DNA from: Candidatus Uhrbacteria bacterium CG10_big_fil_rev_8_21_14_0_10_50_16
Lineage (GTDB): Bacteria; Patescibacteriota; Patescibacteriia; UBA9934; UBA11717
Length of the DNA: 64,000 nt
Assembly (NCBI GenBank): GCA_002774875.1
Contig: PCYM01000005.1
Span: 1,979-65,978 of the forward strand
Direction of reading: 5' to 3'
The translations under genes and the position numbers were made by a program. Below are positions 1-64,000 of the stretch, one piece after another. The notes under the pieces were generated by a model, which worked only from the letters and a program-made list of their open reading frames with translations, had not been told where the DNA came from and did no database searches. The first letter of the stretch is position 1. Each line of letters opens with the position of its first letter.

Positions 1-255
1 GTGGTGGTCGATTTTTGGGCTCCTTGGTGCGGCCCTTGTAAGATGATGTCGCCTGTTGTGGAGGAGTTAGCGGAGGAGATGGGGAACGTCACTATTGCTA
101 AGGTTAACGTGGATGAGAATCAGGAGGTGAGCATGCAATTCAACGTACTGTCTATTCCAACGTTTATTATTTTTAAAGGCGGACAGGTAGTGGATCAATT
201 TGCCGGTGCCATGGGTAAAGACGCCTTAAAAGCACGTGTTGAAAAGCATTTATAG
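1..255 (+). CDS. trxA: Thioredoxin, partial (5' end cut by the window edge)
   Basis: WCGPCK active-site motif; thioredoxin fold sequence; ends with TAG. Confidence 0.85.
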   Translation: MVVDFWAPWCGPCKMMSPVVEELAEEMGNVTIAKVNVDENQEVSMQFNVLSIPTFIIFKGGQVVDQFAGAMGKDALKARVEKHL

Positions 256-256
256 T

Positions 257-1189
257 ATGCGAGAGGTTGTTATTTTAGGATCGGGGCCGGCGGGATTGGC
301 AGCAGCCATCTACGCGGCACGGGCGGACTTAAAACCGCTTGTTGTTTCTGGTCCGCAACCTGGAGGACAACTCACAACCACAACGGAAGTGGAAAATTGG
401 CCGGGCGAACCAGACGGAATCGACGGCACCGCGCTGATCGAAAAGCTCAAAAAACAAGCCGCACGATTTGGCACGGAGTATAAGGAAGGATGGGTGACAC
501 AGGTGGATTTTGCGAGCTCGCCCAAGAAGCTGACGTTTGAAGGCGGGGAGGTGATTGAGACGCGGGCCGTGATTGTGGCCACGGGTGCGTCGGCCATGTA
601 CTTGGGTGTGCCGGGCGAAGAAGAACTTAAGAGTAAGGGCGTGAGTGCGTGTGCTACGTGTGATGGATTTTTCTTTCGCGATAAACAGGTGGTCGTGGTC
701 GGCGGGGGAGACGTGGCTATGGAGGAGGCGATGTTTTTGACCAAGTTTGCAACCTCGGTGACGGTGATTCATAGGCGGGAGACGTTGCGTGCTTCCAAAC
801 CAATGCAGGAACGCGCGTTTGCCAATCCAAAAATAACATTTGAATGGAATACGGAAGTGGTAGAAGTGCTCGGCGTGGATCAGGGGCATATGACTGGCGT
901 GCGAGTTAAAAACAATCAAACGCAAGAGGAGAAGACGATTGAGGCGCAAGGGTATTTTGCGGCCATTGGACACAAGCCAAACACAGATGTGTTTGCGAGT
1001 GCCTTGGAGGTTGATGCAAAAGGCTACGTGGTGCTGCAACCGGGATCAATGCGCACGAGTGTGGAAGGCGTGTTTGCGGCGGGGGACGTGGCGGACCATG
1101 TGTATCGCCAAGCAATCACAGCGGCAGGTACGGGGTGTGCGGCAGCGTTGGATGCCGAGCGCTGGCTAAGTGAACAGGTGCCATCTTAG
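257..1189 (+). CDS. trxB: Thioredoxin-disulfide reductase (NADPH)
   Basis: GSGPAGLAAAIYAAR FAD motif; CATCDGFFF redox-active disulfide; GGGDVAMEEA NADPH motif. The ATG at 257 (MREVVILGSG) is preferred over the GTG at 236, which overlaps trxA. Confidence 0.9.
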   Translation: MREVVILGSGPAGLAAAIYAARADLKPLVVSGPQPGGQLTTTTEVENWPGEPDGIDGTALIEKLKKQAARFGTEYKEGWVTQVDFASSPKKLTFEGGEVIETRAVIVATGASAMYLGVPGEEELKSKGVSACATCDGFFFRDKQVVVVGGGDVAMEEAMFLTKFATSVTVIHRRETLRASKPMQERAFANPKITFEWNTEVVEVLGVDQGHMTGVRVKNNQTQEEKTIEAQGYFAAIGHKPNTDVFASALEVDAKGYVVLQPGSMRTSVEGVFAAGDVADHVYRQAITAAGTGCAAALDAERWLSEQVPS

Positions 1190-1202
1190 AGAGAAAAAGT
1201 TG

Positions 1203-1241
1203 AGCCCCCGCTACCTGAGACGGTGCGGGGGCTTTGTTGTT
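1203..1241. terminator. Bidirectional intrinsic terminator between trxB (+) and the convergent GC-rich ORF (-)
   Basis: 9-bp stem agcccccgc/gcgggggct with a 13-nt loop, followed by ttgttgttg. Confidence 0.5.
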
Positions 1242-1248
1242 GAGGCCG

Positions 1249-2160
1249 TCAGGCGTTCTGCCTGCGGTTGTGGGCGATAGCTTTGTTGATCTCTTCCTCT
1301 GCCGCGCGGACATCAGGGTCTGCTTCGGTGCTCGGCGGGATGATCCCGCCTACGATACCCGTGGCACGCGCGATCAGACCATTGTAGGTCTGCATGAGCT
1401 CTTGGAGTTGTTGTTGAGCGAGCGCGGCCTCCGATCTCGGTGCGGTTCGGATCACGTGCACGTCGTCCGACGTCTCGTTGAGGAGCTGGAGTACCACGCG
1501 GATCAGATCCCAGGCTTCATTGAGTCGAACCTGCAGGGTCTGAACAGCAGCGCCTCGATTGTTTATGTCGAGGTCTGTTGGCGCGGAGGTCTTGCTGGAA
1601 CGCAAGCGCTTCTTCTCTGCGCGGATGCTCTTGGTGAGGTTGTCTACGCGCTCAAAGAGCCGGCCTAAGTACGACGGCGTTGCACCGTTCGTGTCGCCCA
1701 GCAAGTTGACGAGACAGAGTAGCTCCGAGAGCAACGGGTTGTTGCCCGCCGCTTGCCTAATGTACAGCAAGGCTTGATCCGCTTGGCGTCGTTGCGATCG
1801 TACGCTCACCAACTTCTTTTGTACTCGGCGATCGACTCCTTCACGTTGCCGTTGTTCACGTGCAACTCGTCGAGCGACTGCCGTACTGCTCCTCCACTCC
1901 GCGAACCAGCCTGCCGGAAAGCCAAACAGCTCGGCGTAGAGGAAGGTGGCCATCGGTTCAATTACCGGGACGTTGTAGGAGAACGATCCGTCGAAATAGG
2001 TGCCCACAACACAGACCCAAAGGGCGAGTGTGCAGAGACCAATGGTTGTGATGAAGATGGCGTCTGCTGCGTCGGCCGTTCCTTGACGAACCCTGTATGC
2101 CATTGCGCCTAAAAAGACGGAGATGGTGTAGCTGCACATCAACAGGACAAAAAACCACAT
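1249..2160 (-). CDS. Hypothetical membrane-anchored coiled-coil protein; GC-rich, likely foreign
   Basis: 303-aa ORF. N-terminal hydrophobic helices, then a long charged/helical region. Codon usage is visibly more GC-rich than neighbouring genes. No recognisable catalytic motif. Confidence 0.5.
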   Translation of the reverse strand: MWFFVLLMCSYTISVFLGAMAYRVRQGTADAADAIFITTIGLCTLALWVCVVGTYFDGSFSYNVPVIEPMATFLYAELFGFPAGWFAEWRSSTAVARRVAREQRQREGVDRRVQKKLVSVRSQRRQADQALLYIRQAAGNNPLLSELLCLVNLLGDTNGATPSYLGRLFERVDNLTKSIRAEKKRLRSSKTSAPTDLDINNRGAAVQTLQVRLNEAWDLIRVVLQLLNETSDDVHVIRTAPRSEAALAQQQLQELMQTYNGLIARATGIVGGIIPPSTEADPDVRAAEEEINKAIAHNRRQNA

Positions 2161-2241
2161 GAGCGATTCCTCCCTTCAAAGATTTGATTCCGTGTTGAAC
2201 ATAACCGAATTGGTCTTTGGTGTCAATGGATGCTCGCGGTG

Positions 2242-2360
2242 GTGCAAAAATAAGGGACTCGGCAGGCCACGCCACTCTGCGCGCATTCGCACTCAGAAGA
2301 CAGCTTGTCAGAGATAAGGTCTTGTAAGCATGGCGCCGACTTGTCCCTTATTTTTTGCAC
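2242..2360. repeat. Near-perfect 18-19 bp inverted repeat pair (gtgcaaaaataagggac / gtcccttattttttgcac) flanking a ~85-bp core; MITE-like or large hairpin
   Basis: Arms at 2242-2258 and 2343-2360 read directly from the sequence. Flanking bases extend the imperfect complementarity (gggactcggc / gccgacttgtccc). Confidence 0.6.
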
Positions 2361-2403
2361 AACTCCTCGCTCCTGCATTACCTGAAGTGCTTCGTCGATA
2401 GCA

Positions 2404-2482
2404 CTTATCTTCAAACACATGCGTTTTGAGAATACTCGTAAACTCGTATTTCAAAACACACGTGTTCTCGGGGACGAAGGCT
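2404..2482. repeat. 79-bp imperfect-palindromic element, copy A (tandem with copy B)
   Basis: Identical 79-bp sequence recurs at 2511-2589. Internal arms aacacatgcgttttgagaa / ttctcaaaac... are partially self-complementary. Confidence 0.8.
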
Positions 2483-2510
2483 GAAGTTCTAGATTTCTTC
2501 GTCGAGGAGG

Positions 2511-2589
2511 CTTATCTTCAAACACATGCGTTTTGAGAATACTCGTAAACTCGTATTTCAAAACACACGTGTTCTCGGGGACGAAGGCT
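2511..2589. repeat. 79-bp imperfect-palindromic element, copy B
   Basis: Exact duplicate of 2404-2482, separated by a 28-bp spacer. Confidence 0.8.
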
Positions 2590-2767
2590 AGACCTTGATC
2601 AGATCAAGATCGGATGAGATCAGAGGTTAGCTGAATTGATTCGATTCAGTTTGATGGGAATCCTGGTTTACCCCCCTCCTCACTGAGTAGGGGAATGAGG
2701 GGAGGTGTGATCTTGTGTGTCTGTTGGATCGAGAAAAGGTTCAAAATACTTTTGATTGTCGTTCGTC

Positions 2768-2796
2768 TTGAGCAAACCTAGGGAAATTGCTAGAGT
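2768..2796 (+). promoter_or_regulatory. Candidate sigma70-like promoter for leuS (TTGAGC-17-TAGAGT)
   Basis: Hexamers with 17-bp spacing ~45 bp upstream of the leuS ATG. Same architecture as the stronger promoters elsewhere in this window. Confidence 0.35.
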
Positions 2797-2840
2797 ACGC
2801 GGTATAAAACCTCCCGTTGGCAACATTTCTTATACTTCCT

Positions 2841-5800
2841 ATGAAATACAATCACAAAGATATTGACGCAAAATGGCAGAAGCGATGGATGAGTGAGGGC
2901 GTGTTTACTATGGACGATGCGTCGGAGAAGGAAAAGTTTTACTGCTTGGTGGAGTTTCCTTATCCCTCTGGTGCGGGTCTGCACATGGGTCACCCGCGCA
3001 GTTACACCGCGCTCGATGTGTTGTCGCGCAAGCGTCGTATGGAGGGGTACAACGTGCTTTACCCAATCGGTTGGGACGCGTTTGGTCTGCCAACGGAGAA
3101 CTACGCCATCAAAACAGGTCGTAAGCCGCAAGAAGTAACGACGGAGAACATCAACACGTTTAGACGACAGTTGCAGTCGCTTGGAATCTCTTTTGATTGG
3201 TCGCGAGAGGTCAATACCACGGACCCGGCGTATTACAAGTGGACGCAGTGGATGTTTTTGGAATTTTTTAAGGCGGGGATGGCGTACAAAAAAGCCATGG
3301 CGATTAACTGGTGTGTGCGTTGTAAAATTGGTCTTGCAAACGAGGAGGTTGTAAACGGCGTATGCGAACGCTGTGGCGGCGAAGTTGAAAAACGTGATAA
3401 AGAGCAATGGATGATTGCCATAACCCGGTATGCAGACCGGCTGATTGATGATTTGAAGACCGTGGATTATTTGCCAAAGATTGCCAAGCAACAAGAAGAC
3501 TGGATTGGCAGGTCCGAGGGTGCCGAGGTGACGTTTGCATTAGAGGGAGATGTGAGTGAATATAATTTTTTGGGTCTTCATGCGTTTTGTGATGATTCGA
3601 CATCCGCTTTTTGGCCCTGGTTGCAAAAAGAACTCTCAACTCGCGGAGGGACGCTGACGGTGTTAGATTTGCCAAATTCAAGCGAGCCAACTATTGCCAA
3701 ACAGGTGCAGTACATAAGGGAGAACTATACCTTTAATGAAAAGACGATCATTCTTACGCACTCGCTTGGGGGGGTTGCGGCAATGAAGTTACTTCCAGAA
3801 TTAGATCAATCTATTAAGAAGTTAATTCTCATTGCACCGCCCACCAATCCATCTCGGTTTATGGATAAAAAGCCTCGACCGGCGTTAGACGCTTGTTGCG
3901 ATTGGTCGTTTGATTATCAGGCTATTAAAGATAAAGCGGGATCAATTATTGTTATTGCCGATGAGCAAGATCACATTGTTCCTTTGTCACAACCAAAACA
4001 GCTTGCAGATCAGTTGCACGCAGAATTTTTCATCTTCAAATCAAACACGCCTCATTTTAATGCTGTTGAGGAGCCGGTTGTACTACGTTCGATTTTGCCA
4101 CACGTAACTGTCTTCACTACGAGGCCGGATACGCTATTTGGGGCGACGTATGTGGTGTTGGCGCCGGAGCATCCGTTGATTGCAGAACTTGCGAATAGGA
4201 TTCAAAACAAAAAAGATGTGGAAGCGTATCAACAAGTCACAAAAGAAAAGACAGAGATAGAACGTGGAGATGCGACCAAGGAAAAAACAGGCGTGATGTT
4301 GAAGGGTGTGCAGGTGATTCATCCTGTCACAGGTGAAGTATTGCCCGTGTGGGTCGCAGATTACGTGCTAATGAGTTATGGCACGGGGGCGATTATGGCT
4401 GTGCCTGCACACGATGTACGTGATTATCAATTTGCAAAAACATATGGTTTGCCAATTCATCAAGTTATAGAAGCACCGATCGTTTCTGTTCCAAGTGGTA
4501 TTGTGCATCAAACAGCAGGGCAACTTACAGAACCGATTGTTGTTGATGTCGCCTGTTATACGGGGGAAGGTGTATGTGTCAACTCAGACTTTTTGAATGG
4601 GTTGGAAATTGAGGCGGCAAAAGCAAAAATGATTGAATGGTTAGAGAAGGAGGGGAAGGGCGTGCGGAAGATTAACTATCGATTGCGCGACTGGGTGTTT
4701 AGTCGCCAGCGATATTGGGGTGAGCCGATTCCATTGGTGCATTGTGATACCTGTTCGCCGGAGACGGATGGATGGGTGGCGGTGCCGATTGAACAACTGC
4801 CTGTTACGTTACCGGATGTAGAGAAATATGAGCCGACGGATAGTGGAGAATCACCTTTGGCAACGATCACGGATTGGGTCAACACCACGTGTCCGGAATG
4901 TGGCGGTCCTGCAACACGCGAGACAGACACCATGCCAAACTGGGCGGGAAGCAGTTGGTACTTTTTGCGCTACGTCGATGCCCATAATCCGGATGCCTTT
5001 GCCGATCCACAAAAACTCAAAAGATGGATGCCTGTTGATTGGTATAATGGTGGTATGGAGCACACGACGTTGCACTTGTTATATTCGCGTTTTTGGAACA
5101 AATTTTTGTTCGATCGCGGACACGTGCCAACGTCCGAGCCGTACGCAAAACGCACAAGCCATGGATTGATCCTCGCCGAAGATGGAACCAAGATGAGCAA
5201 GTCAAAAGGCAATGTGGTGAATCCGGATGAACTCGTGGAGCAATTCGGCGCAGATGCGTTGCGATTGTTGGAGTTGTTTATTGGACCGTTTGCAGAGCCG
5301 GCGCCCTACAGCCACGCGGGGATGGTGGGAACCCGACGGTTTTTGGAGAAGGTAATGGATCTACCGGGCAAGGTTGTCGAGACGGAATCGGAGGAGGTGA
5401 CGCGCGCGTTACATCAACTCATTCAAAAAGTTGGTGAGGATATTGAGACACAGGGGTACAACACGGCCGTGAGTGCGTTGATGATTTTTGTGAATGCCGT
5501 TGGTGACGGTGGAGGGCTCACAAGGCAGACGTTGCAAGCGTTTGCGTGTGTGTTATCGCCGTTTGCGCCGCATATTGCCGAGGAAGTGTGGAGCCAGGTG
5601 GGGGATGGGTTGGCGATGCAACAACCATGGCCGGCGTTTGATGCGGAACTGGCAAAAGACGTCGTGGTAACGTTGGGCGTGCAGGTGAATGGCAAAGTGC
5701 GCGGGCAGGTGACGTTGGCCGTGGATGCAACGGAGGCGCAGGCGCGTGCGGCGGCCGAGGCGGATGAACATGTACAAACCTATTTGCAGGGAAAGACGGT

Positions 5801-5852
5801 TAAGAAGTTTGTGTATGTACCTGGACGCATTGTGAGCTTTGTGGTGGTATAG
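2841..5852 (+). CDS. leuS: Leucyl-tRNA synthetase with a ~190-aa alpha/beta serine-hydrolase domain inserted at the catalytic-core/CP1 junction
   Basis: HMGH and KMSKS motifs; Zn knuckle CVRC...CERC; CP1 editing motifs TTRPDT and GTGAIMAVPAHD. Extra segment between GAEVTFALEG and VTVFTTRPDT contains THSLGG and IADEQDH...H. Start chosen at MKYNHKDIDAKWQ. Confidence 0.9.
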   Translation: MKYNHKDIDAKWQKRWMSEGVFTMDDASEKEKFYCLVEFPYPSGAGLHMGHPRSYTALDVLSRKRRMEGYNVLYPIGWDAFGLPTENYAIKTGRKPQEVTTENINTFRRQLQSLGISFDWSREVNTTDPAYYKWTQWMFLEFFKAGMAYKKAMAINWCVRCKIGLANEEVVNGVCERCGGEVEKRDKEQWMIAITRYADRLIDDLKTVDYLPKIAKQQEDWIGRSEGAEVTFALEGDVSEYNFLGLHAFCDDSTSAFWPWLQKELSTRGGTLTVLDLPNSSEPTIAKQVQYIRENYTFNEKTIILTHSLGGVAAMKLLPELDQSIKKLILIAPPTNPSRFMDKKPRPALDACCDWSFDYQAIKDKAGSIIVIADEQDHIVPLSQPKQLADQLHAEFFIFKSNTPHFNAVEEPVVLRSILPHVTVFTTRPDTLFGATYVVLAPEHPLIAELANRIQNKKDVEAYQQVTKEKTEIERGDATKEKTGVMLKGVQVIHPVTGEVLPVWVADYVLMSYGTGAIMAVPAHDVRDYQFAKTYGLPIHQVIEAPIVSVPSGIVHQTAGQLTEPIVVDVACYTGEGVCVNSDFLNGLEIEAAKAKMIEWLEKEGKGVRKINYRLRDWVFSRQRYWGEPIPLVHCDTCSPETDGWVAVPIEQLPVTLPDVEKYEPTDSGESPLATITDWVNTTCPECGGPATRETDTMPNWAGSSWYFLRYVDAHNPDAFADPQKLKRWMPVDWYNGGMEHTTLHLLYSRFWNKFLFDRGHVPTSEPYAKRTSHGLILAEDGTKMSKSKGNVVNPDELVEQFGADALRLLELFIGPFAEPAPYSHAGMVGTRRFLEKVMDLPGKVVETESEEVTRALHQLIQKVGEDIETQGYNTAVSALMIFVNAVGDGGGLTRQTLQAFACVLSPFAPHIAEEVWSQVGDGLAMQQPWPAFDAELAKDVVVTLGVQVNGKVRGQVTLAVDATEAQARAAAEADEHVQTYLQGKTVKKFVYVPGRIVSFVVV

Positions 5853-5925
5853 CTCGCGTTATCCACACTTGCAAAATTTTATAGGGTTGTTATAGTTGCC
5901 TCAGTTCCGATTAGAAGTGAACCAC

Positions 5926-5962
5926 AAAAACCTCCCCCTTGGGGGTGTTTTTGTTTATTTGT
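5926..5962 (+). terminator. Intrinsic terminator after leuS
   Basis: cctccccc ttg ggggtg hairpin followed by a tttttgtttatttg T-tract. Confidence 0.5.
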
Positions 5963-6114
5963 AAAAACGGGGTTTGGTAACAATAAGCAAGATCATCTCG
6001 TGAGCATAATCGAGAGCTCTCTCCGCGTGTCCCCTCGGCGAAACAAAAGGAGGGAGAAAAGAGTAGAGAGATGTTTGTAATCTTGTAATTCAATTTAGAC
6101 TCAAACAAAAACTC

Positions 6115-7326
6115 ATGACAAAATCCGCGGTGTTCCAATGCTTTCTTGTATTGTGGATCTTCTCTGTGTTTGTGCAACAGCTTGTGTTTCGCGATGTGTG
6201 GCCAGACGTTCCGGCAGGCGACATACATCTTGTTGGGGTTGTGCGCGAACAGGTGGATCAAAAAGGACTCATGCAACGTGTGCGTGTGTTGGTCGATTCA
6301 ATCCCCGGTTTTGTACAGTTAGAAATTGGTCCGTATCCTGTGTTGCAAGTGGGGGATAGGGTTAAAACTGATTGCACGCTCACACCGATTCGTGATCTGA
6401 ACTCTGAGGAGTTTCGCTATGATCGCTATCTTGCAAAGGAACAGGTGTATGTGGTCTGCACAGGTTACGGCTCGCCGCAAGTGATCGGGGTGGAAACGGG
6501 CTGGCGGCAATCCTTGGATCGGTGGCGTCAAGCGTTTGCAGGCGTGATTCAACAACATCTCCAAGAGCCTCACGCAAGCTTGTTGATCGGATTGTTGTAT
6601 GGCGCGCGATCCACGTTGCCGACAGATCTTGTGGACGCGTTCAGACGAACAGGTACCATGCATATTGTGGCGGTGTCGGGATTTAACGTTACAGTGGTTG
6701 CTAACGCGATTTTATTGTTGCTAACGACGACATTTTTACGACGACAGCGTGCGTATTATTGTGTGCTCGCAGGGATTGGCCTCTTCGTTTTGTTTGCGGG
6801 TGCCGATGCGGCGGTGGTGCGCGCGGGAATTATGGGCGCGCTCGTGTTGACGGCAAAACAAATCGGACGGCCACGCGTAACGGTGACACTTTTTTTGATG
6901 GCCGCAAGCGTCATGCTGGCAATTAATCCTCGCATGTTGTTGGATGACGTAGGATTTCAACTTTCCTTTGCCGCCGCAATTGGATTGGTTACGCTTGGCC
7001 CTGTGTTTCAATGTTGGTTTGTATTTTTGCCAAAACGCTGGCAAATACGCTCCATTTTGTCCGAGACGCTCGCGGCCACCATTGCTACAATGCCCATCTC
7101 ACTCTTACAGTTTAAGACGGTTTCACTGATTTCGCCGATTGCAAATCTGTTTGTGATCCCGTGGATTGTCCTTGCTATGTCGCTTGGAATGGCGGGGGCG
7201 GTGGTGTCGATGGTTGCCCCCAGCAGTGGCACGATTGCGTTTTTTCCCGTAGCCGTAATTTTAGAAATCATGCTCACCTTTGTGCGCGTATTTGCGCCAC
7301 TTCCAATTATCGATCTCGCTCTATGA
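6115..7326 (+). CDS. comEC: ComEC/Rec2 N-terminal part (DUF4131 + competence membrane domain)
   Basis: LLIGLLYGARSTLPTDLVDAFRRTGTMHIVAVSGFNVTVVA competence-domain signature; multiple TM helices. Confidence 0.8.
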   Translation: MTKSAVFQCFLVLWIFSVFVQQLVFRDVWPDVPAGDIHLVGVVREQVDQKGLMQRVRVLVDSIPGFVQLEIGPYPVLQVGDRVKTDCTLTPIRDLNSEEFRYDRYLAKEQVYVVCTGYGSPQVIGVETGWRQSLDRWRQAFAGVIQQHLQEPHASLLIGLLYGARSTLPTDLVDAFRRTGTMHIVAVSGFNVTVVANAILLLLTTTFLRRQRAYYCVLAGIGLFVLFAGADAAVVRAGIMGALVLTAKQIGRPRVTVTLFLMAASVMLAINPRMLLDDVGFQLSFAAAIGLVTLGPVFQCWFVFLPKRWQIRSILSETLAATIATMPISLLQFKTVSLISPIANLFVIPWIVLAMSLGMAGAVVSMVAPSSGTIAFFPVAVILEIMLTFVRVFAPLPIIDLAL

Positions 7327-8234
7327 AACATATTCGCCTTCTCTGGATCATTACAGGTGTTGTGGTTGTTACCTCGGTTTTATTTGGATGGTTGGTGTGG
7401 CAACAGGCTTATGATCAATTACAATCGGCGCAACCGGACCTCACGGTATCCGTGTTTGACGTTGGTCAAGGTGATAGCGCCTTTGTGGAATGGGCAGACG
7501 GCACCCAGATGCTGATTGATGGTGGTGTTGACGGAACCGTGTTGAATCGATTGGGTGAGGTTATGTTGCCGTGGGACCGCTCCATTGACTATGTGGTGGC
7601 AACACATCCTCATGCGGATCATGTTGGTGGATTGATTTCCGTATTGGATCGGTATCAGGTTGCACATGTTGTGTTGAATAAACAGGTCTACGATTCGTCA
7701 GTAGCCGATGCATTTTTAGACGCGGTCATCAACGAAGGTGCGGACATGATTGATCCTAAAAATCTTGATCTGCAAGGGGCACGCGTCCTGTATCCAACAG
7801 ATAATATTCCACTCCTACAGACAGACGATCCAAATGAAACCTCGATCGTGCTTGAGATTGATGAGGCAAATCAGCATGTTTTGCTTACAGGAGATATTGG
7901 AGAACAGGTGGAGGAGCAACTTGTTCAGGCAGGGGTATTGGATGACGTGGACGTGTTGAAGGTCGGTCATCACGGAAGTAAGTATTCTTCGTCGCGCGCG
8001 TTTTTAGAAGCAATTCAACCAGAGGTGGCACTTGTGTCAGCGGGGAAGGACAACGCGTACCATCATCCGCATCCAAGCGCTCTTCAACGGCTCATAAACA
8101 TCGGAGCCGAGACCTATCGAACGGATCAAGATGGCACGGTCACCATTCGCTTTTTTAAAGACACCTACCAGCTCTTTACGGGAAACCCACGCTGGACATG
8201 GGCGCGTTGGAGTGCTATGCTCAGCGCAAATTGA
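7323..8234 (+). CDS. comEC: ComEC C-terminal metallo-beta-lactamase domain protein (separate ORF, N-terminal TM anchor)
   Basis: ATHPHADHVGGL and VGHHGSKYSS MBL motifs. Start ATG overlaps the upstream stop (ATGA). Confidence 0.8.
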   Translation: MKHIRLLWIITGVVVVTSVLFGWLVWQQAYDQLQSAQPDLTVSVFDVGQGDSAFVEWADGTQMLIDGGVDGTVLNRLGEVMLPWDRSIDYVVATHPHADHVGGLISVLDRYQVAHVVLNKQVYDSSVADAFLDAVINEGADMIDPKNLDLQGARVLYPTDNIPLLQTDDPNETSIVLEIDEANQHVLLTGDIGEQVEEQLVQAGVLDDVDVLKVGHHGSKYSSSRAFLEAIQPEVALVSAGKDNAYHHPHPSALQRLINIGAETYRTDQDGTVTIRFFKDTYQLFTGNPRWTWARWSAMLSAN

Positions 8235-8250
8235 CCATAATACACACGTT

Positions 8251-8710
8251 TATGTCTATCGAACGCACAGTGGTGTTACTCAAACCAGACGCGCTACAAC
8301 GCGATCTCTTGGGCCAAATCATTACACGCTTTGAACGCAAGGGATTAAAGCTCGTCGGTCTTAAACTTGCGCAGCCATCTGGCGATGTGTGGGATGAGCA
8401 TTATTCTCATCATGTTGAAAAGCCGTTTTACCCGGGACTTAAAGCCTTTATGATGCATGGACCATTGGTCGCGATTGCATTGGAGGGAATCGGAGCGATC
8501 GACGAAGTGCGAAAAATCGTTGGAGCCACCAATCCTCAAGAGGCAGATGCAGGGACCATTCGAGCAGACTTTGCCATGAGTATTGGAGCAAACTTGGTGC
8601 ATGCATCAGATGGAGCTGAGACGGCGGCAAATGAGCTTAAACGGTTCTTTAGTGAGGGAGAGTTGTTTACCTACGAGAAGATTTCCGATCAGTACATTGT
8701 TGCGGATTAA
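8251..8710 (+). CDS. ndk: Nucleoside diphosphate kinase
   Basis: ERTVVLLKPDA ... NLVHASDG (active-site His) ... FF; typical Ndk length from MSIERT. Confidence 0.9.
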
Positions 8711-8716
8711 TCACAG

Positions 8717-8748
8717 AACCCTGCGCTGTTGTGGCGCGGGGTTTTTGG
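8717..8748 (+). terminator. Intrinsic terminator after ndk
   Basis: ccctgcgc...gcgcgggg stem followed by ttttt. Confidence 0.6.
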
Positions 8749-8983
8749 TTGCTTGGTGGTGGAATTTTTGGTAGAATAAAAAAGCCTTACATTGGAGGGC
8801 TTTGTGAAATTCATGAGCGCGTAGAGAAGACGCGTGTGGTGTACTTCTCTGGGTGCAATGACAGATCTGTTTCTCATGAAAACCACTCCAGCTCGTCTGC
8901 GTTCTACATATCGTAGAGTGCGGGGGCCAATGTGGGGCTCCAAAACATCGAGACATCGCGGTCGCTATCGCGGTGTTTTGCTT

Positions 8984-9011
8984 TTTGACGTTTGAGAAGT
9001 CGTGTTATACT
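8984..9011 (+). promoter_or_regulatory. Candidate promoter for the M50 protease gene (TTTGAC-16-TATACT)
   Basis: Hexamers read from the sequence; 15-16 bp spacer. Confidence 0.35.
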
Positions 9012-9020
9012 CGCAGAACT

Positions 9021-9671
9021 ATGTTAAACCTCTTATTTGATCAACCCGCGTTATTCCTCGTCGTTCTTTTGGCGATTGTGTCGGCGCTTAGTTTTCATGA
9101 ATTTGCGCACGCGTTTATTGGATATACGTTAGGAGATACCACCGCGCAGCGACTTGGACGGCTCACACTCAATCCACTTGCGCACATTGATTGGTTGGGA
9201 TTACTCATGTTGGTCACGGTTGGATTTGGGTGGGGAAAACCGGTGCCATTTAATCCGCATAATCTCAAGTTTAAAACGTGGGGTCCGGTGTTTGTAGCAT
9301 TTGCCGGACCTGCATCGAATCTTTTATTCGCGCTTGTGTCCACGGCATTATTTTGGGTGTTTGCCTATTCGGGTCTTTTGTCGGCGGACAATGCGCTTAT
9401 GATGTTCTTTGGATTCTCGGTGGTCATTAATCTCGCACTCATGTTCTTTAATCTTATTCCGTTGCCGCCGCTTGATGGTTCAAAATTGTTGTTGCTTGTT
9501 CTCGACAAACCAAAATATGTGCAAGCGCGGTTTTGGATTGAGACACGGGGCTTTTGGATTTTGATCGGTGTGTTGGTTGTTGATTCGTTTACCGGTATTA
9601 ACGCATTTGGATGGTTATTTAATCTCGTATCACGCGTGGCAAATCTCTTGCTCGGCGGTGCCTTGTTATAA
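9021..9671 (+). CDS. Site-2 protease family (peptidase M50) membrane metalloprotease
   Basis: HEFAHA HExxH motif within a TM helix; NLIPLPPLDGSKLL (NxxPxxxLDG) motif; polytopic membrane protein. Confidence 0.75.
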   Translation: MLNLLFDQPALFLVVLLAIVSALSFHEFAHAFIGYTLGDTTAQRLGRLTLNPLAHIDWLGLLMLVTVGFGWGKPVPFNPHNLKFKTWGPVFVAFAGPASNLLFALVSTALFWVFAYSGLLSADNALMMFFGFSVVINLALMFFNLIPLPPLDGSKLLLLVLDKPKYVQARFWIETRGFWILIGVLVVDSFTGINAFGWLFNLVSRVANLLLGGALL

Positions 9672-9685
9672 GTTACCTCACTGTT

Positions 9686-9892
9686 TTAAAAAAAAGTTCG
9701 ACCGGCCTCCATGTGGGGCTGGTTTTTAGGAAGAGCGATTGGAACGTCTACGTTGAATGGCCAGTGGATCATGTGGTCCACAAGGATTCCCACAACGACG
9801 TTTGCGAGCCCAAACCAGCTGTTTACGGGGTCAGCTCCCCAATGGAACAGGATGTCTCCACCGAGTCCAAGAATGGTCATCGTCAGAAGCAC
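9686..9892 (-). CDS. Small membrane protein (GTG start), in frame with and directly downstream of the 36-aa ORF; possibly one gene interrupted by an amber codon
   Basis: MLLTMTILGLGGDILFHWGADPVNSW... hydrophobic; frame continuity verified base by base. Confidence 0.4.
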   Translation of the reverse strand: MLLTMTILGLGGDILFHWGADPVNSWFGLANVVVGILVDHMIHWPFNVDVPIALPKNQPHMEAGRTFF

Positions 9893-9907
9893 GCCAAAGG
9901 CGATTTT

Positions 9908-10018
9908 CTAATTACGGTTCATGAACGCAATGGACTCGTCTTGCAGTTGAGAGCAGAGGGACGAAATCGGATCAATGATCCCGACCATGAACACAAGGAA
10001 CAGAATATACTCAAACAT
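9908..10018 (-). CDS. 36-aa hydrophobic small ORF with a strong RBS (GGAGGTG), ending at an in-frame TAG followed by a continuing ORF
   Basis: MFEYILFLVFMVGIIDPISSLCSQLQDESIAFMNRN; the same frame continues into the 9686-9892 ORF. Confidence 0.4.
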   Translation of the reverse strand: MFEYILFLVFMVGIIDPISSLCSQLQDESIAFMNRN

Positions 10019-10112
10019 ACGCACCTCCAGTGACAAAGCAGCGGTTTGGAGGAAAATGTTAATAGATAAAAGGAGATTTTGGTTTGTTTGACCCTCAATT
10101 GGTCGTTTCTTA

Positions 10113-10141
10113 TTGACAAAATCAGGCCTATCTTGTATCTT
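10113..10141 (+). promoter_or_regulatory. Promoter for rpsL (TTGACA-17-TATCTT)
   Basis: Consensus -35 with 17-bp spacer, ~110 nt upstream of the rpsL ATG, leaving a typical str-operon leader. Confidence 0.5.
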
Positions 10142-10252
10142 CGCAGCATCTTATGGCGGCTCTACAAGCCAAAATGGATACCTTACTCATCGATCTTGTG
10201 CAGTACCTCTTAGGCGGAGGGAAGTCATCCACAAGACCGTAATCGTCATAAA

Positions 10253-10669
10253 ATGCCTACCATTAACCAATTGGTGCGAAAAGGTCGCCCAAAAGCGAAG
10301 CATAAGAGCAAAGTTCCAGCTCTTGGTATTACGCAAGACAGTTTGCACCGCAAACGCGGGAAGCACGACGCTCCGTTCAAGCGTGGCGTGTGTATCCGTG
10401 TGTATACGGCAACTCCTAAAAAGCCTAACTCGGCTTTGCGAAAAGTTGCACGTGTTCGACTTTCAAATGGAATCGAGGTAACAGCCTATATTCCAGGAGA
10501 GGGTCACAACTTACAAGAGCACTCCGTGGTGATGCTTCGTGGAGGTCGTGTGAAAGACCTTCCAGGTGTGCGCTACCACATTGTTCGCGGTATGTATGAT
10601 ACGCAAGGAATTGAGGGGCGTAATCAGAGCCGATCTAAATATGGAACTCGACGACCGAAAAAGTCGTAA
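10253..10669 (+). CDS. rpsL: 30S ribosomal protein S12
   Basis: [12 protein letters not shown]...[11 protein letters not shown] signature. Confidence 0.95.
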
Positions 10670-10689
10670 GGGACTCTTAAATACAGCCT

Positions 10690-11157
10690 ATGCGAGGTAA
10701 AAAAGCCCCAAAGCGAATCGTGAATCCTGATCCAAAATTTGGAAACATGATGGTCGCAAAATTGATTAACTATGTGATGTTGGATGGAAAGAAGACGATC
10801 GCACAAGACGTTGTGTATAACGCGTTTGCCCTTATTTCCGAGAAGTCCAAAGTGGATCCGATTGATATCTTTACACAAGCCATGGATAACGTGATGCCAA
10901 ACCTCGAGGTAAAAAGCAAACGTGTTGGTGGAGCCAACTATCAAATCCCAATGCCTGTGCGTGGTGATCGTCGTATTTCCTTGGCATTCCGATGGATCCT
11001 CAACGCAAGCCGTTCTAAGAAAGGTTCTCCTATGGCGGAGCGCTTGGCATCTGAGCTTATGGAAGCCGCAGAGGGAACAGGAGCTGCCGTAAAGAAGAAA
11101 GAAGATGTGCAACGTATGGCCGAGGCCAACAAGGCGTTCGCACACTTTGCGCGATAA
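10690..11157 (+). CDS. rpsG: 30S ribosomal protein S7
   Basis: S7 sequence; adjacent to rpsL. Confidence 0.95.
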   Translation: MRGKKAPKRIVNPDPKFGNMMVAKLINYVMLDGKKTIAQDVVYNAFALISEKSKVDPIDIFTQAMDNVMPNLEVKSKRVGGANYQIPMPVRGDRRISLAFRWILNASRSKKGSPMAERLASELMEAAEGTGAAVKKKEDVQRMAEANKAFAHFAR

Positions 11158-11244
11158 TTTGCAAGAAACAAGGACTGGGATGGAACGCTTCAGCGCTCGC
11201 CCAGTCCTCTTGTTCCTTTAGACTTGAATACAAACATTCTTTAT

Positions 11245-13335
11245 ATGCCCAGAGAGTTCCCGTTAGATCATGTTCGAAACATTGGAATTATTGCCCACAT
11301 TGATGCGGGTAAGACGACCGTTACAGAACGCATTCTTTTTTACACCGGAAAAAAGCACAAACTTGGTGAAGTGCACGAGGGAGAAGCGACCATGGACTGG
11401 ATGGAGCAAGAGCAGGAGCGTGGAATCACTATTACGTCTGCTGCAACCACGTGTTTTTGGAAAGATTACAACATCAACATTATTGATACCCCAGGGCACG
11501 TAGACTTTACCGTGGAGGTGGAGCGATCATTGCGTGTGTTGGATGGAGGTGTTGTGGTGTTCGACGGTGTGGCCGGCGTGGAACCACAATCGGAAACGGT
11601 GTGGCGACAGGCGGACAAGTACCGCGTGCCTCGTATGTGTTTGGTCAACAAACTTGACCGTACGGGTGCCGACTTCATGAAGGACTTGGATTCCATTCGT
11701 ACACGACTTACCAAAAAGGCCCATCCTATCCAATTGCCAATCGGCGTGGAGAGTGATTTTATTGGTATTATCGATTTGTTAAAAATGAAAGCCTTCTTTT
11801 ATCGAGATGATGAAGGAAAGGTGATTGATGAAGTAGAGATCCCAGATGAATACAAAGCAGAAGCCGACAAATGGCGCGCAAGTTTGGTAGAGGCGATCGT
11901 GGAGAATGACGAGATGCTCATGGAAAAATACCTCGCAGGAGAGGCGTTGACTTACGACGAACTTGTTGCGGGATTGCGTGCAGGTGTGTTGGGATTAAAT
12001 GTTATTCCTGTGCTTGTTGGATCGGCACTAAAGAACAAAGGTGTGCAGATGTTGTTGGATGCGGTGAATATGTATTTGCCAGGTCCATTGGACGTGGAGC
12101 CTGTCGTGGGAACAGATCCAGACAATGCTGAGACAAAAATCCCAATTGTTGCCGGAGACGACCAGCCCGTTGCGGCATTGGCCTTTAAGATCGCAACGGA
12201 TCCATTTGTGGGAAAGTTGGTCTTTATTCGCATCTATTCAGGTGTGCTTAAGTCTGGTTCTTACATTTTGAATGCATCGACCGGTCAAAAAGAGCGTATT
12301 GGACGATTGGTTAAATTGCATGCGAACGATCGAGAAGAGGTACAGGAAGGATATGCGGGAGATATTGTGGCGGCTGTTGGACTCAAAGAAGTTCGAACAG
12401 GACACAGTTTGTCTGACCTCGCGCACCCAATTTTGTTGGAGAGCATCACATTCCCAGAGCCGGTTATCTCGATCGCTGTGGAACCAAAAACCAAGGCCGA
12501 CCAAGAGAAAATGGGAGTCGCCTTGTCAAAATTGGCAGAAGAAGACCCAACGTTCCGTGTGCGCACCGACTCGGAGACCAACCAAACGATTATTTCTGGA
12601 ATGGGAGAGTTACACTTGGATGTGCTTGTGGACCGTATGAAGCGCGAGTTTAGCGTGGAGGTGAACGTGGGCGCACCGCAGGTTTCTTATCGTGAGTCTA
12701 TTCGTGGTGAGGCAGAGGCCGAAGGCAAGTTTGTGCGACAGTCTGGTGGTCGTGGACAGTATGGTCACGTGGTCATTAAGATCGAGCCAAACGAGCCAGG
12801 AAAAGGATACGAATTCCTCAACGAGATTAAGGGCGGAGCTGTGCCTCGTGAATACATCGAACCAGCAAACAAGGGAATTCAAGAAGCATTGGACAGCGGT
12901 ATTTATGCCGGTTACCCAGTGATTGATGTGAAGGTGCACATGATCGATGGTTCTTACCATGACGTGGACTCCTCCGAAGTTGCCTTTAAGTTGGCTGGGT
13001 CGATGGCGATTAAGGCTGCTGCGCTGAAGGCTGGCATTAAATTGTTGGAGCCAATCATGAAGGTGGAGGTGGTAACGCCTGAGGAATCTATGGGAGACGT
13101 GATTGGAGACCTTAATGCAAAACGAGGTCAGATCAGTGAGATGACGGACCGTGGTGAAGCAAAATTGATCCACGCGCTCGTTCCATTATCCGAGATGTTT
13201 GGATACGCAACACAATTGCGATCGCTCTCACAGGGACGCGCAAGCTCCTCTATGGAATTTGAGAAGTACATGGAAGTGCCAAACACAATCGCAGAGCAAA
13301 TTAAGACGGAGCGAACAGGTGAGGGGGCACGATAG
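11245..13335 (+). CDS. fusA: Elongation factor G
   Basis: [26 protein letters not shown]1 motif; full EF-G domain content; start chosen at MPREF. Confidence 0.95.
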
Positions 13336-13364
13336 AGATTGATGAACGAATACAGTTTCGTTCA

Positions 13365-13402
13365 CAAAACCGGTTCTCACGAGCCGGTTTTGTGTTTGTA
13401 AG
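13365..13402 (+). terminator. Intrinsic terminator after fusA
   Basis: aaccgg ttctcacgag ccggtt hairpin followed by ttgtgtttgtaagatt. Confidence 0.6.
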
Positions 13403-13641
13403 ATTAAGAAGGGCCAATGACTATCAGGGCTTGACAGATAGAATAAGTGTGCTACAAAGGGGGTATCGAACGATTCGATACAGACAACGATATGAAACTA
13501 TTCACGACACAACTCTGGATGAGTCACCGCAGTGCGCCTCAGGGCGTAGTGGTTGATAAAGCATTTATTGCAAATGCAGGAGTTTGTGTTGAGCGAGATA
13601 TTTTAAGAAATTGAGTTTATTTTTAAACTGGATTCTTAGAA

Positions 13642-13676
13642 CGTCTTGCGCAATAGGCAAGACGTTTGTGTTTTAG
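13642..13676 (+). terminator. Second hairpin terminator, with no annotated gene upstream
   Basis: cgtcttgc gcaatag gcaagacg perfect 8-bp stem followed by tttgtgtttt. Confidence 0.45.
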
Positions 13677-13717
13677 GGTGAGATTGGTCTTTACAGCCCC
13701 GCAAATGCGGGAGAAAG

Positions 13718-15595
13718 GTGCAAATGGCCAACGTCGATGTAGATGATCTGCGGTCGGAAGGTCCTAGCAACTGGCGTGAGTTTCTGATTCTGACGAGCGG
13801 TAGCCTCCAGACCCTCAAGTGGGTTTGGGCGCATTTTGCTGGGTCGGAGGGTCGGAGCCGTGTTAAAAGTATGGCGGTATGGATGCTGCCAAATACGGCG
13901 TTCAAGCTGCTGCCGTTCTTGGCGATTGGACGATTGGTTACGGCGGTTCAGGAACAGGACACACCCGTGGCTCGCGTTGCAACGATAGGATTCTTCCTCT
14001 CGTTGGTTCTCATGGAGCTCACGGGAAATCGGATCCGCGCGCATCGCGAGAAGGCTTTGGCAGCCTGCGCTGTGCAGATCGACAAGCGACTCTCGGAGCT
14101 GTTCTTCCATCACGGCATTGGCCAGTTCTTGTCTGAGGGAAGTCGTCTGAGTGCGGCGAACGTAGAGAAAGCTCGCGGTCGCGTGTGGTCCGTCATGGAT
14201 CTCATGATGTTTGAGGGGATTGCGGCCCTCATGGACATTGGCCTCGCCTACGTGTTGGTGTGGCTGTTGTCGCCGCGCAGCGGATTAGTTATGACGGGAC
14301 TGTTTGTTATTCACGCGTTCTTCTCTGTCTATATGAGTGGGCGTGTGATGCGTGACGGCGTGCCGATTGATCGTGAATATCGTGCACATAACGTCTATCG
14401 GACGGACCGTTGGTCTCTCTTCCGACGCGTGATTATGGCCGGACGCGTAAGAGAGGAAATCGACTACATGACCGAGTGGATGGCTCGCATCTCACGTAAG
14501 GACAATGGCTTGTGGCTTTGGTTTAACGACCAGATCAGCATTCGTGGCGTCGTGATGTCTGTGTTCTTCAGCTTGTGCGTGTGGTGGGAAGTGACGTGTG
14601 CGTTTCAAGGTATACTCGCCGTTGCGTCCATGGTTCCTTTGTTCTCATGGTCGTACAACTTGTTCATGAACTTTTGGCGACTGGGACACATGGAGCGACA
14701 GCTCAACTGGAATATGCCGAGTGTACAGGCGATGGTCGTCGCGTTGACGATCCCAACCGATGTGCCCGTTAAGGCAGACGCCCTTCAGGTATTGCCCAAC
14801 GGTCCACTCGGGATCGAATTGCGCGACGTGAGCTACGCGTATCCGTCTGAAACCTCTCCGACGGAGCTTGTACCTGTGTTAAGTCATGTAAATCTCGTGA
14901 TTCCTCCGGGCTGCAAAGTGGGTTTGGTGGGTGAGACAGGGTCGGGCAAGTCGACGATCGGGAATTTGCTCTTGCGATTCATGGATCCTACGTCGGGAGC
15001 GATTCTGGTGAATGGGTACAATCTGCGTGATTTGGACTTGTCCAGTTATTGTCGCGCGATTGGCGACATTCCTCAGCATCCCGAGATTCTGGAAGGAACA
15101 CTGAGGGACAACGTGCTCTACAATGTGCCTCTTGCGGATCGTGCGGCGTTTTCCGACGCGGACGTGTGGAGCGTGCTTGCAAAAGTCCAGTTGGCCGATC
15201 ACAAGCGGTTCACGAACGGTTTGGATACGCGTCTGGGAAAGAACGGCATGAAGTTGTCTGGTGGTCAGCGTCAGCGGCTTGCCATTGCCTCGGCGATCAT
15301 CCAGCACCTCCGATTCGTGGTGATCGATGAGGCTACGAGTGCCCTGGACGCCAAGACGGAACGCAGGGTCCAAAAGGGAATTGAGGCGATGCTGGGCGAG
15401 AACACCACGGCACTCATGATCGCACATCGGCTGCCAACGCTCAGGTTCTGTGACATGATCGTCATCCTTCGTCCGGCCTCGTCTCTGGCTCCTGGTGAGT
15501 CGCAGATTGAGTACGTGGCCACCTCGCTGGAGGACGCCTACGCGCATTCGCCCACGTTTAGGGGCTTTGCGGATGAACTGGGAATGGCCTTCTAA
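13718..15595 (+). CDS. ABC exporter (fused TMD-NBD, half transporter); GC-rich
   Basis: Walker A GETGSGKST; ABC signature LSGGQRQR; Walker B VVIDEATSALD; N-terminal polytopic TMD. Sits between fusA and tuf. Confidence 0.85.
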   Translation: MQMANVDVDDLRSEGPSNWREFLILTSGSLQTLKWVWAHFAGSEGRSRVKSMAVWMLPNTAFKLLPFLAIGRLVTAVQEQDTPVARVATIGFFLSLVLMELTGNRIRAHREKALAACAVQIDKRLSELFFHHGIGQFLSEGSRLSAANVEKARGRVWSVMDLMMFEGIAALMDIGLAYVLVWLLSPRSGLVMTGLFVIHAFFSVYMSGRVMRDGVPIDREYRAHNVYRTDRWSLFRRVIMAGRVREEIDYMTEWMARISRKDNGLWLWFNDQISIRGVVMSVFFSLCVWWEVTCAFQGILAVASMVPLFSWSYNLFMNFWRLGHMERQLNWNMPSVQAMVVALTIPTDVPVKADALQVLPNGPLGIELRDVSYAYPSETSPTELVPVLSHVNLVIPPGCKVGLVGETGSGKSTIGNLLLRFMDPTSGAILVNGYNLRDLDLSSYCRAIGDIPQHPEILEGTLRDNVLYNVPLADRAAFSDADVWSVLAKVQLADHKRFTNGLDTRLGKNGMKLSGGQRQRLAIASAIIQHLRFVVIDEATSALDAKTERRVQKGIEAMLGENTTALMIAHRLPTLRFCDMIVILRPASSLAPGESQIEYVATSLEDAYAHSPTFRGFADELGMAF

Positions 15596-15638
15596 TACGT
15601 TGCCTCGTCGGGATCTCCGGCGGGGCGCATATTTTTTA

Positions 15639-15666
15639 TTGACGCGACCCTGTATCGTGATAACAT
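15639..15666 (+). promoter_or_regulatory. Candidate promoter for the acidic small protein (TTGACG-16-TAACAT, with TG extended -10)
   Basis: Hexamers read from the sequence immediately after the ABC gene stop. Confidence 0.35.
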
Positions 15667-15675
15667 CAACCCACT

Positions 15676-16083
15676 ATGAGCCAACAACTACAAGAAATAC
15701 TGCATTTTGCACAAAAAACAGGGGACAAAGTGATCGTTACAGACAATGAGGGAAAGGAGCCAATGGTGATATTGCCATTTACAGCCTATCAAAGTCTCGT
15801 TGAACGGCTGGGTTCGGTTTCCTTTACGCCCGTCTCTTCTGAGAATGAATCGGAGGAAATCGACGCATTAGCCGATTTACCTGAGGAATTTTTTGCAACA
15901 GAGTCCAACAACGTGGATGATCTTGCTTTAGAGATCCCAGAAGCCCCAACAAAGCAAAATCGCGATCAAATCTGGCCCGTTTCTGGATCAAAAAAGGTAG
16001 AAAATACGCCAGCTTTAGCGGAAACAGATACATCGGATGCGCCGGAGGAAGAGGAGCAATTCTACTTAGAACCCGTTGAATAG
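15676..16083 (+). CDS. Hypothetical acidic protein with an N-terminal Phd/YefM-like antitoxin-type region and a long acidic tail
   Basis: N-terminus KVIVTDNEGKEPMVILPFTAYQSLVE resembles the Phd/YefM fold pattern; C-terminal ~80 aa is D/E-rich; no adjacent toxin ORF. Confidence 0.5.
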   Translation: MSQQLQEILHFAQKTGDKVIVTDNEGKEPMVILPFTAYQSLVERLGSVSFTPVSSENESEEIDALADLPEEFFATESNNVDDLALEIPEAPTKQNRDQIWPVSGSKKVENTPALAETDTSDAPEEEEQFYLEPVE

Positions 16084-16221
16084 GCCTCGTGGATAGAATC
16101 GGTACCCAGGGTACTTGCACGGTTTTCGATTCCATGGTACATTCCGCTCGCATTTCTTTACTAACCTCATTCATATTTTGATAAGAACCTCTGTCCTCGG
16201 ACAAGTTCAGTCTAATGTCAT

Positions 16222-17412
16222 ATGGCAGATGTATTCGAACGTGGGAAACCACATGTTAACGTCGGTACGATTGGTCACGTTGACCACGGTAAGACGACCC
16301 TTACGGGAGCAATTTTAAAAGTACTCCACGCACGTGGATTCAAGGCCTCGGCAGATTCTGTTGATGCTCTTGATAAGGCTCCAGAATCACGAAACCGTGG
16401 TATTACGATCGCGACCGCTCACGTTGAGTATGAGTCAGCAAATCGTCACTACGCCCACGTTGACTGTCCAGGTCACGCAGACTACGTGAAAAACATGATC
16501 ACCGGTGCAGCTCAAATGGATGCTGCAATCCTCGTGGTAAACGCCGCAGATGGTCCTATGCCACAAACGCGTGAGCACATTCTTTTGGCTCGCCAGGTTG
16601 GAGTACCTACGATCGTGGTGTTCTTGAACAAGATCGACCAGGTAGATGATCCTGAATTGATCGACTTGGTGGAAGAAGAAATTCGTGATTTGTTGAAGAA
16701 ATACGATTACGATGGAGACAACACGCCTATTATTCGTGGATCTGCGCTTAAGGCGCTTGAGAATCCTACAGATGAAGAGGCAGCAGCTCCTATTTTGAAG
16801 CTTATCGAGACATTAGACACCTATGTTGCGGAACCGGTTCGCGACATGGACAAGCCATTCCTTTTGCCAGTGGAAGATGTTTTCTCCATTGAAGGACGTG
16901 GAACGGTGGTAACGGGACGTATCGAGCGTGGAACTATCAACATCAACACGGAAGTGGAGATTGTAGGTATCGATGAAACGCAAAAGTCGACCGTTACAGG
17001 AATCGAGATGTTTAACAAGCAGCTCGAGCAGGGTCGTGCTGGAGATAACGCCGGTTTGTTGCTTCGCGGAATCCGCAAGGAGGATGTACAGCGTGGACAG
17101 GTGTTGTGTCTCCCAGGATCCATTACACCTCACACAGAGTTTGAGGCAGAGGTATACGCATTGACCAAAGAGGAAGGTGGACGTCATAAGCCATTCTTCA
17201 AAGGCTACAAGCCACAGTTCTACATCCGTACGACAGACGTAACAGGTGAGACCGTGGACTTGGGCGGTGCAGAAATGGTGATGCCAGGAGACAAGGTCAA
17301 TATGCGCATCAAATTGATTGTGCCGGTTGCACTTGAGGATCAAACACGTTTTGCTATCCGTGAGGGTGGCCGAACGGTTGGTGCTGGAGTCGTTACAAAA
17401 ATTCTTGACTAA
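16222..17412 (+). CDS. tuf: Elongation factor Tu
   Basis: [20 protein letters not shown] motifs; 396 aa. Confidence 0.97.
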
Positions 17413-17468
17413 GGGAATCGAGGGGCAGCATCGCTGTCTCTCTTTCTCGTGAACATCGTACCTTCTAT

Positions 17469-17795
17469 ATGGCTGAAAAAACGGCAACGGATCAAAGAAT
17501 CCGAATCAAAATTCGCGCTTACGATCACAAGATCATTGATCAGGCAACAGCTACGATCATGAAAACCGCAGAGCGAACCGGTGCAAAGGTTTTGGGACCC
17601 GTTCCACTTCCAACCGCCCGTCGCATGTATACCGTCAACCGATCGACGTTCGTTCATAAAACGTCGCGCGAACAATATGAGATGCGCGTCCATAAGCGCT
17701 TGATCGATATTGTTCAGCCCTCCGAGCGGACCGTAGAGGCGCTCATGAGTCTCAACTTGCCATCTGGTGTGGACGTTGAGATCAAAATGTCATAA
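17469..17795 (+). CDS. rpsJ: 30S ribosomal protein S10
   Basis: [15 protein letters not shown] signature. Confidence 0.95.
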
Positions 17796-18190
17796 AAACA
17801 ACCAGCTTTGCTGGACCCTGAGCTATGATCAGGGATGTGTGCATTCTGTGCTCACGTCCCTGGTCATAGACCCGGACTGTTTCCTAAAACATGGAAGAAA
17901 GATCTTACGTCAACGGTGACGAAGAAAACCTTCCAGGGTTAGACCGAAACAGAAGAAAGGATAAACTCGCTACAATAAAACCCCCGCAACTCTTGTGCCT
18001 ACGTTGTGGCTAGAAGCCCGAATAGTCGACCCTCCGTGGTTGTGTATTTGGACTTCTGGTTTTTACTTAGAACCAGTCGGGATCAATCCGTGAGTATGTG
18101 GACCTGTTCAAGAAGAATAATCAACAATCGTTGGTTGCTCATCAGGAGGCGTGTCTGCATCGTTACGCGAAATCCCTAATTTAAGACGAT

Positions 18191-18802
18191 ATGAAATGCA
18201 TCATCGGACGAAAACTTGAGATGACCCAGGTCTTCCGTGAGGATGGTACCGTTGTTCCTGTGACGTTGATCCAGGCCGGACCCTGCACGGTGACCGATGT
18301 GCGCACAGTTGACGCGAATGGCTATGCGGCTGTTCAACTCGGCTATGGCGTGCAAAAAGCTTCACGCGTGGCTAAGGCGCAGCTTGGACAGTGGCTCGAA
18401 TCAGGACCATTCCAACTTGTGAAAGAGGTGCGCGTGAGTGACCCATCGAATTACGAAGTGGGTGCAACGGTTGACGCTTCAATTTTTGAGGCAGGAGATA
18501 AAATCGATGTGATCGGCACATCCAAGGGTCGTGGGTTCCAAGGTGTTGTGAAGCGTCACGGATTCCGTGGTTCTAAAACAACCCATGGTAACAAAGACCA
18601 ACAGCGCATGCCGGGTTCCATTGGAGCCACGGGTCCACAGCGTGTGTTTAAGGGGATGCGAATGGCAGGACGCATGGGTGGTGATCGCACCACGGTACAG
18701 AACCTCGAGATCGTCGAGGTACGTCCAAATGGATTAGTCGCCGTAAAAGGTGCAGTTCCTGGAAGCCGAAACAGTCTTATTGTTCTAAAGAGCGTTAAGT
18801 AA
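18191..18802 (+). CDS. rplC: 50S ribosomal protein L3
   Basis: L3 sequence. Confidence 0.95.
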   Translation: MKCIIGRKLEMTQVFREDGTVVPVTLIQAGPCTVTDVRTVDANGYAAVQLGYGVQKASRVAKAQLGQWLESGPFQLVKEVRVSDPSNYEVGATVDASIFEAGDKIDVIGTSKGRGFQGVVKRHGFRGSKTTHGNKDQQRMPGSIGATGPQRVFKGMRMAGRMGGDRTTVQNLEIVEVRPNGLVAVKGAVPGSRNSLIVLKSVK

Positions 18803-18807
18803 GGGCT

Positions 18808-19437
18808 ATGCAAATCGACATGTACAACACAAAAGGAGATGTTGTCGGTTCAGTAGATCTGAACGATAGTATCTTTGGTGTGGAAGTAAACGAGGCCCTC
18901 GTTCACGAGGCCGTCATGACGCAAAAGGCAAATGCCCGTGTTGTTTTGGCGCATGTAAAAGATCGAAGTGAAGTACGCGGTGGTGGTAAGAAGCCATGGC
19001 GTCAGAAGGGAACAGGACGTGCACGTCACGGATCCAGCCGCTCTCCTATCTGGATCGGTGGAGGTGTCACTTTTGGCCCAAACCGTCTTCGCAACTTTTC
19101 TCGCAAGATGAACCGAAAGGCTCGTCGCAAAGCTATGTTTATGACCTTGTCCGATAAGGTAGCGAACAAGGCATTCTTGGTGATTGATAGTTTGGAGATG
19201 GAAGGAAAGACCAAGGAAGTTGCTGCGTTGTTGAAGGCACTCCCACGACAGGGAAAACGCACATTGCTGGTAACCAAGCCGGAAAACGTGTCCGTTCGAC
19301 GAGCGGCACAGAACATGTTCTTTACGCAAGGTATCGCGCCAAATAGTTTGAACGTGGTGGATATTTTGAAGGCAGGAACGATCATTATCGGGAAGGAAGA
19401 GCTCGAGACCCTTACTCAACACTTTGTAAAGGCCTAA
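18808..19437 (+). CDS. rplD: 50S ribosomal protein L4
   Basis: L4 sequence. Confidence 0.95.
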   Translation: MQIDMYNTKGDVVGSVDLNDSIFGVEVNEALVHEAVMTQKANARVVLAHVKDRSEVRGGGKKPWRQKGTGRARHGSSRSPIWIGGGVTFGPNRLRNFSRKMNRKARRKAMFMTLSDKVANKAFLVIDSLEMEGKTKEVAALLKALPRQGKRTLLVTKPENVSVRRAAQNMFFTQGIAPNSLNVVDILKAGTIIIGKEELETLTQHFVKA

Positions 19438-19441
19438 GCGT

Positions 19442-19870
19442 ATGGCAATTCTCAAACGAACAAAAGACGTGAAAGTCGAGGAAGCAAAGAACGAGAAAGA
19501 GGTCGTTGCAACCGCTCCCGTAAAGAAAGCTGCAAAAGCTCCAAAGGCAACGGCAGACAAGAAGACTAAAAAAACACAGGAGTCAGGTGATGCGTACCGT
19601 GTGCTCGTACGACCACTTGTAACAGAAAAATCTGCGCGTTTGGCTTCCGAGGGTGTTTACACCTTCCAGGTTGCAAAGGGCGTTGATAAAATCTATGTAC
19701 GACAGGCCGTGAAGGCGCTTTACAACGTAGATCCTGTGCGAGTGAACATTTTGAATCAACGTGGAAAAGAGGTTCGCGTCGGAAGAGTGACGGGATCTCG
19801 CAACCACTGGCGCAAGGCCTATGTCTTTATGGGCAAGGGTCAGCACCTAGATGTCTACGAAGGCGTGTAA
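19442..19870 (+). CDS. rplW: 50S ribosomal protein L23 with a K/A-rich N-terminal extension
   Basis: L23 core YRVLVRPLVTEKS; ~45-aa lysine/alanine-rich leader. Confidence 0.9.
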   Translation: MAILKRTKDVKVEEAKNEKEVVATAPVKKAAKAPKATADKKTKKTQESGDAYRVLVRPLVTEKSARLASEGVYTFQVAKGVDKIYVRQAVKALYNVDPVRVNILNQRGKEVRVGRVTGSRNHWRKAYVFMGKGQHLDVYEGV

Positions 19871-19880
19871 TAAAGGGACT

Positions 19881-20717
19881 ATGCCAATCAAGCGATACAA
19901 CCCAACAACGCCGGGACGGCGTAAGTCAAGCGTCCAAACCTTTGACGATGTAACGGCCACAAGCCCGCTCAAGTCATTAACACGACCACGGAAGCAAAAT
20001 TCCGGACGTAGTGGTGGAAAAATCACTGTGCGTCATCGTGGAGGTGGAGCAAAACGCAAAATTCGCGTTATTGACTTCAAACGAGAGAAATTTGATATTC
20101 CAGGAACGGTTGCAACGATCGAGTACGATCCAAACCGCAATGCCCGCATCGCGCTGGTGCATTACGCAGACGGAGAAAAGCTCTATATCCTTGCCGGTCA
20201 TGGAATGCATGTAGGACAGGCGATCATTTCTTCCAAAAAGAAAGGACCCATGCAACCTGGAAACCGTTACCCATTGGAATTGATTCCTGAGGGAATGAAC
20301 GTCTACAACATCGAGTTGCAGCCAGGAAAAGGAGGACAGGTGGTGCGAGGAGCTGGAACGACTGCCATGTTTATGGGAGTCGATGGAGATAACGCACAGG
20401 TGCGTTTGCCATCTGGTGAGGTACGCCTCGTCTTGCGACGCAACATGGCCACGATTGGTCAGGTGTCCAACATCGACTATCGATTGATCCGATGGGGAAA
20501 AGCCGGACGTATGCGTCACCGAGGCTTTCGTCCAACGGTTCGTGGAAAAGCCATGAACCCAGTGGATCACCCACATGGAGGAGGAGAAGGTGCACAGGGT
20601 ATTGGTATGAAACATCCAAAAACGCCACAAGGAAAACCGGCATTGGGTGTCAAGACACGTCGCAAACAAGCTTCAGATAAGCTTATCTTGCAACGTCGTA
20701 ACTCAAAGAAACGTTAA
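19881..20717 (+). CDS. rplB: 50S ribosomal protein L2
   Basis: [14 protein letters not shown] start; L2 motifs. Confidence 0.95.
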
Positions 20718-20722
20718 TTGCT

Positions 20723-20989
20723 ATGTCTCGAAGTCTGAAAAAAGGACCTGCTATCGACGAGCGCCTTCTTGCGAAGGTTGGCAAGCTTAAGGTGGGAGAC
20801 AAAACGGCGGTTAAAACCTGGTCTCGTTGGGCGGTTATAACGCCGGCGATGGTAGGATTTACGTTCGGTGTACATAACGGCAAGCAACATGTTCCTGTGT
20901 CAGTTGTTGAGAACATGGTTGGTCACCGTTTGGGTGAATTTTCGCCAACGCGAAAGTTTGTTAAGCATGCTGGTAAGTCAGCTAAATAA
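20723..20989 (+). CDS. rpsS: 30S ribosomal protein S19
   Basis: MSRSLKKGP start. Confidence 0.95.
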
Positions 20990-20994
20990 AGCGT

Positions 20995-21453
20995 ATGGAA
21001 TCAGCAAAAGCAACCCTACGTTTTCTGAAGATTGCTCCACGTAAAGTACGTCTCGTTGCCGACATGGTACGTGGTGTAAGCGTGGATACCGCGATCGGAC
21101 AGTTGACGCATAGTTCAAAGGCAGCTGCACGACCCGTTCGTAAGCTCATTGAATCTGCAGCCGCAAACGCGGTTCATAATCAGAAGCTACAGCGTGATGC
21201 GTTGATGGTACAGACAATCACGGTAGATGATGGACCAACGGCAAAGCGATCGATGCCACGTGCGCATGGACGTGCAACGGTATTGCGAAAGCGTACAAGT
21301 CACGTGAATGTGATTCTCTCTGAGAAGACTACTTCTCCGGAGGAAGAAGTCACTGTTCCTGCTGCGAAGGCCAAGACCGCAAAGGCTCCTGCAAAGGGTG
21401 CGGCGGTTGTCAAAAAAGCTCCTGCCAAGAGCACGTCAAAAAAGGAAGCCTAA
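20995..21453 (+). CDS. rplV: 50S ribosomal protein L22 with a K/A-rich C-terminal tail
   Basis: L22 core plus AKAKTAKAPAKGAAVVKKAPAK tail. Confidence 0.9.
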   Translation: MESAKATLRFLKIAPRKVRLVADMVRGVSVDTAIGQLTHSSKAAARPVRKLIESAAANAVHNQKLQRDALMVQTITVDDGPTAKRSMPRAHGRATVLRKRTSHVNVILSEKTTSPEEEVTVPAAKAKTAKAPAKGAAVVKKAPAKSTSKKEA

Positions 21454-21465
21454 CGCATCGGAACT

Positions 21466-22215
21466 ATGGGACATAAAGTACATCCAAAAATTTTCCGCAT
21501 CTCGACCATCGAGTCGTGGGATTCGAAGTGGTTCTCCCCACGTAAGATGTTTCCAACCTTTTTAAAGGAAGACGTGTTTATTCGCGCCTACCTCAAAAAG
21601 AAGTTGCGTGAAGCGGCAATTCACAAGATCATCATTGATCGTTCACGCCAGACGTTTACGATCACACTTCACACAGCAAAACCAGGATTCATTATTGGTC
21701 GCGCTGGTGCGGGAGTGGAGGACCTCAAGAAGGAACTCAAGAAACGATTCTTCCGTGGAAGACGCGTAACGATCAATATCAATGTTCAAGATATTGGACA
21801 TGGTTCACTCTCGGCAGCAGTTGTTGCAGAGCAGGTCGCCATCGACATTGAACATCGTATGCCGTTCCGTCGTGTCATGAAGCAGACCGTGGATCGAGTT
21901 ATGAAGAGTGGAGCGGAAGGTGTGCGTGTGATTGTTGCGGGCCGATTAAACGGAGCAGACATTGCACGAAGTGAACGTGCGGGAGCAGGAAAAGTGCCTT
22001 TGCAGAATTTGCGAGGAAACATCCAGTATGCCAACACGCAAGCAAACACCATGTTCGGAGTGATCGGTATTAAAGTGTGGATCTATCTCGGCGAAGTCTT
22101 TGACAGTGTAGAAGAAGCGGAGAAACGTGCACGCAAGAGTGGTGATACTCGTGGTCGTGAGCGTGATCAACGCGGACCTCGTGATCGTCGACCAGCTCAT
22201 CAAACACGTCGATAG
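21466..22215 (+). CDS. rpsC: 30S ribosomal protein S3 with an R-rich C-terminal tail
   Basis: MGHKVHPKIFRI start; KH domain. Confidence 0.95.
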   Translation: MGHKVHPKIFRISTIESWDSKWFSPRKMFPTFLKEDVFIRAYLKKKLREAAIHKIIIDRSRQTFTITLHTAKPGFIIGRAGAGVEDLKKELKKRFFRGRRVTININVQDIGHGSLSAAVVAEQVAIDIEHRMPFRRVMKQTVDRVMKSGAEGVRVIVAGRLNGADIARSERAGAGKVPLQNLRGNIQYANTQANTMFGVIGIKVWIYLGEVFDSVEEAEKRARKSGDTRGRERDQRGPRDRRPAHQTRR

Positions 22216-22218
22216 CCT

Positions 22219-22635
22219 ATGTTGATGCCAAAACGAATGAAGCACCGAAAGTGGCATAAGGGACGCGCATCTGGGAAGCGACTTGCAACTCAGAAGACGC
22301 GATTAGCCTTCGGTGACTATGGAATGAAAGCCCTTACGGAATCCTGGGTAACATCACGACAGATCGAGGCAGCACGTCGTGCAATGACACGCTATGTGAA
22401 CCGTAAAGGACAAACGTGGATCCGCATTTTCCCAGATCACCCAATCACGTTCCATGGAAATGAGAACACGATGGGAAGTGGAAAGGGAGCGGTGGATCAC
22501 TACGTGGCTGTGGTTCGAGCGGGTACGATCATGTTCGAGATCGGCGGCGTTTCAGAAGAGGAAGCACGTGAGGCGTTTCGTCTCGCGGCGCACAAGATGC
22601 CGATGAAGGTTAAGTTCATCAGTAATGCACGGTAG
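22219..22635 (+). CDS. rplP: 50S ribosomal protein L16
   Basis: [16 protein letters not shown]. Confidence 0.95.
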
Positions 22636-22638
22636 GAT

Positions 22639-22836
22639 ATGGAATACAAAGACCTAGCCAAAAAATCCGTGACAGATTTGCAGACACTCCTTGCGGAGAA
22701 GCGTGAATCCCTTCGGGAATTACGATTCCGTGTGGCAGCAAACCAGTTGAAACAGGTTCATTTGATCCGCGCCGTTCGTACAGAGATCGCGCAGATTATG
22801 ACCCGTGTGCGAGAGATCAAGAATAAGGAGGTTTAA
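22639..22836 (+). CDS. rpmC: 50S ribosomal protein L29
   Basis: 65-aa helical protein in the canonical position. Confidence 0.9.
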   Translation: MEYKDLAKKSVTDLQTLLAEKRESLRELRFRVAANQLKQVHLIRAVRTEIAQIMTRVREIKNKEV

Positions 22837-22845
22837 GACACGTGT

Positions 22846-23124
22846 ATGACGAATAAAACAACCAATCGAATCATCCGTCGCCGTTTTACCGGTACGGTCG
22901 TATCAGATCGTATGGACAAGACGGTTGTGGTTCGTGTTGACTCGCCAAAAATGCACCCAAAGTACAAAAAGCGTTATACAACGTCCAAGAAGTACAAGGT
23001 GCACGATGAGGAGAATCAATGTGCTGTTGGTGATACGGTGTCGTTTGTTGAGTGTCGACCGCTTTCAAAGGATAAGCGTTGGCGCATTGTGCGATCGGCT
23101 GATTCTGCAGCTGTAACCGAATAG
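22846..23124 (+). CDS. rpsQ: 30S ribosomal protein S17
   Basis: S17 sequence. Confidence 0.95.
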
Positions 23125-23128
23125 TCGT

Positions 23129-23500
23129 ATGGTTCAGCATCGATCCATGATCAAAGTGGCAGACAATAGCGGGGCAAAGAAGCTTCAGGTGATCCGCGTT
23201 CTTGGAGGATATAAAAAGCGTTACAGCTTCATTGGAGACGTGATGACCTGTGTGGTAAAGGAGGCAGCTCCTCATGCCGCTGTTAAAAAGTCTGACATTG
23301 TTCACGCGGTACTTGTACGGTCTCGTAAGGAAACACGTCGTTCCAATGGAACGTACATCCGTTTCGACGAGAATGCCGCCGTGATCATTAATAAAGAAAA
23401 CGGAGAGCCAAAAGGAACGCGTATCTTTGGACCTGTTGCTCGCGAATTGCGATCAGCCGGATTCACTAAGATCATTTCCTTGGCCCCCGAAGTCCTCTAG
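23129..23500 (+). CDS. rplN: 50S ribosomal protein L14
   Basis: [12 protein letters not shown]. Confidence 0.95.
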
Positions 23501-23504
23501 GCCT

Positions 23505-23822
23505 ATGAAGATCAAGACAGGTGATACCGTCCAGATCCTTGCTGGAAAGGACAAGGGGAAGACGGGTAAAGTGATGCAGGTATTTCCTCCGATCAAGAAG
23601 GTTGTTATCGAGGGATTGAATCTTGCAACAAAGCATTTAAAAGGAAACGGACAACAACCGGGTAAAAAGATCCAGTTTCCTGCACCGATGAACATCTCAA
23701 ATGTCGCCCTTGTGGGGAAGGATGGGAAGTCTGGACGTGTAGGATACGAAATCGCAGAACAGGATGGAAAAAAGACCCGTGTACGAATCCTTCGTAAAGC
23801 AGGTAAGCAGCAAAGCGTCTAG
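23505..23822 (+). CDS. rplX: 50S ribosomal protein L24
   Basis: MKIKTGDTVQILAGKDKGKTGKV KOW motif. Confidence 0.95.
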   Translation: MKIKTGDTVQILAGKDKGKTGKVMQVFPPIKKVVIEGLNLATKHLKGNGQQPGKKIQFPAPMNISNVALVGKDGKSGRVGYEIAEQDGKKTRVRILRKAGKQQSV

Positions 23823-23825
23823 TGT

Positions 23826-24365
23826 ATGGCACAACTCAAAGAATACTATAAAAAAGAGATTGTGCCCGCTCTTCAAAAGGAACTTGGTATCATGAATGTG
23901 AACGCGCTTCCCAAGATTGAGAAGGTAACACTCAACGTCGGACTGGGACGTGGTTTAAAAGATAAAGCGTACATGGATACGGTGACCTCAACACTCACAC
24001 GTATTACAGGTCAAAAGCCTGTGTTTACCAAGGCACGCAAATCAATTGCAACGTTCAAAATCCGTGAAGGAATGAATATCGGTATGAAGGTGACCCTTCG
24101 GGGACCACGCATGTACGATTTCATCGAAAAACTTGTAGCAGTGACGTTTCCTCGTGTGCGAGACTTCCGTGGTATCGAATTAACGGCGGTGGATCAGGCA
24201 GGAAACTTCAACTATGGCTTCCGAGAGCACGTTGCGTTCCCAGAAGTTCCATCAGACGAAGTCGATCGTTTGCATGGTCTACAGGTCACGATCACGACAT
24301 CCTCCAAGACACGAGAGAACGGGCTTGCCCTTTTCCGTGCGCTCGGGTTCCCCTTTAAGAAGTAA
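23826..24365 (+). CDS. rplE: 50S ribosomal protein L5
   Basis: L5 sequence. Confidence 0.95.
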   Translation: MAQLKEYYKKEIVPALQKELGIMNVNALPKIEKVTLNVGLGRGLKDKAYMDTVTSTLTRITGQKPVFTKARKSIATFKIREGMNIGMKVTLRGPRMYDFIEKLVAVTFPRVRDFRGIELTAVDQAGNFNYGFREHVAFPEVPSDEVDRLHGLQVTITTSSKTRENGLALFRALGFPFKK

Positions 24366-24374
24366 CATGACGTT

Positions 24375-24560
24375 ATGGCGAAAAAATCAATGATTGCCAG
24401 GGCGAATCGCAAACCTCGGTTTGCTTCGCGCGTCATTCGACGTTGCTGGAAGTGTGGACGATTGCGAGGATATATGCGTGACTTCGGCACATGCCGAATC
24501 TGTTTCCGTGAGTTAGCAAACCGCGGAGAAATTCCAGGAATCATGAAATCGAGTTGGTAG
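24375..24560 (+). CDS. rpsZ: 30S ribosomal protein S14 type Z (zinc-binding)
   Basis: 61 aa with [21 protein letters not shown]4 zinc motif. Confidence 0.95.
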
Positions 24561-24563
24561 ACT

Positions 24564-24965
24564 ATGCCAATGACAGACCCAATCTCAGACATGTTGACCC
24601 GTGTCCGTAACGGACAGATGGCTCGACACAAACAGGTACGTGCTCCGTACTCTCAGTTGAAATTTGCGATTGCAAAAATCATGGAGAAAGAAGGATACGT
24701 ACAAAAGGTCGAAGTGGTAGAGGCGATAAACCCACTCTTTCAGGACCTGATGCTGACACTCAAATACAATGAGAATCAGCCACAAATTCGTGAGATGAAA
24801 CGTATCTCAAAACCAGGACGCCGTGTGTATGCAAAGGCAACGGAGCTTCCACGCGTGTTCTCTGATATCGGTATTGCCATCATTTCTACACCAAACGGTG
24901 TGATGACAAACAAGGACGCACGGAAGCGACGGTTGGGCGGAGAAGTCTTATGCGAAATCTTCTAA
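24564..24965 (+). CDS. rpsH: 30S ribosomal protein S8
   Basis: DPISDMLTRVRNG. Confidence 0.95.
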   Translation: MPMTDPISDMLTRVRNGQMARHKQVRAPYSQLKFAIAKIMEKEGYVQKVEVVEAINPLFQDLMLTLKYNENQPQIREMKRISKPGRRVYAKATELPRVFSDIGIAIISTPNGVMTNKDARKRRLGGEVLCEIF

Positions 24966-24969
24966 GCCT

Positions 24970-25521
24970 ATGTCACGTATCGGAAAACAACCCATTCTCT
25001 TACCATCGGGCGTTGAGGCAACGGTAAACGGAATGAATGTCACAATTAAAGGAGGCAAAGGACAGTTACAAACATCCGTACACGCAAATGCGACAGTAGA
25101 ATTGCGAAGCGGCGAGGAAGGAAACGAACTCGTTGTGACCATGGCGGATTTGGACAGTAAATTGAATCGTTCTTTGTGGGGAACAACTCGTAGCAACCTA
25201 CAGAATATGGTAACCGGTGTGCAGACACCTTACCAAAAGAAATTAGAGGTGAACGGTGTTGGTTACAAGGTTGCTGTGAATGGTCAGACTATTCGCCTCG
25301 ACGTCGGATTCTCTCACCCCGTTGAATACAAGTTGCCGGAAGGTATCTCCGCAGAAGTGGAAAAGAACCTCATTACATTGACCGGAATCGATAAGCAGAT
25401 TGTTGGTCAGGTAGCGGCAGAGATTCGGAAAGTGCGAAAGCCAGAACCATATAAAGGTAAAGGCATTAAGTATCTAGACGAAATTGTTCGTCGTAAGGCT
25501 GGAAAGGCCGCGAAAGCCTAG
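24970..25521 (+). CDS. rplF: 50S ribosomal protein L6
   Basis: MSRIGKQPI. Confidence 0.95.
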   Translation: MSRIGKQPILLPSGVEATVNGMNVTIKGGKGQLQTSVHANATVELRSGEEGNELVVTMADLDSKLNRSLWGTTRSNLQNMVTGVQTPYQKKLEVNGVGYKVAVNGQTIRLDVGFSHPVEYKLPEGISAEVEKNLITLTGIDKQIVGQVAAEIRKVRKPEPYKGKGIKYLDEIVRRKAGKAAKA

Positions 25522-25524
25522 CGT

Positions 25525-25875
25525 ATGTTGAAAAAGCATGCACAAAAATTACGACGCGCGTATCGAACACGAGCGCGTATGCACGGAACGGAGGCTCGAC
25601 CACGATTATCTGTATTTCGTTCAGCAAAGCACTTTGGTGCACAGTTGATCAACGATGATCTTGGAAAGACAATCGTTTCTGTGAACGATCAACAGTTTAA
25701 AGAAGCTGCAGGTAAGAATCCAACGGAACTTGCTGCGCACCTGGGAACCGCTCTCGCAGAAAAAGCGAAGGCAGCAGGTGTGGATACGATCGTATTTGAC
25801 CGAGGGGCATTTGCCTATCATGGTCGCGTTAAAGCGTTTGCGGAAGCCGCACGCGTAGCAGGACTAACCTTCTAG
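25525..25875 (+). CDS. rplR: 50S ribosomal protein L18
   Basis: RLSVFRSAKH. Confidence 0.95.
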   Translation: MLKKHAQKLRRAYRTRARMHGTEARPRLSVFRSAKHFGAQLINDDLGKTIVSVNDQQFKEAAGKNPTELAAHLGTALAEKAKAAGVDTIVFDRGAFAYHGRVKAFAEAARVAGLTF

Positions 25876-25876
25876 T

Positions 25877-26608
25877 ATGGCCGAAGAGAAAAAGACAACT
25901 CAACCAGAAGTAGCAGCAGAGCCTGTTGTTGCTCCTGTGGCCGCTGTAGAAAAAACGCCTGTAAAGACGGATGCTTCGGCTCGTCGTCGTCCGCCGCAAG
26001 GTGGTCGAGGAGCCGGAGGAGATCGTCGTCCTCGTCGTCAGCAAGAACGCGAACCACGTGAGTGGGAACAGCGTATTTTGGATCTTGCACGTGTGACGCG
26101 TGTAACAAAAGGTGGAAAACGAATGCGTTTTCGTGCCGCTCTTGTGATTGGTGATAAAAAAGGACGCGTTGGGTTTGGTGTCGCAAAGGGACCAGATGTG
26201 CAGGTTGCGATTCAGAAAGCGTTTCACCAAGCAAAACGTAATGTGATTACCCTTCCATTAGTTCATGGAAGCTTTCCACATCGCGTTGAAGGAAAATTTG
26301 CCGCTGCAGAAATTATCTTGGCACCTGCTCCAAAGGGAACGGGACTCAAGTCCGGAGGTGCCCCACGTCTTATCATGGAGTTGGGCGGTGTGTCTGACTG
26401 CGTGACAAAGATTTTGCGTGGAAGCAACCCAGCAAACCTTGCCAAGGCAACGTTTGATGCGATTCAACACATGATTATCCCAGAAGGCGTCAAAACGGAT
26501 ACGGATCAAGCAGCCGCAGAACGGAAGGCAAAGCGTGAGGATTCTGCAAAGAAGGTTGTGAAAGTTGAAAAGAAAGCTCCAAGAAAAGTTGCTCCAAAGG
26601 CAGCATAA
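25877..26608 (+). CDS. rpsE: 30S ribosomal protein S5 with an R/P-rich N-terminal extension
   Basis: S5 core RVTKGGKRMRFRALVVIGD; ~70-aa extension. Confidence 0.95.
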   Translation: MAEEKKTTQPEVAAEPVVAPVAAVEKTPVKTDASARRRPPQGGRGAGGDRRPRRQQEREPREWEQRILDLARVTRVTKGGKRMRFRAALVIGDKKGRVGFGVAKGPDVQVAIQKAFHQAKRNVITLPLVHGSFPHRVEGKFAAAEIILAPAPKGTGLKSGGAPRLIMELGGVSDCVTKILRGSNPANLAKATFDAIQHMIIPEGVKTDTDQAAAERKAKREDSAKKVVKVEKKAPRKVAPKAA

Positions 26609-26617
26609 CGCGAGTAT

Positions 26618-27049
26618 ATGGCATTGACACTTCACACAATTAAACCCTCAAAAGGGTCTCAAACAACCACAAAGCGTCTCGGACGTGGTATTGGATCTGC
26701 ACGAGGTAAGACATCCGGTCGTGGAATGAAAGGACAGGGTTCACGTTCTGGAAATAGCGGATCTTCTATCAATGGGCTTCGTCAGATGTTGCTCCGTGTT
26801 CCAAAAACACGTGGATTTAAGAGTCACAAGATTCAACCAGCCGCTCTTAACCTCAGTGCTCTTTCCAAGATGACGGAGACACTCATTACACCTAAGACAT
26901 TGAAAAATGCCGGATTGATCACAGACGTAAAAGTCGGTGTAAAATTAATGGGTGATGGGGAGGCAAAACCTTCCATGCTCGTACGCGGATGTTTGGTCAC
27001 GAAGGGAGCGCGAACGAAGATTGAGGCGGCAGGCGGAAAGATCGAATAA
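26618..27049 (+). CDS. rplO: 50S ribosomal protein L15; follows S5 directly, so no L30 gene
   Basis: L15 sequence; only a 9-bp gap after rpsE, so rpmD is absent. Confidence 0.95.
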   Translation: MALTLHTIKPSKGSQTTTKRLGRGIGSARGKTSGRGMKGQGSRSGNSGSSINGLRQMLLRVPKTRGFKSHKIQPAALNLSALSKMTETLITPKTLKNAGLITDVKVGVKLMGDGEAKPSMLVRGCLVTKGARTKIEAAGGKIE

Positions 27050-27064
27050 CCCTGTATTGCTTGT

Positions 27065-28354
27065 ATGTTTGAGAAACTCAAAAAAATCTGGGCATTAAAA
27101 CCACTTCGTAACAGTATTGGGTATGTAGTACTCATGCTTACACTGTTTCGATTGCTCGCCCATGTACCAGTTCCGGGAATTGATGCAGCAGCTCTACAGA
27201 GTTTGTTGTCTGGCAGCCAATTTCTTGGTCTGTTGAATATCTTTTCTGGTGGTACGTTGGAAAGTTTCTCTGTTGTGGCGTTGGGTGTTGCACCATTTAT
27301 TACGAGCTCGATTATCTTTCAGCTTCTCGTGATGGTGATTCCGGCATTGCAGCGATGGCAGAAAGACGGCGGAGAGGCGGGGCGACAAAAGTTGAATCAG
27401 ATCACCCGTTGGGTCTCTGTTCCACTTGCGGCGCTCCAAGCGTATGGTTTTATCGCGTTGATCTCACAGGGTGGAGGCCAAGCAGGAACATCTTTTGCAT
27501 TGATTCTTACAGGATTTAGCTTGTTTATGGCCATTTTGGTCATGACGGCGGGTTCTGTCTTCTTGATGTGGATTGGAGAATTGATGACAGAACGTGGAAT
27601 TGGTAACGGACTTTCTATCTTGATTCTCTCTGGAATTGTTGCGGGATTTCCACGATTTATCCAACAATCGATTGCGACGTTTGATCAAAGTCGTATTGTG
27701 AGTTTGGTCGTGTTTTTAGTGATGGCAATTGCAACCGTTGTTGTTGTGACCATTATTAATGAAGCCGTGCGCAATATTCCAGTGAACTATGCACGTCATC
27801 ATGAGGCGGGACGTTTGTCTCGCGGTGTTGCAACGCAATTGCCGCTACGCGTGTCGATGGCGGGTGTGATTCCAATTATCTTCGCAATTTCTGTCGTTTT
27901 GTTCCCAACGATGATTGCGCAGTTCTTTGTGGGCGCACGGTCGGTCTTTTTGGCAGATGCTGCACGGTGGGTGATTGAAACACTTGCCAACCAGTGGATC
28001 TACGGAATTCTCTATTTTGTGTTGGTCTTTGCGTTTACGTATTTCTATACGGGCGTTATTTTCCGACCTAACGAAATGGCAGAGAATCTCCAAAAACAGG
28101 GAGCGTTTATTCCCGGTGTACGACCAGGTGAGCCAACGGAGCGTTATCTTGCGCAGACCATGAATAAGATCCTGTTGCTCGGCGCAACGTTTCTTGCAGG
28201 TATTGCGGTATTGCCAGTGGCGATGCAACCTCTTACGGGCTCTCAGAGCCTCGTGGTGGGTGGTACGTCCTTGTTGATCATTGTTGCCGTAATCATCGAC
28301 GTGATTAAGCAAACAGAGGCACAGATCGTGAGTTACGAGTACGAACAGTTGTAG
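27065..28354 (+). CDS. secY: Preprotein translocase SecY
   Basis: 10-TM SecY sequence, 429 aa. Confidence 0.95.
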   Translation: MFEKLKKIWALKPLRNSIGYVVLMLTLFRLLAHVPVPGIDAAALQSLLSGSQFLGLLNIFSGGTLESFSVVALGVAPFITSSIIFQLLVMVIPALQRWQKDGGEAGRQKLNQITRWVSVPLAALQAYGFIALISQGGGQAGTSFALILTGFSLFMAILVMTAGSVFLMWIGELMTERGIGNGLSILILSGIVAGFPRFIQQSIATFDQSRIVSLVVFLVMAIATVVVVTIINEAVRNIPVNYARHHEAGRLSRGVATQLPLRVSMAGVIPIIFAISVVLFPTMIAQFFVGARSVFLADAARWVIETLANQWIYGILYFVLVFAFTYFYTGVIFRPNEMAENLQKQGAFIPGVRPGEPTERYLAQTMNKILLLGATFLAGIAVLPVAMQPLTGSQSLVVGGTSLLIIVAVIIDVIKQTEAQIVSYEYEQL

Positions 28355-28363
28355 AAAGAATAA

Positions 28364-28392
28364 GAGCCCCGAAAGGGGTTCTTTTGTTTTTA
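28364..28392 (+). terminator. Intrinsic terminator after secY
   Basis: gagcccc gaaa ggggttc hairpin followed by ttttgttttt. Confidence 0.65.
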
Positions 28393-28597
28393 CTGGGTTC
28401 ATTATGCTCTGGTTGTTGTCATCGCTAATTATAAGTTAGTAACAGATTTGTCGTAGGTACGACAAAAGTGATACTCGGGAAGCGTGCAAACGCACGGAAG
28501 AATCGGCCTATTAGTAAATGAAATTAGACGAACATTGGCCAAGATGTGTTTTTGAAGCTGCAGGGAGGTACGACAGATATGTTATGATTGCTCAACT

Positions 28598-29749
28598 ATG
28601 ACCTTTGCAGCCTTTCTTCGATCGTTACGCAATAGTCGTTCAATACGTGATGCGCATCTCTTGCGAGTGGAAGTGTCTCGTTTGGCATTAGCTCACAATG
28701 CTCGAACGCTTAAGCAATTGATTGGCGGTCGATCATTGGCAGTTGTCCTTAAGTCAAATGCTTATGGACACGGCTTGCGTGAGGTGGGGAAAATCGCAGA
28801 TGAACTCGATTCAATCGACTGTCTTGTAGTCGACTCAATTGTAGAGGCACGGATGTTGCGAGGAATTGGTGTGCGTAAGCCAATACTTATTATTGGGTAT
28901 GTTCCAAAGTCGCGTTTGCAAGAGTTAACACGGTTGCGATCTGTGACGCTTGTGGTGACATCGCTGGATCAGGTACGCGATGTTGTGCGTCTTGTACATC
29001 GACCATTGTCGGTTCATATTAAAGTCGACACAGGAATGCATCGGCAGGGGATTGCTCCCGATCAGCTCCTGGAAACCATCGCGGTTCTCCGTACAAACAA
29101 GTCTCTCCATCTTACGGGGCTTGCAACACATTTTGCAGATGCAGATGGAGCGGATGAGACCATGACAATGGATCAAATTCGTGTGTGGAATGGGGTCGTT
29201 GAGATATATCGCAAACATGTTGGCGAGGGAGAGTTTCATGTTTCTGCAACAGCTGGAACGCAGTTCGTGGAGGAGACAACAGCGAGTCTTGTTCGATTAG
29301 GGATTGGATTTTATGGCTTGGATTCGGTGCGGGATCGATCACTTGATCTGAAACCGGCACTTTCTGTTTGGGCAAAGATTACGAGTGTAAAACATGTATA
29401 TGTGGGTGATTCGGTTGGATATAATGCCACCTACACAGCAACGTCTGAGAGAACGATTGCATTGATTCCGTGTGGATACAACGAAGGTGTGGATCGTGCG
29501 TTGTCCAATAGGGGAACGGTGTTTTTTGGCTCAGCCGCTTGTCCGATTGTGGGTCGGGTGAGTATGAATATGACATCCATTGATGTGACAGATGTTTCGG
29601 GTGGTGTGCAATTAGAGGATGAGGTGGAGGTAATATCGGAAGATCGCGGAAAGGCGAATTCAGTGGAAGCGATCGCTGCCCTTTGTGATACGATTCCCTA
29701 TGAGGTTCTTGTTCGTATTTCCCCAAGTCTTAAACGTTGGATTGTATGA
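28598..29749 (+). CDS. alr: Alanine racemase
   Basis: PLP-lysine motif AVVKSNAYGHG; 383 aa; unusually located between secY and adk. Confidence 0.85.
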   Translation: MTFAAFLRSLRNSRSIRDAHLLRVEVSRLALAHNARTLKQLIGGRSLAVVLKSNAYGHGLREVGKIADELDSIDCLVVDSIVEARMLRGIGVRKPILIIGYVPKSRLQELTRLRSVTLVVTSLDQVRDVVRLVHRPLSVHIKVDTGMHRQGIAPDQLLETIAVLRTNKSLHLTGLATHFADADGADETMTMDQIRVWNGVVEIYRKHVGEGEFHVSATAGTQFVEETTASLVRLGIGFYGLDSVRDRSLDLKPALSVWAKITSVKHVYVGDSVGYNATYTATSERTIALIPCGYNEGVDRALSNRGTVFFGSAACPIVGRVSMNMTSIDVTDVSGGVQLEDEVEVISEDRGKANSVEAIAALCDTIPYEVLVRISPSLKRWIV

Positions 29750-30225
29750 AGGTAAATTTCGGTGGACGGCGTACCAAACATACGTTGTCGTTATTACAAT
29801 CGGCAATCGTTGTGCCGTTGATCGGTTTGGTGGTCACGATCTCAATGGGATTGTTGTTGTATCGTGATGTTTCCGTGATGCAAGATTATGTTACGGTTCG
29901 AGCCGAAGTCGTGTCTGTGACAAGGAAGCATTCTTACAGATCACGCACAAAAGACTGGGTGGATCTAAGCTATACGGTCGACGCAATGGCGTATCACACG
30001 CATTATTATCGTCCACTACATGCAAAACCACCAATTGAGAAAGGAGAATATGTTCAGGTCGCCGTGAATCAACAATGGCCGGATTATGCCATTGAGATGC
30101 GAGATGATTGGGAGATGCGATTGTGGACGGGTTGGCTTGTCGGTCTACTGGTCATTGGAGGAATTGACGTTATTGCCGTTCTGGCCGTTGTTAAATACCT
30201 TAAAAGCAAGCGAACGGTCCTCTGA
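29746..30225 (+). CDS. DUF3592-like membrane protein (TM - beta domain - TM)
   Basis: N-terminal TM, central soluble region, C-terminal TM; ATGA overlap with alr. Confidence 0.55.
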   Translation: MKVNFGGRRTKHTLSLLQSAIVVPLIGLVVTISMGLLLYRDVSVMQDYVTVRAEVVSVTRKHSYRSRTKDWVDLSYTVDAMAYHTHYYRPLHAKPPIEKGEYVQVAVNQQWPDYAIEMRDDWEMRLWTGWLVGLLVIGGIDVIAVLAVVKYLKSKRTVL

Positions 30226-30269
30226 TTGGATCTTTAACGAGAGTTTGCTACACTCGCATCAAATTACCT

Positions 30270-30902
30270 ATGATTATATTACTACTTGGACCACAGGGAG
30301 CTGGAAAGGGAACACAGGGCGAGCGACTTTCAGAGACGCTTGGCTATCCGCTTATTGGTGCAGGCGCACTGTTGCGCGAAGAAAAAGCGAGCGGATCGGA
30401 TTTGGGAAAACGGATTGGAGAGATTATCGACGCAGGGAATCTGGTGCCGCCCGACATGATCACGGAGATGTTGGACAAACGTTTGCAGCAGGATGACGCA
30501 AAGGAAGGTGTGTTGATCGATGGATATCCGCGTGATCCAGAGCAACTGCGACTTATGTTTGAGCGATTTACACCGGATCTGGTGTTTGTTCTTGAATTGG
30601 ATGATCAAACAGCGGTTGAGCGTCTAGGTGGTCGGTGGATGTGTGCAGACGGGCATATTTATAATCTTCAATCTAATCCTCCAAAGCAGGCGGGCGTGTG
30701 TGATGTCGATGGAGGGGAGTTGTTTCAACGTGCAGATGATGAAGAAGGGGCAATTAGAAAGCGTTTGGCAATTTACCATGCCGATACAGCACCGCTTATT
30801 GCACAGATGGAAGAACGGGGGGTACGAGTAATTAAAGTTGATGCGTCACAGGATATTGATTCCGTGCAACGGGATATCTTGCAGACGGTTCAAGAAAAAT
30901 AA
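30270..30902 (+). CDS. adk: Adenylate kinase
   Basis: GPQGAGKGTQ P-loop; LID with CxxG...CDVDG. Confidence 0.92.
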   Translation: MIILLLGPQGAGKGTQGERLSETLGYPLIGAGALLREEKASGSDLGKRIGEIIDAGNLVPPDMITEMLDKRLQQDDAKEGVLIDGYPRDPEQLRLMFERFTPDLVFVLELDDQTAVERLGGRWMCADGHIYNLQSNPPKQAGVCDVDGGELFQRADDEEGAIRKRLAIYHADTAPLIAQMEERGVRVIKVDASQDIDSVQRDILQTVQEK

Positions 30903-30924
30903 TCAGCCTTTTGGCTGGTTTTTG
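30903..30924 (+). terminator. Intrinsic terminator after adk
   Basis: cagcc tttt ggctg followed by gttttt. Confidence 0.55.
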
Positions 30925-30997
30925 AATCGACAAATAGCAGAGATTTTGGTAATCTGTACCTAATTCTCTTATTTTTTGGTCGAATTATTACCTCTCT

Positions 30998-31774
30998 ATG
31001 GCACTTATCAAATCAACTCACGACATTGAATCATTGCGAAGAGGAGGGAAAATCTTATCTGACGCACTTGGTGCGGCAGTAAAAGCGGTAAAGCCGGGCG
31101 TGACGATGCGGGAATTAGATAAAATCGCCGAAGATTCTATGCGAAAGGCGGGCGCGGAACCGTCGTTTTTAGACTACACGGCAGGTGGAGATACACCATT
31201 TCCCGCAACCGTTTGTATCTCACGGAACGAGGAAGTGATTCATGGACCGGGGGATCGAGATATTGCCTTGCGCGAAGGAGATATTGTGGGATTGGACATT
31301 GGATGTTGGTATGAAGGGTTGTGTACGGATATGGCAATCACTGTGCCTGTGGGCGAGGTAACGACGGACGCGCGATCGCTGATGAATGTTACAAAGATGT
31401 CCTTGCAGAAGGGGATTGAGGCGGCAAAGGCGGGAAAGAAATTGCAAACAATCAGCCAAGCGATCGAGAACACAATTAAGCCTCACGGATACGGAATTGT
31501 CACAAGCTACCTGGGGCATGGAGTTGGGCATGCCGTTCACGAGGATCCTATGGTACCGAATTTTGTTTCTAGCCAATTTGATAATCCGAAATTACGTGTA
31601 GGAATGGTTCTTGCGCTGGAGCCGATGGTGACGCTTGGAAGTGAAGAGTTGACATTGGCCGACGACGATTGGTCAGCGATTACGGTGGATGGATCAATTG
31701 CCGCCCACTTTGAGCAGACGATCGTGATTACAGAAACCGGTGCAGAGATTCTCACGCCTTTTCCTGAGGTATGA
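30998..31774 (+). CDS. map: Methionine aminopeptidase type I
   Basis: Pita-bread fold motifs (D..D.H..E..E); 258 aa. Confidence 0.9.
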   Translation: MALIKSTHDIESLRRGGKILSDALGAAVKAVKPGVTMRELDKIAEDSMRKAGAEPSFLDYTAGGDTPFPATVCISRNEEVIHGPGDRDIALREGDIVGLDIGCWYEGLCTDMAITVPVGEVTTDARSLMNVTKMSLQKGIEAAKAGKKLQTISQAIENTIKPHGYGIVTSYLGHGVGHAVHEDPMVPNFVSSQFDNPKLRVGMVLALEPMVTLGSEELTLADDDWSAITVDGSIAAHFEQTIVITETGAEILTPFPEV

Positions 31775-32166
31775 AGCGGATACTAGGAATTGATCTGGGA
31801 ACCAAGCGACTTGGGTTTGCACTTGGCGAGCCGGTTACGGGAATGGCGGTTCCCTTGGACGTCGTGGAGTTGAACGGACAGGATCCCGTGCAGCTTGTGG
31901 CCGATATGGTGCGAGAAGATGGATATGACTTTATTGTGATGGGGGAGGCACGCACGGCCGATGGCGAGGCAACGCCGATGAGTGAGCGTGCGGCGGCGTT
32001 TGCAAAAGAGCTACAAGACGCCACAGGCGTAACGGTGGCACTCGTCAACGAACATCTTACATCGCGCGCAAGTGATACACTGGCAGAGGAAGCTGGCCGG
32101 TCGCGTCACGACGACGCGTTGGCTGCCATGCTCATTGTTCAAGAATTTCTCAACGAACGCCCATAA
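31771..32166 (+). CDS. ruvX: Putative pre-16S rRNA nuclease / Holliday junction resolvase YqgF
   Basis: MKRILGIDLGTKRLGFALGE RNase H-like start; ATGA overlap. Confidence 0.88.
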   Translation: MKRILGIDLGTKRLGFALGEPVTGMAVPLDVVELNGQDPVQLVADMVREDGYDFIVMGEARTADGEATPMSERAAAFAKELQDATGVTVALVNEHLTSRASDTLAEEAGRSRHDDALAAMLIVQEFLNERP

Positions 32167-32174
32167 TTGCCACC

Positions 32175-32948
32175 ATGACCTCCGTCCTCACAGGATTTGT
32201 TCTCGCATGTCGTGACTACAGAGAGCACGACCGATTTTATACACTCTATACGCGAGAACGGGGCAAAGTGCAGGTCATGGCGGTGGGCGCGCGAAAGTTT
32301 CAAAGCAAGCTGGCGGCACATACATCACCCTTCACCGAGTTGACAGTTATGGTGGCGCATGGAAAGCTATGGCTAAAGCTTGCAGGTGTGGAGCGGGGAA
32401 TGGACTTTGCGAGGATTCGCGAAGAATTATCCCTTTTTGGCCTAGGACTTGGGTTGAATGAGCTTATGCATCGCGCGATTGGCGACGGTGAGCCGGATGC
32501 AAGCTTGTATGCGTTTTTGGCAGATGCCTATGCATGGATTCAAACGCTTCCAGATCTCACTGGTACACGTTTGATGTTTGTGCAGAGTGCGCTTACGCTC
32601 AAGTGGCTGGTATTGATCGGGTTCGGACCTCATGCAGATGCCTGTGTTCGCTGCCGCACGCCACACGGAGAGATTTCACAGCCGTTTATCTCTACATCTC
32701 ACGGCGGTCTGGTCTGTAATACATGTGTCCAAGAACAGCGATCCTCATTTGCCGATGCACAGGAGTTGACGCAAGAGGTTCTGGCGGCGCTCCGGTTCTT
32801 ATCCTCTGCTCCGTTTGAAGCATTGCTCACAGATCGACTCGACCCGCTCTTGGATACGCTGATAGAAATTCAAGACGCCTTTACGCACTATCATTTAGAA
32901 CGAGAATTACGTGTTCCTACATTTCTTCAACATATAGCAACGGTATGA
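32175..32948 (+). CDS. recO: DNA repair protein RecO
   Basis: N-terminal OB fold; C-terminal CxxC...CxxC zinc motif. Confidence 0.85.
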   Translation: MTSVLTGFVLACRDYREHDRFYTLYTRERGKVQVMAVGARKFQSKLAAHTSPFTELTVMVAHGKLWLKLAGVERGMDFARIREELSLFGLGLGLNELMHRAIGDGEPDASLYAFLADAYAWIQTLPDLTGTRLMFVQSALTLKWLVLIGFGPHADACVRCRTPHGEISQPFISTSHGGLVCNTCVQEQRSSFADAQELTQEVLAALRFLSSAPFEALLTDRLDPLLDTLIEIQDAFTHYHLERELRVPTFLQHIATV

Positions 32949-34237
32949 AAACGACGATTTCACAACTTTCTACACAATTAGAGCAGGTCGTCGAACTTGC
33001 TGGTTGGACCTACGCATTACGGTCTTCTGGTAAGATCGCGTTTTTGCAGTTTCGTGATGGAACAGGCTACGTACAAGTCGTTTTTGAAAAAGAAAAGTTG
33101 TCCGACGCCGATTGGGAGTTGCTCACGCACCTGGAGCAAGAATCTTCTGTATCCGTAACTGGCACTGTCGTAAAAGACGATCGCTCGCCAACAGGCGTGG
33201 AGGTACAGGGGATTACGGTTGCGTTGGTGAGCACGTCTACAAACTACCCGATTACGCCAAAAGAACATGGCACAGATTTTTTGATGGATCATAGGCATTT
33301 GTGGTTGCGATCTAAGCGGCCGTGGGCTATGATGCGTGTGCGCGATACCATTGAGCGTGCAACGTCGGAGTTTATGCACGATCAGGATTTTCTGCGAATG
33401 GATGCACCTATTCTGACACCAAGTGCGTGTGAGGGGACAACGGAACTGTACGAGGTAGACCATTTTGGACGTCCAGCGTACTTGAGCCAATCGGGTCAGT
33501 TGTACTCTGAAGCGGGCATTTTTGCTCATGGTCGTGTGTATGATTTTGGTCCTGTTTTTCGGGCAGAAAAGAGCAAAACACGGCGACATTTAAACGAATT
33601 TTGGATGATGGATGCCGAGGCGGCATATGTCGATTGGCAGGAAAACATGCAAATTCAGGAGGATTTGGTGCTCTATATCATCAAACGTGTTCTTGAGGAG
33701 CGTCGTTATGAGTTGGAGACGATTCTAGAACGTGATGTGTCAAAACTAGAGATTATAAAGGGCCCATTCCCGCGAATCGAACATAAGACAGTCGTCAAAA
33801 TGTTACAAGATGCCGGAAGCGATATTCAAGAAGACGAGGATTTGGGGGCTGACGACGAAACGATTCTCACCCAACAATTTGATATGCCTATTTTTGTTAC
33901 TAAGTATCCGGCAAAAATAAAAGCGTTTTATATGAAGGCAGATCCAGAGGATGCGACACGAGCGTTGTGTAGTGATATGTTGGCACCAGAAGGATATGGT
34001 GAGGTCATCGGTGGGTCAGAACGAGAAGTAGATCTTGCACGATTGCAAGAAAAAATTCGCGCGCATAATCTTCCAATGGATCAATTTGAGTGGTACTTGG
34101 ATTTGCGTCGCTTTGGTTCGGTTCCACATTCCGGATTCGGTTACGGGTTGGAGCGATTGGTGATGTGGTTATGTGGCACCAAACATGTGCGTGAAGCGAT
34201 TCCGTTTCCGCGAACGCTCAATCGTCTTGAACCATAG
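32945..34237 (+). CDS. asnS: Asparaginyl-tRNA synthetase
   Basis: Class II motifs; FRAEKSKTRRHLNEFWMMDAE (AsnRS-type motif 2); GGSEREVD; GFGYGLERLV motif 3; 430 aa. Confidence 0.85.
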   Translation: MKTTISQLSTQLEQVVELAGWTYALRSSGKIAFLQFRDGTGYVQVVFEKEKLSDADWELLTHLEQESSVSVTGTVVKDDRSPTGVEVQGITVALVSTSTNYPITPKEHGTDFLMDHRHLWLRSKRPWAMMRVRDTIERATSEFMHDQDFLRMDAPILTPSACEGTTELYEVDHFGRPAYLSQSGQLYSEAGIFAHGRVYDFGPVFRAEKSKTRRHLNEFWMMDAEAAYVDWQENMQIQEDLVLYIIKRVLEERRYELETILERDVSKLEIIKGPFPRIEHKTVVKMLQDAGSDIQEDEDLGADDETILTQQFDMPIFVTKYPAKIKAFYMKADPEDATRALCSDMLAPEGYGEVIGGSEREVDLARLQEKIRAHNLPMDQFEWYLDLRRFGSVPHSGFGYGLERLVMWLCGTKHVREAIPFPRTLNRLEP

Positions 34238-34238
34238 T

Positions 34239-34631
34239 ATGGATGAAGTGGTGTTGGGAATTGTTTGTCGAAGAGGGAAGGTCCTTCTCGTTAAGCGTCA
34301 AAGAGATGACGACTTTGTTTGGTCGTTGCCGGGCGGTAAAATTGAAGCAGGAGAGACAAAGGAATATGCGATTATTCGTGAAATTCGAGAAGAGTCGGGA
34401 GTTGACTGCGTGGCGGTGAAGGAAATTGGTCGACGTATCCATCCAACAACCGGGCGCTCATTGAGTTATTGGGAATGCCGTTACCACTCGGGTGTTCTCT
34501 ATCCTCGCGTAAAGACGATCGAGGAGGTTGCTTGGTTTACAAGGGAGGAAGCGTTGGAACGATTGGGAACATCATTATTTGACCCGGCAAAGGATTTTTT
34601 GACAAGCTGTTCTGTTGATAAGGGTATTTAG
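34239..34631 (+). CDS. NUDIX hydrolase
   Basis: Nudix box LPGGKIEAGETKEYAIIREIREESGV. Confidence 0.85.
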   Translation: MDEVVLGIVCRRGKVLLVKRQRDDDFVWSLPGGKIEAGETKEYAIIREIREESGVDCVAVKEIGRRIHPTTGRSLSYWECRYHSGVLYPRVKTIEEVAWFTREEALERLGTSLFDPAKDFLTSCSVDKGI

Positions 34632-34757
34632 GAGTCGCTGATTGACGAAGTGAGAAGCAGATGTCATTATTTATGTGTATGAAGAACCTCTATTTTATCC
34701 AGGAGAATAATAGCCGGCCCCAGCTGGCGTAGTTTTCTTGTAAATGAGAGAAAATAG

Positions 34758-34785
34758 GCCAGCCGCGGGGCTGGTATTTTGTTCT
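34758..34785 (+). terminator. Intrinsic terminator downstream of the nudix gene
   Basis: ccagcc gcgg ggctgg perfect hairpin followed by tattttgtt. Confidence 0.55.
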
Positions 34786-34830
34786 GGCCGAGAGGGCCGG
34801 AATGCGGTAGAATTCAATCAATTCTTTAAT

Positions 34831-36234
34831 ATGACAGAACGAACATTAGCAAAAGACACAGTAGAATTAGTTGGACAAACGGTGACAATAAAAGGGTGGG
34901 TCAACGCCCGTCGCAACATGGGAAAAGTGGCGTTTTTGGATATGCGAGACCGAACGGGTATCTTACAAGTTGTTGTCGTACCGGCTGAGTTGGATGATGC
35001 GTCACAAGGAAAAACGGACGAGATTCGATCGGAATACGTCTTGGAAGTAACGGGAGAGGTAAAGGCGCGCGGAGAAAAACAACGCAATCCAAATATGGTT
35101 ACAGGAACGGTTGAGCTTCTTGCCAAATCTGTTCGTATCTTGAATGTGGCAGAGACCACCCCGTTTGAAATAGACAAAGACACGCGTGGGATCAACGAGG
35201 AGTTGCGACTTAAATATCGCTACTTGGATTTGCGCACGGAACGGATGCAAAAGAACATCCGCATGCGAGACCAGATTATTACGTTTTTCCGATCGTACAT
35301 GCATGCCAATGACTTTGTGGAAATCGAGACACCGATTCTCATGAAGGGAACGCCGGAGGGGTCTCGCGAATACATTGTTCCATCTCGTTTGCACGCGGGA
35401 TCATTTTACGTATTGCCACAGTCTCCACAGCAATTTAAACAACTGTCGATGGTGGCGGGGTTTGAACGATACTTTCAAATTGCGCGCTGTTTTCGAGATG
35501 AAGATCAACGAGGAGACCGACAGCCCGAGTTTACGCAACTGGACTTTGAAATGTCTTTTGTGACGCAGGAAGAAATTTTGGCCTACACTGAGGCGATGTT
35601 TATTGAGCTTGTTACGACACTATTCCCAGAGAAAACCATTACATCTGTGCCGTTTACACGCTTGTCCTACGCTGAGGCGATGGAATTACATGGAACCGAT
35701 AAACCGGATCTACGTGTCAACAAAGAAGATCCAAATGAGTTGGCCTTTTGTTGGATTTTGGACTTTCCGATGTTTGAGACAATGGAGGACGGCAGTATTC
35801 AATCGATGCATCATCCGTTTTGTTCGGTGAAGGCGGAGGACGAAGCAAAACTGATGAGCGGAGAAGACATGATGTCTATTCGTACGAATGCGTACGACCT
35901 CGTGTTGAATGGATTTGAATTGAGTTCCGGATCTATTCGAATCCATACCGCAGAAATGCAAAAGCGAATTTTTGAGCTCTTGAATGTTAGCGAAGAAGAA
36001 CAGAAGTTGCGCTTTGGCCACATTCTGGAGGCATTTACCTTTGGTGCACCTCCCCATGGAGGATTTGCCCCGGGGATTGATCGTATTGTTATGCTCATGA
36101 TGGGCGAACCGAATATTCGAGAGGTGATCGCGTTTCCAAAAGATGGTCATGCACGAGATGTAATGATGGATGCACCGGGACCGTTGCCAACGCGCACGCT
36201 TGACGAAGTTCACATAAGTATAAAAAATGCGTAA
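34831..36234 (+). CDS. aspS: Aspartyl-tRNA synthetase, bacterial type, lacking the GAD insertion domain
   Basis: QSPQQFKQL...FRDEDQRGDRQPEFTQLDFE motif 2; DKPDLRVNKEDPNELAFCWILDFPMFE shows GAD deleted; GGFAPGIDR motif 3. Start chosen at MTERTL. Confidence 0.85.
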   Translation: MTERTLAKDTVELVGQTVTIKGWVNARRNMGKVAFLDMRDRTGILQVVVVPAELDDASQGKTDEIRSEYVLEVTGEVKARGEKQRNPNMVTGTVELLAKSVRILNVAETTPFEIDKDTRGINEELRLKYRYLDLRTERMQKNIRMRDQIITFFRSYMHANDFVEIETPILMKGTPEGSREYIVPSRLHAGSFYVLPQSPQQFKQLSMVAGFERYFQIARCFRDEDQRGDRQPEFTQLDFEMSFVTQEEILAYTEAMFIELVTTLFPEKTITSVPFTRLSYAEAMELHGTDKPDLRVNKEDPNELAFCWILDFPMFETMEDGSIQSMHHPFCSVKAEDEAKLMSGEDMMSIRTNAYDLVLNGFELSSGSIRIHTAEMQKRIFELLNVSEEEQKLRFGHILEAFTFGAPPHGGFAPGIDRIVMLMMGEPNIREVIAFPKDGHARDVMMDAPGPLPTRTLDEVHISIKNA

Positions 36235-36919
36235 CGAGTACGCCGTTAACATTGAAGTATTCCAAGGGCCGTTATCGGTCCTTTTGGAGTTAATCGAGAA
36301 GCAGACACTAGAAATTAGCAATGTGAGCCTCGGGTCGATTACAGAAGATTTTTTGCGCCACATTGAGCAGGTAGAGGAAATTGCGCCACACGAGGTGGCA
36401 GATTTTTTGCTTGTTGCAGGACGGCTTCTGTATCTCAAATCAAAGCTCTTGCTCCCAGGCCTCGCGATCGAAGAAGACGAAGACGTGGATCTTACGGGTC
36501 AGTTAAAACTTTATCAACGATTTGCCGAGGCGGCGACTATTATTGCAGATCGTGCAGCATCGCAGCGAGTCGCGTATACTGCACCTAGATTGAAGATAGA
36601 GATTCCTGCATTTAGCCCGCCAACGCTTACGGCCGAGGAATTGGCGGCGGCCGTGCGAGCGCTTACGGAACGCGTCAAACCGTATGTGGATTTGCCGGAA
36701 AAAATGCTACAACGCACGGTCACCGTGGAGGAAAAGATTGAGCAGTTGAAGGCACGGATTCAACAAGAGGCAACCATTTATTTCCATGATGTAACGCAAC
36801 GTGGATCCAAATCGGACATTGTCGCAAGTTTTCTCGCCTTGCTTGAGTTGCTCAAACAAGATATTTTGCGTGTAGAGCAAAAAGGACACTTTGATGACAT
36901 TTCTATTACCCGCGTATGA
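36227..36919 (+). CDS. scpA: Segregation and condensation protein A
   Basis: VFQGPLSVLLELIEKQ... ScpA kleisin N-terminus. Confidence 0.85.
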   Translation: MRNEYAVNIEVFQGPLSVLLELIEKQTLEISNVSLGSITEDFLRHIEQVEEIAPHEVADFLLVAGRLLYLKSKLLLPGLAIEEDEDVDLTGQLKLYQRFAEAATIIADRAASQRVAYTAPRLKIEIPAFSPPTLTAEELAAAVRALTERVKPYVDLPEKMLQRTVTVEEKIEQLKARIQQEATIYFHDVTQRGSKSDIVASFLALLELLKQDILRVEQKGHFDDISITRV

Positions 36920-37452
36920 ACATCCCAACACGTAATTTAGAAGCGATCCTGTTTGCTGCAGGGAAGCCTATGACAAAAAAACAGCTGCAGCGTGTGTTGT
37001 CTATTGACGATGCGAGTCTTCGCGAAGTGCTTGATCAAATAGCACAACATTTAAACACGGAGGGGTCGGGTGTGCGACTCTTTGAGTCGGCGTTAGATGT
37101 GGCACTTGTCACAAACCCGGATGCGGCGGATGTCGTGCGAGACGTGTTACAAAAAGACGTTACGGGGGAGTTGACCAAGCCATCCATTGAGACACTCGCG
37201 ATTATTGCCTACCGTGGACCAATTACCAAACCAGAGCTTGAGCAAGTGCGTGGTGTTAATTGTTCGCTTATTTTGCGCAACCTTCTTATTCGCGGGTTGA
37301 TTGAGGAAATTTCGGAAAAACGCACTGTCACTTATGTTGTGTCGATGGAGTTTTTGCAGCATATGGGGTACGACCGTGTAGATATACTTCCAGACTATGT
37401 TGCTTTGCACGAACATGCACTCTTAAGTGCTCTCATGAAACAAGAAGGCTAA
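36916..37452 (+). CDS. scpB: Segregation and condensation protein B
   Basis: LEAILFAAGKPMTKKQL winged-helix ScpB. Confidence 0.85.
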   Translation: MNIPTRNLEAILFAAGKPMTKKQLQRVLSIDDASLREVLDQIAQHLNTEGSGVRLFESALDVALVTNPDAADVVRDVLQKDVTGELTKPSIETLAIIAYRGPITKPELEQVRGVNCSLILRNLLIRGLIEEISEKRTVTYVVSMEFLQHMGYDRVDILPDYVALHEHALLSALMKQEG

Positions 37453-37453
37453 C

Positions 37454-38407
37454 ATGCGCGTAAACGCTGTTGTAAATGTGCTACTGGCGCTTGTACTTAC
37501 GCCCTTTGCCATGACTCCCACGACGAGCCCTTCTTCTGTTGCACTCTCGGACGTTATTGCGCGTGCCGTGCAGATCGAAACGGGTTCTTTTCCATTAGCG
37601 GGACATCGCGGACCTCAGCGTGTAGACGTGCAAAGTCTCGGTGTGGTAACAGACGCGCCCAGCGTGTTGATTCGTGACGTAGAGACAGGGGTACCTCTTA
37701 TGCAGCGCGGGGAAGAGATTAAACGTCCGATCGCAAGTATTACAAAATTGATGACAGCGCTTGTTTTATTGGAAGACTACACATGGAATTGGGAAGATGC
37801 GGCAACGGTCAAGCAAGAAGACGTGACGGTTGGCGGCCGTTGGTATTATCGATTTAATGACGCGCTGAACATGGAGGACTTGTTTACCATGATGCTGGTG
37901 GCATCTGGGAACAATGAAACACACGCGCTTGTACGAGAGGTTGGCGCAACACAGGAAGAATTTGTGGCAAAAATGAATCGCAAAGCGGAGCAAATTGGTA
38001 TGCAAAATGCCACATTTGGAGATCCTATCGGGCTTGATCCTCACAACGCAGCCACGGCACAAGACGTCATGGTGTTATTGAACGAGGCGCTGCAACATGA
38101 GGAGATTGCCAGTCGTGTAGCACATGGGTCGGTTCACGTGGTTTCCGGGATTGGAAACGTTTATGATGTGGAAGGAACGAATGAGCTGTTCCATTCGTTT
38201 TTAAATCAGTCTCCGTATAAAGTTGTTGGAGGGAAGACGGGATCATTGGACGAAGCGGGCTATTGTTTGACGACGCGCATTGAGCGTGATGGACATTTGG
38301 TGGATGTAGTCGTGCTTGGTGCGAGTCAACCTGAGGCGCGATTTTCTGATGCAAAAGACTTGGTGAGCTGGGCGTTTGACGTCTTTTCTTGGGAGAGAGA
38401 TTTATGA
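37454..38407 (+). CDS. D-alanyl-D-alanine carboxypeptidase (peptidase S11, PBP5-like)
   Basis: SITK (SxxK), SGNN (SxN), KTGS (KTG) motifs; N-terminal signal/TM. Confidence 0.85.
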   Translation: MRVNAVVNVLLALVLTPFAMTPTTSPSSVALSDVIARAVQIETGSFPLAGHRGPQRVDVQSLGVVTDAPSVLIRDVETGVPLMQRGEEIKRPIASITKLMTALVLLEDYTWNWEDAATVKQEDVTVGGRWYYRFNDALNMEDLFTMMLVASGNNETHALVREVGATQEEFVAKMNRKAEQIGMQNATFGDPIGLDPHNAATAQDVMVLLNEALQHEEIASRVAHGSVHVVSGIGNVYDVEGTNELFHSFLNQSPYKVVGGKTGSLDEAGYCLTTRIERDGHLVDVVVLGASQPEARFSDAKDLVSWAFDVFSWERDL

Positions 38408-38907
38408 TCGACATGGTTGTACAACAGTTTCAGGGAATCTCCCCTGCATGGGCGACGTTTTTTATTGCGATGTTACCGATTTTAGAGGTGCGAGGAGCGG
38501 TTGTGCTCGGTATTGAGTTTTTTCATTTGCCGATTGTTTCTGTTATGGGCCTCTCGTTTTTTGGAAGTGTGATTCCGGCAATCTTACTTCCGGCACTCCT
38601 TGAGATTGTTGAACGACCGTTGCGTAAAGCGGTTCCGTTTGTGGATCGATTGTTCGTTTGGATCTCGCAACATGTGGAACATCGCTATACGGATAAATAC
38701 CGTGCGATGGGATCTCTGGGGTTAATCCTTTTTATTGCCATTCCACTTCCCGGAACGGGTGTGTGGACCGGTGCACTTGCGGCGTGGATTTTCTCCATTC
38801 CAAAACGCTATGCCATCCCGGCAATTATCATGGGCACAGGCGCTGCAACATTGATTGTAACGCTCACGACCCTCGGGGGTTTTGCATTATTTAGGGCTGT
38901 TGTATGA
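38404..38907 (+). CDS. Small multidrug-export-family membrane protein (COG2426-like)
   Basis: 4-TM protein with the PLPGTGVWTGALAAWIF segment typical of this family; ATGA overlap. Confidence 0.6.
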   Translation: MIDMVVQQFQGISPAWATFFIAMLPILEVRGAVVLGIEFFHLPIVSVMGLSFFGSVIPAILLPALLEIVERPLRKAVPFVDRLFVWISQHVEHRYTDKYRAMGSLGLILFIAIPLPGTGVWTGALAAWIFSIPKRYAIPAIIMGTGAATLIVTLTTLGGFALFRAVV

Positions 38908-40004
38908 GAATTGGGATTGACCTGACGTGGCAGGGTAGTCAGCCAGCAGGTGTGGGAACGATGGTGGGAGAAGTGTTACAGGAGCTCGCATCTCGTAGAG
39001 AGATCGAGCTTGTTGTGTTTGTAAAACAGGGTGTGTTGCCTCAAAAAGAATATGGTCACGTGGTAGAAGTCTCGTTGGGTGTGGGGAAGCATTTGAACCT
39101 TTATTGGTCGATAAAACAAGCACGGTTGGATGTTCTGTGGCAGGTGGGAGATTGGTTACCGTTGTTATTGCCACGTGATTTGCGGACGATTCAAACGGTG
39201 CATGATCTTATCTCGGTGGAGCATCCAGAATGGTTTCCGCAAACAGGCGTCTCGCGTTGGTGGTCATGGAATATGCGGGTGAAGCACGCGATTCGGGGCG
39301 CAACCGTCGTCCATGCAATTTCAACGTGGACTGCCGGTTGTATTTTACGGTCTTTCCCAGAGGTGAAGGATCGAGTCGTGATGGCGTATCAGGGAGTACG
39401 AACACCGGAAAAAATTCAAAAAACGCTATCGAATGGGATTCATTATCCGTTTGTGTTGATCCTTGGAACGATTGAGCCGCGTAAAAATATTCCCTTTGCC
39501 TGCCAATCTTTTTTGCAATTTGCCCAAGAGTACCCAGAGCCTCACCTGGTGATTGCAGGGAAGGAGGGATGGAAGTCGGGAGCATCGATAGAGGCGATTT
39601 GCGCGTTACAGCAAGCCTTGCCGGGTCGTGTACATGTACGATCGTACGTGACCGATGAGGAGAAGTGGACATTATTACAAGAGGCGTCGGCGTTATTGAT
39701 GATGTCACACGCGGAAGGGTTTGGACGACCGGTGATTGAGGCGATGTCGGTTGGAACTCCTGTGATTGCCTCGGCGAATTCTGCGTTGCAGGAAATTACT
39801 GAGGACGCCGGCGTGTTAGTCCCACCTGGTGATTTACAGAAGACCGCACGTGCGCTCTGGCGTGTGCTCTATCATCCGTTGCTTACAGACCGTTTGATTC
39901 CGCTCGGATTGGATCGCGCACGTTGCTTTTTGACAAGTCAGATGGCGGATCAAGTAATGGTAAGATTGAAGGTCGATTTGATTAATAACAAAACAACCTC
40001 CTAG
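38904..40004 (+). CDS. Glycosyltransferase family 4 (GT-B)
   Basis: EGFGRPVIEAMSVGTPVIAS EX7E-type motif. Confidence 0.85.
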   Translation: MRIGIDLTWQGSQPAGVGTMVGEVLQELASRREIELVVFVKQGVLPQKEYGHVVEVSLGVGKHLNLYWSIKQARLDVLWQVGDWLPLLLPRDLRTIQTVHDLISVEHPEWFPQTGVSRWWSWNMRVKHAIRGATVVHAISTWTAGCILRSFPEVKDRVVMAYQGVRTPEKIQKTLSNGIHYPFVLILGTIEPRKNIPFACQSFLQFAQEYPEPHLVIAGKEGWKSGASIEAICALQQALPGRVHVRSYVTDEEKWTLLQEASALLMMSHAEGFGRPVIEAMSVGTPVIASANSALQEITEDAGVLVPPGDLQKTARALWRVLYHPLLTDRLIPLGLDRARCFLTSQMADQVMVRLKVDLINNKTTS

Positions 40005-49800: not shown

Positions 49801-50632
49801 AACATTCGAAGATGGCTATAAAACACTACCCAAGGATGACGATCGCGGTTTGATGCGACTTAAGGTTCGTAATCTGTCGGATTTAAAGGGGTATCTAAAA
49901 CAAATGAAGAGAAAAACAGGAACACCGCAACCAAACGGATCTCCTTCTGATCCAAATCCTCAGACAGAATTGCCGGTGTTGTATACGGGGGAAAGAGATG
50001 AGGAGACAGAAATACTACCTCCAACGTCGATTCACGATCGTGAGAGGGATCGTTTTACGGATGTGATAGACGTTGAAGAGGAGGATGGATTGGAAAAAGG
50101 ACGAGAAATGAGACAATTGCCACCTCCACCGCCAGATGTGTTTGATCTGCACGAAGCGGCCCGAGGTGGGCGTGATGCAGAACGTATGGTGGCGCTCGAT
50201 GCAGCGCGACGGGCGGCGATGGAGGAAGAAGAGGAGGAGGAAGAAGCGGGTGAGGGACTTGCGGCGGCAGCCGTGTTGGCCGCGGCGGCGGCAGCACGTG
50301 CGCGGGCCGGAGATGGGGGAGGTGGTGCCGGATCTCCACCGGGTCTTGGAAGAAGAGCGTTAGATGCGTTTAGTGGTTCCTGGGGATCGCTCTTAGCAGA
50401 CACAGCGCTCATTAACTGGGGCGGAGGATTGCTTAAATGGGGTACAAATCTTCCCGGGCGTGCGATGGACGTGGGCGACGAGATTTTGGATCGTATACAA
50501 GATTTCTTCCACGGGTTGTCCTTTAGCTGGTTGCCGTTTAGCTCTAAAAAGACGTTTAAGGACCGTGGAAAGCTCGCCATGACGGCAAAAGAGAAAGATG
50601 ACTTTGACGCTTCAAAGAAAAAAGCTGCGTAA
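46883..50632 (+). CDS. Giant (1249-aa) protein: acidic/coiled-coil N-terminal half, PP2C-type Ser/Thr phosphatase domain, then Pro/Glu/Ala-rich low-complexity tail
   Basis: PP2C motifs FMVIDAMGGMGNGD, GDVRLVV, ALTDGYTDNFT; the rest is E/D/A-rich. Confidence 0.8.
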   Translation: MAKRTKMTRADKEALGAEPGDPSVDVLSDEKKKEQLERAQDQRLHTLLHAVRLHKRLGTLLEKIPVNKRSPGQVAHDVNAQLRELVPLFETSGIVTASMSQQDIDALRLSLLVIPEGKSSVDIVREGHQKLEKALNAIRSAAKIAPEDRDIVSANHLENKVGLLRRTRGIERGIGRLQTEWRARGPKAPKNAAEAAAVLKPFIESSAEVLTIASQGDPKEVKVFVDQLLAELQKVSSLREAYVLTREKLQGVHDLVLENLSGDHVREQQLLQGVLDEEEQWHQRAQHPGKEAKVAWDAAYKQAREEARAAIDAHKSAPTTAEDTVDVDAAVATETVDGDSAIVEDVPVMEEIPEEVKVETRPSADLAEKTRRLKEWDTLTRQFASAQMFLLNPEFATDADISQADRARTVNDIVRRALITSEHTGVSTADLDMLRGLLVKDTDVNGKTWQKQLHTIEKALQQLRGRSLNQLKVTVEEEQRTQEALDVARVSAPVEEVVEEPAALDAIEPVTEQTFAQYWEELQEEDSSYANALGMDGALNLWEETAGAVDAESTEEPLDSDPLEHAENTSDVLPWSDEDVTEEVDQIGAKQLENIWEGREVFGPVERPVSGPIRSEPKEEEVNMEDTLDVPPVEETLYIGSPDDAPEVLSENVVQAFESLFKKRYGESAPDGVVVTRGERRGQMVVSGARLDYISNEKLSYKSDEDRVVISKDGCSFMVIDAMGGMGNGDIVADVLAAHVAAGEDEDLYQSIVAAQRELLNMQRDYKIDARSGACFASGELTLQGDDVVLETMHMGDVRLVVRGADGTVRFVSRDFSHVQDLVDNGIIEADRALYHPDRNKVTSAVSADCVPKKDGLIYDRETKRIIAAVQDLVDRGLKPETATALLEKAWEEMQKGLHMTDAIGRATIVLQEGDEVFALTDGYTDNFTTEELLDLLDTHDGDLQILDILTTARVEAYEKGNVGSSVYRQVHPTFEDGYKTLPKDDDRGLMRLKVRNLSDLKGYLKQMKRKTGTPQPNGSPSDPNPQTELPVLYTGERDEETEILPPTSIHDRERDRFTDVIDVEEEDGLEKGREMRQLPPPPPDVFDLHEAARGGRDAERMVALDAARRAAMEEEEEEEEAGEGLAAAAVLAAAAAARARAGDGGGGAGSPPGLGRRALDAFSGSWGSLLADTALINWGGGLLKWGTNLPGRAMDVGDEILDRIQDFFHGLSFSWLPFSSKKTFKDRGKLAMTAKEKDDFDASKKKAA

Positions 50633-50648
50633 TTACGCAGATTTTTTG
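50618..50648. terminator. Bidirectional terminator: palindrome ctgcgtaattacgcag containing the stop codons of both convergent genes
   Basis: A-run, 16-bp perfect palindrome, T-run. Confidence 0.6.
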
Positions 50649-52897
50649 GTACGCGGAGCGCGTGTCTTTTTTGGTGTGTTAAGCAGTTCCGTTGCCTGTT
50701 CGGGCGTAATCGTCAATACCGTGTAGTCGGCCTTGGCTGGCAAACTGCGCGATTCCTCGCCTGCTTTTATGTAGGGACCAAATCGTCCCATTTGCGCGGT
50801 GATCGGTTCTCCTTTCCATTCACCGAGTGTTCGTGGAAGTGAGAGTAGCTGGAGCGCGGTCTTAAAATCGACATCCTCAAGAACCATTCCTCGTAGGAGA
50901 CTTCCGCGTTTTGGTTTCTCTTTGTTCTTCTTCATCTCCTCTGTTTGCTCACCAAGCTGCACATAGGGACCAAATCGTCCCGTGCGCAGCGTGACATCTA
51001 GCCCTGTCTCTGGATCTTTGCCAAGCGACTCGGGCTCCACCTCTTCACGTTTGGATCCATCTTTGTTGAGCGGGATGGTGTGCTTACATGCGGGGTAGTT
51101 GGAGCAGGCCATGAACTTTCCAAAGCGACCAATCTTGATCACCATGGGGCTCTGACATTTGTCACAGACCTCATCTGTGGTTTCCTCGGTCAACTCTTTT
51201 TTATCGAGTGATTTGTCTTTCTCAATGAGCGTCTTGTGAAACGGTTTGTAGAACGCGTCGATCACAGGTACCCATGCGGTTTTTCCTTCTTCGATGTCGT
51301 CAAACTTCTGCTCCATGTCGGCAGTAAAATCTTTGTCGACGATGTGTGGGAAGTGCTCCACGAGCAAGTCATTAACCGTGTAGGCAATGTCTGTTGGCGC
51401 AAGACGCTTGGCCTCATCGCGTTCCACGTATCCACGATCGATAATGGTAGAAATGGTTGGCGCAAAGGTAGACGGTCGTCCAATGCCGTGTTCTTCCAAT
51501 TCTTTGACGAGCGTTGCGTCGGAATAACGTGCAGGTGGCTCGGTAAAATGTTGCGTGGGTTCCAATCGTTGCAGGGTGACGGTATCGCCTTGCTGCATGC
51601 TTGGCAGTAGCAACTCCTTGGTGGTGTCTGGGTAGAGTTTGAGGTACCCAGGGAAGGTAATCACGGATCCTGTGGTACGGAACGACCCTACATCTGAGCT
51701 CATAAGCACGGTGTCCTTGGTCAACAAGGCTTCCTTCATCTGTGTGGCAACCGCACGACGCCAAATAAGGTCATATAACTTATATTGACGAGGGTCGAGG
51801 TGATCTTTGAGGGACTCGGGTGTACGTGTTGGATCGGAGGGGCGAATGGCCTCATGGGCCTCTTGTGCTCCCTTGCTTCCATTTTTAAATACGCGCGGCT
51901 TGGAGAGGGCGTATTCGGCTCCAAACGTGGCTTGCACGTAGGCATTGGCTTCCTGCAAAAATTGTTCGGACAGGTTGAGCGAGTCGGTACGCATGTAGGT
52001 AATGAGACCCGTCATTCCTTCTTTTCCAAGACGGATTCCCTCGTACAACTGCTGTGCTAAGCGCATGGTTTGCTTAGAACTAAATCCAAGACGACTGTTG
52101 GCATCTTGTTGTAATGTAGAGGTACGGTACGGAGGTTTTGGTTGCTTCTTTGCGGCTTTTTGCTCAATAGAATCAATAACGTAGGGGCTTGCGAGCAATG
52201 TCTGCGTCATGGTCTGCGCATGCTCGGCGGTTTTGATATCCATTTTACCAACCTTCTTTCCTTGGAAGGTTGCGAGCTTTGCTTCAAACTCGGTCTCCGT
52301 ATGCTTCATGAACGCGTCCAAGGACCAATACTCCTCTTTGTTAAACGCGTCTCGTTCACGCTCGCGCTCCACTACAAAACGCATGGCTACGGATTGTACG
52401 CGACCCGCCGAGAGTCCTCGCGCAACTTTGTTCCACAAAAATGGTGAGAGCTCATACCCAACGAGGCGATCCAGCACACGACGCGCTTGTTGTGCGTCTA
52501 CGAGGTCGAGGTTGATGTGGCGAGGCTGACTCATAGCCCGCTCAATAGCGGACTTGGTAATTTCGTGAAAGACAATGCGCTTTGCCTTTTTTGGATCGAT
52601 CTTTAACACGCTTGCCAAGTGCCATCCAATAGCTTCTCCTTCGCGGTCGTCATCCGTTGCGATGTAGATTTCTTCGGCCTTGGAGGCAAGGGATTTAAGC
52701 TCTGCGACACGAGCTTTTTTGTCGGCAGGAACCTCATACTGAGGGGCGTAATCTTTGTCGATCTCAATGCCCATTTTTGACTTTGGAAGGTCGCGAATAT
52801 GACCAAAAGAAGACGTGACCTCGTAGGCGGCGCCCAAAATCTTCTTGACGGTTTTTGCTTTTGTTGGAGACTCAACGATTACAAGACGTTTTCCCAT
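50633..52897 (-). CDS. topA: DNA topoisomerase I
   Basis: Toprim MGKRLVIVESPTKAKT; C-terminal Cys4 zinc fingers; 754 aa. Confidence 0.93.
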   Translation of the reverse strand: MGKRLVIVESPTKAKTVKKILGAAYEVTSSFGHIRDLPKSKMGIEIDKDYAPQYEVPADKKARVAELKSLASKAEEIYIATDDDREGEAIGWHLASVLKIDPKKAKRIVFHEITKSAIERAMSQPRHINLDLVDAQQARRVLDRLVGYELSPFLWNKVARGLSAGRVQSVAMRFVVERERERDAFNKEEYWSLDAFMKHTETEFEAKLATFQGKKVGKMDIKTAEHAQTMTQTLLASPYVIDSIEQKAAKKQPKPPYRTSTLQQDANSRLGFSSKQTMRLAQQLYEGIRLGKEGMTGLITYMRTDSLNLSEQFLQEANAYVQATFGAEYALSKPRVFKNGSKGAQEAHEAIRPSDPTRTPESLKDHLDPRQYKLYDLIWRRAVATQMKEALLTKDTVLMSSDVGSFRTTGSVITFPGYLKLYPDTTKELLLPSMQQGDTVTLQRLEPTQHFTEPPARYSDATLVKELEEHGIGRPSTFAPTISTIIDRGYVERDEAKRLAPTDIAYTVNDLLVEHFPHIVDKDFTADMEQKFDDIEEGKTAWVPVIDAFYKPFHKTLIEKDKSLDKKELTEETTDEVCDKCQSPMVIKIGRFGKFMACSNYPACKHTIPLNKDGSKREEVEPESLGKDPETGLDVTLRTGRFGPYVQLGEQTEEMKKNKEKPKRGSLLRGMVLEDVDFKTALQLLSLPRTLGEWKGEPITAQMGRFGPYIKAGEESRSLPAKADYTVLTITPEQATELLNTPKKTRAPRTKKSA

Positions 52898-53334
52898 AGA
52901 TGGTGGTTTCGCAAGGGATAATGCGGGACGGGGGGCGGTCTGTCAAGTTTTGTGTTCATATTTTTGTTCTGTTTCCTGTGTTTCTGTGGGTTTCCTTTGT
53001 TTTACCTCCCCCTTAGCAAGGAGGGGACGGAGGGGCGCTGGGTTGTTTGGTCTGTTATCTGTTTTTGTCATCCTGAGCGGAGTGAGTTGCACGAATGGAG
53101 TCGAAGGACATTGGCCGTGATTTCTAGGAGAGATGCTTGCGAAGATATTGGCCAGGGTCCTTCGGCGGGCTCGGGATGACGGATTGGGATGACGGATAGG
53201 TTGATCACAACTTCGTAGGATCGCAATGATGATCAAAAAAATGTTCGTATCAAATATCCTTACGAACTGACACAACGGGTAGATGAAACAAGATCGGCGG
53301 TTAGATTGTGGGATGCGATATTGAAACAAGGAGA

Positions 53335-54465
53335 CTAATAAGCACGCACCACGTAGCCGCCGGGGAGGATTTGCACGAGACGTTTGAGCTCCATGAGGGT
53401 GAGGTGGCCGGCAAGACTGGTGACGGGCATTGCAAGCGTGCGAGCAAGGTCGTCAATGAGGGTGGGTTCGTGGTCAAGCTGATCCAGAATGGATTGATCC
53501 TGTGGGTTTGTTGAGATGCTGTGAGAGACCACCTGCGCAGCTTGGGATGCCTCGAGATCTATCACCTCCAACACGTCGTCGGCGCAGGTGACGAGAGTGG
53601 CGCCTTGGCGGATAAGGGCGTGGGTACCTTCGGATCGGTCTGATGTAATCATACCAGGCACGGCGCAGACCTCACGGTTTTCCGAGAGGGCACAATCGGC
53701 AGAAATGAGACTACCCGATTTAAGCGTTGCCTCTACAATAAGAATGGCGCGTGACAAACCAGCCACAATACGATTGCGCTGTGGAAACTGATAAGGTTCT
53801 GAGGGCGTCCCAATGGTCTGCTCACTCATCAAACATCCGCCAGAGGCTAGAATGTCGCGTGCCAGCTGTACATGGAACGTGGGAGAGATGTGGGACTCGT
53901 CTAAGCCTCCCGCCAATACCGCGATGGTGTATCCGCCGACTTCCAGTGTCGCTTTGTGCGCGTCGCCGTCAATCCCAAGTGCGAGCCCCGAGACAATCCC
54001 AAATCCGTGACGTGTGAGATCGCCCGCAAGACGTTTGGCAACAAGGTGACCATAACTGGTTGCGCGGCGTGAACCAACGATGCTTATGAGAACTTGATCG
54101 GCTGCAGGAAGCGTTCCTTTGAAGAAGAGCAGCGGAGGAGGGTCGTGTATTTCTTTGAGCAATGTTGGGTAACGCGGGTCAGTCCATGTAAGGAATTGTA
54201 CTTGGTGCTGCAAGAGAAGTTGTTCTTCTTTTGCCAGATCGAATGTGTGCTGAGTCGTGTGAATACGCTGACAAATAGCGGGAGGGATGTTGTGTTGATC
54301 GATGGTGTCAATGAGCGTTTGAGGAGATTGCAAACGCAACAGCACGCGTCTTACATGCGTGCTGTGGAGGACATGGGCGCGCGCGAGCACGAGCCATGCA
54401 AAACGGAGATCTTGATCCATGGGTCCTGGGTTTAGGTACGATCCAGGGGAGGGGCCACGATACAC
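53335..54465 (-). CDS. dprA: DNA processing protein DprA/Smf
   Basis: ISIVGSRRATSYG...GFGIVSGLALGIDGDAH Rossmann-like DprA core. Confidence 0.88.
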   Translation of the reverse strand: MYRGPSPGSYLNPGPMDQDLRFAWLVLARAHVLHSTHVRRVLLRLQSPQTLIDTIDQHNIPPAICQRIHTTQHTFDLAKEEQLLLQHQVQFLTWTDPRYPTLLKEIHDPPPLLFFKGTLPAADQVLISIVGSRRATSYGHLVAKRLAGDLTRHGFGIVSGLALGIDGDAHKATLEVGGYTIAVLAGGLDESHISPTFHVQLARDILASGGCLMSEQTIGTPSEPYQFPQRNRIVAGLSRAILIVEATLKSGSLISADCALSENREVCAVPGMITSDRSEGTHALIRQGATLVTCADDVLEVIDLEASQAAQVVSHSISTNPQDQSILDQLDHEPTLIDDLARTLAMPVTSLAGHLTLMELKRLVQILPGGYVVRAY

Positions 54466-55001
54466 TCGTGGAGTTTATGGATAGATTGCTGAATAAGTTG
54501 ATCTAATTGTTGACGTTCTGACTCGGTCCATTTGCCGAGCACAAAATCTTCTAATGCGACTTGTGAATTGTCTCCACGTCCGATGCCGATGCGTAATCGC
54601 CAGAAGGCGTCGGTTCCTAAGTGCTGTACGAGTGACTTAAGACCATTATGGCCTGCGGTCCCACCTCCTTGTTTGAGGCGAATGTCGCCAAAGGGGAGAT
54701 CGGCTTCGTCGTGCACCACAAAGATAGCATCGGGAGCAATGTTGTAATACTGCGCGTAGGATTGCACCGCCTCGCCGGATTTGTTCATAAACGTTTGCGG
54801 CTTGAGGCAATGAACCGTTACGCCGTCCACGGATGTTTTGGCCGTAAAGGCCTTGTGGGCGTTGTCCTCTTTCCATGTGCCATCCGCAAATGCGTCGAGT
54901 ACCTGGAATCCAATATTGTGTCGTGTGAGTTCGTATTCCATGCCGGGATTTCCAAGTCCCACTAGGAGCACCGTGTTAAACCTTTTTACTTGGGATGGCA
55001 T
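54432..55001 (-). CDS. pth: Peptidyl-tRNA hydrolase
   Basis: VLLVGLGNPGMEYELTRHNIGF; start chosen at MPSQVKRF. Confidence 0.85.
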   Translation of the reverse strand: MPSQVKRFNTVLLVGLGNPGMEYELTRHNIGFQVLDAFADGTWKEDNAHKAFTAKTSVDGVTVHCLKPQTFMNKSGEAVQSYAQYYNIAPDAIFVVHDEADLPFGDIRLKQGGGTAGHNGLKSLVQHLGTDAFWRLRIGIGRGDNSQVALEDFVLGKWTESERQQLDQLIQQSIHKLHECIVAPPLDRT

Positions 55002-56334
55002 AAAAAATAATCGGTGTTCCCGTGAACCCAAAGGTCTCACGGAGACGGTTTTCCAAGAAACGTGAGTAGGACGCGTGCAGAACATCTGTACGCATGCCTT
55101 TAATCACCAATTCAAACCGGGGAGGATTGATTCCAACTTGCTTCAGTCGGAAAATCTTAGGGTGTGCCACGCCTTTCCCACGTGCAGGCTTATGACGCGA
55201 AATAGTTTGATTGAGGAATTTATCCAAAGCGTTATCGTCGATGGTTCGCTCACGTTCTTTGAGAATTGTATCAAAAAGCGGGAAGAGCTTGTGAATACGT
55301 TGACGTTCTTTTGCAGAAATTGTCAAGATGGGGGCAAAGCGGATAAACGGAAGATGCCCGTAAACGTAGCGTTTCATGTTGGCGACCGCCTGCGTTTCCT
55401 TGCCTTCCATAAGATCCCACTTGTTGACCGCAATCACACACCCTACGCCGGCCTGGCGAATAAGACCTGCAAGTTTCTTCTCTTGTTGGTCGATGGGCTT
55501 AGTTGCATCTAGCACGAGCACCACAATATCCACACGCTTTAATACTTCTAACGTTTGTTTGACACCCGCGCGCTCCAATCCCTGTGACACACGTGCCTTG
55601 CGACGTACACCGGCCGTGTCTACAATAATGTATTGCTTGTTATCAAACTCAACCAACGTGTCGTTTGGCTCACGTGTTGTATGTGCGATTGGGGAGGTAA
55701 TGAATCGTTCCTCACCCAAAATTTCGTTGATGATGGAAGACTTACCCACGTTTGGTTCACCAATAAACGCAATCTTAGGAAAAAATTCTTCCTTGTAATC
55801 CTCTACGTGCTTACCGAGTTTTTGAAACATTTCAAAGAGTGTGTCGAGTAAATCACCTAACCCGTTTCCACGAACGGCACTGACAGGGCGAGGGATTTCT
55901 AATCCTGTGCGATACCACTCAGGTTCTGTGACGGTTTCTTTGGTGCGACCGTCTGCTTTGTTGCCGACAACAATCACGGGCTTGTCGGACCCAATGAGGC
56001 TGCGAGCAATTTTGAGGTCTTGTTGTAGGAGCCCTTCTTTACTGTCGAGTACCATTAAGATGATATCCGCCTCTTTCATGGCAAGCTCTGTTTGATGTTG
56101 GACGACGTCGTCGAAGGTTTCTGTTTTGTCGTATTCGATTCCACCCGTGTCTACGATTCTAAACAGCTGACCACGCCACAACACGAGACCATCTTTGCGA
56201 TCACGCGTGGTACCAGGAACATCAGAAATCATGGCGCGACTTGTTTCTGTGAGACGGTTAAAGAGCGTCGATTTGCCGACGTTAGCGCGTCCAACCAGGA
56301 CGGCGGTGGGGAGGGTTGTTGGAGAGGCTTTCAT
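54976..56334 (-). CDS. der: Ribosome biogenesis GTPase Der (EngA), tandem GTPase domains
   Basis: Two G1 motifs GRANVGKST and GEPNVGKSS; C-terminal KH-like domain. Confidence 0.9.
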   Translation of the reverse strand: MKASPTTLPTAVLVGRANVGKSTLFNRLTETSRAMISDVPGTTRDRKDGLVLWRGQLFRIVDTGGIEYDKTETFDDVVQHQTELAMKEADIILMVLDSKEGLLQQDLKIARSLIGSDKPVIVVGNKADGRTKETVTEPEWYRTGLEIPRPVSAVRGNGLGDLLDTLFEMFQKLGKHVEDYKEEFFPKIAFIGEPNVGKSSIINEILGEERFITSPIAHTTREPNDTLVEFDNKQYIIVDTAGVRRKARVSQGLERAGVKQTLEVLKRVDIVVLVLDATKPIDQQEKKLAGLIRQAGVGCVIAVNKWDLMEGKETQAVANMKRYVYGHLPFIRFAPILTISAKERQRIHKLFPLFDTILKERERTIDDNALDKFLNQTISRHKPARGKGVAHPKIFRLKQVGINPPRFELVIKGMRTDVLHASYSRFLENRLRETFGFTGTPIIFYAIPSKKV

Positions 56335-56427
56335 GTGGCGAGGGTAGGGGCTGTTGAACAAACGTTGCGATCGAAGGTGATCAAAATCGAGGAAATGCTC
56401 AAAAAATCCTCAGAATGCGTACAGACG

Positions 56428-57894
56428 TTAGCGCTGTACGAGATTTGCCGAATTCTGCCCTAAAACGATCAAAAAGTCAACTGATGGAGCCACGCTTCCG
56501 TCACGGAGGCCCTCATCCTCTAAGGTAATGGTTCGAGGGGTAAGATCGTCGGTAAATAGCCAGCCGGTGACCGTTGTGGCGACGTCGGCTTTTAAATAGG
56601 CCTGTAACTCCTTAAGCGCCTCTGGATATTGTCCTTCGGTGAAGTCATAAATGACCGTATGGTCCCAATCGCGGTTGTTGGAATTGGCGACGGAGGCGAC
56701 TTCAAATCCTTGCCCCTCTAAGAGCTGCGAGGTTCTAAATGCGAGTCCACTGACGTCGGTTCCGTTCTCTATACGAATGCGTACGAGCTGCTGTGGAATG
56801 GAATCGGGGGTAACGGGTACAAACGCGGGATTTTCTTCAAAGACATTTGCCGCAATCGTACGAATACCCGACCAATCGTCGTTGTCGGGGAGCAATACGT
56901 AGGCGCCGTTTAGGTTTGTCTCGTAAAGCGGACTGTCTGGGCCGGAATCAAGAACATAATGAGTGATTTTCTCCGGGTCCAAATTACGTGCAAAGGTTGC
57001 GAGGCGGAGAATCTCCCACGTGCTTAAGTTAGTCTCGATGCTTTCCTTGACGGTGCCAATGAGATCACTAATGCGTTTTGGATTTAAAATCGTGTTGGCA
57101 GAAAAGAGTTTGTCTTTAACAGCGAGGAGAATTTTTTGTTGTCGACGAGAACGAGCAAAGTCGGATCCTTCTCCATTCGTGCCGTGACGTGAGCGTGCGT
57201 ATTGCAATGCGGTCTCTCCGTCCATGTGTTGCCAGCCGGTGTCAAATCGAATAGTCTGCGTGAGGTGATCACTTGTAGGATAGGTGGGATCTAAAAACGC
57301 TGTTTCTACGTAAACATCTACGCCGCCGAGCGCATTGAGGAATTTCTCAAATCCTTGAAAGTCAATGCGAACGTAGTAGTCGATCTCTTGTCCAATCAAA
57401 CCCCCAATGACGCCGGACGCGTATCGCGCGCCGTGACCTGGGTCCTCCAACTCGCCAAAATAGTTGGCGTGATTAATTTTGCGCCAGCCGTAACCGGGGA
57501 TGGGGATCGCAAGATCGCGTGGGATGCTCATCATGCCAACGTCTCCGGTGGACGGTTTGAGCGAGGTAAAAATAATCGTGTCCGACAAATCGGGACCATC
57601 GTGTCCGGCACCACCGATACCCAATAACATAACGTTGACGCGGTCTGTATCTTCTCCAATAAGGGTTCGATCTCCACTCGTCACAAAGGAGGCAAAGGAC
57701 CTAAAAAATCCCACCTTCTCTCCTGAGTCTGATGCAAGATCAGTTTTGGTCATAGCAAACGAAAATCCTATGCCAATAAGCGCCCCAATAAGAACGGTAA
57801 GAAAAAAATAACGTCCAAGCGCCCAGGGACTTGGTTTGGGATTTGGATTGAGTTCAAAGTGGTCTTTGAGGAGATTGATGCGAGGATCATTCAT
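56428..57894 (-). CDS. LytR-CpsA-Psr (LCP) family cell-envelope phosphotransferase
   Basis: N-terminal TM; LCP core LLGIGGAG...SIPRDL; C-terminal LytR_C-like region. Confidence 0.85.
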   Translation of the reverse strand: MNDPRINLLKDHFELNPNPKPSPWALGRYFFLTVLIGALIGIGFSFAMTKTDLASDSGEKVGFFRSFASFVTSGDRTLIGEDTDRVNVMLLGIGGAGHDGPDLSDTIIFTSLKPSTGDVGMMSIPRDLAIPIPGYGWRKINHANYFGELEDPGHGARYASGVIGGLIGQEIDYYVRIDFQGFEKFLNALGGVDVYVETAFLDPTYPTSDHLTQTIRFDTGWQHMDGETALQYARSRHGTNGEGSDFARSRRQQKILLAVKDKLFSANTILNPKRISDLIGTVKESIETNLSTWEILRLATFARNLDPEKITHYVLDSGPDSPLYETNLNGAYVLLPDNDDWSGIRTIAANVFEENPAFVPVTPDSIPQQLVRIRIENGTDVSGLAFRTSQLLEGQGFEVASVANSNNRDWDHTVIYDFTEGQYPEALKELQAYLKADVATTVTGWLFTDDLTPRTITLEDEGLRDGSVAPSVDFLIVLGQNSANLVQR

Positions 57895-57932
57895 GGGCGC
57901 ATTCTATCCAAGTTCCCCCTTTGGTGCAACCC

Positions 57933-57961
57933 TTGATTTTTCCGAAAATTCGTGCTAGTAT
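57933..57961 (+). promoter_or_regulatory. Promoter for lepB (TTGATT-17-TAGTAT with TGn extended -10)
   Basis: Hexamers and spacing read from the sequence ~20 bp upstream of the lepB ATG. Confidence 0.45.
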
Positions 57962-57982
57962 GCGTTTATATTAGCATTTAAC

Positions 57983-58621
57983 ATGTTTACAAAAAAAACA
58001 CCGACAGAAGAGAGTGCTCCAGTGACCCCGTCCCTCTTGGTCCGTATTTTTGGGCCTGTGATTGGTGGCGTTTTGTTGTTTGGATTGGAAATTATTCAGA
58101 TTGTCGTGATTGCGGCGGCGATCATTATTCCGATCCGCTACTTTTTGGTGCAACCGTTCTATGTGCGTGGGGCGTCTATGGAACCAACGTTTGAAGATCG
58201 AGAATACCTGTTGATCGATGAGGTCAGCTATCGCTTTCATGAGCCAGAACGCGGAGACGTGATTGTGTTCCGCTATCCTCGCGACAAGACGCAGTTCTTT
58301 ATTAAGCGGATCATTGGATTGCCGGGCGACACAGTGCGTGTGCAAGATGGAAAAGTAACGGTGATTGACTCGGCCCATACAAACGGTGTCGTACTCCAAG
58401 AAACCTATGTGTCACAACCGGTGACCTTGGGAAGCGAGTATGTCACCTTAAACCCGGATGAATACTTTGTCCTTGGAGATAATCGTCCGGCAAGTATGGA
58501 TTCACGCAGTTTTGGTCCTATTAAGTCAGAACATATTGTAGGGCGTGTCTGGTTACGCGGATTACCGCTGGATCGCTTCTCGATCTTTGAGACCCCTACC
58601 TACGAAGCCCTTACCGAATAA
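57983..58621 (+). CDS. lepB: Signal peptidase I
   Basis: GASMEPTF (catalytic Ser box), GDNR...SRSFG boxes; N-terminal TM. Confidence 0.9.
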   Translation: MFTKKTPTEESAPVTPSLLVRIFGPVIGGVLLFGLEIIQIVVIAAAIIIPIRYFLVQPFYVRGASMEPTFEDREYLLIDEVSYRFHEPERGDVIVFRYPRDKTQFFIKRIIGLPGDTVRVQDGKVTVIDSAHTNGVVLQETYVSQPVTLGSEYVTLNPDEYFVLGDNRPASMDSRSFGPIKSEHIVGRVWLRGLPLDRFSIFETPTYEALTE

Positions 58622-58623
58622 TT

Positions 58624-59943
58624 ATGGCAGACAGCAAAGACGTGGCAGCAGATAAAAAGAAAGTAAAAGCATTAGAGACATTGCGTGGTATGCGCGACAT
58701 TCTTCCGGATGAGCAAATCTACTGGGAGTACTTCCGTCGTAAGGCGCGTGAGATTGCGGAAACGTATTCTTACGGCCGCATTGAGACACCGATTTTAGAG
58801 CAGGAGAAATTGTTTAGCCGCACCTTGGGTAAACAAACGGATGTGGTGGAGAAAGAGATGTATTCCTTTGATGATAAAGGTGGAGACAAGGTTGCTCTGC
58901 GACCAGAGGCCACCGCGTCCGTGGTACGCGCCTACATTAATCACGGTATGCTCAACCTCCCTCAGCCGGTAAAGATGTGGTACATGGGACCGATGTTTCG
59001 GTACGATCGTCCACAATCGGGACGGTATCGACAGTTTTATCAGTATGGATTAGAGGTGATTGGTGGAGGAGATTCTGTGGTGGATGCGCAACTTATTTTG
59101 ATCGCAACCAAGTTGTTTGAAGATTTGGGGCTCAAAGTAAAAGTGGAGATTAACTCGATTGGGACCGCCCAAACGCGACAGGAGTATAAGATTGAGTTGG
59201 TGGCCTACGCACGGAAGAACAAAAAAGATTTGTGTGAGGATTGTATGCGTCGTATGGCCAAGAATCCGTTGCGACTCTTGGATTGTAAAGTGCCGGCCTG
59301 TCACGAGGTGATGAAGAACGCGCCACAGATTGTGGATTGGCTGGACGACCCGTCGCGCGATCACTTTATGGAGTTGATTGAATATTTAGATGAAGTTGGT
59401 GTGCCGTATGTGTTGAATCCGCACCTTGTACGTGGGTTGGACTACTACAACCGAACGGTATTTGAGATTGTGCCAGACCGCGGAGATGATTCCGAGCCAG
59501 GGTCGCAATCCGCCCTTGCCGCCGGCGGACGTTATGATGAGTTGGTGGAGATGATGGGAGGACGCGAGGAGACACCGGCCGTTGGATTCGCGGTGGGAAT
59601 CGAGCGTGCTATTTTGGAGATGAAGCAGCAGAACGTGGAACCTCCTGCATTGTCAGCGCCAGATGTGTTCTTTGCCCAGCTTGGAAAGGAGGCGCGTCGG
59701 ACATCGCTGCGCTTGTTTGAAGAGGTACGCGCGGCAGGATTCAATGTAGTGGAGGCGTTTGGGAAGGCAAGCCTCAAGGCACAGTTGGAGAGCGCTAATA
59801 AAGTTGGTGCGCATGTGGCCGTGATTTTGGGCCAGCAAGAAGTGCAAGATGATACAATTATTGTGCGAGATATGGATTCGGGGTCGCAAGAAACGATTCC
59901 GATTGAGAAGTTGATCGACAACCTCAAACGCATCCTCAAGTAA
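58624..59943 (+). CDS. hisS: Histidyl-tRNA synthetase
   Basis: Class II motifs; RGLDYY; GGRYD; anticodon-binding domain; 439 aa. Confidence 0.93.
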   Translation: MADSKDVAADKKKVKALETLRGMRDILPDEQIYWEYFRRKAREIAETYSYGRIETPILEQEKLFSRTLGKQTDVVEKEMYSFDDKGGDKVALRPEATASVVRAYINHGMLNLPQPVKMWYMGPMFRYDRPQSGRYRQFYQYGLEVIGGGDSVVDAQLILIATKLFEDLGLKVKVEINSIGTAQTRQEYKIELVAYARKNKKDLCEDCMRRMAKNPLRLLDCKVPACHEVMKNAPQIVDWLDDPSRDHFMELIEYLDEVGVPYVLNPHLVRGLDYYNRTVFEIVPDRGDDSEPGSQSALAAGGRYDELVEMMGGREETPAVGFAVGIERAILEMKQQNVEPPALSAPDVFFAQLGKEARRTSLRLFEEVRAAGFNVVEAFGKASLKAQLESANKVGAHVAVILGQQEVQDDTIIVRDMDSGSQETIPIEKLIDNLKRILK

Positions 59944-59944
59944 T

Positions 59945-59976
59945 AAAAACACCACCCGCGAGGGTGGTGTTTGTGA
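59945..59976 (+). terminator. Intrinsic terminator after hisS (GNRA-loop hairpin)
   Basis: caccaccc gcga gggtggtg 8-bp stem followed by tttgtg. Confidence 0.7.
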
Positions 59977-59990
59977 TAAGATTTGATTAA
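59966..59990. repeat. 25-bp direct repeat, left copy (gtggtgtttgtgataagatttgatt), flanking the rhuM cassette
   Basis: Exact 25-mer recurs at 61120-61144. Confidence 0.8.
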
Positions 59991-60034
59991 GTGTCGATGG
60001 ATCGTGAAGAATTGTTGAGGATTAAGATAAGTTT

Positions 60035-61048
60035 ATGGATAATACGGAATTGAATAACGAAATCATTATTTATACTGGCGACGGTGGTCAGCCGATTATT
60101 CAGGTACGAATTGAAGGGGAGACCGTGTGGCTTAGTCAAACGCAATTGGCAGAATTATTCGACACGACGAAACAAAACGTCAGCCTTCATATTCAGAATA
60201 TTTACGAAGAAGGCGAGTTAACAAAAGAAGCAACTGTCAAGGAATACTTGATTGTTCAAAAAGAGGGGAATAGGGAGGTTTCACGACGGATTGAACATTA
60301 TAGTCTCGATCTTATTATTTCTCTTGGCTATCGCGTTAGATCGAAGATTGCTACACATTTTCGCCAATGGGCCACGGCACGACTTCGTGAGTATATCGTG
60401 AAAGGCTTTACAATGGACGATGAACGGTTAAAAGGAAATGGCGGCGGACAGTATTGGAAAGAACTTCTTGATCGCATTCGCGATATTCGTTCCAGCGAAA
60501 AGATGCTTTATCGTCAAGTGCTTGATTTGTATGCGACGAGTATTGATTATGATCCGAAAAGTACTGAGTCAATAATATTTTTTAAAGTCGTGCAAAACAA
60601 ATTGCATTACGCGACGAACCAACACACGGCCGCAGAGACCATCCATGAACGCGCGGATGCAGAAAAAGATTTCATGGGACTTACAACGTTTGCAGGAGCA
60701 ATGCCTGTATTATCAGAAGTTGGGACGGCTAAAAATTATCTGACAGAAGATGAACTTTTCCGTTTAAATCGTCTCGTTTCAGCATTTTTTGATCTTGCAG
60801 AAATTAAAGCACAAGAGCATACAGCAATGCACATGGCCGATTGGGTTGCAGAGCTTGATAAATTTGCAGAGAACTTTGGTAAGGGTGTGCTCACCGATGC
60901 GGGTTCCGTTAGTCACGAACAAGCGAAAAAGAAAGTAGCAGTAGAATATCGTAAGTATCAGGCGAAGACCCTTTCCCCAGTTGAAGAAGCGTATTTGGAG
61001 AGTGTGAAGGCGTTAGGAAAGGAAGTGGAGAAGCGAGTAAAAAAGTAA
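60035..61048 (+). CDS. rhuM: RhuM-family (virulence-associated, Fic/DOC-neighbourhood) protein
   Basis: N-terminus IIIYTGDGGQPIIQVRIEGETVWLSQTQLAELFDTTKQNVSLHIQNIYEEGEL matches the RhuM family pattern; AT-rich gene. Confidence 0.75.
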   Translation: MDNTELNNEIIIYTGDGGQPIIQVRIEGETVWLSQTQLAELFDTTKQNVSLHIQNIYEEGELTKEATVKEYLIVQKEGNREVSRRIEHYSLDLIISLGYRVRSKIATHFRQWATARLREYIVKGFTMDDERLKGNGGGQYWKELLDRIRDIRSSEKMLYRQVLDLYATSIDYDPKSTESIIFFKVVQNKLHYATNQHTAAETIHERADAEKDFMGLTTFAGAMPVLSEVGTAKNYLTEDELFRLNRLVSAFFDLAEIKAQEHTAMHMADWVAELDKFAENFGKGVLTDAGSVSHEQAKKKVAVEYRKYQAKTLSPVEEAYLESVKALGKEVEKRVKK

Positions 61049-61119
61049 TTCGTCGGTACGTACATCGACTAATTGTTGAGCTCCACACCCCATTATTACA
61101 TTGCGTCTGGAGGGGTTGA

Positions 61120-61144
61120 GTGGTGTTTGTGATAAGATTTGATT
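61120..61144. repeat. 25-bp direct repeat, right copy
   Basis: Identical to 59966-59990; the preceding hairpin is degenerate compared with the hisS terminator. Confidence 0.8.
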
Positions 61145-61186
61145 GATGTATTTCAAAATCCTATTTTGTTCTAAGAACATTGTCCT

Positions 61187-61534
61187 ATGAAAACACTGTC
61201 AGATTTAACAACAAAGATTGTAGCTTTTAGGGATGCTCGAGATTGGAAACAGTTTCACAACCCAAAAGATTTAGCACTATCTTTAGTGTTGGAGGCCGCA
61301 GAGGTTATGGAACATTTTCAATGGAAAAATTCAGAAGAAATGGAGAAATATGTCCAAACGAATAAATCTGATATTGGTGATGAACTAGCGGATGTTTTGT
61401 ATTGGGTTTTACTAATGAGCCACGATCTCGATATTGATATTTTAGACGCACTTGAAAAGAAAATATTAAAAAATGAAGCAAAGTACCCGGTCGATAAAGC
61501 AAAAGGGCTGCACACAAAATACACGGAGCTTTAA
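61187..61534 (+). CDS. MazG-like nucleotide pyrophosphohydrolase (small, single domain)
   Basis: EVMEHFQWK...ELADVLYWVLLMSHDLDID pattern (EExxE...DxxD metal-binding helices) typical of the MazG/YpjD family. Confidence 0.7.
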   Translation: MKTLSDLTTKIVAFRDARDWKQFHNPKDLALSLVLEAAEVMEHFQWKNSEEMEKYVQTNKSDIGDELADVLYWVLLMSHDLDIDILDALEKKILKNEAKYPVDKAKGLHTKYTEL

Positions 61535-61535
61535 T

Positions 61536-63122
61536 ATGCAGGCCATAAAGACATTTGCTTTTTCTGATAGCGGCTTTGAAACAATTAAAAAAGATCATTA
61601 TGGTTTAGATTGGCCGGTTGTTTATTTTATTGAAAATGGGAAGGAGGCTTATATTGGAGAGACAATCCACCTTTATTATAGGAGCAAGGAGCATTATAAA
61701 AATAAGGAGAGACAAAGATTGCATCAAGTTCATGTTGTGACAGATGAGGAATATAACAAGTCTGCAGCACTTGATATTGAATCTTGGTTAATTCAATACA
61801 TTGCAGCAGATGGTATTTTTAAATTACAAAATGGCAATGCAGGGTTAAAGAATCATGAATATTTTGATCGGGAAAAATATTTATCAAAATTTGAGAATGG
61901 CATTTGGCCTAAGCTAGTAAAGATGGGTCTTGCGAAGAATAATCTAGTCCAATTAAAAAATAGCGACCTTTTTAAGTATTCACCTTACAAAACGTTATCT
62001 GCAGACCAAATAGCATTTGTAGAGGCTCTTGTGGATGAAATAGCTCAAGAGAAATTAACGTTTGTGGTGCGTGGAAGACCGGGGACCGGCAAGACTATCG
62101 TGGCAGTATATTTAATGAAATATTTGAAGGAAGATAGTCGCACGTCGCATCTAAAAGTGGGCTTGGTTATTCCGATGACTTCATTGCGTAAAACGTTAAA
62201 GAATGTTTTTAAAAATATTGTGGGGCTGTCACCTTCAATGGTGATTGGTCCGGCTGATACAGTAAAAGCAGAGTATGATTTGTTGTTAGTTGATGAGACG
62301 CATAGGCTGCGACGTAGAAAAAATATTACTAACTATAAGGCTTTTGATGACATAAATCGTCATTTTGGATTTGAGAATACCGGCACCGAACTAGATTGGA
62401 TTCAAGCATCTGCTATGAAACAAGTTTACTTTTATGATGAGCAGCAGAGTGTCAGACCTTCTGACATTAGACCTTCTCAAATTGCACGTCTGCAGGCAAA
62501 GGAGTTCACGTTGCAGTCTCAAATGAGAGTAAGAGGCGGAGAGAGATATCTGGCGTTTATTGATAGTTTATTTGGTGACGGAGACATTCGTTCTGTAGAT
62601 TTTCCTCAATATGATCTCAGGATGTATGAAGATATTTCTTTGATGGTAAAAGAAATAAAGGAAAAAGATGAAGCCGTGGGTCTCGCGCGTATGGTTGCTG
62701 GATACGCTTGGTCGTGGAAGACGAGGAATTTAAAACCTCACGATGAAGGATTTGATATAGAAATAGATGGGGAAAAATTGCGTTGGAATTCTACAAATGC
62801 TGATTGGGTTAACTCGGAAAATGCAGTGAACGAAGTTGGATGTATTCATACTGTACAGGGGTATGATCTCAATTATGTTGGGGTGATTATTGGTCCGGAA
62901 CTAAAATGGGTAGACGGTAAGTTTGTACTTGATAGGTCGAGCTACTTTGATAAGAATGGACATAGAGGGGTTGAAAACGAAGAGGAGATTATTGGGTATG
63001 TGTTGAATATATATAAAACCTTACTCACTCGTGGAATTATCGGTACATTTATCTATGTGGTGGATCCCGGATTACGCAATTATCTAAAAAATATTTTAAA
63101 TCAAGCCCCAAAACCTCAATAA
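61536..63122 (+). CDS. GIY-YIG nuclease domain fused to an SF1-like P-loop helicase (DUF2075-like)
   Basis: N-terminus VVYFIENGKEAYIGETIHLYYRSKEH (GIY...YIG...R..E); Walker A GRPGTGKT; Walker B LLLVDETHRL; C-terminal helicase motif CIHTVQGYDLNYVGVIIG. Confidence 0.75.
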   Translation: MQAIKTFAFSDSGFETIKKDHYGLDWPVVYFIENGKEAYIGETIHLYYRSKEHYKNKERQRLHQVHVVTDEEYNKSAALDIESWLIQYIAADGIFKLQNGNAGLKNHEYFDREKYLSKFENGIWPKLVKMGLAKNNLVQLKNSDLFKYSPYKTLSADQIAFVEALVDEIAQEKLTFVVRGRPGTGKTIVAVYLMKYLKEDSRTSHLKVGLVIPMTSLRKTLKNVFKNIVGLSPSMVIGPADTVKAEYDLLLVDETHRLRRRKNITNYKAFDDINRHFGFENTGTELDWIQASAMKQVYFYDEQQSVRPSDIRPSQIARLQAKEFTLQSQMRVRGGERYLAFIDSLFGDGDIRSVDFPQYDLRMYEDISLMVKEIKEKDEAVGLARMVAGYAWSWKTRNLKPHDEGFDIEIDGEKLRWNSTNADWVNSENAVNEVGCIHTVQGYDLNYVGVIIGPELKWVDGKFVLDRSSYFDKNGHRGVENEEEIIGYVLNIYKTLLTRGIIGTFIYVVDPGLRNYLKNILNQAPKPQ

Positions 63123-63133
63123 ACAGCCCAGGG

Positions 63134-63162
63134 TTGACGGATTTGTGGGTGTCTGTTAGAAT
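63134..63162 (+). promoter_or_regulatory. Promoter for rpsU (TTGACG-17-TAGAAT)
   Basis: Near-consensus hexamers with 17-bp spacer, 25 bp upstream of the rpsU ATG. Confidence 0.55.
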
Positions 63163-63187
63163 GCGGCTACGTTGAATCGAGAAAACT

Positions 63188-63436
63188 ATGTTTGAAGTCA
63201 AACGAAAACAAGGAGAAAGCTTTGATGGGATGTACCGACGTTTCCAGCGTCGCATCCAAAAAGGCGGACTCGTTAAAGAAGTGCGCCGACGTCGGTATGA
63301 TGACCCGACGCCGAACTTTACTGGACGTAAGTTCAAAAAAGTTCGTGGAATCAAAATCGCTCTTAAGCGTGGATGGTTGATTAAAACCGGAAAGGCAACA
63401 GAGGAAGATTTTCGTCCAAAGCGTCGTCGTCGATAA
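63188..63436 (+). CDS. rpsU: 30S ribosomal protein S21
   Basis: MFEVKRKQGESFDGMYRRFQRRIQKGGLVKEVRRRRYDDP matches the S21 pattern. Confidence 0.9.
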   Translation: MFEVKRKQGESFDGMYRRFQRRIQKGGLVKEVRRRRYDDPTPNFTGRKFKKVRGIKIALKRGWLIKTGKATEEDFRPKRRRR

Positions 63437-63440
63437 TCAA

Positions 63441-63463
63441 AGCCCCCGAAAGGGGGTTTTGTG
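63441..63463 (+). terminator. Intrinsic terminator after rpsU
   Basis: gccccc gaaa gggggt followed by tttgtg. Confidence 0.6.
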
Positions 63464-63500
63464 CTATGCTGGGTCTATTGAAGTTAATTATCTCTTTTGT

Positions 63501-63950
63501 ATGTCTATTCAAGAAAAAATTTCCGAGGATTTAAAGACGGCCATGAAGGCACGTCAGGCGGATGTGGTTACGTCCCTCCGTGGATTGCAATCAGCGCTTA
63601 AAAATAAGCAGATCGAACTTCAGCGTGATTTGGAGGAGTCGGAAGTTTTGGAGGTACTCAAGTCGTCGAGCAAACAGTTAAAGGATGCCATGCAGGATTT
63701 TGTGAAAGGGGAGCGACAAGACCTCATCAGCAAAACCCAGGCGGAGTTGGACCTGATTGCGCAGTTTTTGCCAACGCCAATGGAGCGCGCACAAATTCGT
63801 GAGCACGTGGTCAAGATCGCCTCGGAGGTCGGTGCAACCACGCTTGCCGATATGGGTAAGTTGATGGGGGCCGTGGTAAAGGCGATTGGCGCCACGGCAA
63901 ACGGGGACGACGTCCGCAAAGAAGTAGATGCGTTTTTAAAAGAGGAATAG
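63501..63950 (+). CDS. yqeY: GatB/YqeY domain protein
   Basis: MSIQEKISEDLKTAMKARQ... YqeY family pattern; conserved rpsU-yqeY adjacency. Confidence 0.8.
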   Translation: MSIQEKISEDLKTAMKARQADVVTSLRGLQSALKNKQIELQRDLEESEVLEVLKSSSKQLKDAMQDFVKGERQDLISKTQAELDLIAQFLPTPMERAQIREHVVKIASEVGATTLADMGKLMGAVVKAIGATANGDDVRKEVDAFLKEE

Positions 63951-63957
63951 TAATAAA

Positions 63958-63992
63958 AAGAAACGGGGATCATAAATCCTCGTTTTTTTTGT
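63958..63992 (+). terminator. Intrinsic terminator after yqeY
   Basis: aaacgggga tcataaa tcctcgttt hairpin followed by tttttgtgataa. Confidence 0.55.
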
Positions 63993-64000
63993 GATAAAAT

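What the first reader, a model, noticed from the sequence alone, without database searches (positions are those of the whole stretch)
61536..63122. GIY-YIG endonuclease fused to a P-loop SF1-like helicase (DUF2075-like)
Readable motifs: VVYFIENGKEAYIGET...RSKEH (GIY/YIG/Arg/Glu of GIY-YIG nucleases); GRPGTGKT (Walker A); LLLVDETHRL (Walker B, DExx-like); CIHTVQGYDLNYVGV (SF1 motif VI-like). Such fusions act on foreign DNA in known systems. Here it is the terminal gene of an AT-rich islet, after a MazG-like enzyme. That pairing of nucleotide depletion with a nuclease/helicase could be functionally coupled.
Basis: partly seen in the sequence, partly recalled or inferred. Interest (0 to 1): 0.6.

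Follow-up and report, generated by a model that had tools for sequence, protein, structure and literature searches.

The report
Nuclease-helicase with dCTPase partner gene
The gene really encodes a DNA-cutting domain fused to a Schlafen-type helicase, and in 82 of 83 related loci examined it lies next to a small dCTP-pyrophosphatase-like gene, so the pair looks like an undescribed, horizontally moving two-gene unit, most likely for defence against foreign DNA.

Summary
Observation confirmed. Window 61536-63122 (+) encodes a 528-aa protein. Its N-terminal domain has a GIY-YIG fold with all catalytic residues invariant. The rest is an SF1B helicase core (Pfam PF09848/DUF2075/Schlafen group 3, E 3.5e-60).

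82 of 83 homologous loci carry it adjacent on the same strand (81 upstream, usually 0-5 nt apart; the 83rd cannot be assessed). These loci come from Patescibacteria and MAGs labelled Bacteroidetes, Gammaproteobacteria and Clostridia. The pairing also holds on Bacillus megaplasmids and a high-GC fecal scaffold. No third gene is conserved.

The partner is a DCTPP1/RS21-C6-type pyrophosphatase with every metal-binding residue conserved.

The 3.2-kb islet (GC 38.9% vs 49.4%) is an insertion into an otherwise conserved hisS-rpsU junction. Neighbours elsewhere are often restriction, toxin-antitoxin or Abi genes. No relative was found in IMG/VR viral contigs.

Closest known: Nhi/Nhi-like/AbiO nuclease-helicases. 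These use PD-(D/E)XK nucleases and are described as single proteins. The MazG partner matches no PADLOC 2023 model. No paper in the held library mentions DUF2075 together with MazG.

Verdict: new variant of a known kind. Defence function and mechanism are inferred, not shown.

The parts
61536..63122 (+). Gene for the 528-aa GIY-YIG nuclease / SF1B (DUF2075, Schlafen group 3-type) helicase, stop codon included
   Evidence: ORF. Start fixed by homologue alignment. PF09848 E 3.5e-60. AlphaFold model pLDDT 87.9. Foldseek hits to RecD2, Upf1, RecD, SLFN11, Dda, nsp13 and Dna2.
61536..61850 (+). N-terminal GIY-YIG nuclease domain (aa 1-105); catalytic set Y30, Y39, R49, H53, E82, N99
61992..63101 (+). 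Helicase core (aa 153-522): Walker A GTGKT (183-187), Walker B DETH (253-256), motif V HTVQGYD (438-444), motif VI TRG (498-500)
61187..61534 (+). Partner gene: 115-aa MazG-like all-alpha NTP pyrophosphatase of the DCTPP1/RS21-C6 type; its stop lies 1 nt before the helicase start
   Evidence: PF12643 E 2.9e-18. PDB 4qgp 1.6e-20 and DCTPP1/RS21-C6 1e-16 over the full length. E36, E39, E42, W46, E66, D69 are 100% conserved in 79 partner proteins. Adjacent in 82 of 83 loci.
61525..61528 (+). GGAG Shine-Dalgarno-like motif inside the end of the MazG-like gene, 7 nt before the helicase ATG (suggests translational coupling)
   Evidence: Read directly from the sequence.
60035..61048 (+). RhuM-family gene, first gene of the islet; probably a separate cargo gene and not part of the pair
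   Evidence: PF13310 E 1.2e-104. PADLOC candidate PDC-S05 E 2e-141. RhuM relatives occur in only 8 of the 83 genomic loci. Bracketed by a 25-nt perfect repeat.
59964..59988 (.). Left copy of the 25-nt perfect direct repeat GTGGTGTTTGTGATAAGATTTGATT; it overlaps the hisS terminator hairpin (59947-59972)
61120..61144 (.). Right copy of the same 25-nt repeat, between RhuM and the MazG-like gene
59973..63133 (.). The whole low-GC islet, inserted between the hisS terminator and the rpsU promoter (TTGACG-17-TAGAAT at 63134-63162)
   Evidence: GC 38.9% vs 49.4%. Relatives have hisS-rpsU gaps of 76-341 nt. The rpsU promoter block is conserved in relatives.

Best explanation
Window 61187-63122 is a horizontally acquired two-gene operon that works as one unit, most likely against invading DNA (phage or other mobile elements).

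Gene 2 encodes a nuclease-helicase of the Nhi type. An SF1B motor (DUF2075/Schlafen group 3 helicase fold) would use ATP to load on and translocate along DNA. The most plausible substrates are single-stranded or replicating foreign DNA. A catalytically complete GIY-YIG domain at its N-terminus would cut that DNA.

Gene 1 encodes a DCTPP1/RS21-C6-like pyrophosphatase that would hydrolyse dCTP or 5-modified dCTP to the monophosphate. This could starve replication of the invader. It could also stop modified cytosine nucleotides from being built into DNA, whether the invader's protective modification or recycled modified nucleotides entering host DNA.

Shown here: the domain architecture and fold, intact catalytic residues in both proteins, near-obligatory adjacency and tight spacing of the two genes, and their accessory, mobile, non-viral distribution.

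Inferred: the defence role, the substrates of both enzymes, any physical complex between them, and how self DNA is spared.
For: Architecture and intact active sites.

Partner enzyme: full-length similarity to DCTPP1/RS21-C6 (E 1e-16) and to 4qgp. All five acidic metal ligands and W46 are 100% conserved, and W20 97% conserved, in 79 partner proteins.

Coupling:
- A MazG-like ORF is adjacent on the same strand in 82 of 83 loci: 81 upstream, and one (L077) downstream. Gaps are typically 0-5 nt or a short overlap.
- Adjacency is kept on Bacillus cereus-group megaplasmids at 33-34% identity and on a high-GC scaffold at 39%.
- No third gene is conserved. The next most common neighbouring family occurs in 13 of 83 loci.
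- A MazG-like protein 80% identical to this one pairs with a DUF2075 protein whose N-terminus carries a PD-(D/E)XK-like motif instead of GIY-YIG (L106). The partnership therefore survives a swap of N-terminal domain.

Accessory and mobile:
- The islet has 38.9% GC against 49.4%.
- Four related contigs (L092, L094, L095, L096) keep the same flanking gene order with hisS-rpsU gaps of 76-341 nt.
- The 76%-identical homologue lies about 500 kb from hisS in its genome.

Defence-type context:
- Immediate downstream neighbours include MrcB_N-type proteins (5; two also with HNH), Mrr (3), NucS_C/YhcG_C PD-(D/E)XK-type nucleases (4 each), DNA methyltransferases, DpnI and Abi_alpha.
- Other neighbours are an AbiA-like reverse transcriptase, a PD-T4-1-like nuclease, an HpaII restriction-modification pair, and PemK, AbiEii and RhuM/Fic genes.

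Not viral: no relative in IMG/VR.

Precedent: Nhi and Nhi-like (nuclease + DUF2075) are experimentally validated anti-phage proteins (papers read).
Against: There is no experimental evidence for this family.

PADLOC's Nhi and AbiO models match only part of the protein, at about 43 and 41 bits, and the MazG-like protein matches no PADLOC model.

Many neighbours are housekeeping genes or of unknown function, and I had no background control for 'defence enrichment'.

Nothing in the sequence shows how self DNA would be spared.

A DCTPP1-type enzyme is a house-cleaning enzyme in eukaryotes, which fits a repair or sanitation role equally well.

About half of the close homologues carry a LexA/UmuD-like S24 domain. 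That points to DNA-damage (RecA) signalling and is also compatible with a repair function.
Confidence: 0.55

Rival explanations
1. An accessory DNA-repair and nucleotide-pool sanitation module. The MazG-like enzyme would remove non-canonical or damaged dCTP analogues from the pool. The GIY-YIG helicase, like UvrC or SLX1, would incise DNA at lesions or stalled forks. In the long forms the S24 domain would tie it to the SOS response.
Against: Distribution is patchy. The pair sits in a low-GC insertion that is absent from syntenic relatives. Positions differ between related genomes. Neighbours are frequently restriction, toxin-antitoxin or Abi genes. The two genes appear to reassort with each other. 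These are features of mobile conflict genes rather than repair genes.
Confidence: 0.2
2. A toxin-antitoxin-like or addiction module. The nuclease-helicase would be a toxin, and the small upstream protein would neutralise it by binding or by removing an activating nucleotide. The pair would stabilise the island or trigger abortive infection.
For: The layout is a small upstream gene tightly coupled to a larger nuclease gene. Toxin-antitoxin genes are frequent neighbours. The pair occurs on Bacillus megaplasmids beside zeta toxin and HNH genes.
Against: The small protein keeps every catalytic residue of an active pyrophosphatase at 100%, which a pure binding antitoxin would not need. It also occurs without the helicase, next to an HTH protein and a PD-T4-1-like nuclease (L105).
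Confidence: 0.12
3. A function of a mobile element itself. The helicase would serve replication or transfer of an integrative element, with the GIY-YIG domain acting as a homing or nicking endonuclease.
Against: No integrase, relaxase or replication initiator travels with the pair; only the two genes are conserved. The 25-nt repeat brackets RhuM, not the pair. There is no relative in IMG/VR viral contigs. Most plasmid copies are on megaplasmids typed as non-mobilizable.
Confidence: 0.08
4. The two genes are merely neighbours with no functional link, and the fusion protein acts alone as Nhi does.
For: More distant GIY-YIG-like DUF2075 proteins (28% identity or less) on Bacillus and Limosilactobacillus plasmids have no MazG neighbour. 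Nhi and Nhi-like are described as single proteins.
Against: Adjacency holds in 82 of 83 loci across phyla, with gaps of 0-5 nt or overlaps. It is retained at 33-39% identity and after a swap of the N-terminal domain.
Confidence: 0.03

Closest known systems
Nhi (Staphylococcus epidermidis SERP2475), Nhi-like (Millman et al. 2022) and AbiO: single-protein nuclease-helicase anti-phage systems
   Same: They have an N-terminal nuclease fused to a DUF2075 (PF09848) SF1-type helicase. PADLOC's Nhi and AbiO models hit the helicase region (E 5e-12 and 2e-11). They occur in defence-island contexts.
   Different: Their nuclease is PD-(D/E)XK, whereas here it is GIY-YIG. They are described as single proteins, whereas here a MazG-like partner is nearly obligatory. 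The PADLOC matches cover only aa 102-367 and 86-351 of 528, at about 43 and 41 bits. Half of the close relatives of this protein add a C-terminal S24 domain.
Schlafen group 3 proteins (human SLFN11, SLFN5, SLFN13, SLFN14)
   Same: The C-terminal helicase domain belongs to the same Pfam family (PF09848). SLFN11 and SLFN14 structures are among the Foldseek hits (7zel 6.7e-8, 9nyy 2e-6). Both kinds of protein are linked to conflict with foreign or stressed DNA.
   Different: No Schlafen core domain was reported by the Pfam scan, and the N-terminus here is a GIY-YIG DNA nuclease. Sequence identity is about 10-12%.
DCTPP1 / mouse RS21-C6 (dCTP pyrophosphatase 1), for the partner protein
   Same: The alignment is full-length (E 1e-16) and includes the C-terminal KYT(D/E)L. 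Residues equivalent to W47, E63, E66, E69, W73, E95 and D98 are conserved.
   Different: The protein is bacterial, 115 aa, and lacks the eukaryotic N- and C-terminal extensions. It is encoded in an operon with a nuclease-helicase. Its substrate is unknown. H38 of RS21-C6 is not conserved (I11 here; from the alignment).
Phage T4 host-DNA shut-off pair: endonuclease II (DenA, GIY-YIG) and gp56 dCTPase
   Different: The T4 genes are phage-encoded and have no helicase. The statement that gp56 is a dCTPase acting with EndoII is from my own knowledge and was not tested here. No evidence of common descent of the pairing.
Nucleotide-depletion defences (dCTP deaminase, dGTPase; Tal et al. 2022)
   Same: An enzyme that removes a dNTP from the pool is encoded in a defence context (mentioned in the paper read).
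   Different: The enzyme family is different (all-alpha MazG-like pyrophosphatase). Here it is always paired with a nuclease-helicase rather than standing alone. Depletion activity has not been shown.

Membership tests
GIY-YIG nuclease superfamily | The 'GIY' and 'YIG' tyrosines on a beta-hairpin, about 8-11 residues apart | tested here: met
   V28-V29-Y30 and Y39-I40-G41. Y30, Y39 and G41 are invariant in 120 homologues. Strands 28-33 and 37-43 form the hairpin in the model.
GIY-YIG nuclease superfamily | Catalytic Arg about 10 residues after the YIG Tyr, a downstream metal-binding Glu, and Asn | tested here: met
   R49, E82 and N99/N101 are invariant and H53 is more than 90% conserved. The spacing matches I-TevI (Y17-R27-H31...E75...N90); that comparison is from my own knowledge.
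GIY-YIG nuclease superfamily | Pfam PF01541 above its gathering score | tested here: not met
   18.6 bits against a cut-off of 22.6, E 0.0024, and only aa 29-64 are aligned. Pfam records a PF01541 hit for some relatives, e.g. P0033, and a 'faint' one in L103.
GIY-YIG nuclease superfamily | The GIY-YIG alpha/beta fold | tested here: met
GIY-YIG nuclease superfamily | Nuclease activity | not testable with these tools
   Needs biochemistry.
DUF2075 / Schlafen group 3 helicase domain (PF09848), SF1B helicases | Pfam PF09848 above its gathering score over the whole domain | tested here: met
   204.6 bits against a cut-off of 24, E 3.5e-60, profile positions 3-354 of 354.
DUF2075 / Schlafen group 3 helicase domain (PF09848), SF1B helicases | Walker A, Walker B, and motifs V and VI with the arginine finger | tested here: met
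   G183-K186, D253-E254-x-H256, H438-T439-x-Q441-G442 and R499 are invariant; T187, T498 and G500 are nearly invariant.
DUF2075 / Schlafen group 3 helicase domain (PF09848), SF1B helicases | Two-RecA-domain SF1B fold | tested here: met
   Model pLDDT 87.9. Foldseek hits: RecD2 3.5e-10, Upf1 1.5e-9, RecD 4.4e-9, SLFN11 6.7e-8, Dda 8.9e-8, Dna2 1.1e-7.
Nhi / Nhi-like / AbiO defence proteins | N-terminal PD-(D/E)XK nuclease domain | tested here: not met
   The N-terminal domain is GIY-YIG. Nhi and Nhi-like are described as PD-(D/E)XK (papers read).
Nhi / Nhi-like / AbiO defence proteins | Full-length match to the family's models | tested here: not met
   PADLOC Nhi 43.2 bits over aa 102-367 and AbiO 41.2 bits over aa 86-351. 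Only part of each model (about 230 of about 470 positions) is covered.
Nhi / Nhi-like / AbiO defence proteins | Acts as a single-gene system | tested here: not met
   A MazG-like partner is adjacent in 82 of 83 loci.
Nhi / Nhi-like / AbiO defence proteins | Protects against phage | not testable with these tools
   Needs infection assays.
MazG-like all-alpha NTP pyrophosphatases, DCTPP1/RS21-C6 branch (partner protein) | Pfam PF12643 above its gathering score, and similarity to solved DCTPP1 | tested here: met
   66.3 bits against a cut-off of 27. 4qgp 1.6e-20 and DCTPP1/RS21-C6 about 1e-16 over aa 3-115.
MazG-like all-alpha NTP pyrophosphatases, DCTPP1/RS21-C6 branch (partner protein) | ExxE...ExxD metal-binding residues and base-stacking tryptophans | tested here: met
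   E36, E39, E42, E66, D69 and W46 are 100% conserved and W20 97% conserved in 79 partner proteins, and they align with RS21-C6 E63, E66, E69, E95, D98, W73 and W47.
MazG-like all-alpha NTP pyrophosphatases, DCTPP1/RS21-C6 branch (partner protein) | Preference for dCTP or 5-modified dCTP | not testable with these tools
   Needs enzyme assays.
Schlafen proteins (membership, as opposed to a shared helicase domain) | N-terminal Schlafen core (AlbA_2-type RNase) domain | tested here: not met
   The Pfam scan reported no Schlafen-core family. The N-terminus folds as GIY-YIG.

The most novel reading that the evidence does not exclude
The pair would be a new class of two-component anti-phage system. 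A bacterial DCTPP1-type enzyme would selectively destroy the 5-modified dCTP (hydroxymethyl-, methyl- or further modified) that cytosine-modifying phages need. The phage genome would lose its protective modification, or host DNA would be kept free of it. A GIY-YIG/Schlafen-type helicase-nuclease would then degrade the replicating phage DNA. In the long forms a LexA/UmuD-like S24 domain would switch the enzyme on through RecA-ssDNA. This would make the pair a prokaryotic counterpart of two human genome-guardian proteins (DCTPP1 and SLFN11) working as one unit.
Probability: 0.15. Interest if true: 0.85.

Novelty: new variant of a known kind. Interest (0 to 1): 0.62.

Why it matters
Nuclease-helicases with a DUF2075 motor (Nhi, Nhi-like, AbiO) are proven anti-phage proteins, and they share their motor with the human Schlafen restriction factors.

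This locus shows a large, mostly uncultured branch: at least 591 hits in a collection with one genome per species, and more than 7,900 protein clusters at 90% identity. In the 86 loci of this branch examined here, the nuclease is GIY-YIG and the motor is almost always (85 loci) paired with a DCTPP1-type pyrophosphatase.

If the pair is a defence system, it would be the first to combine DNA degradation with enzymatic editing of the dCTP pool. It would also add a candidate immune module for Patescibacteria (CPR), from which most of the close relatives retrieved here come.

The Bacillus megaplasmid copies make the idea testable in a culturable host.

If the pair is instead a repair or sanitation module, it is still an unreported, strictly conserved operon.

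Tried and rejected
- Sequence search of the full protein against PDB chains gave only a P-loop match to HelD (E 0.29).
- A profile of the N-terminal domain against PDB sequences gave only a weak T4 EndoII hit (E 0.21). The fold comparison was needed to settle the GIY-YIG assignment.
- NCBIfam gave only sub-threshold P-loop hits.
- I looked for a conserved third gene by all-against-all clustering of neighbour ORFs and found none.
- PemK/MazF toxins looked recurrent (10 loci), which recalled the E. coli mazEFG operon. Their position and distance vary on both sides, so I rejected them as part of the unit.
- RhuM as a third component was rejected: it occurs in 8 of the 83 genomic loci at variable positions, and here it is bracketed by its own 25-nt repeat.
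- Phage origin was rejected. IMG/VR holds no relative. There are only 4 weak hits in GenBank phages, and the best is an 'UNVERIFIED' high-GC scaffold that looks bacterial.
- No tRNA or Rfam family lies near the islet, so there is no tRNA integration site.
- No flanking repeat brackets the whole islet.
- Literature searches for DUF2075+MazG, MazG+Nhi, Schlafen+GIY-YIG and 'dCTP pyrophosphatase'+anti-phage found nothing describing the pair. This is absence from the held library only.
- Not attempted for lack of a tool or quota: a complex prediction for the two proteins, and a background-controlled defence-enrichment statistic.
Full report
**1. What is at the coordinates**

The region holds one long ORF, 61473..63122 on the + strand. 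The finding's start, 61536, is the second ATG.

All retrieved homologues begin M-x-x-I-K-T-F, aligned with that ATG. It lies one base after the stop codon of the upstream gene (TAA at 61532-61534). A GGAG sits 7 nt upstream of it, at 61525-61528. The gene is therefore 61536-63122 and encodes 528 aa.

An identical protein is on record as 'hypothetical protein COV06_02860' of a Candidatus Uhrbacteria bacterium (CG10_big_fil_rev...). The window is therefore from a Patescibacteria (CPR) genome.

**2. Domain architecture**

*Helicase.* Pfam places aa 175-510 in PF09848 (SLFN-g3_helicase, formerly DUF2075) at E 3.5e-60. There is a ResIII hit over the P-loop region.

An AlphaFold2 model built on 120 homologues has mean pLDDT 87.9. 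By Foldseek it matches SF1B helicases:
- RecD2, 3.5e-10
- Upf1, 1.5e-9
- RecD of RecBCD, 4.4e-9
- human SLFN11, 6.7e-8
- T4 Dda, 8.9e-8
- coronavirus nsp13
- Dna2, 1.1e-7

In 120 homologues Y30, Y39, G41, R49, E82, N99 and N101 are invariant and H53 is nearly so. The spacing is that of the I-TevI and UvrC catalytic sets (my knowledge of those enzymes).

*Helicase motifs.* G183-K186, D253-E254-x-H256, H438-T439-x-Q441-G442 and R499 are invariant.

Motif VI is YKTLLTRGIIG. The catalytic Glu is E82 (LDIES), not the Glu in RSKEH.

**3. The upstream gene**

Window 61187-61534 encodes a 115-aa MazG-like protein (PF12643, E 2.9e-18).

Against PDB sequences its best matches are the pyrophosphatase 4qgp (1.6e-20) and dCTP pyrophosphatase 1 / mouse RS21-C6 (about 1e-16). 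The DCTPP1/RS21-C6 alignment is full-length and includes the C-terminal KYT(D/E)L.

In 79 partner proteins from related loci, E36, E39, E42, E66, D69 and W46 are 100% conserved and W20 is 97% conserved. They align with RS21-C6 E63, E66, E69, E95, D98, W73 and W47. This looks like an active enzyme of the DCTPP1 type, not a degenerate subunit.

**4. The two genes form a unit**

*Close relatives.* The first three homologue loci all had the MazG-like gene immediately upstream. A scan of one genome per species found at least 591 genomes with a relative, and the best 80 loci were fetched.

An HMM of the MazG-like protein finds an adjacent ORF on the same strand in 82 of the 83 loci. In 81 it lies upstream, and in L077 it lies downstream. 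The only miss (L069) has just 48 nt of upstream sequence. Gaps are typically 0-5 nt or short overlaps.

*More distant relatives.* The pairing persists in Bacillus cereus-group megaplasmids at 33-34% identity. There NCBI annotates a 'nucleotide pyrophosphohydrolase' directly upstream of the 'DUF2075 domain-containing protein'. It also persists in a high-GC fecal scaffold at 39% identity.

*No third gene.* Clustering all neighbour ORFs shows none is conserved. The next most frequent family (TspO) occurs in 13 of 83 loci.

*Searching outward from the MazG-like protein.* Many relatives are 77-83% identical, and their partners differ:
- One is followed by a GIY-YIG/DUF2075/S24 protein and an AbiA-like reverse transcriptase (L103).
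- One pairs with a 774-aa DUF2075/S24 protein that is only 28% identical to the window helicase. Its N-terminus has a PD-(D/E)XK-like motif (IDFII...IIELKQW) instead of GIY-YIG (L106).
- One is followed by an HTH protein and a NOV_C/PD-T4-1-like nuclease, with no helicase (L105).

*Evidence of reassortment.* Divergence of the two genes from the window pair is uncorrelated (r = 0.09). The closest helicase (76% identity) has a partner only 51% identical. The pyrophosphatase thus behaves as a module that reassorts among nuclease(-helicase) effectors.

*Limit of the pairing.* More distant proteins (28% identity or less) whose alignment to the query also covers the GIY-YIG region, on Bacillus and Limosilactobacillus plasmids, lack the partner. 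They sit next to McrBC, UvrD-like or type III CRISPR genes.

**5. Accessory and mobile, not core and not viral**

*Composition.* The islet 59973-63133 has 38.9% GC against 49.4% for the rest of the window. The lowest equal-sized window elsewhere has 46.4%.

*Synteny.* Metagenome contigs with HisRS 60-82% identical keep the order Der, LCP, signal peptidase, hisS, rpsU, GatB/YqeY. Their hisS-rpsU gaps are only 76-341 nt (L092, L094, L095, L096). The window has 3.2 kb there.

*Boundaries.* The left edge is the hisS terminator hairpin (59947-59972). The right edge is the conserved rpsU promoter (63134-63162).

*The related genome with the closest homologue.* The same junction there holds a different 1.6-kb insert. 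Its MazG-helicase pair lies about 500 kb away, next to RhuM, Bro-N and an HpaII restriction-modification pair.

*Neighbours across loci:*
- Immediately downstream: MrcB_N-type proteins (5 loci, two with HNH), Mrr (3), NucS_C/YhcG_C PD-(D/E)XK-type nucleases (4 each), DNA methyltransferases, DpnI and Abi_alpha.
- Immediately upstream: RhuM, Fic, NYN, NERD, AbiEii, PemK and DUF3427.
- Many other neighbours are housekeeping genes or unknown. I had no background control, so 'defence island' is a qualitative reading.

*Not viral.* No relative was found in 2.9 million IMG/VR contigs.

**6. How it most likely works**

*Shown:* an intact GIY-YIG nuclease on an intact SF1B motor; an intact DCTPP1-type pyrophosphatase; near-obligatory adjacency with spacing that suggests co-translation; and a mobile, accessory, cellular distribution.

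*Inferred, by analogy with Nhi:* Nhi is a PD-(D/E)XK + DUF2075 enzyme with nuclease and helicase activities that protects staphylococci from phage. Nhi-like is validated in Millman et al.. By that analogy, the large protein loads on foreign, probably replicating or single-stranded, DNA, translocates with ATP and cuts it.

The small enzyme most plausibly acts on dCTP or 5-modified dCTP. It could do one of three things:
- deplete the pool;
- deny a cytosine-modifying phage its modified precursor;
- keep modified nucleotides released from degraded DNA out of the host chromosome.

The last two fit two observations. [quoted passage not shown] Modification-dependent nucleases are frequent neighbours. 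Both links are circumstantial.

About half of the close homologues carry a C-terminal S24 domain. It has a UmuD-like Cys-Gly site, GDSM and a conserved Lys (comparison with UmuD and LexA from my own knowledge). This suggests RecA-ssDNA-triggered regulation in those forms. The window protein lacks that domain.

*Confidence.* I put about 0.9 on 'co-functional two-gene unit', about 0.55-0.6 on 'defence against foreign DNA', and about 0.15-0.25 on any specific substrate model.

*Rivals:*
- an accessory repair or pool-sanitation module (0.2);
- a toxin-antitoxin-like or abortive module (0.12);
- a function of a mobile element itself (0.08);
- chance neighbours (0.03).

**7. Comparison with what is known**

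It works like Nhi, Nhi-like and AbiO but fails three of their defining features. The nuclease class differs. PADLOC's models match only partially. It is not a single-gene system.

It shares only the helicase domain with Schlafen proteins.

The MazG-like protein matches no model in PADLOC-DB v2.0.0.

The held literature mentions GIY-YIG fusions to DUF2075 once, in passing (Lutz et al. 2019, PMC6765204). No paper there combines DUF2075 with MazG. That is absence from this library only, not proof of novelty.

I rate it a new variant of a known kind.

**8. Verdict**

The finding is real, and its tentative interpretation is upheld and sharpened. It is not a lone fusion protein. It is one half of a widespread, strictly conserved, horizontally mobile pair: a DCTPP1-like pyrophosphatase plus a GIY-YIG/Schlafen-type helicase-nuclease.

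Function remains to be tested. The Bacillus plasmid copies offer a practical route. Interest 0.62.

Noticed in passing
window 59964-59988 and 61120-61144: A perfect 25-nt direct repeat (GTGGTGTTTGTGATAAGATTTGATT) brackets the RhuM gene (60035-61048). The left copy overlaps the hisS terminator hairpin. RhuM looks like a cassette inserted separately from the MazG-helicase pair, with a duplicated target or attachment site.
   Followed up: partly
window 59944-63187; loci L091-L096: The hisS-rpsU intergenic junction seems to be an insertion hotspot. Relatives have gaps of 76-341 nt and the window has the 3.2-kb islet. L091 has an unrelated, GC-rich 1.6-kb insert with a 239-aa minus-strand ORF of unknown function.
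   Followed up: partly
homologues P0011, P0016, P0078, P0102, P0114; about half of loci L004-L083: A long form (about 670-680 aa) adds a C-terminal LexA/UmuD-like S24 peptidase domain. It has 'PLVGSAPCGEP' (a UmuD-like Cys-Gly cleavage site), GDSM (Ser) and a conserved Lys. This suggests RecA-ssDNA-triggered self-cleavage as a regulatory switch. The window protein is the short form.
   Followed up: partly
L106/L107 5001-7676; L105 5001-6733; L103 5001-9446: MazG-like proteins 80-83% identical to the window's pair with different effectors. These are a 774-aa DUF2075/S24 protein with a PD-(D/E)XK-like motif in its N-terminus, an HTH protein plus a NOV_C/PD-T4-1-like nuclease without a helicase, and a GIY-YIG/DUF2075/S24 protein followed by an AbiA-like reverse transcriptase.
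   Followed up: partly
loci L001-L083 compared with the window pair: Identity of the helicase and of its MazG partner to the window pair is uncorrelated (r = 0.09). The closest helicase (L001, 76%) has a partner only 51% identical, while partners of 75-82% identity go with helicases of 50-57%. This suggests recombination between the two genes, or very different evolutionary rates.
   Followed up: partly
L077 3810-5816: In one MAG (labelled Candidatus Epulonipiscium) the gene order is inverted. The MazG-like ORF lies just downstream of the helicase instead of upstream.
   Followed up: no
window 60035-61048: The RhuM-family protein matches PADLOC candidate system PDC-S05 almost end to end (E 2e-141). 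RhuM or RhuM-Fic relatives recur near the pair in 8 of the 83 genomic loci, at variable positions.
   Followed up: partly
L086 (GenBank MT836409.1, 'UNVERIFIED: Bacteriophage sp.'): This 10.6-kb fecal scaffold is high-GC. It carries a 1033-aa protein whose sequence looks to me like a PLD-type nuclease fused to an SF2 helicase (not profile-tested), followed by the MazG-like gene and a GIY-YIG/DUF2075 gene. No phage hallmark gene was evident in the part I read. It looks like a bacterial defence island rather than a phage.
   Followed up: partly
window 61473-61535: The ORF can be extended 21 codons upstream to an ATG that overlaps the MazG-like gene. Homologues show this extension is not used. 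Automatic annotation could mis-call it, as apparently happened for P0016.
   Followed up: yes
window 41099-41531: A tRNA cluster (tRNA-Leu CAA on the minus strand and two tRNA-Met CAT on the plus strand) holds the only RNA genes detected in the window. It is unrelated to the islet.
   Followed up: no
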